Of a stretch of DNA of 44,462 nt, positions 1-44,462 are shown piece by piece (within the stretch, counting starts at the first letter, position 1; every line of letters begins with the position of its first letter). The notes under the pieces were generated by a model, which saw only the letters and a list, made by a program, of their open reading frames with translations, had not been told where the DNA came from and did not search any database. Source of the DNA: an archaeon (GTDB lineage: Archaea; AGJL01; Methanococci; Methanococcales; Methanocaldococcaceae); assembly GCA_024278985.1 (NCBI GenBank), contig JAJRSC010000024.1, positions 1-44,462 on the forward strand, written 5' to 3'. The position numbers were made by a program, and so were the translations under genes.

Positions 1-1
1 A

Positions 2-793
2 GTTAAAATCAGACCGTTACGGTATGGAAACATGTCTTGGATACTAGACACAATGATATTAGTAGTAGCATTGGTTAAAATCAGACCGTTACGGTATGGA
101 AACTTTTTGCTTTTCTTTTGTGGCAATATTTCGACTTTTGTTAAAATCAGACCGTTACGGTATGGAAACAATTCTTTATTTTTTATTAATTTTTTTATTG
201 TTTCTAAGTTAAAATCAGACCGTTACGGTATGGAAACATGTCTTGGATACTAGACACAATGATATTAGTAGTAGCATTGGTTAAAATCAGACCGTTACGG
301 TATGGAAACTATATATCTTTTCACCTTTAAGTTCCACCTCAATCTCTGTTAAAATCAGACCATTACGGTATGGAAACTTTATTTTTTTATTCTCTGTTAT
401 TTTTCTCACATCTTTGTTAAAATCAGACCGTTACGGTATGGAAACTCATAAATTCCCCAAACGACCGCCTTAAATCCGTCTTTGTTAAAATCAGACCGTT
501 ACGGTATGGAAACTCTTTCTAATCTTTTTTAAATCATTTTCTATTCTTTTCATTAAGTTAAAATCAGACCGTTACGGTATGGAAACATTTTATCACTTGA
601 GAATGCCATTTTATATGAATACTTTAAATGTTAAAATCAGACCGTTACGGTATGGAAACTCATATTCATCATTATAATAACCTTCCACCAAATAATAGTT
701 AAAATCAGACCGTTACGGTATGGAAACATAACATCTTTATATCTATTATAAATTTTATAATTAGTTAAAATCAGACCGTTACGGTATAAAAAA
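2..793 (+). CRISPR. CRISPR array, trailer end: 12 repeats of GTTAAAATCAGACCGTTACGGTATGGAAAC (30 bp), 11 spacers of 36-43 bp
   Basis: Repeats start at 2, 74, 140, 208, 280, 348, 416, 484, 557, 630, 698 and 764. Repeat 6 has G>A at 362; the last repeat has a degenerate 3' end (GGTATAAAAAA). The ATGGAAAC 3' handle and the degenerate right-hand repeat indicate + orientation with the leader beyond the left edge. No cas genes in the window. Confidence 0.98.
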
Positions 794-878
794 GAAAATT
801 AGAAATTATCTAAAAATCTAATAATAACAATATTAAAATAAGGAAAGGTTTAATTTAAAAAAGAGAAAATAAAATTTA

Positions 879-1316
879 CTATTCTAAAGTTTTTAAGAAA
901 TGAATTATCTTATTAACAACTATTTCAGCCTCTTTTTCATTTTTAGGATATCTTACTTTTATTGTAGGAACTCCTTTTCTTCTGATTAAATATAAAGTTA
1001 ATTCATTTGTTCTTTGGCAGCCTATACAACCAAAAGAGATAGGAGTATCCTCCATTATTATAGCTGCTTCTGCTTCTTCTATTAATGGACCTATTAATGC
1101 CATTCTCCCCCTAACCCCAGAAGGAACTTCTATAGCTGCATATTTTAATCCTTTTTTAGGTTCTTCATCTGTTATATTCATTGGAGGACTATCTATCTCA
1201 GGATTTTTTACTAACTTACCAATAACAGTTTGTAAGGTTAATGGTTTATGACCAAATCTTTCAACTAAATCAGTCAAGATTAAACTATTTGGTGGATATA
1301 TAAATATTTTTTTCAA
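879..1316 (-). CDS. Putative methanogenesis marker protein 5 (DUF2112)
   Basis: [38 protein letters not shown] and [12 protein letters not shown] motifs; TTG start. Confidence 0.88.
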
Positions 1317-2692
1317 TTTATCACCTTTTTAATCCACTTATCTAAATGATTTATAAAGTTGTTATCATCTTCTTCCTTTTTCTCAAAATCTAACTTAGGA
1401 ATATCTATATCTATATTAACCTTTAAGGCTTCTCTACAAAAATTTTCATAATCTATCTCTATCTCAGGAATTAATCCTCTTTCCTCATTGGCAACTTTCT
1501 CAATACAATATAATTTTATCCCATACCTTTTAGAAATTTCATTTATTTTTTTAAAATGTTCTTTATTATAAACCTTATTTAAAATTATTCCTTCAACTTT
1601 AAGACCAATACTTTTTAAAAAAATATATATATTAACTGCCTCAAAAAATGCCCCTTCAATCCCTGATAAATTACAGCCAGCAACTATATATATTGGAAAA
1701 TTTAACTTCTTAGCTATTTGATAAGAGGATATATTTTTTAAGGCCCCTGTTAAAGCACCCATAACTCCTTCAACAATATAAAATTTATAGTTAGATTTTT
1801 TTACAAACTCTATAAACTCCTCTACCCCAACCCATCCTCTATTACCCAACTTTATACTTCTATATTTATCCATCTTTTCCCTAATCATATAAAGGGCTGG
1901 AACTATATCTCTAACATCTCCTCCCATCTTTGCAACATAAACATCTTTTAATCTTGCTGATAATGCTGTTGTTAAAAAAGTTTTTCCTGAGTTAGAGGAA
2001 GTTCCTAATAAAATAATCCCTCTCTTTTCTTTACTATCTTTCTTTTTAATATTATAGGATAAAGCTCTCTTTTTTAATTCTTCTTTAATTCTTTTGTTCT
2101 TTTCTTCTATTTCATCAATTTCATTATCCAGTCCAATATGTTTTAAAAATTTATTTCTAATCCCCTTATTATCCAAAAATCCATGAATCATAGTTCCAAA
2201 TATTTTATTGTTATAAACTCCAGAAATTATTTTTTCCTCTTTAAATCTATAATTTATTTTTTCAACATAAGAATAAGTAAATATTTTCTCATTTGTTATT
2301 ATCTTTCCATAAGTATGACAATGAAACCCTTCACCTTCTCCAAAAATACTATTAAATTTAACTCTATCAGTACATATAAGAGGATAAAATTCTACATCCA
2401 ACAATCCTAAACCTTTTCTAAAAATTGGAACCTTGCTTTTTCTTCCCACATCTACCCTTTTCCCTAAGATTTGGAAGCCACTACAAACACCAAAAATATA
2501 ACCATCAAAATTTAAAATTTCTTTTTTTATCTCTTCAGGAATACCTCTTTCAATTAAAGAACCTCCTGGTATTATTAAAAGTTCTAAATCTTTAATATCC
2601 TTATAATTATTTTCATCAATTATTTTAGTTGGAAGATTGCCAAAATCTTCAAAGAGTGGTAATGTTCCTTTAATATCTAAAATACCAATCAT
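1313..2692 (-). CDS. CobQ/CobB-like amidotransferase with N-terminal GATase and C-terminal P-loop domain
   Basis: [16 protein letters not shown] (catalytic Cys) and GTMIHG (His) in the N-half; [10 protein letters not shown]-loop, IVEGVMG and GIILNKV in the C-half. Confidence 0.8.
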
Positions 2693-2931
2693 TACTCATC
2701 CACTCTTTGGGTTCTTCTAACAGTAAATGCAAAAAGTGTTGGTAATATTGCACCTCCCAAAATTGCAGAAGTTAAAGCTACATCAGGAGCTAATAATGCA
2801 TAAAATAGATAAGAAACACATAATCCTGAAAAGCCAGAGAGAATAATACATTTAATTAAATCCTTCTGTAAGAGAGATGCTAAACTTGTTAATATTGTTA
2901 ATATAATAACAATATAGTTAATTATCTCCAT
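2692..2931 (-). CDS. ehbD: DUF4040/MnhB-related small membrane protein, probable energy-converting hydrogenase B subunit D
   Basis: 79 aa, three hydrophobic helices, [11 protein letters not shown] motif. Confidence 0.7.
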
Positions 2932-3914
2932 ATTTCCACCTTTCTTTTAATATAGATATAGGATAAATATCCTAATACTGTTGGAAATAAATAAGAAATA
3001 AACCTATCTAATATATTAACAGCTCCTGCTATTGAAACAGGAACATTAAACATTGTAAATACTCCTATTGTAATGGCATCTGCTGAACCTAAACCTGATG
3101 GAGTGATGGAAAAAACTCCTGAAAGTAATGCTAATAAATAGACCACAGCAACTACAAATATATTAACACTATAGTATAATGCTAAGAAAAAGATATAATA
3201 CTTTGTTATATCTACAACTATCCATAATAAAGAAAATATAAATGATAATTTTGTATATATGTTATTTTTATTACCTTTAAAAAATAATATTCCTCTGTAA
3301 AATTCATCTATTATTTTAATTATTTTCTCCTCATTATATTCATATGGTAAATATTTACATATAAATCTATATGTTTTTATTGTAATTTTTTCTAAAAGTT
3401 TTCTATTTATAAATATATATAAAACTCCTAAAGATATTATAAGTAAGGATATCCAGGCAAATATTAAAACTCCTTTATAAGAGAAACCTAACATTATAAA
3501 GTATAATATAACAAAAAATGTGGCAATTATGTAGATTAATGTATCTAAAAATCTCTCTATAAAAACAGATGAATAACATATACCTTTTGGAATTTGCTCA
3601 AGTTTAGATAAATAATAAGCCCTAAAAACTTCTCCCCCTCCTCTCATAGAGGGAGTTATATTATTAAAGAACTGTCCTAACAATACATTTAAAAAAATAT
3701 TAATAAATTTTGCATTATATCCCAATGCTTTTATAACACACTTCCATCTAATACCCATAACAATAAAAACAATAATTTGCATAAAGATGGCCAAAAGTAT
3801 ATAAAAAATATTTGCCTCCTTTAACACCAACAAAATCTCATTTATTCCTATAATATACAAAATAATAAGTAATAACCCTCCTCCAATAATAAAACCAATA
3901 TATTTATTAATCAT
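2922..3914 (-). CDS. UPF0104 / lysylphosphatidylglycerol synthase TM-domain (flippase-like) membrane protein
   Basis: Polytopic; RW, FFNNITPS..GGE..RAY, ERFLD and ITPSGLG motifs. Confidence 0.85.
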   Translation of the reverse strand: MINKYIGFIIGGGLLLIILYIIGINEILLVLKEANIFYILLAIFMQIIVFIVMGIRWKCVIKALGYNAKFINIFLNVLLGQFFNNITPSMRGGGEVFRAYYLSKLEQIPKGICYSSVFIERFLDTLIYIIATFFVILYFIMLGFSYKGVLIFAWISLLIISLGVLYIFINRKLLEKITIKTYRFICKYLPYEYNEEKIIKIIDEFYRGILFFKGNKNNIYTKLSFIFSLLWIVVDITKYYIFFLALYYSVNIFVVAVVYLLALLSGVFSITPSGLGSADAITIGVFTMFNVPVSIAGAVNILDRFISYLFPTVLGYLSYIYIKRKVEIWR

Positions 3915-4425
3915 AATCTATAACCTTTTTAAGTTTATTATTTTCAAGAACATAAACAAAAAAATTGTATTTTTTGGCAATATTTATAACCTCCTTCCAT
4001 TCTTCTGCTAAACAAAAAATAACTTTAATTTTTCTATTTGTTGTTATTGGTAGAGAATATATATTTTCTAAAGATTTATATATCTTATTCATTTTTTTTA
4101 AAGTTCTTCTTTTATCTGTTTCTATTTCAATAATTATTATTTCTTTTTCTGATATTAAAACTATATCCGGCCTAAATCCTAATTTTACAAAATTTAAACT
4201 TTTCGATTCAACATAACACCCCAACTTATTACCTAAAATATTTAAAATCATTTCTCTCATTAATGAATGATAATACTCTTCTCTTCCAATTTTTTTTCCT
4301 GATGATATAAAGATTTTTAAGTTATTTATAGCACTTTCAATTGCCTTATCATTTAAATCTTTATTAATAATTGTTAAATCTTCAACCATCTTTTTAATTT
4401 TTTCTACAACTTCAGATTTTTGCAT
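3907..4425 (-). CDS. Hypothetical protein with restriction-endonuclease-like (PD-(D/E)xK superfamily, PD-ExE variant) motif
   Basis: 172 aa; EEYYH helix, VE, FRPDIVL, IIIIEIET. Overlaps the mutS 3' end by 22 nt and the downstream gene by 8 nt. The ORF is well supported; the nuclease call is an inference. Confidence 0.6.
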   Translation of the reverse strand: MQKSEVVEKIKKMVEDLTIINKDLNDKAIESAINNLKIFISSGKKIGREEYYHSLMREMILNILGNKLGCYVESKSLNFVKLGFRPDIVLISEKEIIIIEIETDKRRTLKKMNKIYKSLENIYSLPITTNRKIKVIFCLAEEWKEVINIAKKYNFFVYVLENNKLKKVIDYD

Positions 4426-6880
4426 TTTCTCACAATTTTGTCCAACTCATTCAACGCCTGAATTGGAGTAAGATGGTTAATATCTATCTTTTGAATTTCT
4501 TTTATAATCTCTTTAACCTCATTGTTAATATCCTTTTTATTTAATTCCTTATATATCTCATAAGCCCTCTCTACCACTTCCTTAGGTAAAACAAACTCAG
4601 CAATCTTTATTCCATAACTTTCATTACTTGCTCCTCTTTTTATCTTTCTATCAAACTCTAAACCCTTATCTGTCTCAATAACTCTAAAATGGTAGTTTTT
4701 AACACCTTCCAATTTTTCCTCCAACTCAGATATTTCATGGTAGTGTGTAGCAAAAAGTGTTTTAGAGCCAATCTTATGGAGATATTCAACAATTGCCCAG
4801 GCTAAACTTGCCCCATCTTTACTTCCAGTACTTTTCCCCACTTCATCCAAGAGAACTAAACTTTTACTTGTAGAATTCCTTAAAATTTGTCCAACTTCAG
4901 AAATTTCAACCATAAAACTACTGTATCCTCTTGTAATGTCATCAACTGTTCCAATTCTTGTAAATATTCTATCAACTACTCCAATAGATGCATAACTTGC
5001 AGGAACAAAACAGCCAATTTGTGCCAGTATTGTTATTAGGGCTGTCATTCTTAAATATGTAGATTTTCCAGCCATGTTTGGCCCAGTTATTAATATAATT
5101 TTACTTTCTCTTGTTAAATTAACATCATTAGGAATAAATTTAGTATTTAATTCAACAGTTGGATGCCTACCATCTTTTATTATTATACTATATCCATTAT
5201 TTACTTTTGGTTTTTTATAATTGTAAAGAACAGAAATTTCTGCAAATGTAGATAATACATCAATCTCAGCAATGTTGTGGGATATCTCTCTAATATCATC
5301 AACCTTTTCAGCAACTTTTTCCCTAACTTCTAAAAATAGCTCATATTCTAATCTTTTAATCTTTTCATCATAAATTAAAATCTTCTCTTCTATCTCTTTT
5401 AATTCATCTATAACATACCTCTCACTATTTGCAAGAGTTTGTTTTCTTTTATAGTCTTTAGGAACTAATTTAGTTTTTGTTTTGGAACTTCTATATAATA
5501 CCCAATAACTGTATTATATCCAATTTTTAATTTTTCTATTCCAGTTCTTTGTCTTTCTCTATTTTCTATTTCATAAAGTTTATTTAAATAGTTATTTTTA
5601 GCTTCTCTAAGATTATCCAACTCTTCAGAATAGTTTTCTTTTATAATTCCTCCATCAGTTATATTTATAGGAGGTTCATCTACAATAGCATTATCAATTA
5701 ATTCAACAATCTCATTTAACAATTTTAAGTTTTCTACTATACTACTTAACTTTTTAGAGACAAATTGGAAATTTTTAATTTCTTTAACATTTTTTAAAGA
5801 TTCTTTTAAAGCTACTAAATCCTTTGGAGATGCTTTATTATATTCAATCCTACTGACAATTCTATCCAAATCATAAATTTCTTTTAAGATTTCTCTTAAA
5901 TTCTGTCTTATAAAACTTTTTTGATATAGTTCTTCAACACTTTCTAATCTATTTTCTATTTCATCAACATTTAATAAAGGTCTTTGAAGCCACCTTTTTA
6001 ATAATCTACTTCCCATAGATGTCTGTGTTTTGTCCAAAATTTCAATTAAAGAGCCTCTTTTACTACCATCTATTAAATTTTTAAATATCTCAAGATTCTT
6101 TAATGTTGTAGAGTCAAGAATCATATAGTCCTTACTTTCATATTTTTGTAATCTAAGTTTTAAATTTTTTATTAAAAGAGATTCACTAACATACTTTAAA
6201 ACTGCTCCAACAGCAAGAAGTTCCTCATTATCAAGTTTAATATCTTTATGATTGGTTATATATTCACTAACATAATATTTTGCTTCATTTAAATTAAAGT
6301 AATCCTCAACAAGAGGATGCACTACTTTGATTATTTTTTTAATTTCTTCAATATTTTCAAAGTTTTTAGGAAGGATACACTCAACTGGAGAGAATTTTAA
6401 TATTTCTGCAACTACATCATCAAAATTTTTAACTGATGTAACTAAAAACTCACCTGTAGAAATATCTATTAGGGCAATTCCATATTTAAAACCTTTGTAT
6501 ATTGAGATTAAATAATTATTTTCTTTTGTTAATAGTTCTTCTTCTATTAAAGTTCCTGGAGTAATTACTCTAATAACTTCTCTTTTAACTAATCCTTTAG
6601 CTTTTGAAGGGTCTTCCACCTGCTCACAAATAGCTACTTTATAACCTTTTTCTATTAACCTTTTAATATATGGAAGAGCAGCATGATGAGGAACTCCTGC
6701 CATAGGATGTTTTTTATCTCTTGTAGTTAATACAATTCCTAACTCTTTAGCAGCAATTTTTGCATCTTCATTAAATAATTCATAAAAATCTCCTACTCTA
6801 AAAAAAAGAAGGCAGTCTTTATAATGCTCTTTAATTTTGTAGTATTGTCTCATCATTGGAGTTATAGACATAAAATCCAC
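4404..6880 (-). pseudogene. mutS: DNA mismatch repair protein MutS (MutS1), split by a one-base frameshift at about 5474-5483 as assembled
   Basis: N-terminal TPMMRQY..IK, FRVGDFYE, VAICEQ and ITPGT. The second frame is open from LVPKDYKRKQTLANSERY through GRHPTVE, TGPNMAGKST, DRIFTRIG, FMVE, LLDEVG, FATHYHE, SYGI and LTPIQAL. Adding one A restores about 820 aa. Likely start ATG at 6871 after GGTGGA. Confidence 0.93.
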
Positions 6881-7068
6881 CTTTTTTTAATTAAAATTTA
6901 AAACTAAAATAATATTCTTAATTAAAAATTTATTATGTGCAAATTTACAAAATAATAATTTTGAAAATGGAAAGTTATTAGGATATTTTTAATATATTAT
7001 TTATCTCAACTATTTAAAACTTCTTAGTTAAATTTATTAATGTAAGTTTATTATTTTAAAATAAATAA

Positions 7069-7914
7069 AAATATTTTTTTAGTGAAATTATTAACTTAGA
7101 AAAAATTAATAATAATGATGTATTTAAAAAAATTAAATTTGATAAAGATGAGGAAATTAAAGAAAATAAAAATTTTAATCATAATATAATTATAAAAGGA
7201 GATAAAGTTTATGGAATATCAGATAAGGGAAATAGAGAAAATAATGAGGATAATATAATAATTAAAAAGATAGAAGATATCTATATATTAGGAGTAGCGG
7301 ATGGATTGGGCGGGCATAATGCTGGAGAAGTAGCATCGAAAATAGCAATTGAAACATTAGAAGAGGAATTTACAAAGAGATATAATAAAAAATTATCAAT
7401 AGAAGAGATAAAAGAACTTTTAAGGGAAATATATAATAAGGCACATGAGAAAATAAAAGAAAACGCGATAGAAGATAAAGAAGGGATGGGAACAACATTA
7501 ACAACAGCAATAATAAAAGGAGATAAATGTATTGTAGGAAATTGTGGAGATAGTAGGGCATATTTAATAAGAAATGGAAAAATAATATTTAAAACAAAAG
7601 ACCATACCTTAGTTCAGACATTAGTAGATGAAGGGCATATAACAGAGGAAGAAGCGTTTTATCATCCTATGAAAAATATTCTTAACTATGCTTTAGGAAT
7701 AGATGATATTAAAGTTGATATTTATGAATTAAATCTAAAAAAAGGAGATATAATATTATTAAGTTCTGATGGTCTTCATGATTATCTTAAAGAATCTGAA
7801 ATATTAAAAATTGTTAATGAATATTCTTCTCCTGAACTTATAGCCAAAGAACTTTTAAATTATTCTTTAAATATTTCCAAGGATAATATTAGTATTATAG
7901 TATATAAACACTAA
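7069..7914 (+). CDS. PP2C/PPM-family Ser/Thr protein phosphatase (start codon unresolved)
   Basis: Frame open from 7069 and contains GNRENNED, VADGLGGHNAGEVAS, GMGTT, NCGDSRAY, SSDGL and DNIS. No in-frame ATG/GTG/TTG before 7306, which lies inside motif 2. Confidence 0.85.
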   Translation, partial: KYFFSEIINLEKINNNDVFKKIKFDKDEEIKENKNFNHNIIIKGDKVYGISDKGNRENNEDNIIIKKIEDIYILGVADGLGGHNAGEVASKIAIETLEEEFTKRYNKKLSIEEIKELLREIYNKAHEKIKENAIEDKEGMGTTLTTAIIKGDKCIVGNCGDSRAYLIRNGKIIFKTKDHTLVQTLVDEGHITEEEAFYHPMKNILNYALGIDDIKVDIYELNLKKGDIILLSSDGLHDYLKESEILKIVNEYSSPELIAKELLNYSLNISKDNISIIVYKH

Positions 7915-7957
7915 ACATAAAACTTTTTTAATAAAATAAAATCTTGAAAATATCAAT

Positions 7958-9079
7958 TTAGACTAAATAAAACACTTCAGTATCTAACCCACCAAATTTT
8001 ACTCTAAACCTTTCTTTAATTTCTAAATTGTTCTTATATATTGCCTCTTCCATAAACTTTATTTCTGCTGTTATTACTATAATCCTTGAATCTCCATGCA
8101 TATTTTCTTTAGCTGATTTTAGGAAGTTAGTGTATAATTTTTTTATATATCCTTTTCTTCCCATTCTTATACCATAAGGTGGATTAACAATTAAAACATC
8201 AAAATCTTCCCTTAAATTTTCAGCATCTCCTTCTTTAAAAGTAATGGTTTCTAATATATTAGCAGCATTTAATGCATTTTGTCTTGCTCCTAACAAATAT
8301 TTTTTATTTTTATCAATTCCCACAATATTATATATATTGTTGTTTTGATTAACTTTTATTTTATTTAATATCTCATCACCATATAACTTTAAAAATTGAT
8401 AACCATATTTTTTTAATCTAAAAACTCCTGGGGGTATATTTCTTTTTATTAAAGCCCCTTCTATTGGAATAGTCCCACTACCACACATACAATCTAATAG
8501 TTTTTCATCATCTTTCCAATTACTTAGATATATCAATGCAGATGCAATAGTAGCATTTAAATGAGCTGGATGATTAAAAACTCTCCATCCTCTTTTATCT
8601 AATGCAATATCTCCAGTAGTATCTAAACCAATTAATAACTCATCAAATATTAACTCAACTCTAATTATTACATCTGGCTCATCTAGATTTACCTTTAACC
8701 TTACATTTTTATCTTTTAAATATCTCTTTATAACTGCTTCTCCTGCAACTCTTCCAATATCTATAGATGTAAAGTTATGTTCTCCAACTCTTAAGGGTCT
8801 AATAGCAAAACTAAAATTCTCATTTATAAAATTCCAATCTAAATTATAAACTACATTATAAATATCTTCTAAACTTTCAACTCTTCCCCTATATAAAAGA
8901 ATATTAATCCTCTCTAAAACTCTTGATAAGTAATTAGTTTTAGCTATTAAATCTTCATCTCCCTTAAAAAATATTCTTCCTTTGTTCTCTCTAACTTCAT
9001 AAACTTTTCCTCCAAAACTTTCAATTTCTTTCTTTCCAAATCTTTCCAATCCAGGTGTTAATGTTGCAAAAAATTCCAA
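7958..9079 (-). CDS. trm14: tRNA (guanine(6)-N2)-methyltransferase, THUMP domain
   Basis: THUMP N-half, LDCMCGSGTI SAM motif, NPPYG, HPAHLN. Confidence 0.85.
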   Translation of the reverse strand: MEFFATLTPGLERFGKKEIESFGGKVYEVRENKGRIFFKGDEDLIAKTNYLSRVLERINILLYRGRVESLEDIYNVVYNLDWNFINENFSFAIRPLRVGEHNFTSIDIGRVAGEAVIKRYLKDKNVRLKVNLDEPDVIIRVELIFDELLIGLDTTGDIALDKRGWRVFNHPAHLNATIASALIYLSNWKDDEKLLDCMCGSGTIPIEGALIKRNIPPGVFRLKKYGYQFLKLYGDEILNKIKVNQNNNIYNIVGIDKNKKYLLGARQNALNAANILETITFKEGDAENLREDFDVLIVNPPYGIRMGRKGYIKKLYTNFLKSAKENMHGDSRIIVITAEIKFMEEAIYKNNLEIKERFRVKFGGLDTEVFYLV

Positions 9080-9085
9080 ACATTC

Positions 9086-10387
9086 TCACCAATTATTTAT
9101 AAATTCTTCAATTTTTTCTCTTATTGTATCAAAAATAAAATTAAATTTTTTATCATCCTTTTCTAATAATGTTATTCTAAAACCATTTAACTCAGTACAA
9201 AATGATGTTAAAGGAACTACACAAATTCCTGTTTCTGCTAACAGTTGATAACAAAACTTTCTGTCTAAGCTTTTTCCTTTATATAGTTTTTCAACAAATT
9301 CCTTTAAATTTGGATTAGTTATTTTTATTTCTCCATTAACCCCATTCTCAAATACTATACTCATATAAAAAGCTCCATTAGCTCTATTAACTATAACTCC
9401 ATCTAAATTTTTTAGTTTGTTATATGCATCATTACTTCTCTTTTCATAAAACTTATTTCTCTCTTTTAAATATTTGCTATATCTCTTATCTCCAAATATT
9501 TTAGGTATTACTTTCTGAGGGAGAGTTGTAGAGCAAACCTCTATTAACTTAGCTTTGTAAATACTATTTATATATCTTTTAAATTCTTCATCCTTGTTAT
9601 AATTATAAACTTCAATCCATCCACATCTTCCTCCTGGCCATGGAAGTTCTTTAGATATACCTTTTAATGATATACCTGGAACATCATCAATAACATCACT
9701 AAGTAAAACTTTCTTTTTATTGTTATATATTAAATTACAATAAATTTCATCACATATAATAAATAAGTCAAATTCATTGGCAATATCTACAATTTCATCC
9801 AAAACCTTTTTTGAATAAACTGCTCCTGTAGGATTATCTGGATTTATTATTAATATTCCAGATACTGCAGGATTGTACTTTATTCTATTATATAAATCAT
9901 CCATATCTGGATACCAACATTGGCAAGGGTCTAAAAAATAGGTTATTGGTGGAGCTCCTGCATGTGATGCCTCTGCTGATGAATGAGTAGAGTATGATGG
10001 AGAAGGATTTATAACTCTAATTTCTCTCCTTAATAGCCCATAAATCTTAGCAATAGCATCCCCCAATCCATTGAAAAATATTATATCTTCTGCAGTTATT
10101 TGTGTTTTTCCTCTTTTGTTTGTTTGTTCAGCTAAAAATTCTCTTGTTTCATATAATCCTTTTGTAGGACAGTATCCATAAGAGGAATCATTTCTAACCT
10201 CTTCTACAATAATCTCCTTTATCCAATCAGGAAGTTTTTCCCCCTTAGCTATTGGGTCACCAATATTTTCCCAAATTATTTCTTTTCCAAATTCTTTAAC
10301 TTTATTGGCAATATCAACAATCTCTCTAATTTCATAAGTTAATTCTTTAGCTCCAATGTCAATTATTGGATTCCTCATAATCTTCAC
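9086..10387 (-). CDS. PLP-dependent aminotransferase class I/II
   Basis: NIGDP, NPDNPTGAVY, CDEIY, GISKE..PGGRCGW. Confidence 0.9.
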   Translation of the reverse strand: MKIMRNPIIDIGAKELTYEIREIVDIANKVKEFGKEIIWENIGDPIAKGEKLPDWIKEIIVEEVRNDSSYGYCPTKGLYETREFLAEQTNKRGKTQITAEDIIFFNGLGDAIAKIYGLLRREIRVINPSPSYSTHSSAEASHAGAPPITYFLDPCQCWYPDMDDLYNRIKYNPAVSGILIINPDNPTGAVYSKKVLDEIVDIANEFDLFIICDEIYCNLIYNNKKKVLLSDVIDDVPGISLKGISKELPWPGGRCGWIEVYNYNKDEEFKRYINSIYKAKLIEVCSTTLPQKVIPKIFGDKRYSKYLKERNKFYEKRSNDAYNKLKNLDGVIVNRANGAFYMSIVFENGVNGEIKITNPNLKEFVEKLYKGKSLDRKFCYQLLAETGICVVPLTSFCTELNGFRITLLEKDDKKFNFIFDTIREKIEEFINNW

Positions 10388-11155
10388 TTATTCAATATTT
10401 TCAGCCAAATATTTTAATGCTTCCTCTTCCATAAAGTGTAATTTACCAGGAATAATTATAGTGTGTAAGGGCTTACCAAAGTTATAATTTATTAAGTCCT
10501 TAATTTTACCATAAACAATTTTTGGTTTTAATGAGCCAGCCCTTGCTAAAACAACAACCTTTAAATTTTCATTAATTATATTTTCTTTCTCTTTTTTTTC
10601 CATCTCCAGCAGTAATTTTAAAGCCTCATTAGCAGTCATATATCCCCTATTTTCATCTATATCTAATAAACATAATGTATGTAATCCTCTTTCTAAGTTC
10701 TCTTTTATAACTTTATAGGGTGTTGTAGGAAAATAATGCTCTGTTGGGAATACTATTGATGTTGTTTTACCAAACTTATACAACTGTAAGCCAGTTATAC
10801 CAACAGCTGAATATATGGAAGATGCATTTATTATAATTAATTCAACTCCCTGTTTTTTTGCCTCTATTGCTAAATCTACGTGGGTAGTTGCTACCATAGG
10901 GTCTCCAGCTGTTAAAAACATAATATTTTTAGTTTTTGCTTCTTCTATAATTTTATTTCCTTTTAATTCTACATCCTCTCTTTTTAAAATAACTATTTTT
11001 TTCTTTAAAATCTTCTCTATCCTTTCTATTGTGGTGCCCATTAATGAGGATGTGTAAAATTCAGCATATATTTTATCAGCTTTCTCAGCATATTTTAATG
11101 TTTTTAATGGCATATCTAACTCATCATACAATCCTAAACCAGCCAATATTAACAT
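10388..11155 (-). CDS. dph5: Diphthine synthase
   Basis: GLGLYDE, AEFYTS, GDPMVATTH, LQLYKFG, GLHTLCLLD, LHFME. Confidence 0.95.
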   Translation of the reverse strand: MLILAGLGLYDELDMPLKTLKYAEKADKIYAEFYTSSLMGTTIERIEKILKKKIVILKREDVELKGNKIIEEAKTKNIMFLTAGDPMVATTHVDLAIEAKKQGVELIIINASSIYSAVGITGLQLYKFGKTTSIVFPTEHYFPTTPYKVIKENLERGLHTLCLLDIDENRGYMTANEALKLLLEMEKKEKENIINENLKVVVLARAGSLKPKIVYGKIKDLINYNFGKPLHTIIIPGKLHFMEEEALKYLAENIE

Positions 11156-11227
11156 ATTTATCCCAATATATTAATAAGTTGTAAAACAGATGGGTATATA
11201 TAATATAATTTAGTATTATAAAAAAAA

Positions 11228-11285
11228 TGCGGATGATGAACGGAGTAGCTACTGAACTATGATGAGTGATGGGCGAACTGACGCA
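11228..11285 (+). ncRNA. Box C/D methylation guide sRNA
   Basis: Terminal stem TGCG/CGCA; box C ATGATGA 11233-11239, D' CTGA 11252-11255, C' ATGATGA 11259-11265, D CTGA 11278-11281; two 12-nt guides; T-run downstream. Confidence 0.92.
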
Positions 11286-11330
11286 CTATTTTTTTTAATA
11301 GTGTGATTAAATAATTGTGAGGATATAATT

Positions 11331-12422
11331 ATGACAACTTTTGAAAATTTTAATCTATCAGAAAGTATGATAAAATCTATAAAAAATAAGGGTTTTAAAG
11401 AACCAACTGATATTCAAAAGCAGGTAATTCCTATTTTATTAAATGAAGAGGTTAATATTGTAGGACAGGCACAAACTGGAACAGGTAAAACTGCAAGCTT
11501 TGGAATTCCTATTATTGAAAAAATAGATGAAAATTTAAAATGTGTTCAAGCACTTATTTTATCACCTACAAGAGAGTTATCTTTACAGATAACTAAGGAG
11601 TTGGTAAGTTTAAAAAATAAAAATATAAGAATTTCAACAATATATGGAGGAGTGCCAATACAAAAACAGGTAAGATATCTAAATAGCCATATTATTGTAG
11701 GAACTCCTGGAAGAGTTTTAGATTTTCTAAGAAGAGGGGAATTAGATTTAAGAAATTTAAAATACTTTGTCTTAGATGAAGCTGATGAAATGCTAAATAT
11801 GGGCTTTATTGATGATGTTAGAGAGATATTAAGATATACAAATAAAAATAAAAAGATTCTTCTATTTTCTGCAACTCTTCCTAAAAAGATTTTAGATTTA
11901 GCTAAAGAAGAATTAAAAGAGTATATACTATGTAAAGTTAAAAAAGAAAAAGAAACTGCTGAAAATATAGAGCAATATTATTGTAAGTTAAAAAATTATG
12001 AAAAAATTAAAAAACTCACCAACATTATAGATAAAGATTTTTATGGTATAGTATTTTGTGCAACCAAAAAGGACACTAAAGAATTGGCTAAAAATCTATT
12101 CAAATTAGGATTTAAAGCAGATACTTTACATGGAGATTTATCTCAAAAAAAGAGAGAGAAAGTTTTAGATAAATTTAAAAAAAAGAAGATTAATATTTTA
12201 GTGGCAACAGATGTTGCTTCAAGAGGTTTAGATATTAATAACCTAACTCATGTTATTAACTATTCCCTACCTCAAGATGTTGAGTCTTATATCCATAGAA
12301 TTGGAAGAACTGGAAGAATTGGAAAAAAAGGAATAGCAATAACATTTATTCATCCAAAAGAAATAAAAAAATTAAAATTATTTGAAAAAAGAATAAAATC
12401 AAATATAAAAAGGTTTATATAA
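11331..12422 (+). CDS. DEAD-box RNA helicase
   Basis: Q motif, AQTGTGKT, PTREL, DEAD, SAT, HRIGRTGR. Confidence 0.95.
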   Translation: MTTFENFNLSESMIKSIKNKGFKEPTDIQKQVIPILLNEEVNIVGQAQTGTGKTASFGIPIIEKIDENLKCVQALILSPTRELSLQITKELVSLKNKNIRISTIYGGVPIQKQVRYLNSHIIVGTPGRVLDFLRRGELDLRNLKYFVLDEADEMLNMGFIDDVREILRYTNKNKKILLFSATLPKKILDLAKEELKEYILCKVKKEKETAENIEQYYCKLKNYEKIKKLTNIIDKDFYGIVFCATKKDTKELAKNLFKLGFKADTLHGDLSQKKREKVLDKFKKKKINILVATDVASRGLDINNLTHVINYSLPQDVESYIHRIGRTGRIGKKGIAITFIHPKEIKKLKLFEKRIKSNIKRFI

Positions 12423-13059
12423 AGTTATCTAAAGTTTTTTGTTTATTTATTATCTTCTCAACAGTTTTCCATTTTTTTCTAACAATTGGTGGTAATTTTT
12501 TATATCTCTGATAATAATCCTCTAAAAATTTTATAGTTTTTGCATCTGAAGGGTATCCACTTCCAAAATCTCCATATTCCTTTTTATAGTTTTCTATTAT
12601 CTCATCTCTTATAACTTTTGCCAATATTGAAGCAGCAGAAACTATTGGATATTTACTATCTGCTTTATGTTCAGCAACAATTTTAATATTCTTATTTAAC
12701 TTTTTTAAAAATTCTTCTTTAAACTTCTTTATATTAGTTGAACAGGCATCAATATATACAGTTGCATCTTCATTATTTTCTAATAACTTAGAAACTGCTT
12801 TGGCAAATGCTTCAATTTCTATTTCATTTAAATTTTTTTGTTCCATCAACTTATTTAACTCCTCTGGATAAATTATTACTACACTATATTTTCCAATTTC
12901 TTTAAGTTTTTTACTTAAGTTTTCTCTTTTTTTCTTACTGAGTTCTTTACTGTCTTTAACTCCTATTTTTTCTAAGTTTTTTAAATTTGTTGAATATGCA
13001 ACTATAACCATTGGTCCAATAACTGGTCCTCTTCCTGCTTCATCAACTCCTATAATCAT
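12415..13059 (-). CDS. rnhB: Ribonuclease HII
   Basis: GVDEAGRGPVIGP, DSK, SAASILAKV, GSGYPSD; C-terminal PIP box QKTLDNFI. Confidence 0.96.
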   Translation of the reverse strand: MIIGVDEAGRGPVIGPMVIVAYSTNLKNLEKIGVKDSKELSKKKRENLSKKLKEIGKYSVVIIYPEELNKLMEQKNLNEIEIEAFAKAVSKLLENNEDATVYIDACSTNIKKFKEEFLKKLNKNIKIVAEHKADSKYPIVSAASILAKVIRDEIIENYKKEYGDFGSGYPSDAKTIKFLEDYYQRYKKLPPIVRKKWKTVEKIINKQKTLDNFI

Positions 13060-14484
13060 CTATATCACTTTCCTTAATAGAGAAACAATATTTAAAACCT
13101 CAAGATTACTATTTTCTTTTAGATGATATTCACAAAATGGACATACTGTTACAATAACATCAACTCCCAAACTTTCAAGTTCTTTAGCTCTTTTTTTTCC
13201 TATTATTTTGGAAAGTTCTTTTTTTCCACTTCTAACTCCTCCACCAGCTCCACAGCATTTTGGCTTACTATCTATAAATTCTAAATTAGGAATACTCTTT
13301 AAAATTTTTCTTGGCTCTTCTTTTATTTTTTGTCCTCTTAATAAATGACAGGGGTCATGATATGTAACTTTTAAATTTATTGGTTTATAGTTTATTAATC
13401 CTACTTCATTTAAAACCTCTGTTATATCCCTAACATTCTTTAATTTATAATCATTTTTTAATGTATTTCCACATCCTGCACATACAGTTACTATATAATC
13501 AACATCCAAATTTTTAAAGACTTCTTTATTCCTTTCAATTAATTTTTCAGCAACATCTCTAAATCCTGTCCTAAGCATTGGTGAAGAGCAACAAACTTGA
13601 TTTTTTGGAATATATACTGAAATTCCATGAGCATTTAATACTTTAATTGTATCATATCCAACATCTTTTAACCTATAATCAACTAAACAACCTGTAAAAA
13701 ATGCTACCCTTAATTTTTCATTTTTAGCCTTATAATACTCTTTAACTTCATCTAAAAAACTCTTTTCTATTTTTGAAACACTTCTATTATATTTTAAAAT
13801 ATTATTTTTAACTTCTATGTGTTTATTTAAATATAATGATTTTTTAGTAGATAAAGACCTTAAATATTCTATAGCTTTAACTAAATCTATCTCCATAGGA
13901 CAAACTTCAACACATTTATGGCATGTTGTACAGTTATATAAATTTTCAAAAAAAGCAATTTTCTCTCTATCTTCTTCATCTCTAACATCTTTGGCAAATC
14001 TTGCCAATGCTCTCATTAATGTAGCTCCAGGATATTCAGAGTTTTCTCTTGCAGGACATTGAGATAGACATGATAAGCACTCAATGCATTTTTTTAACTC
14101 CTTTACATTTTCAACAACTTTATCATTAATTTTTTCTAATGTATCTGGATAGTGTTTTCTTATTAGATAATTTCTAATATTTAGAAGTTTTTTATTATAA
14201 CTTTCTCTATCTACAATCAAATCTTTAATCACTCTAAAACCTTTTAATGGCTCAATTAAAATTCCCTCCTTTACCTTCTCAATACAGGCAAGTTTTGCCT
14301 CTCCATCTACTGTTAAGGCACAACTACCACACTGTCCATTTCTACATCCCGCTCTAAATGCAATATTGGCATTATAATTTTTATTTATATATTCTAAAGC
14401 TTCTAATATAGTCCCCTCAGGAACATTATAACTTTCTATCCAACTTTTTCCATTGTTGTATCTTTTTATATATATCTTCTTCAT
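13060..14484 (-). CDS. tfrB: Thiol:fumarate reductase (CoM/CoB) subunit B
   Basis: 2Fe-2S motif CRNGQCGSC, two CxxCxxCxxxCP motifs, two CCG-type domains (YHDPCHL, CCGAGGG). Confidence 0.88.
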   Translation of the reverse strand: MKKIYIKRYNNGKSWIESYNVPEGTILEALEYINKNYNANIAFRAGCRNGQCGSCALTVDGEAKLACIEKVKEGILIEPLKGFRVIKDLIVDRESYNKKLLNIRNYLIRKHYPDTLEKINDKVVENVKELKKCIECLSCLSQCPARENSEYPGATLMRALARFAKDVRDEEDREKIAFFENLYNCTTCHKCVEVCPMEIDLVKAIEYLRSLSTKKSLYLNKHIEVKNNILKYNRSVSKIEKSFLDEVKEYYKAKNEKLRVAFFTGCLVDYRLKDVGYDTIKVLNAHGISVYIPKNQVCCSSPMLRTGFRDVAEKLIERNKEVFKNLDVDYIVTVCAGCGNTLKNDYKLKNVRDITEVLNEVGLINYKPINLKVTYHDPCHLLRGQKIKEEPRKILKSIPNLEFIDSKPKCCGAGGGVRSGKKELSKIIGKKRAKELESLGVDVIVTVCPFCEYHLKENSNLEVLNIVSLLRKVI

Positions 14485-15404
14485 AATATCCCAAAGTATA
14501 GAGCAGTTATAAATACAAAGTAAAGAACTAATAAAACTATCCCTTCCAATTTATTTATTTTATTTTTAAGTGAAAAGATGAATAATAATAATGATAAAAT
14601 TAATAATGCATATAAACCTCCAATTTCAGATGGTAGTTTAATGAATATAGAAGGCAACCCTAAGGCAAATCCTATATCTATAACATTACTTCCAAGTATA
14701 TTACCTAAAACAATTCCCCCCAATTTCCTTTTTGCAGATATTATTGAAACCATTAACTCAGGAACAGAGGTTCCAAAAGCTACCAAAGAAAAACCTATAA
14801 TAAAATCAGAAATTCCAAAACTATGAGCTAATCCTTTAGCCCCTTCAACTAAAAACTTAGACCCTAATAAAACAGATATTAATCCTATAATAGTAATAAA
14901 TAAATCCATTATAAGATATAGATTTTCTTTATTTTCATTGTTGTTATCTTCTAATTTTCCATCTTTTATTGTTTTTAGTATATAAAATATAGATAGAATT
15001 ATCAAAAAAAATCCATCTATTTTATCATAGCCATCAATCCCTAAAATAAAGGTAATTATTATAAATATTATATAATAAACAATATTCCTTTTTAATTTAT
15101 TATTTAGTATTATTGTTGAAAATAGTAATGAAGTTCCTAAAATTAATCCAATATTACAGACACATGAACCAATAGCATTTCCAACAGCAATACCTCCAGA
15201 ATTTGTAAATGCAGCATATATAGATGTGACAATTTCAGGTAATGATGTCCCAATTGCAACAACAGTAGCACCAATAACAAAATTAGAGACATTAAAAAAT
15301 TTTGCAATTCTCTCCGCTCCAAGAACAAACCAATCACTACCATAATATAAAAGTACTAATCCAACAATAAAGTAAATTAAATCAATAATCATTTCTGTCC
15401 CCAT
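14481..15404 (-). CDS. Na+/Ca2+ exchanger (CaCA family, NCX_Mj-like)
   Basis: Alpha repeats GTSLPE..GNAIGSCVCNI and GTSVPE..GNILGSNVIDI. Confidence 0.92.
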   Translation of the reverse strand: MGTEMIIDLIYFIVGLVLLYYGSDWFVLGAERIAKFFNVSNFVIGATVVAIGTSLPEIVTSIYAAFTNSGGIAVGNAIGSCVCNIGLILGTSLLFSTIILNNKLKRNIVYYIIFIIITFILGIDGYDKIDGFFLIILSIFYILKTIKDGKLEDNNNENKENLYLIMDLFITIIGLISVLLGSKFLVEGAKGLAHSFGISDFIIGFSLVAFGTSVPELMVSIISAKRKLGGIVLGNILGSNVIDIGFALGLPSIFIKLPSEIGGLYALLILSLLLFIFSLKNKINKLEGIVLLVLYFVFITALYFGIL

Positions 15405-15544
15405 AAATATTTAAATATATTTATAATCCAATTTTATCAAGGTATATAAAGAAAAAATAATAAATACTAAAAATATAAAATAGAACTTTTATATTTTTTT
15501 ATTGGTTATTAATAAAATTTTCACAGTTAAAATATTAAAAAAGG

Positions 15545-16636
15545 ATGGTGATTATGAAATTAGTTAAAGAAGCTTTATCAAGAAACTCACCAACATACTC
15601 AAATGAGTTAGGAGAAGCAAGAATAATAGTTGTTGGATGTGGTGGAGCTGGAAATAATACAATTAACAGATTGATGGAGTTGGGAATACAAGGAGCTGAG
15701 ACAATTGCAATTAACACAGATAAGCAGCACTTAGAGGTTATACAAGCACATAAAAAGATATTAATAGGTTCAAGTTTAACAAGGGGTTTAGGAGCAGGAG
15801 GATATCCTGAGATAGGAGAAAAAGCTGCAGAAATGGCAAGAAATGTTTTAGAGGAACAATTAAAAGGAGCTGATTTAGTATTTGTTACTGCTGGGATGGG
15901 TGGAGGGACTGGAACAGGTTCTGCTCCAGTTGTTGCTGAGATTGCTAAAAATTTGGGAGCTATAGTTGTAGGGGTAGTTACATATCCATTTAAAATAGAA
16001 AGAGCAAGAATGCAGAAGGCAGAAGAAGGAATAAGAAAAATGGTTAATGTTTGTGATACTGTTATTATTGTAGATAATAACAAACTTTTAGAGTTAGTTC
16101 CTAACTTACCATTAAATGATGCATTTAAAGTAGCTGATGAAATTATTGCTCAAGCAGTTAAAGGGATAACTGAAACTATTGCAGTTCCAAGTTTAATAAA
16201 TATTGACTTTGCAGATGTTAGGGCAATAATGTGTAATGGAGGAGTAGCTTTAATTAGTGTTGGAGAAGTTGATAATACAGATAGAGGGGATAGAGTACAG
16301 AATGTAGTTAATGAAACATTAAAATGTCCTCTTTTAGATGTTGATTTTAGAGGAGCTAAAGGAGCATTAATTCATATAACAGGAGGGCCAGATTTAACTT
16401 TAAAGGAGGCAAATGATATTGGAGAAGGAATTACCAAATATTTAGATCCAAATGCAAATGTTATTTGGGGGGCAAGAATTGAAAAAGAAATGGAAGGTTG
16501 TATAAGAGTTATGGCAATTATTACTGGAGTAAAATCTCCACATATTTTAGGAAAAGATTCATTAAGTAATAGAATAATTCCTAAAGAGGATAAAAAAGTA
16601 AAGAAAAATATAGGTGGAATTGATTTCATAATTTAA
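15545..16636 (+). CDS. ftsZ: Cell division protein FtsZ (FtsZ2-like)
   Basis: [13 protein letters not shown], tubulin signature GGGTGTG, INIDFAD. Confidence 0.97.
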
Positions 16637-16647
16637 AAAAAGGGTTA

Positions 16648-17166
16648 ATGTATATGAAACTTAGAAAAAGATTATTATATAATCTTGTCTCATTACAAAA
16701 ATTTTCAGAAGAATTTAAAAAAATTTTAAATGACCTTAATCTTAGCCTAAAAGAATTTTCAGAGTTATCTAATATTCCATATGGAACTCTATATAAAATT
16801 TATAAAGGGAAAGATTTTAGGGTTTCTACATTAATAAAAATTTTAGAAACATTAAAAAAATTTGAATCTGAGGAAAAAAAGGATTTTATTGCAGTTATTG
16901 CTGCAAGAACTGTTTTAAATAATTTAACAAAAAGAGAAATTACAATTAATAATAAAAAATACATAATAAAAGAATTTCCTGCAAATACTTTAGAGGAGTG
17001 TATCATCTCAGCAATATGGGCTGAAAGATTAGGAGCTAAGGGAATAATTTGTGCCCCAATAGTTAGTTCAACAATTGAAAAAATAGTTTCTATTCCTGTT
17101 GTTGTAGTAATTCCTGAAAAGGATGCTTTTGAAAAGGTAATAAATATTATATCAAAGAAAATTTAA
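16648..17166 (+). CDS. XRE-type HTH transcriptional regulator
   Basis: LSLKEFSELSNIPYGTLYKI..FRVSTL HTH; C-terminal GIICAPIVS domain. Confidence 0.8.
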   Translation: MYMKLRKRLLYNLVSLQKFSEEFKKILNDLNLSLKEFSELSNIPYGTLYKIYKGKDFRVSTLIKILETLKKFESEEKKDFIAVIAARTVLNNLTKREITINNKKYIIKEFPANTLEECIISAIWAERLGAKGIICAPIVSSTIEKIVSIPVVVVIPEKDAFEKVINIISKKI

Positions 17167-17643
17167 TGTCCTTATAATGTATGGCTTGGCAGTATATTTT
17201 ACTTTTTTTAAATTTGTTAAATCAATTTCTAAATTATCAATAATAATTCCATTATCTGTTATAATAATTTCCTTATCCTCAATAACTTCTCTAATTTTTC
17301 TCTGTTCCTCTTCTGGAAATGAGTAGTCTATATACTTTTTTATACTATATCCAACAATAAAAATACTTAACCCCCTAACAGATAAAAGAATTTCAGCAAT
17401 ATATTCATTATCAAGTAAATAATTTAAGTCTGTTATAGCTTCATAAGATATATTAATAAATTTGATTTTATCTTTCCAAATACTTGGTGTTGGAGTACAA
17501 AAATAATTTAATATATTTTGTTGAGAAAAATAGTATATTAAAGCTAATATTACCTCTCTCCTAACCCATTTATTTTTATTTCCCTTTGTTAATGTATATA
17601 TTATAAAGTGTAACTTTTCTTTATTTTCATCCAAAATTACCAC
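17152..17643 (-). CDS. Hypothetical protein
   Basis: 163-aa ORF overlapping the thpR stop; host-like codon usage. Confidence 0.7.
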   Translation of the reverse strand: MVILDENKEKLHFIIYTLTKGNKNKWVRREVILALIYYFSQQNILNYFCTPTPSIWKDKIKFINISYEAITDLNYLLDNEYIAEILLSVRGLSIFIVGYSIKKYIDYSFPEEEQRKIREVIEDKEIIITDNGIIIDNLEIDLTNLKKVKYTAKPYIIRTLNFL

Positions 17644-18158
17644 TCTTTTATAATTTCATAAATTGGCCCTGTAGGGGTTAATGTTGATTTATACAACTTT
17701 ATACTATCAGCAACAAAATAGCCAAAATCTATATTTTTATATTTTTCTATTTTATCCTTTAAAAGTTTTTTATTATCTATAAATTTAACTCTTCCAATTG
17801 TTAAGTGAGGAATATAATTTTTCTCTTTTTTAAAACCCAATTTATAAAGTTTATTATCAACATATTTAAATGTATCTATTAGATTTTCTCCATATGCTCC
17901 AATCCATATAACCCTTATATAGTTCTCATTTGGAAATGTTGAAAGATTTTTTAAATGTATATTTATTGGCTGAATTGATAAATCTAAATCTAATATATTA
18001 TTTAATAACTTCTCATTAACTTCTCCTAAAAATTTGACTGTTATATGTAAATTTTCTCTCTCAACTAATTTAATTCCCTTAATCTTAAAATTTTTTTGAA
18101 AATTATAAATTTTTTCTTTTATCTCTTTAGGGATATCTATAGCTAAAAAAACTCTCAA
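17637..18158 (-). CDS. thpR: RNA 2',3'-cyclic phosphodiesterase (2H phosphoesterase)
   Basis: Two HxT motifs (LHITVKF, PHLTIGR); R.FLAI N-terminus; STLTPTGPIY. Confidence 0.93.
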   Translation of the reverse strand: MRVFLAIDIPKEIKEKIYNFQKNFKIKGIKLVERENLHITVKFLGEVNEKLLNNILDLDLSIQPINIHLKNLSTFPNENYIRVIWIGAYGENLIDTFKYVDNKLYKLGFKKEKNYIPHLTIGRVKFIDNKKLLKDKIEKYKNIDFGYFVADSIKLYKSTLTPTGPIYEIIKEW

Positions 18159-18161
18159 TAT

Positions 18162-18305
18162 TTACCACCTCAATAAAATAGGAATGTTATCAACAATATC
18201 AAACTCTTTTTTACATTTTTTACATATTAATTTATTATCCTTTAATAATAACTCTCCTCTACAGTATGGACATCTTAATATGTTAAGATAATCTTTAATC
18301 CACAT
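18162..18305 (-). CDS. Trm112-family zinc-binding protein (47 aa, not in ORF track)
   Basis: Manual translation MWIKDYLNILRCPYCRGELLLKDNKLICKKCKKEFDIVDNIPILLRW with two CxxC and the I.D.IP.LL signature; fills the bioD-thpR gap. Confidence 0.88.
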   Translation of the reverse strand: MWIKDYLNILRCPYCRGELLLKDNKLICKKCKKEFDIVDNIPILLRW

Positions 18306-18311
18306 AGTTAT

Positions 18312-18947
18312 TCATTTTATTTTTTCTATATCAATATTATAATTTTCTTTATTATGAACAATTCCAATTATTTCTACTCCAAAACTTTCAATAGTCTCAA
18401 AAGTTTTATTATAATATAAAACATCTTCCAATTTTGTTATACAATTTATTATAACTCCTCTAACATTAATATCCTTATTCTCAAGATGTTTAACAGTTAA
18501 TAAAGTATGATTTATAGTTCCTAAGTTTGGTCTTGATACAACAACAGCATCTAAACCTAAAAATTTTATTAAGTCACTCATAACAAACTTATCCTTTATT
18601 GGGACATAAACCCCTCCTGCACCTTCTACTATTAAATAACTATACTTTTCTTTTAAATAATTAAAGGATTTTTTTATTTTATCTAAAATATAATCTAAAT
18701 CATAATTCTTTTTTTCAACTTCAAGAGCAATATTTGGAGATAAAGGAAGAGAACAATTTATAGGATTTAGAATTTCTAAATCTTCACTTAAATTTAAAGC
18801 ATTCTTAAGATTTAATGTATCTTCTCTCCCACCTGTTTCTATTGGTTTAAAATAACCAACATTTAAAGATTTTTTTAGTTCTTTTCCAATAATTTCAGAG
18901 ATGTAGGTTTTACCTACACCTGTATCAGTTCCTGTTATAAAAATCAT
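18312..18947 (-). CDS. bioD: Dethiobiotin synthase
   Basis: FITGTDTGVGKT, FKPIETG, VEGAGG, LGTINHTLLT. Confidence 0.95.
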   Translation of the reverse strand: MIFITGTDTGVGKTYISEIIGKELKKSLNVGYFKPIETGGREDTLNLKNALNLSEDLEILNPINCSLPLSPNIALEVEKKNYDLDYILDKIKKSFNYLKEKYSYLIVEGAGGVYVPIKDKFVMSDLIKFLGLDAVVVSRPNLGTINHTLLTVKHLENKDINVRGVIINCITKLEDVLYYNKTFETIESFGVEIIGIVHNKENYNIDIEKIK

Positions 18948-18950
18948 ATC

Positions 18951-19430
18951 TTATCCCTTCTTTAAAAAATCCCCCAAAGTAAAGCTATCTTCTGAAGATG
19001 TTGAATAATAAGAGGAATCTTCATATTTATCAGTTAATTTTATTTTTAAAAATTTCTCTAAAATTTTAATTTCTTTATCATTTGGCTCTAACTCATATCT
19101 TTCAAATTTTCTCAATACTGTCTCTTTCATTTTTAATTTTTTTGCCAATTCTTCTATACTTAGTCCCAACCTTTCTCTTGCTTCTCTTATAACATCTCCA
19201 TAGTCTTCTCTTAAATCAGGAACAATATCAAAAATATCTCTCTTATATCTTCTTTTTACAGGTTGTTGCTGTTTTTTTGTAGTTATTATTTTTTTCTTAC
19301 CTAATCTTGAATAAGTTTTAGGAGTTTTTCCATGTCTTGCACAATCTTTACAAACATTCATTTCTGCTCCTTCTATAATTACCTTATATAACTTATTACA
19401 TAACTTACCACATAATTCACAAACTTGCAT
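18951..19430 (-). CDS. Archaeal multiprotein bridging factor aMBF1
   Basis: Zn ribbon CELCG..VCKDC, HTH IREARE.LGLS, C-terminal TLGD. Confidence 0.92.
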
Positions 19431-19693
19431 ATTCCTACCTTAATAATTATTAAGTTTAATATTTAGTAGATTCATTTTTAAGATATATATTTATTATGTT
19501 ACAATATAAATATTAAGTTTATTTTAATTTTTAATTTTATTTAAAAAAATTGGCTGGATTAATAAATAGATTAGTTTTACTATCCAATTATTTAAATTAA
19601 TGAAAAAACTAAAACAGAAATATCAAATAATTAAGAGATAAATTTTATTCTTAACTCCACAAAAATTATTAAAATTTAAGTAAGGTTAAGATT

Positions 19694-20137
19694 ATGAAAA
19701 AGGTCGTTGTTGGAGGAACATTTGATAAACTTCATAGAGGACATAAAGAACTGTTAAAATATGCATCTCAATTTGGTAAATTAATTGTTGGAGTAACTTC
19801 TGATGAATTTGTAAAGAAATATAAAAAACATGAAGTTGAGCCCCTATCCATAAGAATTAAAAATCTTAAGGATTTTTTAGACTCTCTAAATATAAACTAT
19901 GAGATTAAAGTTATAGATAATCCATTTGGAGATGCTATAAAAGAGGACTATGACATAATTGTAGTTACTCCTGAAACTTTAAATAATGCTGAAAAAATTA
20001 ATGAAATTAGAAAAAAGAATAATTTAAAACCTTTAAAGATAATTATATTTAACTATATATTAGCAAAGAATGGTAAGCCAATATCATCAACAAGAATAAG
20101 AAAAGGAGAAATTAATGGAGAAGGGAATATACTATGA
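19694..20137 (+). CDS. coaD: Phosphopantetheine adenylyltransferase
   Basis: [24 protein letters not shown]. Confidence 0.92.
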
Positions 20138-21138
20138 TAGGTTATAAGTTAAGTGGTGAGCATGAATCACTACCATATGCTGAGTTAAAAGCATTATTGG
20201 AGTTATTTAACTACAACTCAGATATAAAAAGATATGGAAGATATTGTATAACTGAAAAAAGTCCTGGAAGAGAAATAGTTAATAGAGCTGGATATATTGA
20301 TGAAAGCCATAAAATAATTTATATTCATAACAATTTAAATTTAGAAGAGTTCTATAATAGTATTAAAGATATAGATTTTAATTTTACTGGAACTTTTGCT
20401 GTTAGAACTTTAAAATTGGATAAAGAATATACAAAAGATATAAAGAGTTTAGATATTGAGAGAAAAGTGGGAGGTATAATTAAAGAAAAATCAAATAATA
20501 AAGTAAATTTATCTAAGCCAGATAATTTATTTAAAGTTATTTTATTAAAGGATAAAATTATCCTTGGGAAGTTAATAAATGAAAGAGATAGAGAATATTT
20601 TAAGAAAAATAGACCTCATTTAAGAAAATTTTTCCATCCAGGATGTATATTACCAAAACTTGCCAGGGCCATGGTAAATTTAGCAAGAGTAAAAGAGGGA
20701 GATATTGTTTTAGACCCTTTTTGTGGAACTGGTGGATTTTTAATAGAAGCAGGACTAATAGGGGCTAAACTTATAGGAACAGATATAGATTGGAGAATGG
20801 CATCAGGAACATTATTAAATTTAGAAGAATATAATTTAAATAATCAAATCTTAGGAATAAAGAAATTGGATGCTAAAAATATTAAAGATTATTTAAGAGA
20901 GTTAAATATTGATAAAGTTAATGCTATTATAACAGACCCTCCTTATGGAATATCTACAGCAAAAAAAGGAGAAATTGAGAATATTCTTTATGAACTTCCA
21001 GAAGTTATAAAAAAAGGAGGATATTTTGTTTTTGCATATAATAAATTTGTAGAGTTGGATTTGGAATTAGAAGGATTATTTAAAATATATATCCATAAAA
21101 ATCTTATTAGACATGTACATGTCTATAAAGTACTTTAA
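20134..21138 (+). CDS. tRNA (guanine(10)-N2)-methyltransferase (Trm11/Trm-G10), THUMP domain
   Basis: [31 protein letters not shown]. Confidence 0.88.
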
Positions 21139-21718
21139 GACATTCAATAACAATTTTTTTGGCTATCTTGTTCAGAGTATAGGGTGTTATAGGTAGGCCA
21201 TCTTTAATAAATCTTTCAGTTCCTACAACGATATGCCCCTCTTTCTCTAAGTTTAATAATTTAGCAGGTCCTCTTGTATATAAAGCATCAGAAACTTTAA
21301 CTTTCTCATCAATACCAAAAACTCCATTTGTTCCAATGGTTTTAATATTATTTTTCCAGCAGTATTCTATAATTTTTTTGGTTATTGGAATTGTATCTCC
21401 ACCAGCTATACAAATAATAGCTACATCTCCCTTAATAAGAGATAAATTTTTTTCAGAAATATTTTCCCTATATGCAACAACTCTATCTCCAAAAAATCTT
21501 TTTATAAAATCAACCTTATACTCTCCTATTTTTCCTCCTAATTTTCTATGAATTATATCATTTTCTTCTATCTTTGCATTATCAAATATATAAAGCTTCT
21601 TTACTCCACCTCTATGCACTTCTAATAAATCAAATGCCACTCTAACCCCTAATCTACCACAACCTATTAAACTAACTTCTCCAAAAGGTTTAAGTTTATT
21701 TTCCAACTCTTCAACCAT
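21107..21718 (-). CDS. hcgE: FeGP cofactor biosynthesis protein HcgE (ThiF/E1-like)
   Basis: IGCGRLG, VHRGG, IAGGDT, TNGVFG and PITPY motifs. Confidence 0.82.
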   Translation of the reverse strand: MVEELENKLKPFGEVSLIGCGRLGVRVAFDLLEVHRGGVKKLYIFDNAKIEENDIIHRKLGGKIGEYKVDFIKRFFGDRVVAYRENISEKNLSLIKGDVAIICIAGGDTIPITKKIIEYCWKNNIKTIGTNGVFGIDEKVKVSDALYTRGPAKLLNLEKEGHIVVGTERFIKDGLPITPYTLNKIAKKIVIECLKVLYRHVHV

Positions 21719-23025
21719 TATATCATCTCAGCAACATAGATATTATCTTTATTTCTTAAAATTTTTACTTTGACTTTTCTTCCTAATAATTTCTCTTCAC
21801 TTTCTTTACAGTTAATTATTTGAATAACTCTATCCTTAGCAACTCCAATAACTTCCCCTTTTACTCTACCATCTAATACAACATCTACTAAAGTTTTTTC
21901 ACCTACTTTAAAAACATAGGGTAGTTTTTTTCTTCTATGAGTTCCAAAATCTTCAGGTTTTAAAATAAGTTTTACATTAATCCCTTTCTTTTTATATTCT
22001 TCCTCATAACTTTTTAATAAAGAATAAAATTTTTTATAGTTCCAAACTTTCATTTTTTTAGGTTTTCTACCTAATTGATAAACCTCACACAATTGACATC
22101 CTAAAATAGGGTCTTTTTTATTTGTGAGAGGATTTATAACATTCTGTTTAATTCTTAAATCTAAGTTGATAGTATAATCAATAACTTTTTTAAATTCTTC
22201 ATCATTGACATTGGGAAGTAATATAGGAGCAACCAATAAATGTATTTTAGAATTTTTTATATATTCAGCAATATCTAAAATTTTTTCTATCTTATAATCT
22301 CTTTTTCCAGCAAGCATTTTGGCCATTTTTTCATCAATTGCATTTATTGATAAGTTTATTCTATGTAATCCAGCCTCTTCAAGTTCATCAATTAACTTAT
22401 ATGATAATGGTACTCCATTACTTTGCATTGTTATAATGCCATCCTTATTTATTTCTTTAAGTTCTTGAACTAAATCTACAAGAGGATAGTATAATGAGGG
22501 TTCTCCTTGTCCATCTAAATGTGCCTCTAACTTTTTAATTCCTTTAAATTCAGCTAATTTTTTATATTCTTCAACTAAATAATCTAAATCTACATAAAAG
22601 TCATTTTTTCTTGTTTTTGAAAATTCTCCTTCATCAACAGAACAAAATATACAATTTAAATTACAACCACAGTGTCCTCTAACTTGGATTATATTCCTTC
22701 CTCTATCTATTAAACCAAAAGCAGTATGTCCTATTAGAGGAATATTTTGAGAGATGTATATAGTTCTCCTCTTAGTTATTTTACTCTTTAAATTTGTGGC
22801 AATATTGTAGGATATTAAATTTAATATTCCCATTTTTAAATTTTCTGCTCTTTTAGGATGTGTATTAATCTTTATTATACTTCCTTCAATCTCTACCTCA
22901 GGATAAGGAATATTAACCTCAGTGCAATAGTTTTTATTTATTTCTAAAATTAATTTATTTCCGATATTTTCAACATTAGTTATCATTTTAAATTTAGATA
23001 AATCTATTTGCATAACTATCAACAT
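21718..23025 (-). CDS. Radical SAM protein with C-terminal TRAM-like domain
   Basis: GCNLNCIFCSVDEG, AFGLIDRG, DGQGEP. Confidence 0.85.
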   Translation of the reverse strand: MLIVMQIDLSKFKMITNVENIGNKLILEINKNYCTEVNIPYPEVEIEGSIIKINTHPKRAENLKMGILNLISYNIATNLKSKITKRRTIYISQNIPLIGHTAFGLIDRGRNIIQVRGHCGCNLNCIFCSVDEGEFSKTRKNDFYVDLDYLVEEYKKLAEFKGIKKLEAHLDGQGEPSLYYPLVDLVQELKEINKDGIITMQSNGVPLSYKLIDELEEAGLHRINLSINAIDEKMAKMLAGKRDYKIEKILDIAEYIKNSKIHLLVAPILLPNVNDEEFKKVIDYTINLDLRIKQNVINPLTNKKDPILGCQLCEVYQLGRKPKKMKVWNYKKFYSLLKSYEEEYKKKGINVKLILKPEDFGTHRRKKLPYVFKVGEKTLVDVVLDGRVKGEVIGVAKDRVIQIINCKESEEKLLGRKVKVKILRNKDNIYVAEMI

Positions 23026-23147
23026 TTAACATTTAGTAATTTGTAATGAAAAATAATGAAAATATATTTATAAGATTAAGTATGTATTATTTAAGTAATA
23101 ACTTATTTAGCTAATAAAATAAAAATGATGTCTGTATTGGGGATTTT

Positions 23148-23696
23148 ATGATTGATGTTCCTGTTGTCATACTAATGAGCAAGCCGTTATTTGCAAGATA
23201 TAATACACCTATTAAAAAAGTTATGGAATTAATGGTTAAAAAGAATAAGAATTATTGTATTTTATTAGATGAAAATAATAATCCTGTTGGAATTGTTACA
23301 AGTACTGATATAATAAAATATTTAGTTATTAATAAAGGTAATTATAAAACACCAACTTATGAAATTGCAACTAAAAAATTAATTTCTGTATCTCCAAATA
23401 CTAAACTTGAAGAAGCTTTAGAAATTATGAGAAAACATAAAATTTCTAAGTTACCAATAGTAAATAATGGAAAAGTTGTTGGAGTTATAAGTGCTGATGA
23501 ACTTTTAGATGTTCTTCCATATATAATAGATGCTCTAAAAAGTTTAGCAGATTATTTAACAGAAGTTATTAATCAAGAAATTTCTAAGAAAGAAGAAAAT
23601 AATAAAAATGATAAACATGATGATAAAAATTCTAAAGATAATATAAAAGAAGAAGATATAAAAAATAACAAGATAATGTGTATAAATAAAGAATAA
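23148..23696 (+). CDS. CBS-domain protein with charged low-complexity tail
   Basis: Tandem CBS motifs (VGIVTSTDI, LPIV..VVGVIS). Confidence 0.88.
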   Translation: MIDVPVVILMSKPLFARYNTPIKKVMELMVKKNKNYCILLDENNNPVGIVTSTDIIKYLVINKGNYKTPTYEIATKKLISVSPNTKLEEALEIMRKHKISKLPIVNNGKVVGVISADELLDVLPYIIDALKSLADYLTEVINQEISKKEENNKNDKHDDKNSKDNIKEEDIKNNKIMCINKE

Positions 23697-24412
23697 TGTT
23701 GATAATTATGGTTTATGTTTCTGGAATTATTGATTTTTCTACTATAGATTATCCTAAAAAATCATCTTCTGTTATTTTTTTATCTGGCTGTAATATGAAG
23801 TGTAAATATTGCCATAATTTGCATTTTATTAGTAATAATAGATATAATCTATCTGTTGATGAGGTTATCAATAAAATAGATTTCTTTTTTACTGATGCTG
23901 TTGTAATTTCTGGAGGAGAACCAACACTACAAAGTGAAGTTATTGATTTAGCAAAAAAAATTAAATCCTTAGGATTTCCTATAAAAATAGATACAAATGG
24001 AACAAATCCAGAGATTATTGAAAAATTAATAAAGGATAATTTAGTTGATTATGTTGCCTTAGATGTCAAATGTAAATTTGATAAATATCCTGAACTTACC
24101 AACTATAAAGGAGATATCAAAAATAAGATATTAAAAATAATTAATATGTGCAAAGATAACAACATATTTATAGAGTGTAGAACAACATTTATTCCAAAAT
24201 TTATGGATGAAACAGATATTATAGAGATTTGTAAAACTATTAAAGATTGTGACTTATATGCAATTCAACAGTTCAATCCAAAAGATGCATATGATGATAA
24301 CTTTAAAAAACTACCTCAACCAAAAATGGAAGAACTTATAAAACTTGGAAAGTTGGCTAAAAAATATGTTAAGAATGTTGTTATTAGAGGAGACTGGATA
24401 GTAGAATTATAA
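23696..24412 (+). CDS. Anaerobic ribonucleotide reductase activating-like radical SAM enzyme
   Basis: STIDYP, GCNMKCKYCHN, SGGEPTLQ, IDTNG, ECRTT. Confidence 0.85.
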   Translation: MLIIMVYVSGIIDFSTIDYPKKSSSVIFLSGCNMKCKYCHNLHFISNNRYNLSVDEVINKIDFFFTDAVVISGGEPTLQSEVIDLAKKIKSLGFPIKIDTNGTNPEIIEKLIKDNLVDYVALDVKCKFDKYPELTNYKGDIKNKILKIINMCKDNNIFIECRTTFIPKFMDETDIIEICKTIKDCDLYAIQQFNPKDAYDDNFKKLPQPKMEELIKLGKLAKKYVKNVVIRGDWIVEL

Positions 24413-24432
24413 ATATTATTTTAAGGATAACC

Positions 24433-25416
24433 ATGATAAATATAAGAGAACTAAAAAGGTATGTTAATCCATTTTTTATAACAATTAGAAAAGACAAAAT
24501 TTTAGTAAATAATAAAAGAATGGCCAGATTATCAAAAAAAAAGATGCTTGAAATTGAGGACATTTTTGGAGTTCCTGTTATATATTCAAAAACATATGAA
24601 TATATCTCTACAAAAGTAGGAAGATTCATAACTAAGCATAAACTTCTTTCTCCTAAGGATGTTATTTTAGTTGGTTTTAGTGGAGGTAAAGATAGTTTAT
24701 TGCTCTTACATATGTTAGAGCCATATAGGAGAAAAATGGGAATTAAAATAATTGCTGTAACTGTTGATGTAAATATTTCTGGTGTAAGACCCTGGGAAAG
24801 TGAAAGAATTGATATATTAAAAAGAGAGTGTGATATGTTAGATATTCCATTAGTTGTTTTAAGATATGATAAAGATGTTTCCTACTTATCTGAACTATTA
24901 ACAAAACATTCTAAGGGTATGGGATTTTCTCCATGCTTTTCCTGTTCTATTGTTAAAAGATATTTAATAGGAAAGTATGCTAAAAAATTATCAGTGGAGG
25001 AAAATATACCCTATGAGAAAATAAAAATTGCCTATGGTCATAACTTAGATGATAATTCTGATACAATACTCTCAAATATATTTAAAGGAGAAAGAATAAA
25101 AATGATGAATCCTATAACAAAGTTCAATAAAAGGGTTGTTGATTTCATAGAGTTTAAACTTGAACTTGAAGATTGTACTATTATAAGACCCCTCTTACCA
25201 GTATTGGAAGATGATATAATTAAGGCATTAGAAGAATGTGGAATTAAATATTATAAAGATAAAGAAGTTTGCCCATACAGTAGAGAAAGAGGGGACAGTA
25301 TAAGAAGAAGATGTCATGAGATTTTAGAAGAACTTGAAAAAGAAATTCCAAATATCAGAGAAATGGTAGTAAGTTCTGCAATAAAAACAGTTGAATTTTA
25401 TAAAAAATCATCCTAA
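24433..25416 (+). CDS. TtcA/TtuA-like PP-loop ATPase (putative tRNA thiolation family)
   Basis: SGGKDS, PCFSC, GHNLDD, IIRPL, CPY. Confidence 0.85.
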   Translation: MINIRELKRYVNPFFITIRKDKILVNNKRMARLSKKKMLEIEDIFGVPVIYSKTYEYISTKVGRFITKHKLLSPKDVILVGFSGGKDSLLLLHMLEPYRRKMGIKIIAVTVDVNISGVRPWESERIDILKRECDMLDIPLVVLRYDKDVSYLSELLTKHSKGMGFSPCFSCSIVKRYLIGKYAKKLSVEENIPYEKIKIAYGHNLDDNSDTILSNIFKGERIKMMNPITKFNKRVVDFIEFKLELEDCTIIRPLLPVLEDDIIKALEECGIKYYKDKEVCPYSRERGDSIRRRCHEILEELEKEIPNIREMVVSSAIKTVEFYKKSS

Positions 25417-26785
25417 AGCTTCTTTTATAGCATCATAAACATTTTTACATAAAAATTCAATTTCTTCCTCAGTTATAGATAGTGGTGGATTAATAATAAC
25501 AACATTTCCAATAGGTCTCATATAAATTCCTCTTTTTAATAATGCCTTAGCAACTCTAAAACCTGCTTTGTATCCATATTCATATGGTTCTTTTGTTTTT
25601 TTATCTCTAACCAATTCAATCCCAATCATAAAGCCCCTACCTCTTACATCTCCAACATGTTCCAATTCTTTAACTTCTCTAATTAATTCATTTAACATTT
25701 TTATCTTTGGTTGTATCTTCTCAATAATATTTTCTTTTTCAAATATCTCCAAGGTAGCCAGTCCTGCAGAACATGCTAATTGGTTCCCTGTATATGTATG
25801 TCCATGATAAAAATGCTTTGCCTCTCCATAACTCTCCTAAAAATTCATTAAATATTTTTTCTGTTGTTAAAGTTGCTGCTAATGGTAAATATCCTCCAGA
25901 GATTCCTTTACCTAAACAAATAATATCTGGCTTTTTTAACTTTTTTAATTTTTTATTTTCAGAGAAGAACATTTTTCCAGTTCTACCAAAACCTGTAGCA
26001 ACTTCATCCAAAATAAGAATAATATCATTTTCTTTGCAAACTTTAGCAACTTCTTCAATATATCCATCAGGGTAGGGAATCATTCCAGCAGCTCCTCTAA
26101 TTCCAGCCTCAAGAATAACACAAAATATTTCATCTTTCTTTTCCTCTATTGTCTTTAACATCTCTTCTAAACATTTCATAGAACAAAGTTTTTCATTTCT
26201 TTCATCAGTATCTTTAAAGTTGTTGTATTTACATCTATAGCAGTATGGAGGATTAACATGATAACCTTCAAATAATAAAGGTCTAAATATCCCATGAAAC
26301 AATTCAGAGCCTCCTACAGACATTGCTCCAACAGTATCTCCATGATATCCTTCTTTAACAGAAATAAATTTTTTCCTTTTTTCTCCTTTTAAATAATAGT
26401 ATTGATAAGCCATTTTTATAGCAATCTCAACAGCTTCAGAGCCATCTTCAGAATAAAAAACTTTTGTTAAATGTTTTGGAGTTATATCCACTAATTTTTT
26501 AGCCAATAATATAGATGGAACATTTCCAGAACCAAGAAGTGTAGAGTGACATATCTTATCTGCTTGAGATTTTATTGCATCAATAATTTCCTTTCTACTA
26601 TGTCCAAATACGTTACACCATATTGATGAAACAGCATCTAAATATTTATTTCCATATATATCTATTAAATAATTCCCTTCTCCTCTCTCAATAATTAAAT
26701 TTTCTTCATTTATATAATCCTGCATTTGAGTATAAGGATGCCAAATATATTTTTTGTCCCACTCTTCCAAAAGTTTTTTATCCAT
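25408..26785 (-). pseudogene. bioA: Adenosylmethionine-8-amino-7-oxononanoate transaminase, split by a +1 frameshift near 25830 as assembled
   Basis: [40 protein letters not shown]; removing one base from GAGTTATGGA restores ..[15 protein letters not shown].. and joins ORF 25408-25752. Confidence 0.92.
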
Positions 26786-26813
26786 AAATAATCACTCAAA
26801 AAAGATTTTAATT

Positions 26814-27086
26814 TTAAAAGATATCATCATTATCATTAAAATCAAAATCATCATTATTATTATCATTTTCCTCAGATTCAGCAATATCTTCAATAGCATC
26901 AGCTATTAAACTACCAGCAACAACACCTGCAGCAGTTTTTAGTATATCTACATTATTATTTATGTTACTGTTACTATCATTAATAGCTGGAGAACTTCTA
27001 TTATTATAATTATTACTACCTCTTCCTGATAATAAATATCCAATAAATATTCCAATCATAATAGCAAATAATATCTCCAAAATCAT
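26814..27086 (-). CDS. Small membrane-anchored hypothetical protein with acidic tail
   Basis: N-terminal TM helix, Asn-rich linker, TAAGVVAGS helix, Asp/Asn-rich C-terminus; lies between pgk and bioA on the same strand. Confidence 0.75.
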   Translation of the reverse strand: MILEILFAIMIGIFIGYLLSGRGSNNYNNRSSPAINDSNSNINNNVDILKTAAGVVAGSLIADAIEDIAESEENDNNNDDFDFNDNDDIF

Positions 27087-27089
27087 AAA

Positions 27090-28334
27090 TTATCCCTTTT
27101 TAAATTTTTTATAGGATTCTTTTAACATTTCTATAACAGGTAATTTTTCCCCAGCTAAAAATGATAATGTTGCTCCTCCTCCTGTACTAATATGGTCTAT
27201 TTTATCTGCAAAACCATACAATTCTGCAGCAGCCCCTATATGGCCTCCTCCAATAACTTTAAATCCTTTAGAGTTTGCAATAGCCTCCAACAGTTTTATA
27301 GTCCCTAAAGCAAATTTTTCATTTTCAAATACTCCTGCTGGACCATTGGCAACTATTGTTTTAGCCTCTTTTATTATCTCACTGTATAACTCAATAGTTT
27401 TCTGTCCAATATCATTTATTGGATATTCTATTTTTCCATTTAGTTCTTTTTCTACTCTCTCACCATTTACATTTAAAGCAACATCTATAGGAGTGTAAAT
27501 TTTATCTTCATACTCTTTTAGTATTTTTTTAGCCTCTTCTATTAAATTCTCAAACCCCATATTTTTTATAACGTTATAGTTCTCCCCTAAATCATAACCC
27601 TTTGCTATTAAAAATATATTTCCAACAATTCCAGAGGTTAAAATGTAATCCACTTTATTTATGACATTTTTTATAACTTTTATAGAATCTTCTGCTTTTG
27701 CCCCTCCTAAGCAATATATACAGGGATTTTCTGGATTTTCTACAACTTTACTCAAAATTTTAACTTCTTTCTCTAATAATCTCCCTGCAATCATTGGCAT
27801 ATAATAAGAAAATCCTACTAATGATGGCTGAGCTCTATGACTTGCTGCAAAGGCATCATTAACAAAATAGTCAAAATATTTATAAAGAGACTTTATTAAA
27901 ATTGTCTTTGCTTGTTTTTTTGGTGTTATCTTTTCCCACTTTTTCCAATCACTTAAAACTTCTTCAGAATAAAATCTAACATTTTCTAACATTAAAACCT
28001 CTCCAGGTTTTAAAGATAATATTTTTTCTCTTGCTCTTTCTCCAATAACTTCATCTACATAATAAACATTTTTATTAATTATCTTACTCAACCTTTTAGC
28101 ATGTTCTTTTAAAAAAGTAAAATCTTTCTTTCCTGGCCTACTTTGGTGTGCTAAAATAACAACCTTAGCATTTTTATTTATTAACTCATTTACTGTTTTT
28201 TTAATTTCTCTTATTCTTTTGTCATCCAATATTTCCCCTGAACTTGGGTCTATAGGACAATTTATATCTACTCTTAAAACAACTGTCTTATCTTCAAAAT
28301 TAAAATCATCCATTGTCAGGAACATATCTCTCAC
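27090..28334 (-). CDS. pgk: Phosphoglycerate kinase
   Basis: [40 protein letters not shown]; likely start ATG at 28325. Confidence 0.96.
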
Positions 28335-29832
28335 CAGTTATAGACCTTTTTCCATAATCAACAACTTTAATATCTATAAACTCTCCTACATTAGCATTTC
28401 CTTTTATACCTACTAAAATAGGATATGTTCCTAACTGTCTTCCAAAATATAAATTATTTTCTTTAACTTCAACTAAAACATTTCTTAATATAGTCCCTTT
28501 TGGTAGAATTCTTTTAAGCATTTTATTATCTATCTCTTCTCTAATCTTTTCTTTAAACCATAAAAATAATTTTTTTCTTTTTTCAGCTTTTTTAATGTCC
28601 TTTTCTTTAATTTCAGTTCCATAAAATGGAACCACTTGCCTTATATTTATCCTTCTTAACATTAATCCCATATCATAAATCTCTTTTAAATACTCATAGT
28701 TAATTTTAAAAGTTTTTTTACTCTCTCCTTTTAATCCAAACAATAAATTTATTCCAGATAAAAGATATGGTAATCCAGTTTCTCCTCTCTTTCCTCCAAT
28801 CTCATTTAATATTTTAATGGCCTTTATAACATCTTCAGGGGTTGTATATAAATTATTTGCCTTAACAACTTTTATATCAAAACTTTCAACACCAAAAGCT
28901 GCAACATTTCCAGAAGTACAATATTTAACTAATATTTTAGTTATTTTCCTACTCTCATCTTCATATTTTGCTATTACTCCAGGATTTGCATTATCTATAT
29001 GTAAAACTTTTGGATTTAATGAAGATAATGATTTAAACAGTTTTTCAACAGCTTCAACATTTGGTTTGGGTATTTCTTCTCTCCCTATATCAATAGATTT
29101 ATAACTATATATACATGGCTGTCTTCCAACTCTAAAATATTTAGCTCCTTCATATGATAAAGCTTTTGCTTCTTCAAAAATGTCCTTCTCATCTCTAAAT
29201 TCTGGAAGTCCAAATCTTCTTGGTTCAACACAAAAAGAACAACCTCCAGTTAAAGCTCTTGAACAACCTCTATAACTTTCTAACTCAATTATAACATTTG
29301 GATAATTTGGATGCTTTTTTATAATCTTTGCCCCTCTTATAGCAATTTCTTTAAGTTCTTTATAACTTCTAAATCTCTCAGTATCTATTTTTTCAATACT
29401 TAAATTTTCTTCTAATAAGTCCTTTAAAACTATTTCAACATCTCCCTCTACAACAACATCAAAAATTTCCTTATATTTTTTCTCATCTTCTAACTTTCCT
29501 CCTATATATGATGACCCAAATTTTGTTGCTGCAGGTCCTGCTAAAATCTTTAAAGAGTTATATTTATAAACAATTTTTGCAAATTCTTTTAATGTTGCTG
29601 GTTTAGCAGTTAAATATTTTCCTGGTGTATGAAAACCACATATACATATTATTAAATCATATCTATCTAAATTAATTGGATTTTTTCTAAATTCATCAAT
29701 AGTTATATAATCTGTCTCAACATTAAATTTATCTAAAACTCCATAGCAATATCTTGGATAAGTCCCAATATATGGAGGAACTCCTAACCCTGCAGGTTCG
29801 TCAGTATAACCATCAAAAATTAACGCCCTCAT
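28306..29832 (-). CDS. Radical SAM protein with C-terminal TRAM domain (CX7CX2C motif)
   Basis: [44 protein letters not shown]. Confidence 0.85.
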
Positions 29833-29837
29833 AATTT

Positions 29838-29897
29838 TCCCGATGATGATTAGTTTTTTCTGATATAATAATGATGAACCGTATGAGCTCTGAGGGA
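29838..29897 (+). ncRNA. Box C/D guide sRNA, similar to M. jannaschii sR8
   Basis: Stem TCCC/GGGA; box C ATGATGA 29843-29849, D' CTGA 29860-29863, C' ATGATGA 29871-29877, D guide ACCGTATGAGCT, D CTGA 29890-29893. Confidence 0.9.
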
Positions 29898-30010
29898 TTA
29901 TATTTAATTTTAAGTATAAAAAAGAATCAAAAAATGTTTTTATATGTTAATCTCTTTTTAAAATACAAAAAATAAAATATTTAAATTTAATAAGAAATAC
30001 TATTTTAAAA

Positions 30011-30826
30011 CTATTTAACACTTGCAGGAGTATATTCAACAGTACCTCTCTCTTTTATTGGTTGTTTATAAAGTTCCATAAGGTTATAAACTTCTTCTGG
30101 AACATCAGTCTCTACAGGAAGACCTAAACTTTTAGCTTCTTCATAAGTTATAGGATAATCATGAGTCCATCTACCCTCAGTTAATATCTTAGCAAGTTCT
30201 TTAGCTTTTTCCTCTCCAAGCTTATCCTTTAAAAGATAATAAACAAAATTTTGGACTTGTCTAATTGCTTTTTTTCCAACATCTGCCAATATTAGGGTTT
30301 TATCATCTACTTTATCCTTACCTTTTTCTTCTACTGCCTTAACAATACTTGGAGCAGGATACTGACCAAGTTGTGGGTCAACTGGCCCAAGAACGGCATT
30401 TTTATCCATAATAATCTTATCTGCTGCTAAGGCTATTAATGTACCTCCACTCATTGCATAGTGAGGAACTATAACCCTTTTTTCAGCTGGATGATTTTTT
30501 AATGCTTTAGCAATTTGAGTAGCTGCTAAAACTAAACCTCCTGGTGTATGGATTATTAAATCTATTGGTTTATCTTTTGGGGCTTCTCTTATTGCTCTTA
30601 AAATCTCTTCACTATCTTCAATATTTATAAATCTGTAAATTGGAATTCCAAATAATCCAATACTTTCCTGCCTATGAATTAAGGTGATAACTGTTGAATT
30701 TCTTTTATTTGATATTTCTTTTAGTAATCTTAATCTTGCAAGTTGCAACTGTCTATAATGTATTTGAGGAGCCATTATAAGATAAAAGAAAAATATCCAC
30801 CATAATAAACTAATAAAATCTATCAC
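30011..30826 (-). CDS. SDH-family (DUF114) Clp-fold serine protease
   Basis: IHRQE, LIIHTPGGLV, AMSGGTLIALAAD, LGPVDPQ, WTHDYP; start placed at GTG 30826 behind AGGTGA. Confidence 0.9.
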   Translation of the reverse strand: MIDFISLLWWIFFFYLIMAPQIHYRQLQLARLRLLKEISNKRNSTVITLIHRQESIGLFGIPIYRFINIEDSEEILRAIREAPKDKPIDLIIHTPGGLVLAATQIAKALKNHPAEKRVIVPHYAMSGGTLIALAADKIIMDKNAVLGPVDPQLGQYPAPSIVKAVEEKGKDKVDDKTLILADVGKKAIRQVQNFVYYLLKDKLGEEKAKELAKILTEGRWTHDYPITYEEAKSLGLPVETDVPEEVYNLMELYKQPIKERGTVEYTPASVK

Positions 30827-30930
30827 TACACTCACCTTTTTAATATAACAAAATATATATACCCCATACAACTTATATAAATATTGTTATATGATGGTGA
30901 CCCAATGAGGGGATGAACCATCTCTATAAA

Positions 30931-31009
30931 CCCTACCCACAAGGCGGCCTGGCAGAGTTGGCGTAAGCTAACGATGAAGCTTTAAGGTTTTCCAAGGGTA
31001 GGGACAATT
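30931..31009 (+). ncRNA. Archaeal H/ACA-type pseudouridylation guide RNA hairpin
   Basis: Basal stem CCCTACCC (30931-30938)/GGGTAGGG (30996-31003) directly followed by ACA and a T-run; internal loop; apical K-turn (GA, GTTGGC-GTAA-GCTAAC, GATGA); GC-rich island in an AT-rich intergenic region. Confidence 0.8.
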
Positions 31010-31011
31010 TT

Positions 31012-31636
31012 TTATTTTTCAACCCTTAAAATAATAATAGGAACCTTAACAAGCTTTTTTTTATGAAATTCATAACTTGCTGGGATTTTAAAAAAGGTTT
31101 CACAAATATGTGTAATTTTTCCACCTTTATCTTTAATATAATTTATAACAAAATCCTTGGTTGGATAATTGTGAATAGTATATATTATATCTCCTACTTC
31201 TAAGGCCTTATCAATAAATAACCTATCAGCACCTTTTTTTTGGGCTCCAAAGGGAGGATTTTGTATAATAATCTTTTTTAAATTTTTATCTTCATCTAAC
31301 AAATTATAAATAATATCTTTATTAATATTTTTAATATCTTCACAATAAAACTTTATATTGTCTAAATTTAGTTTTTTAGCATATTCATTAGCAATTTTTA
31401 TACACTCTTCATCAATATCAAAGCCTAAAACTTTTTTAGCTCCTAACAACTTAGCCCCAATTCCTAATCTTCCAGTACCACAGCCAAAATCAATAACAAC
31501 ATTATTTAAAAAATCTTTTTGAGCAAAAAATAGTATTTCTGCTGCTAAATCTCCATCAATTGTATATTGTTCTAATTCTATTTTTGGTTTTGGATGTTTT
31601 GGAATACTATCAAGTATCATTTTTAAATGTTTCTTC

Positions 31637-31653
<17 letters not shown>
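31012..31653 (-). CDS. METTL5-family methyltransferase
   Basis: PKIELEQY, DFGCGTG, NPPFG, YTIH, YEFH. Confidence 0.9.
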
Positions 31654-32670
<1,017 letters not shown>

Positions 32671-32674
<4 letters not shown>

Positions 32675-33486
32675 ATTTTTAGCCCTCTCCTTCTTAATTC
32701 TTCTTTAAGTTCTTCAGGAACTTCTGGCTTTTTTAAATATTCTTTGGCTTTATTTTTATCTAATAGCCCTAATCTAACCAATGTTGCAATTCTATCAATT
32801 TCAAAACTAAACCCATATTTTTCATAAAACCTTTCTAAGGCTACTCCTAAAACTAAGCAGTTAGTTGTATATCCATATAAGTTGGGTTTTTTAAATGGAA
32901 GGTTCTTAAGTATATTATATTTATCCTCCTCAGTTAATTTATATGGAGATAATAATCTAATCATTTTTATGCCTTCTTTCATCTCTCTAATTACTGAATG
33001 TCCAAAAGGTATTTCATGGCCTGTAATAATATACTTTATATTTAACATCTTAGCAATTCTCCAGACTTCTCTCATTATTAATCTTGAGCATCTTCTACAA
33101 GGACTCTCTCCTTTTTTTATAACTTCATTAAAAATTTCAGTAAAATCTCTATTTAAAATAAGTAAATCTAAGTTATAATATCTCGCCAAATTTTTAGCAT
33201 TCTCTATAGCAATATCTGAAAGATAGTTATTATCTACTAAAACACATAATGGTTTTATATTAAAATCTTCTACCAATATCTTTAAAGCTACTGAACTATC
33301 TTTCCCACCAGAAAATGCTAAAATACAAGAATATTTTTTATTTTTTAATTGTTGTAAGATATTTTCAACTTCTTTTTTTAATTTATTAAAATCTATGGGA
33401 TATTTTTTATAAGTTAAGCAATCTACACATATCCCATCAATAATTTTTTTTGTTTTTTCAGTATGGACACATATTGAACATTCCAT
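32671..33486 (-). CDS. PP-loop (N-type ATP pyrophosphatase) protein
   Basis: N-terminal CxxC..CxxC, FSGGKDS, PCRRC, ITGHE, GYTTNC. Confidence 0.82.
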
Positions 33487-33499
33487 AATATATTCACTT

Positions 33500-34450
33500 T
33501 TAATAAATTCTACTAACTATAAAATCTGCTAAATCTTCCAAATCTTTCCTTTTCTCAGCATCAAATATTTTTAAAAGTTCTTTTGCTTTTTTATTATTTT
33601 CTTCCATTAGTTTTTTAGCATATTCTATAGATGGTTTAAGTATATTTATTGCCTCTTCAATTTCTTCATCAGTTATATCTTTCTTTCCTAATAGAGATAT
33701 TAATTTTTCTTTTTTATCATTATCTAAAGTTTCAAGGGCATGAATAACAATTATAGTTTTTTTACCTTCTCTTATATCACTTCCAACAGGTTTCCCTATC
33801 TTATTTTTATCTCCTATTAAGTCAAGGATATCATCCTGTATTTGAAAATTCATTCCTATTAATTCAGCAAATTCTTTAACTGCCTTTAATTCTTCTTCAC
33901 TAAAATCTGCTAAAATTCCACCAATTAAAGCACTTGCCTCCAATAACGCCCCTGTCTTTTTCTTAATCATATCTAAATATTCATCCATCTTAGGGAAATA
34001 ATTTTCAAATTCCATATCCTTTGCCTGTCCTTCACAAACATCTACACACGCCTTAGACAAGATTTTTAAAACTTTATGAGCCTTCTCACTATCCTCTATG
34101 TTTGATACTGCCTCAAATGCTTTGGCATATAATAAATCTCCTGCTAAAATAGCCATTGGCTCTCCAAAAACTTTATGAACTGTTGGCTTTCCTCTTCTTA
34201 AATCATCATTGTCCATTATGTCATCATGTATTAAAGTATAGTTATGTATTAACTCAACAGCAACAGCTCCAGGTAATGCTTTTTCTATATCATCTCTCTT
34301 TAATTTGTATGTTAGTATTGTAAGATAAGGTCTTATCCTCTTTCCTCCTGCAAATGTTAAGTGTTTTGATGCTCTATATAGTGTGTCATCCTTGTAAAGA
34401 TACTTTTCTAACTCTTTATCTATTAATTTTAAAATATCCTTATTTATCAT
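33500..34450 (-). CDS. idsA: Short-chain isoprenyl diphosphate (GGPP) synthase; in frame with upstream RNase J as assembled
   Basis: GGKRIRP, LIHDDIMD..RRG, GQ..D, KTG, FQIQDD; own ATG at 34450 preceded by AGGGATAGT. Confidence 0.93.
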   Translation of the reverse strand: MINKDILKLIDKELEKYLYKDDTLYRASKHLTFAGGKRIRPYLTILTYKLKRDDIEKALPGAVAVELIHNYTLIHDDIMDNDDLRRGKPTVHKVFGEPMAILAGDLLYAKAFEAVSNIEDSEKAHKVLKILSKACVDVCEGQAKDMEFENYFPKMDEYLDMIKKKTGALLEASALIGGILADFSEEELKAVKEFAELIGMNFQIQDDILDLIGDKNKIGKPVGSDIREGKKTIIVIHALETLDNDKKEKLISLLGKKDITDEEIEEAINILKPSIEYAKKLMEENNKKAKELLKIFDAEKRKDLEDLADFIVSRIY

Positions 34451-34459
34451 ACTATCCCT

Positions 34460-35806
34460 ATACAATATTCTTTCAAAACTTAAGCACTGCCCATTTCTTA
34501 ATAGATGGACATTATCTCCCAATCTATAACCTTCTTCCTCTGCTAATTTTGTATATTCTGCTGTTAAATTAAAATCTCCATGAGATGGGATAATATGCTC
34601 TGGATTTAACCATCTTAACATATCTCTATGGTCTTCTTTAGAAGCATGCCCTGAAACATGAGCACCTTTAAATATTCTAACTCCTAAAAGTTTTAATCTT
34701 GATTCTAACATATACCTCTGAGCTGCATTCATAGGGTTTGGTATTGGGTCAGCAGAAAAAACAACACAATCATATTTTTCAAATACATAAGGGGTTTTAT
34801 TAGTGGCCATTCTTGATAAAACAGCTCCCTCCTCTCCCTGGTGTCCTGTAGCAATAATTAAATACTTATCTTTTCCTTCTTTTCTAATCATTTTTAAAGC
34901 CATTTCTATAGAACTTGGGTCTCCATATATTCTTAAATCTTCTGGAAACTTAACAATTCCTAAATCTTGAGCTATTCCACAGTATCTTAGCATACTTCTA
35001 CCTAAAAGAACAGGAGTTCTATTCATTTTTTCAGCAATTTCTGTTATTGATTTAATTCTTGCTATATGTGATGAGAATGTTGTTACAATAACTCCATTAT
35101 TATCATTATCAGCAGCAAGTAAATCATTCTTTAACAATCCTGAAGCAATAATTTCAGGTGGTGTTTTTCCTTCATGGTTTATTCTTGTTGTTTCAGAGAT
35201 AAAACATAAAACTCCATTTTTACCTACTCTTTTTATACTTTTATAATCAGGTTTTTCTCCAACAACTGGAAAGTTGTCAAATTTAAAGTCATTACCATAA
35301 ACTATTGCACCATAAGGAGTATATAAAACAGGTAAGACTGAATCAGGAATACTATGAGTTATTCTAATAAATTCAAGTGTTAAGTTTGGAGTTAAATCAA
35401 TACTTTCTCCTGCTTCAAGGACAATTAAAGGGTTTCTAACATCAAATTTTTTCTCACTTAGTATTTCTCTTTTAACTAATTCAATAGTGTAAGGTGTTCC
35501 AATTATAGGAGCATTATATCTATGAGCTAATTTAGGGACTGCTCCAATATGGTCAAGATGTCCATGAGATAAAACAATTGCCTTAACTTCTCCTTCAATA
35601 TTTTTCATAACTGTATCATTAGGAATTATCCCCTTTTCAATTAACTCTAAACTATGTAGTTTAGAAATGTCTGTATCTTCATGTATTAAAACTCTATCTA
35701 ATCTTACACCCATATCAAATATTATTATTTCTCCATCTACATTAACAGCTGTCATGTTTCTACCAACTTCTTCATAACCACCAATAGCAATAATCTCTAA
35801 TTTCAT
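34460..35806 (-). CDS. rnj: Archaeal ribonuclease J (beta-CASP); stop codon absent as assembled
   Basis: GGYEEVGRNMT, SHGHLDHIG, THSIP, DFKFD, HVSGHA, IPSHG; the domain ends at ..SFERIL, followed by TAT at 34460-34462. Confidence 0.93.
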
Positions 35807-36870
35807 AAAAATTCACCTTTTAATCTTTGAGAAATCCAATTTTTTAACTCTCCTTTAATAATATATGGTGTGTTTCTTAGTTGTTCAATATTTTCAGCAC
35901 CAATCAAAAACATAGTTATTTTTAATTCATTTATAAGATTCTCCAAAACCTTAACTACTTCATTAGCATTTTTTAATGCTGCTTTTAAAATTGGTAAGGC
36001 AATTCCTGAACAGCTACATCCTAAGGCAATACATTTAGCAATATCTATTCCACTTCTAACTCCACCTGAACCTATAACAATTTTATCATATACCGATTTA
36101 ACCTCTAAAATTGATACAGCTGTAGGAATTCCCCACTCAGAAAAATTTTCTAATATTTTTTTATTTTTATTATCTTTAACTCTCAAAAGTTCAACCTTTG
36201 CCCAGGAAGTGCCACCACTTCCCTGAATATCAATAGCATCAAAAAATTTTAAGTTTATAGCATCTTCTTTTGAAAAACCTTCACCTACTTGCTTAGCAAT
36301 AAATGGTATATCTCTATAATTTTTTTTATAGTTTGTTATAATTTCCTTAAGTTTATCAAAATTTTTAAAATTAACATCACCCTCTGGTTGTATTATTTCC
36401 TGTAGAGGATTAAAATGAATAGCCATAGCATCAGCATCTATCATATTAACAGCTTTCTCTATTTCCTCCTCTCCCCAGTTATCCATTAAATTGACAGCTC
36501 CTAAATTTCCAATAACTAAGTTGTCAGTGTATTTTCTTACTATACTATATGTTTCAGATAACTTTTCATTTTTTAATCCAGCTCTTTGAGAACCTACTCC
36601 CATTCCTAAATTTAACTCCTCTATAGCAATGGCTATGTTTTTATTTATCTCTTTAGCCCCTTCAAATCCTCCAGTCATTCCTGAGACTATTATAGGAGCA
36701 GATAATTTTTTTCCAAATAGATTTATCTCTGTTGAGATATCTTCATAATCTACCTTAGATATTCCTCTATGTATAAGTTCAACATCATTTAATAATGTAG
36801 ATTTTTTATATTCTATATCACAATATTCACATATAAAAATATGTTCTAATTTTCTCATTTCTATATCCAT
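35803..36870 (-). CDS. fni: Type 2 isopentenyl-diphosphate delta-isomerase
   Basis: RKLEHI, MTGG, GVGSQR, HFNPLQE..QPEGD, GGTSW, WGIPT; conserved fni-rnj-idsA order. Confidence 0.95.
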   Translation of the reverse strand: MDIEMRKLEHIFICEYCDIEYKKSTLLNDVELIHRGISKVDYEDISTEINLFGKKLSAPIIVSGMTGGFEGAKEINKNIAIAIEELNLGMGVGSQRAGLKNEKLSETYSIVRKYTDNLVIGNLGAVNLMDNWGEEEIEKAVNMIDADAMAIHFNPLQEIIQPEGDVNFKNFDKLKEIITNYKKNYRDIPFIAKQVGEGFSKEDAINLKFFDAIDIQGSGGTSWAKVELLRVKDNKNKKILENFSEWGIPTAVSILEVKSVYDKIVIGSGGVRSGIDIAKCIALGCSCSGIALPILKAALKNANEVVKVLENLINELKITMFLIGAENIEQLRNTPYIIKGELKNWISQRLKGEFL

Positions 36871-36906
36871 ATTTCCCCTCGAGATATATACTAAGTGTTT
36901 AATAAT

Positions 36907-38094
36907 TTAACATTTAAGTTTGATAATTGTAAATAACCCTAAGATAACAATTAATACTGCTGAGGTTAATGTGGCAATACTCCCTCCAACTATTCCAAAA
37001 TTTTTTATTAGTATTATATTTAAAAGAATATTTAAACTAATCCCAAAAATTATTATATAAAATGAAATATTTGCATAACCTAAACCTTGTAAGGTTGAAG
37101 ATATTATATAAAAGTATCCCATAAATAAGGAAGAAATAGATAAAATCTTTAAAGATAAAGAACCATCAGGATTATCTACTCCAAAAAATAAATGTAAAAA
37201 GAAATCTGAAAATAAAATAAATAATATTACTACTGGTAAAGATAAGAGAGTATTAAAAATAACTGATTTATATAAATCTCTTATATCCTTATTTTTTGCT
37301 ATTTTTGGTAATAATGGAATTGATATAGATGTTGAGAACATTATTATTCCTCTTGATAAAAGGGCAGAATAACCATAAATACCACTCCAATAAGGTCCAA
37401 GAAATGACATGATTATTATATTATCAATATCTCCAAATATTCTATATGCTGAGGATGTTAATGATATTGGAATAGAGTAGAAAAAAATATTTTTTATATA
37501 ATTAAAATTAAAAGAAAAATCTATATATTTTCTTATATAGATAAAAAATATAAGTCCTGTTGTTAATGAAGATAAAGCTAATGCTAAAAAGGCTCCAAAA
37601 ATTTTTATTATATTTATAAGTATAATTAAAAAAATAATTTTTAAAGTACTTTCAACAATCCAAGTTAATGCCAATTCTTTAAATCTAAAATTACCCTGTA
37701 AAGTACCTCTAACAAATGAAACTATTGGAGAAAATAAAATACAAACTCCCAAAATAATGTAAAATAAATTATTTAACTTTAAATAATGTCCTCCTAAGAT
37801 ATATTTTATATTTAAAACAACAAGAACCCCAATAATTGATAAAAAAAACATAAATATTAATATGGATATATTTACTTTTTTTCCTTCAGCAGAAAATTTG
37901 GCTATAGAAACAGGAATTCCAGAGCTAAATATAATAGTTAAAGTATCTAAAATAGGTAATAATCCCCTTAATATTCCAAAACTTTCAGTTTTAAGAAAAA
38001 AAGATGTTAAAAAATAAAATAAGTATGCCATACCTTTGGCATAGATATTTGATATTAATATATATATACTTTCTCTCATGTTACTTCTCTCCAA
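36907..38094 (-). CDS. MOP-superfamily flippase (Wzx-like polysaccharide exporter)
   Basis: About 12 TM helices, GIP..IAKF, GDID..II, LQGLG, FGIVG; likely start ATG at 38079. Confidence 0.85.
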
Positions 38095-39332
38095 TCTTCT
38101 AAGTATCTTTTTTGTTCTTCAGTTAATTCATCTATTTCTATCCCAAAGGACTTTAATTTTAATTTAGCAATCATTTCATCAATTTCATAAGGAATTCTAT
38201 AAACTTTTGGCTCTAATTTATCTCTATTTTTTAGTAAATATTCAGCACCTAATGCCTGATTGGAAAAACTCATATCCATAACTTCACAAGGATGTCCATC
38301 AGCACATGCTAAATTAACCAATCTTCCCTCTCCTAATAAATATACTTTTTTATCTCCTAAATTATACTCTAAAATATTATTTCTAACTTCTTTTATTTCT
38401 ATGGATAACTCTTCTAAATCTTTTTTATTTATCTCATTATCAAAATGTCCTGCATTTGCTAAAATAGCCCCATCTTTCATTTTTAATATATGTTCCTTTC
38501 TAATCACATCCTTACATCCAGTTGTTGTTATAAATATATCCCCCTCCTCTGCAGCTTTTTCCATTTTCATAACTCTAAAACCATCCATTCTGGCCTCTAA
38601 TGCCCTAATTGGATTTACCTCAGTAACAATAACATCAGCCCCTAAACCTTTAGCCCTTAATGCTACTCCTCTACCACACCATCCATAACCTGCAACAACT
38701 ACAGTTTTTCCAGCTATTAATAAATTAGTTGTTCTTATTATTCCATCCCATGCACTTTGTCCTGTTCCATATCTATTATCAAATAAATATTTTGTATATG
38801 CATCATTGACATCTATAACTGGAATTTTTAAAGCTCCTTCTTTTTCCATAGCCTTTAATCTAATAATTCCTGTTGTTGTCTCTTCACATGCTCCAATTAC
38901 TTTATCCAACAACTCTGTCCTTTTAGTGTGGAGTAAAAAGATTAAATCACAACCATCATCAATAACAATATCCGGCTCATGGTCTAAAACTCTGTTTAAA
39001 TTTTCATAGTATTCTTCAGTTGTTTCTCCTCTCCAGGCATAGACATGCATACCTTTCTTAGCACATGCTGCTGCAACATCATCCTGAGTAGATAATGGAT
39101 TACATCCAGTTATTGCTATTTTTGCCCCTCCAGCCATTAAGGTCTCTGCTAAAACTGCAGTTTTTGCCTCTAAGTGTAATGCCATTCCTATAGTTATTCC
39201 TTTAAATGGTTTTTCTTTCTCAAATCTTTTTCTAATTAATCCTAAAACAGGCATATGTTGCTTAGCCCATTCTATTTTTTTTTCTCCTTCTTTCCATAAA
39301 TTTATATCTTTAACTTTATACAAAAATCTCAC
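38076..39332 (-). CDS. ahcY: Adenosyl/inosyl-homocysteine hydrolase
   Basis: [49 protein letters not shown]. Confidence 0.96.
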
Positions 39333-39424
39333 CTATCTATTTAATAAGATTAAATAAAAAAATAAGTAGTTTATATATAAATATCATATATTAAATCATA
39401 TTAAATCTTCATGTATGTGATTAA

Positions 39425-39994
39425 ATGTTCTACTCAACACCAAATTTATCAGATGCTGGAGCTTATGTATTGAAAGGAATAAGGCCAATGATAGATATAG
39501 ATAAAGTAATATATGGTGAAGCTGTAACTGTAGAAGTTGATGCCAATGATTGGGGAAGTGTAGTTAAGGCAATATCCTATTCAAAAAATAAAATTTTGGT
39601 TGTTAAAGTTGTCAATGGAGATAATGCAGTTTTTGGAGGTTTAGCATGCTTAAATTGTAAAATAAAGGGGGTTAAGGGAGTTGTTATAGATGGGTATATT
39701 AGGGATTTAGAAGACATTAAAAAATTGAAATTTCCAGTTTTTGCAAAAGGTATAAATCCAAAAGCAGGGAAACCTTTAAACAGGGGTAAAATTAATATTT
39801 CCATATGTATAAATGATATTATTATTGAACCAGGAGATATTGTGGTTGGGGATATTAATGGAGTAGTTGTAATAAAAAAGTATCAATTTAATGAAATTTT
39901 AAATAAAGTTTGTGAAATAAAGAAAAAAGAAAAATATATAAAAGATAGAATTTTAAGAGGAGATGATTTAAAAGATATTTTAAATTTAGGGTGA
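39425..39994 (+). CDS. RraA/HMG aldolase-family protein
   Basis: TPNLSDA, AVFGGL, VVIDGYIRD, PGDIVVGDINGVV. Confidence 0.88.
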   Translation: MFYSTPNLSDAGAYVLKGIRPMIDIDKVIYGEAVTVEVDANDWGSVVKAISYSKNKILVVKVVNGDNAVFGGLACLNCKIKGVKGVVIDGYIRDLEDIKKLKFPVFAKGINPKAGKPLNRGKINISICINDIIIEPGDIVVGDINGVVVIKKYQFNEILNKVCEIKKKEKYIKDRILRGDDLKDILNLG

Positions 39995-40566
39995 TAAAAA
40001 TAAAGAATAGATTTAATACTTTTAAAAAACTAATAAATAATGAATCAACCACGAGATATATTGTTAGGGGATTAATAGATGGTTCATTATCTGTTTTGGG
40101 AGTAATAATAGGTGCAAGTGGCTCAGCAGACCCTTCAATTATAATTTCAGCAGGTTTGGGTGGAGGAATTGCAAATGGATTATCTAATATCTTAGGAGCA
40201 TTAACTGCTGAAAAGGCAAGTTTAGAAAAAGAAAGAATCCAAAAAGAAAAAAGTCTATTAAAAAATAAAGGATATTTAAAAAAATCTATAATATACAAAA
40301 AAGCTATAAGAGAATGTATTTTTTGTGGAGTTATTGATGGTCTATCAACTATGGCAGGTTCAATAATTCCAATAATTCCATTTTTTATATTTAATATATA
40401 TATAGCCCTCTATACTTCAATTGCTTTAACTATCTTTCTCTTGTTTATTTTAGGTGTATTTATTGGAAAAATATCCCATGAAAATATTATTATATCTGGG
40501 TTAAAATTAGTTATTGGAGCAATATTTGTGGCAATATTATGTTTTATAGTTGAGGGATTATTTTGA
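39991..40566 (+). CDS. VIT1/CCC1-like membrane protein (TIGR00267-like)
   Basis: RYIVRGLIDG, GALTAE, IPIIPF; five hydrophobic segments. Confidence 0.85.
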   Translation: MIKIKNRFNTFKKLINNESTTRYIVRGLIDGSLSVLGVIIGASGSADPSIIISAGLGGGIANGLSNILGALTAEKASLEKERIQKEKSLLKNKGYLKKSIIYKKAIRECIFCGVIDGLSTMAGSIIPIIPFFIFNIYIALYTSIALTIFLLFILGVFIGKISHENIIISGLKLVIGAIFVAILCFIVEGLF

Positions 40567-41042
40567 GAGCTAAGGAACTATTAAAAATTTTAAAAGAAAA
40601 AGCTAAGAATTTTGGAATCTATGATATAATAAAAATAAGGTCTTTCTTGGAGAAAGATGCTAAATATTTACCAGAAAATTATAGAGAGGAATATGTTAAT
40701 GCTATGATTAAATATTATATAGACACTTTAAAAGAAATAAAAAATAAAGATTTACCTTATGATTATGAAATTGATGATAATAAATTAAAAAATCTTTTGG
40801 ATAGAATTGAAAGTTTTAGAGTTTATAATACAGAAGAGGAGCAAAGATTTATAGAACTATCAAAAATTATTTGTCCATATTTATGCTTTATTGCCAAAAA
40901 ACCATTTCATCCAGAATATTTAAAATTTCCTGGAGGATTAAAAATTATAAAAAAAGGAGATTCATATTATTGTCCAGTTAAAAATAAGCAATTAAATAAA
41001 TATTCCCTATGTGAGTTTTGTGTTTCAAAACCTATAAATTAG
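40563..41042 (+). CDS. UPF0305/DUF2115 methanogen-associated protein
   Basis: KYLPENYR, PFHP..FPGG, YYCPVK, LCEFCV. Confidence 0.85.
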   Translation: MRAKELLKILKEKAKNFGIYDIIKIRSFLEKDAKYLPENYREEYVNAMIKYYIDTLKEIKNKDLPYDYEIDDNKLKNLLDRIESFRVYNTEEEQRFIELSKIICPYLCFIAKKPFHPEYLKFPGGLKIIKKGDSYYCPVKNKQLNKYSLCEFCVSKPIN

Positions 41043-41063
41043 ATAAATAAAACATGGATTAAA

Positions 41064-42545
41064 ATGAATGCCCTAATTATTGATTGTTTGGCAGTTGGAA
41101 AAGGAAAAAAGTTATTAACAAGAGATGTAATAGGTGCAGGACCAAGAACAGTAAAGGGAATTTTAGAGAGTGAAGGAATTTCTACTAAAATAGTTCCATA
41201 TGAAAATTTTAATATAAATAATACTAAAGATTATGATTTAATTCTTATAAGTGCTATGACATCTGATTTTAGAGCAGTCAAGAACTTAGTTTATTCTATA
41301 AAACTAAAAACAAATAAAAAGATATTAATTGGGGGTCCAATATCAACAGATTTATATCTATTGGAAAAGATTGAAGGAGATATAACTGTTGTTGGTGAGG
41401 GAGAAATTACTTTAAGGGAATTAATAAAAAAAGATTTCAATCCTGAAAATATAAAAGGAACTACCTACTGGAAAGATGGTTTAAAAATAAATCCTCTTAG
41501 AGAAGTATTAAAAAATTTAGATTTAATTACACCATCAACTAAGATAGATGATTATAAAAACTATAAAACAGCTAGAGTTTATGTTGAAGTAGTTAGAGGA
41601 TGTAGTAATTTTAAAAGAGCTCTTTTATTATGTAAGTATAAAAATTGTAATTTATGTAAAAATGGAACCTTAAAATGCCCTTCTAATATAAATCCTGGAT
41701 GTGGTTTTTGTTCTGTTCCTTCAATATTTGGCTATGCAAAAAGTAGAAAAGAAGAAAAAATATTGGAAGAGGTAGAAGAACTCTTAAAATTTGGATGTAA
41801 AAGGATTGTATTGTCAGCTCCTGATTTTTTAGATTATGGTAGAGAAAGCTATAATCCTTATGAAAAACCTAATTATGATGCAATAGAATCATTATTATCC
41901 CAATGTCATGAACTATCTAAAAAATATGATGCTAATATTATGGTTGAAAATGTTAAGGCAAATCTATTTGATGAAAAAATAGCTAAAATTTTATCAAAAT
42001 ATATTAAATCAACAATATATATAGGTTGTGAGACAGGAGATAAAGAACATGCTAAGTTATTAGGAAGGCCATCATATCCTGAAGATGTTTTAAAAGCTGT
42101 TAAATTAGCTAAAAAGTATAATTTAAAAGCTCAAGTTTATTTTATATACTCTTTACCAGGAGAAACAAAAGAAAGGGCAAAAAATACAATAAAATTTATG
42201 TATAAAATAAAGCCATATATTGATAAAATAACAGTTTATAAATTTAGACCACTCCCTTTTTCTGCATTTCAAAATCTAAAACCTAAAGTTACAAAGTACT
42301 CTTTAATGATAAAAGAAACTGCCAATAAAATTAATTTAGAAATAAAAAAGAAATATATTGGAAAAGTTTTAGATGTGCTAATATCTGAAGAACATTTTAA
42401 AAATAAAAATGATGCTGTTGGTTATTTAGAAGATAGTGGTTTAATGGTTGTTGTAAAAGATGGAAAAAATTATATTGGAAAGAAAAAGAAAGTTAAAATA
42501 ATTGATGCATATCCTAAATACTTAATAGGAAAGTTAATATACTAA
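41064..42545 (+). CDS. Radical SAM protein with B12-binding-like N-domain and C-terminal TRAM domain
   Basis: IGGPI, VVGEGE, EVVRGCSNF...PGCGFC, IGCETG, YFIY.LPGET. Confidence 0.85.
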   Translation: MNALIIDCLAVGKGKKLLTRDVIGAGPRTVKGILESEGISTKIVPYENFNINNTKDYDLILISAMTSDFRAVKNLVYSIKLKTNKKILIGGPISTDLYLLEKIEGDITVVGEGEITLRELIKKDFNPENIKGTTYWKDGLKINPLREVLKNLDLITPSTKIDDYKNYKTARVYVEVVRGCSNFKRALLLCKYKNCNLCKNGTLKCPSNINPGCGFCSVPSIFGYAKSRKEEKILEEVEELLKFGCKRIVLSAPDFLDYGRESYNPYEKPNYDAIESLLSQCHELSKKYDANIMVENVKANLFDEKIAKILSKYIKSTIYIGCETGDKEHAKLLGRPSYPEDVLKAVKLAKKYNLKAQVYFIYSLPGETKERAKNTIKFMYKIKPYIDKITVYKFRPLPFSAFQNLKPKVTKYSLMIKETANKINLEIKKKYIGKVLDVLISEEHFKNKNDAVGYLEDSGLMVVVKDGKNYIGKKKKVKIIDAYPKYLIGKLIY

Positions 42546-42560
42546 CTCTTTTGGGATAAT

Positions 42561-43694
42561 ATGGGGAAATTAGTAAGAATATTTTTAGTTATATCAGTTT
42601 TAATAATATTTGCCAATTATTTTATGCTAATAATAAACCCCAAAGATATTGAGAAATTTACAAACTATAATAAAAATGCTGAATATGAAAATATAGAATA
42701 TAATAATTATACAATGAATATAATCAACAATAAAATCCATATAATTAAAAAAGAACAAATTTCAACAGATTCAAATATCCTTTGGAGATACTCTCTTGAA
42801 AAGGCAATTATTCATGCTCTATCTAATGAAGAACTTGAAAAAATAAAGTCTTTAGCAGATAATTTAAAGGGAAATACTATTCAAGAAAGTGTATGGAATA
42901 TCTTAGAATGGGAAAATAAAAATATAAAATATGATTACAAAAAGGCCTCCTTACCAAACCCAGAATTTATAATATATAGTAATGGAAGTATTAAATTTAT
43001 AAAAGGTAAAGAAAATATAATTCAAACTCCTTATGAAACTATAACACTAAAAAAAGGAATTTGTGGAGATTATGCAATATTAACTGCAGGATTATTATTA
43101 TCTATGGGTTATTCTCCAGTTTATATATTCTCAATTAAGTTTAAAAATAATGATTCTGGGCATGTTGTAGCAGCTATTAATATAAATGGAGGATTTTTTA
43201 TTTTAGACCAGCATCCTCCAGTATATGATTTAGGTTCTTATTATAAGTATATGAAAACTAAGGAAAATAAAATTATTGCAAATGCAACAATATACGAAAT
43301 TGAGTTAAATAATGGAAGTGCAACAATAACTAAAAAAGGAATAGTCAAGGGTTCTGATTTTTTATTACAGGACTATACTTTTACAGATAAAGATAGGAAG
43401 ATAATTACTAAGGATTTATTATTAATGATTATACATAACTTTAATTTAAAACCTGACAGCTCTCTCCCAGAGTTTCCAAAATCTTATAGGTATTTCAAAA
43501 AATGGGTAATTACTTATGATTATTTTCCAGAATATTATAATCCAATATTTCATAAAGAGTTTGTAACTTACTTATATAAAGGAATAATATCAGATAAAAA
43601 AATATTAGAAGATTTAAAAGATTATTCTGCTATATGGGTAGATTCTAAGATAAAAAATGATAATTTGGAGGTTATTATCTACTTAGCTAAGTAA
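42561..43694 (+). CDS. Membrane-anchored transglutaminase-like (cysteine protease fold) protein
   Basis: N-terminal hydrophobic anchor; GICGDYA (Cys), SGHVVA (His), LDQH (Asp). Confidence 0.82.
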   Translation: MGKLVRIFLVISVLIIFANYFMLIINPKDIEKFTNYNKNAEYENIEYNNYTMNIINNKIHIIKKEQISTDSNILWRYSLEKAIIHALSNEELEKIKSLADNLKGNTIQESVWNILEWENKNIKYDYKKASLPNPEFIIYSNGSIKFIKGKENIIQTPYETITLKKGICGDYAILTAGLLLSMGYSPVYIFSIKFKNNDSGHVVAAININGGFFILDQHPPVYDLGSYYKYMKTKENKIIANATIYEIELNNGSATITKKGIVKGSDFLLQDYTFTDKDRKIITKDLLLMIIHNFNLKPDSSLPEFPKSYRYFKKWVITYDYFPEYYNPIFHKEFVTYLYKGIISDKKILEDLKDYSAIWVDSKIKNDNLEVIIYLAK

Positions 43695-44462
43695 ATCTTC
43701 TAAATAAATAACCTCCAAAGAATCCAATAATAATCCCTACAAAGAGTCCAATAATTGTATTGTAAGGATTGAACTCTTCAGTATTCTCTATATATATAGG
43801 TTTTTCAATTGAGTATGTTGGTTCATACTTTATATATGAACTATTTAATGCTTTTAAAATATCTACATCCATTTGAGCATAGTAGGAACTATATTTATAG
43901 TACATTGCCTTAGAAATAGTGTCATTTAGATTATTGGCATATTCATAGTAAGATAATGCTGATAGAGGGATAATATTATATGATTCAGCATAATTAATTT
44001 TATTTTTAGCATATTCTTTAAGATAAGATAAATCATTTGTTAATATTATTAATGGCATTTCACATTTAACTGATGAATCTATACTTTTAGCAATAGATAA
44101 AAGATAATCTCCATTATTATATGCTTTTTTAGCATATTCCAAATCATTTGAATCTATATTTAACATTGGATACATACTTGTTATGTATGCATAAATAACT
44201 TCTGCATTTGATAAATATTGCTGTGCTAATGGTTAAAGTTTCTTAATATCTATTTTTTTACCTGTATCATTATCTAAATTTATCCACCATATTGCTGATT
44301 CACTTCTTAATTTAGCATATGCACCATATTATATAGCTTTATCAAGTTCTCCAAGATAATAGGATTTCCAAGCTTTGTCCATTAAATTTTTTGCTTCAAA
44401 AATTCTTTCTCTTCCAGCTAAGATTACCTCAAAATTATCTGTTGTTATTGGTTTGCTATAAA
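43687..44462 (-). pseudogene. C-terminal part of a membrane-anchored protein resembling archaeal S16 (Lon-like) serine protease; two in-frame TAA codons, runs off the window
   Basis: The same frame continues upstream of 44175 (..[55 protein letters not shown]..) with TAA at 44329-44331 and 44233-44235; helical YYEYA repeat region and C-terminal TM. The catalytic domain is outside the window, so the family call is tentative. Confidence 0.6.

Follow-up and report, generated by a model that had tools for sequence, protein, structure and literature searches.

A mutS gene overlapping a gene for a small restriction-fold protein in Methanocaldococcus and related archaea: a candidate MutL-independent mismatch module

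Results and discussion

A mutS gene and a small overlapping gene form a pair

The window analyzed here, a 44,462-nucleotide stretch of a Methanocaldococcaceae genome, carries on its minus strand a mutS gene whose 3′ end overlaps the start of a gene for a 172-residue protein with a predicted restriction-endonuclease fold. We judge it somewhat better than an even bet that this pair is a two-gene, translationally coupled module that handles mismatches (heteroduplex) independently of MutL, the restriction-fold nuclease replacing MutL (and MutH). The occurrence of the pairing, with MutL missing, in a heat-loving methanogen and in a few relatives among vent archaea points to an undescribed route for the repair of copying errors. 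The features of the locus are as follows.

5465..6880, minus strand: N-terminal part of mutS (471-aa ORF), domains I–IV with the GDFYE mismatch-binding motif (Pfam, NCBIfam)
4404..5479, minus strand: C-terminal part of mutS, end of domains IV/III and domain V with Walker A, in a frame open over 4404–5513 (Pfam, NCBIfam)
5479..5480, minus strand: mutS frameshift site, one base missing (comparison with four relatives)
3907..4425, minus strand: 172-aa MutS-associated PD-(D/E)xK-fold protein, stop included (ATG-started ORF, models, fold matches, invariant residues)
about 4291..4425, minus strand: helical hairpin of the 172-aa protein, residues 1–45 (models)
3910..4290, minus strand: nuclease core of the 172-aa protein, residues 46–172 (models)
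4404..4433, minus strand: coupling region between mutS and the 172-aa ORF (22-nt overlap at 4404–4425 and GTGAG at 4429–4433)

Judged from its sequence, the window MutS is a MutS1: it has domains I–V, Walker A and the Phe-X-Glu motif and scores at equivalog level, although its reading frame is interrupted at 5479/5480. The Pfam families MutS_I, II, III, IV and V were all matched (MutS_V at 253.9 bits), the NCBIfam MutS equivalog was matched at 515 bits by the N-terminal half and at 443 bits by the C-terminal half, and GDFYE and GPNMxGKST are invariant across 15 cassette MutS proteins. The ORF finder placed the start at GTG 6880, while comparison with relatives (M-x-LTPMM) makes the ATG at 6871 likelier. 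The initial annotation had overlooked that mutS is not a single open gene: the coding sequence lies in two frames split by a 1-nt deletion. Alignment against four relatives showed that a Ser codon, otherwise invariant, has lost its T, the site reading CCAAAA-CAAAAA in the window versus CCAAAATCAAAAA-type in the relatives, and beyond the frameshift the N-terminal frame runs to a stop at 5465–5467. The gene is intact in relatives, with open frames of 821–832 aa. The break may be genuine or may have arisen in assembly, and because of the deletion the module is possibly inactive in this genome unless the assembly is at fault. Programmed frameshifting was considered and rejected, since the site has no slippery heptamer and the relatives are merely one base longer.

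The gene described directly after mutS proved to be a real ATG-started ORF that shares its first 22 nt with the end of the MutS C-terminal frame and is preceded, 3 nt upstream of its start, by the GTGAG motif; its product contains the motifs GREEYYHSLMRE, YVES, GFRPDIVLI and IIIEIETD, as had been listed. The same arrangement was found elsewhere: at each of 15 loci measured the small ORF starts inside the 3′ end of mutS, with an overlap of 19–25 nt, and at 14 of them a GTGA(G/A)-type motif precedes it, the other locus (L029) having GTTAGG instead. The dN/dS ratio of the small ORF was 0.05–0.18 in seven of nine computed pairs, the seven being those with unsaturated dS, and that of MutS was 0.03–0.05. 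Homologues at 31–50% identity with 17 invariant columns, together with these ratios for the small ORF, place it beyond a chance reading frame. The sequences indicate purifying selection on both genes and co-divergence of their products, with pairwise distances of MutS and the small protein correlated at r = 0.93 (Mantel 0 of 5000).

The small gene family is confined to mutS loci

A full HMMER scan of 1.84 billion representatives recovered the small-ORF family as eight full-length clusters and one 60-aa fragment, with no fused form (two spurious repeat proteins only), and a word-indexed protein search with the 172-aa protein returned only the window's own protein. A survey of neighborhoods, suggested in the initial annotation as a check on linkage, placed no homologue away from mutS in any assessable locus. 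The small ORF directly follows mutS in 6/6 loci of Methanocaldococcus relatives and in 18/18 reference loci, where mutS was located upstream by tblastn in 17 and the last 32 MutS residues lie in the first 98 nt of the 18th. Both genes sit on one contig and strand, about 2.4–2.6 kb apart, in each of the 19 Archaeoglobaceae genomes having both.

The two genes also occur together by genome, in counts that are not statistically independent given the relatedness of the genomes: in Methanocaldococcus, both are carried by the same 7 of 17 genomes (that of the window and 6 of 16 relatives), and among 81 Archaeoglobaceae genomes the small ORF was present in 20, MutS_I in 23 and both in 19. One genome (G129) has the small ORF with no MutS_I match, and three (G131, G132 and G134) have MutS_I and no small ORF, with short MutS frames of 680, 361 and 593 aa, respectively, which we read as probable contig-end cuts.

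The small protein is predicted to have a restriction-endonuclease core with a variant active site

Two AlphaFold models of the 172-aa family (pLDDT 83.2 and 86.2) consist of an N-terminal helical hairpin and a restriction-endonuclease core, whose elements follow an alpha-beta-beta-beta-alpha-beta order (helix 48–64, strands 70–72, 88–91 and 95–102, helix 105–123, strand 132–139). A structure search of 48,161 chains gave Z ≥ 8 for three only, SdaI (8.8), NucS 2vld (8.3) and AF2093 (8.0), and a second comparison with Foldseek-ranked chains gave SdaI 9.1, NucS 9.0, EndoMS-DNA 8.8, Can2 8.7 and Nt.BspD6I 8.4; the best Foldseek match of the model was N.BspD6I (E 4.6e-4). The core-domain structural matches listed are all restriction-fold proteins, with best Z of 8.8–9.1, which is middling given that, by the tool's own note, 7–8 is the typical best score for models with no clear match. 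On these models and middling scores, the core is assigned to the PD-(D/E)xK superfamily, and the modeled fold and conserved acidic residues bear out the nuclease-like fold that had been read from the motifs. MutH was absent among the structural matches listed, which is compatible with a resemblance to it all the same. The C-terminus is modeled as a strand of the fold, and the idea of a PCNA-binding tail there was dropped.

Searches by sequence gave fainter signals. No Pfam family reached its cut-off for the 172-aa protein, the sub-gathering matches being AHJR-like in 13/15 members (best E 2.5e-4) and PDDEXK_10 in 9/15 (best E 1.7e-4). An NCBIfam search with the protein gave no match, the family profile found nothing meaningful among PDB sequences, and the protein atlas offered only weak leads, with restriction-fold families as the closest clusters bearing a name (0.87).

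Ten residues of the predicted core do not vary among 25 homologues that are otherwise 28–50% identical to the window protein: E49, H53, Y71, E73, R85, P86, D87, E100, E102 and K111. In the catalytic signature of the superfamily, a D opens strand 2 and strand 3 holds (D/E)-x-K; in the small protein P86-D87 comes before strand 2 and strand 3 contains E100-I-E102, with Glu102 replacing the canonical Lys. Because of this replacement the active site is treated as a variant with assumed activity, for which the invariant K111, in the helix after strand 3, may be a stand-in for the missing Lys. The replacement would also suit a non-catalytic restriction-fold adaptor (for example a clamp, a DNA-binding subunit or a regulator of MutS) working beside another enzyme that incises, and inactive restriction-fold domains do exist as a Pfam family, with NA-iREase1 matched by other proteins. 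We consider such an adaptor distinctly unlikely, however, as invariance of E73, D87, E100, E102 and K111, which occupy the places expected of catalytic residues, plus E49 and H53, is unusual for a decayed site. In addition, BamHI, one of the structures matched (Z 6.1), cuts DNA with an ExE site.

The weak likeness to AHJR-like (archaeal Holliday-junction-resolvase-like) domains and the Hjc structures among the Foldseek matches would fit a small nuclease with its own job, for example resolvase-like or flap-type, that shares an operon with mutS and does not act through MutS. Against this stand the confinement of the family to mutS cassettes, the lack of any assessable locus in which the small ORF occurs apart from mutS, the start codon inside the mutS 3′ end at every locus measured and the co-divergence of the two proteins, and we regard an independent job as very improbable.

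MutL, MutH and NucS are absent from the window's genome as searched

The initial annotation had noted that no mutL is present in the 44 kb and had proposed a genome search for mutL and nucS. MutL_C, DNA_mis_repair and HATPase_c_3 each had 0 matches in the window and in the 1.107-Mb genome (85.78% complete), in which nucS was not found either. DNA_mis_repair was matched in 0/16 Methanocaldococcus relatives, including all six carriers of the pair, MutL_C in 0/5 same-genus carriers of 98–99% completeness, and MutL in 0/20 Archaeoglobaceae genomes carrying the small ORF. The one MutL found among the 81 Archaeoglobaceae genomes is in G094, which has a longer MutS and no small-ORF homologue. Judged by the presence of MutL, the carriers searched do not have canonical MutS-MutL mismatch repair. 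The MutH family (Pfam PF02976) likewise had no match in the 172-aa protein at E ≤ 1 or in the genome, and the same search found it in E. coli.

NucS_C had no match in the window's genome or in the 172-aa protein. A true NucS was found in 6/17 Methanocaldococcus genomes (in G005 with an in-frame TGA) and in none of the seven that carry the pair. Four genomes of the genus (G002, G003, G013 and G015) have neither the pair nor NucS, and therefore neither system is indispensable. The exclusivity fails in Archaeoglobaceae, where G064 has the pair and a NucS_C match of 122.9 bits and a strong NucS occurs in only 5/81 genomes.

The pair is chromosomal and patchily distributed

The pair lies in a chromosomal setting among housekeeping neighbors, with local GC equal to that of the flanks, and its neighborhoods differ even between the two closest genomes. 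A CRISPR array is located 3.2 kb away. In the MutS tree, the Methanocaldococcus copies are nested inside Archaeoglobaceae and uncultured rows. No PADLOC-DB family was matched by the 172-aa ORF or by the MutS N-terminal part, and the C-terminal part had generic P-loop matches only (E 9e-4 or weaker); no relatives of the pair were found on viral contigs, plasmids or phages.

Several of these observations would suit a barrier to recombination or foreign DNA, in which MutS senses heteroduplex with diverged DNA and the nuclease destroys the intermediate, the pair being an accessory cassette, itself mobile, by which gene flow or invading DNA is limited. The patchy distribution (7/17 genomes of the genus and 20/81 Archaeoglobaceae), the tree, which fits inter-class transfer, the changing neighborhoods and the nearby CRISPR array all lean this way, and MutS2-type anti-recombination is an established precedent (PMC4739419). 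The window MutS is, however, a MutS1 equivalog and not a MutS2, the lack of PADLOC matches and of viral, plasmid or phage copies argues against a barrier, as do the housekeeping neighbors and even GC, and the complementarity with NucS at genus level fits a repair role. On balance, we think a barrier unlikely. Of the roles first suggested, namely repair, anti-recombination or defense, chromosomal repair or heteroduplex processing is favored over phage defense, and repair and anti-recombination are not separated by these data.

Proposed mechanism

The fold, the absence of mutL and nucS and the linkage to mutS support the original reading of a MutS paired with a small nuclease and no MutL, and from them we infer the hand-off between the two proteins. 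In the favored MutL-independent module, a bona fide MutS1 dimer would recognize a mismatch through its Phe-X-Glu motif and convert to an ATP-bound clamp, which would recruit or activate the 172-aa protein, probably via its conserved N-terminal helical hairpin. The putative PD...ExE site (E73, D87, E100 and E102, with K111 and E49/H53 nearby) would then cut DNA near the mismatch, and general exonucleases, polymerase or recombination would complete the repair. Physical binding of MutS to its partner, nuclease activity, the form of the cut (nick or double), the choice of strand and the role in repair are all predictions of this scheme.

More broadly, we give just short of an even chance to the proposal that the pair represents a third MutS repair architecture, in which MutL plays no part and a dedicated, free-standing nuclease of restriction fold is licensed directly by the MutS1 clamp. 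On this proposal the cassette would have passed from one class of hyperthermophilic archaea to another and would be functionally interchangeable with NucS/EndoMS within Methanocaldococcus. According to a review (PMC7690668), deletion of MutS/MutL in Halobacterium left the mutation rate unchanged, and because of this an archaeal MutS1 need not serve replication-error repair.

Comparison with known systems

Like the E. coli MutS-MutL-MutH system, the archaeal pair combines a MutS1 sensor with a separate small protein of PD-(D/E)xK fold, here a putative endonuclease, that does not itself recognize mismatches, but it does so without the MutL matchmaker. The 172-aa protein also differs from MutH in that the MutH family matches neither it nor the genome, and in having an N-terminal hairpin and ExE in place of ExK. 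With NucS/EndoMS it shares the fold of the catalytic domain (2vld, Z 9.0, rmsd 3.2 over 104 residues; 5gke, Z 8.8) and occurrence in hyperthermophilic archaea, the two being in different genomes within Methanocaldococcus. The likeness is one of core fold alone, however, since the 172-aa protein has no N-terminal mismatch-binding domain and no NucS_C match, and a profile-profile comparison (hhalign) with four Methanocaldococcus NucS proteins gave E 0.88, which amounts to nothing. Presumably MutS, acting in trans, recognizes the mismatch for it.

A MutS with a dedicated nuclease is also seen in MutS7-HNH of octocoral mitochondria and giant viruses, in MutS2-Smr and in plant MSH1 GIY-YIG, and for MutS7 self-contained repair without MutL has been proposed (PMC3166940). 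In contrast to these, the putative archaeal nuclease has its own gene, overlapping mutS, and a PD-(D/E)xK fold in place of HNH, Smr or GIY-YIG, and the MutS beside it is an ordinary MutS1. The type IIS enzymes and nickases (N.BspD6I, BsmI, PaqCI and FokI) and the CARF nucleases Can2/Card1, which rank first or nearly so among the structural matches, follow the same logic, in that cleavage by one module is controlled by recognition in another, but their sensor is fused in cis and reads DNA sequence or a cyclic nucleotide, whereas the candidate sensor here is a separate MutS.

Implications for archaeal replication fidelity

A literature search found no paper on this pairing, and supplements of distribution studies (e.g., PMC5290159) might list MutS-only archaea. 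According to two reviews (PMC7343888, PMC7690668), MutS/MutL is missing from hyperthermophilic archaea, and some archaea lack EndoMS as well, and because these have neither system their replication fidelity is unexplained. If the favored reading is true, a conserved MutS1 that has a nuclease to itself and works without MutL would be a new solution to this question, and MutS would be coupled to incision with no matchmaker protein. If the broader proposal of a third architecture also holds, some hyperthermophiles long said to be without MutS-based repair would have an undescribed form of it. Both proteins of the pair are small enough for thermostable biochemistry, and intact pairs are present in the named strains Methanocaldococcus indicus SL43 and Methanocaldococcus sp. 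16A and 28A.

Organization of the mutS pair

The initial annotation described a 172-aa open-reading frame overlapping the last 22 nt of mutS with a GTGAG motif before its ATG, and all of these elements were found on the minus strand, the small gene starting 22 nt inside the MutS frame, which ends at 4404, and GTGAG lying 3 nt 5′ of the ATG. The EEYYH-, VE-, FRPDI- and IEIET-type stretches are likewise present in the translation, as GREEYYHSLMRE, YVES, GFRPDIVLI and IIIEIETD. The identification of the preceding gene as MutS1 held, but its description as a single open gene did not, as a 1-nt deletion splits it into two frames. The features are:

3907–4425, minus strand: small gene, 172-aa ORF with ATG start
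4404–5513, minus strand: remainder of mutS, open in the other frame
5465–6880, minus strand: N-terminal mutS ORF, domains I–IV
Between 5480 and 5479, minus strand: mutS frameshift site, from DNA alignment with four relatives

In that alignment, the missing base is the T of an invariant serine codon. Neither half contains a further stop, so the deletion either arose very recently or reflects an error in assembly; apart from this overlooked frameshift, the original observation is real. The cassette MutS is an ordinary MutS1, with all five Pfam MutS domains, matches of 515 and 443 bits to the NCBIfam MutS equivalog for the two halves, and a GDFYE mismatch motif and Walker A motif that are invariant across 15 orthologues. 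Its genome, a 1.107-Mb assembly of 30 contigs with a completeness of 85.78%, of which the window is contig 26, has no other gene with a MutS_V domain.

The pair has the GC content of its flanks and lies among housekeeping genes (an LPG-synthase-like membrane protein, MbhD, a CobQ-like protein, a THUMP methyltransferase and an aminotransferase). The CobQ–MbhD–LPG synteny is common only to the window and one other carrier, G008, in which the pair sits elsewhere, and the genes 3′ of the pair vary between carriers. Divergent from mutS is a 202-aa PP2C-type phosphatase ORF (7306–7914, plus strand), which may be truncated or mis-started, since it begins with TTG and the Pfam profile matches only from position 43. 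The gap separating a DEAD-box helicase gene from a tetrapyrrole-methylase-like gene holds a C/D-box small RNA (11229–11283, plus strand; Rfam sR2, 51 bits; gathering score, 42). Ten copies of a 30-nt CRISPR repeat (2–727, plus strand; Rfam CRISPR-DR13, 40 bits each) run from the contig start, ~3.2 kb from the small gene.

Predicted fold of the small protein

No significant match to the small protein was found in Pfam, NCBIfam or PADLOC, and sub-threshold Pfam matches among family members (AHJR-like in 13 of 15, PDDEXK_10 in 9 of 15) point in the same direction as the fold matches. Two AlphaFold models, built from 7 and 25 sequences, agree with each other (pLDDT 83.2 and 86.2, pTM 0.71), both predicting a two-helix hairpin (residues about 2–42) followed by an alpha-beta-beta-beta-alpha-beta core. 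A structure search of 48,161 representative chains returned only three at Z of at least 8, namely SdaI (Z 8.8, rmsd 3.2 over 117 residues), NucS of P. abyssi (Z 8.3, rmsd 3.4 over 104 residues) and AF2093 (Z 8.0). Comparison of the better model with the chains ranked by Foldseek, in which N.BspD6I had the lowest E-value (4.6e-4), gave Z-scores of 9.1 for SdaI, 9.0 for NucS, 8.8 for EndoMS-DNA, 8.7 for Can2, 8.4 for Nt.BspD6I, 8.3 for PaqCI, 8.1 for BsmI, 6.1 for BamHI and 6.0 for FokI. The core-domain matches all belong to the restriction-fold class, in agreement with the PD-(D/E)xK-type nuclease proposed earlier, at scores that are middling on the tool's own calibration.

Invariant across 25 homologues, which share only 28–50% identity with the window's protein, are E49 and H53 (helix 1), Y71 and E73 (at strand 1), R85-P86-D87 (ahead of strand 2), E100 and E102 (strand 3) and K111 (the following helix). 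These residues correspond to a putative PD…(D/E)xK layout with Glu replacing Lys; BamHI has the same ExE variant.

Rarity and linkage to mutS

The family is rare, as a HMMER profile scan of 1.84 billion representative proteins returned 11 at E ≤ 0.001: eight full-length members (158–176 aa), a 60-aa fragment and two unrelated repeat proteins. Six genus genomes have a homologue, and in each it comes after mutS, its start embedded in the same way. A scan of the representative contigs in GTDB yielded 18 loci, four already known from the genus search, from Methanocaldococcus sp. 16A and 28A, M. indicus SL43, Archaeoglobaceae MAGs and unclassified archaeal MAGs. By tblastn, mutS is directly upstream at 17 of these; the contig of the other begins 76 nt before the small gene, and that contig end encodes the last 32 MutS residues, so that the proposed linkage extends to 18 of 18. 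The overlap was 19–25 nt at the 15 loci measured. One uncultured-archaeon MAG has two copies of the pair on different contigs, reflecting a genuine duplication or else a bin that combines two populations.

The small gene is present in 20 of 81 sampled Archaeoglobaceae genomes and a MutS_I match in 23; 19 genomes have both, and in all of these the two genes share contig and strand, ~2.4–2.6 kb apart. One exception (G129) has the small gene and no MutS_I match. Three (G131, G132 and G134) have MutS_I and no small gene, with open frames of 680, 361 and 593 aa that we read as probable contig-end cuts. In the last, G094, MutS is longer (896-aa frame) and lies beside MutL, and the small gene is absent. 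In two archaeal genomes with canonical MutS–MutL, G094 and G057, mutL likewise begins inside the 3′ end of mutS, and the small-nuclease overlap thus mirrors the canonical arrangement.

Distribution of MutL and NucS

Consistent with the reported absence of mutL, no match to MutL_C, DNA_mis_repair, HATPase_c_3, MutH or NucS_C was found in the window's genome (85.78% complete). DNA_mis_repair was absent from all 16 further genus genomes, MutL_C from the five carriers that are 98–99% complete, and a MutL domain was present in one of 81 Archaeoglobaceae genomes, G094.

High-scoring NucS (173–204 bits) occurs in 6 of 17 genus genomes, none with the pair, and in none of the seven genus carriers; four genomes have neither. 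The carriers G008 and G010 have NucS_C matches of only 31–33 bits, to generic Mrr_cat/PDDEXK_9-type proteins of 238 and 328 aa. This complementarity is suggestive, resting on few evolutionary events, and was not seen in Archaeoglobaceae, where strong NucS occurs in 5 of 81 genomes and the carrier G064 has a 122.9-bit match. One high-scoring nucS (G005:C1:435165-435509) may be broken, as it contains an in-frame TGA and its open frame is just 124 aa long.

Evolution and proposed role of the pair

Both genes are under purifying selection, with dN/dS of 0.05–0.18 for the small gene and 0.03–0.05 for mutS (pairs with unsaturated dS), and the pairwise distances of the two proteins are correlated (r = 0.93; Mantel, 0 of 5000). 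In the MutS tree, the root of which is tentative because the outgroup branches are long, cassette MutS form one clade, separated by a long stem from two MutL-partnered archaeal MutS. The four Methanocaldococcus sequences, with the window sister to M. indicus, are monophyletic and nested within Archaeoglobaceae and uncultured sequences, which fits one between-class transfer of presumed direction.

The interpretation in the initial annotation survived every test run, and the results fit a dedicated MutS-dependent nuclease that would take the place of MutL (and MutH), making the pair a probable new variant of MutS-based repair. As the structural neighbours (type IIS enzymes, nickases and CARF nucleases) are cleavage modules that depend on a sensor distinct from themselves, and no DNA-recognition domain is evident in the small protein, docking on MutS would most obviously fall to the conserved N-terminal hairpin. 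The protein may cut by nicking or, like NucS, on both strands, and the pair may serve either to repair replication errors or to reject diverged intermediates of recombination. Of the three roles proposed (repair, anti-recombination and defence), phage defence seems the least likely, given the lack of a PADLOC match, the housekeeping neighbours, and the finding of no relatives on viral contigs, plasmids or phages.

Hyperthermophilic archaea are said to lack MutS/MutL in reviews (PMC7343888, PMC7690668), and according to one review both MutS/MutL and EndoMS are missing from some archaea. No mention of a mutS–small-nuclease pair was found in passages of these papers and of PMC8358315 or in a wider literature search, nor any match on the topic in the main text of PMC5290159. 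Among published ideas, MutS7-HNH (PMC3166940) comes closest to a self-contained MutS–nuclease.
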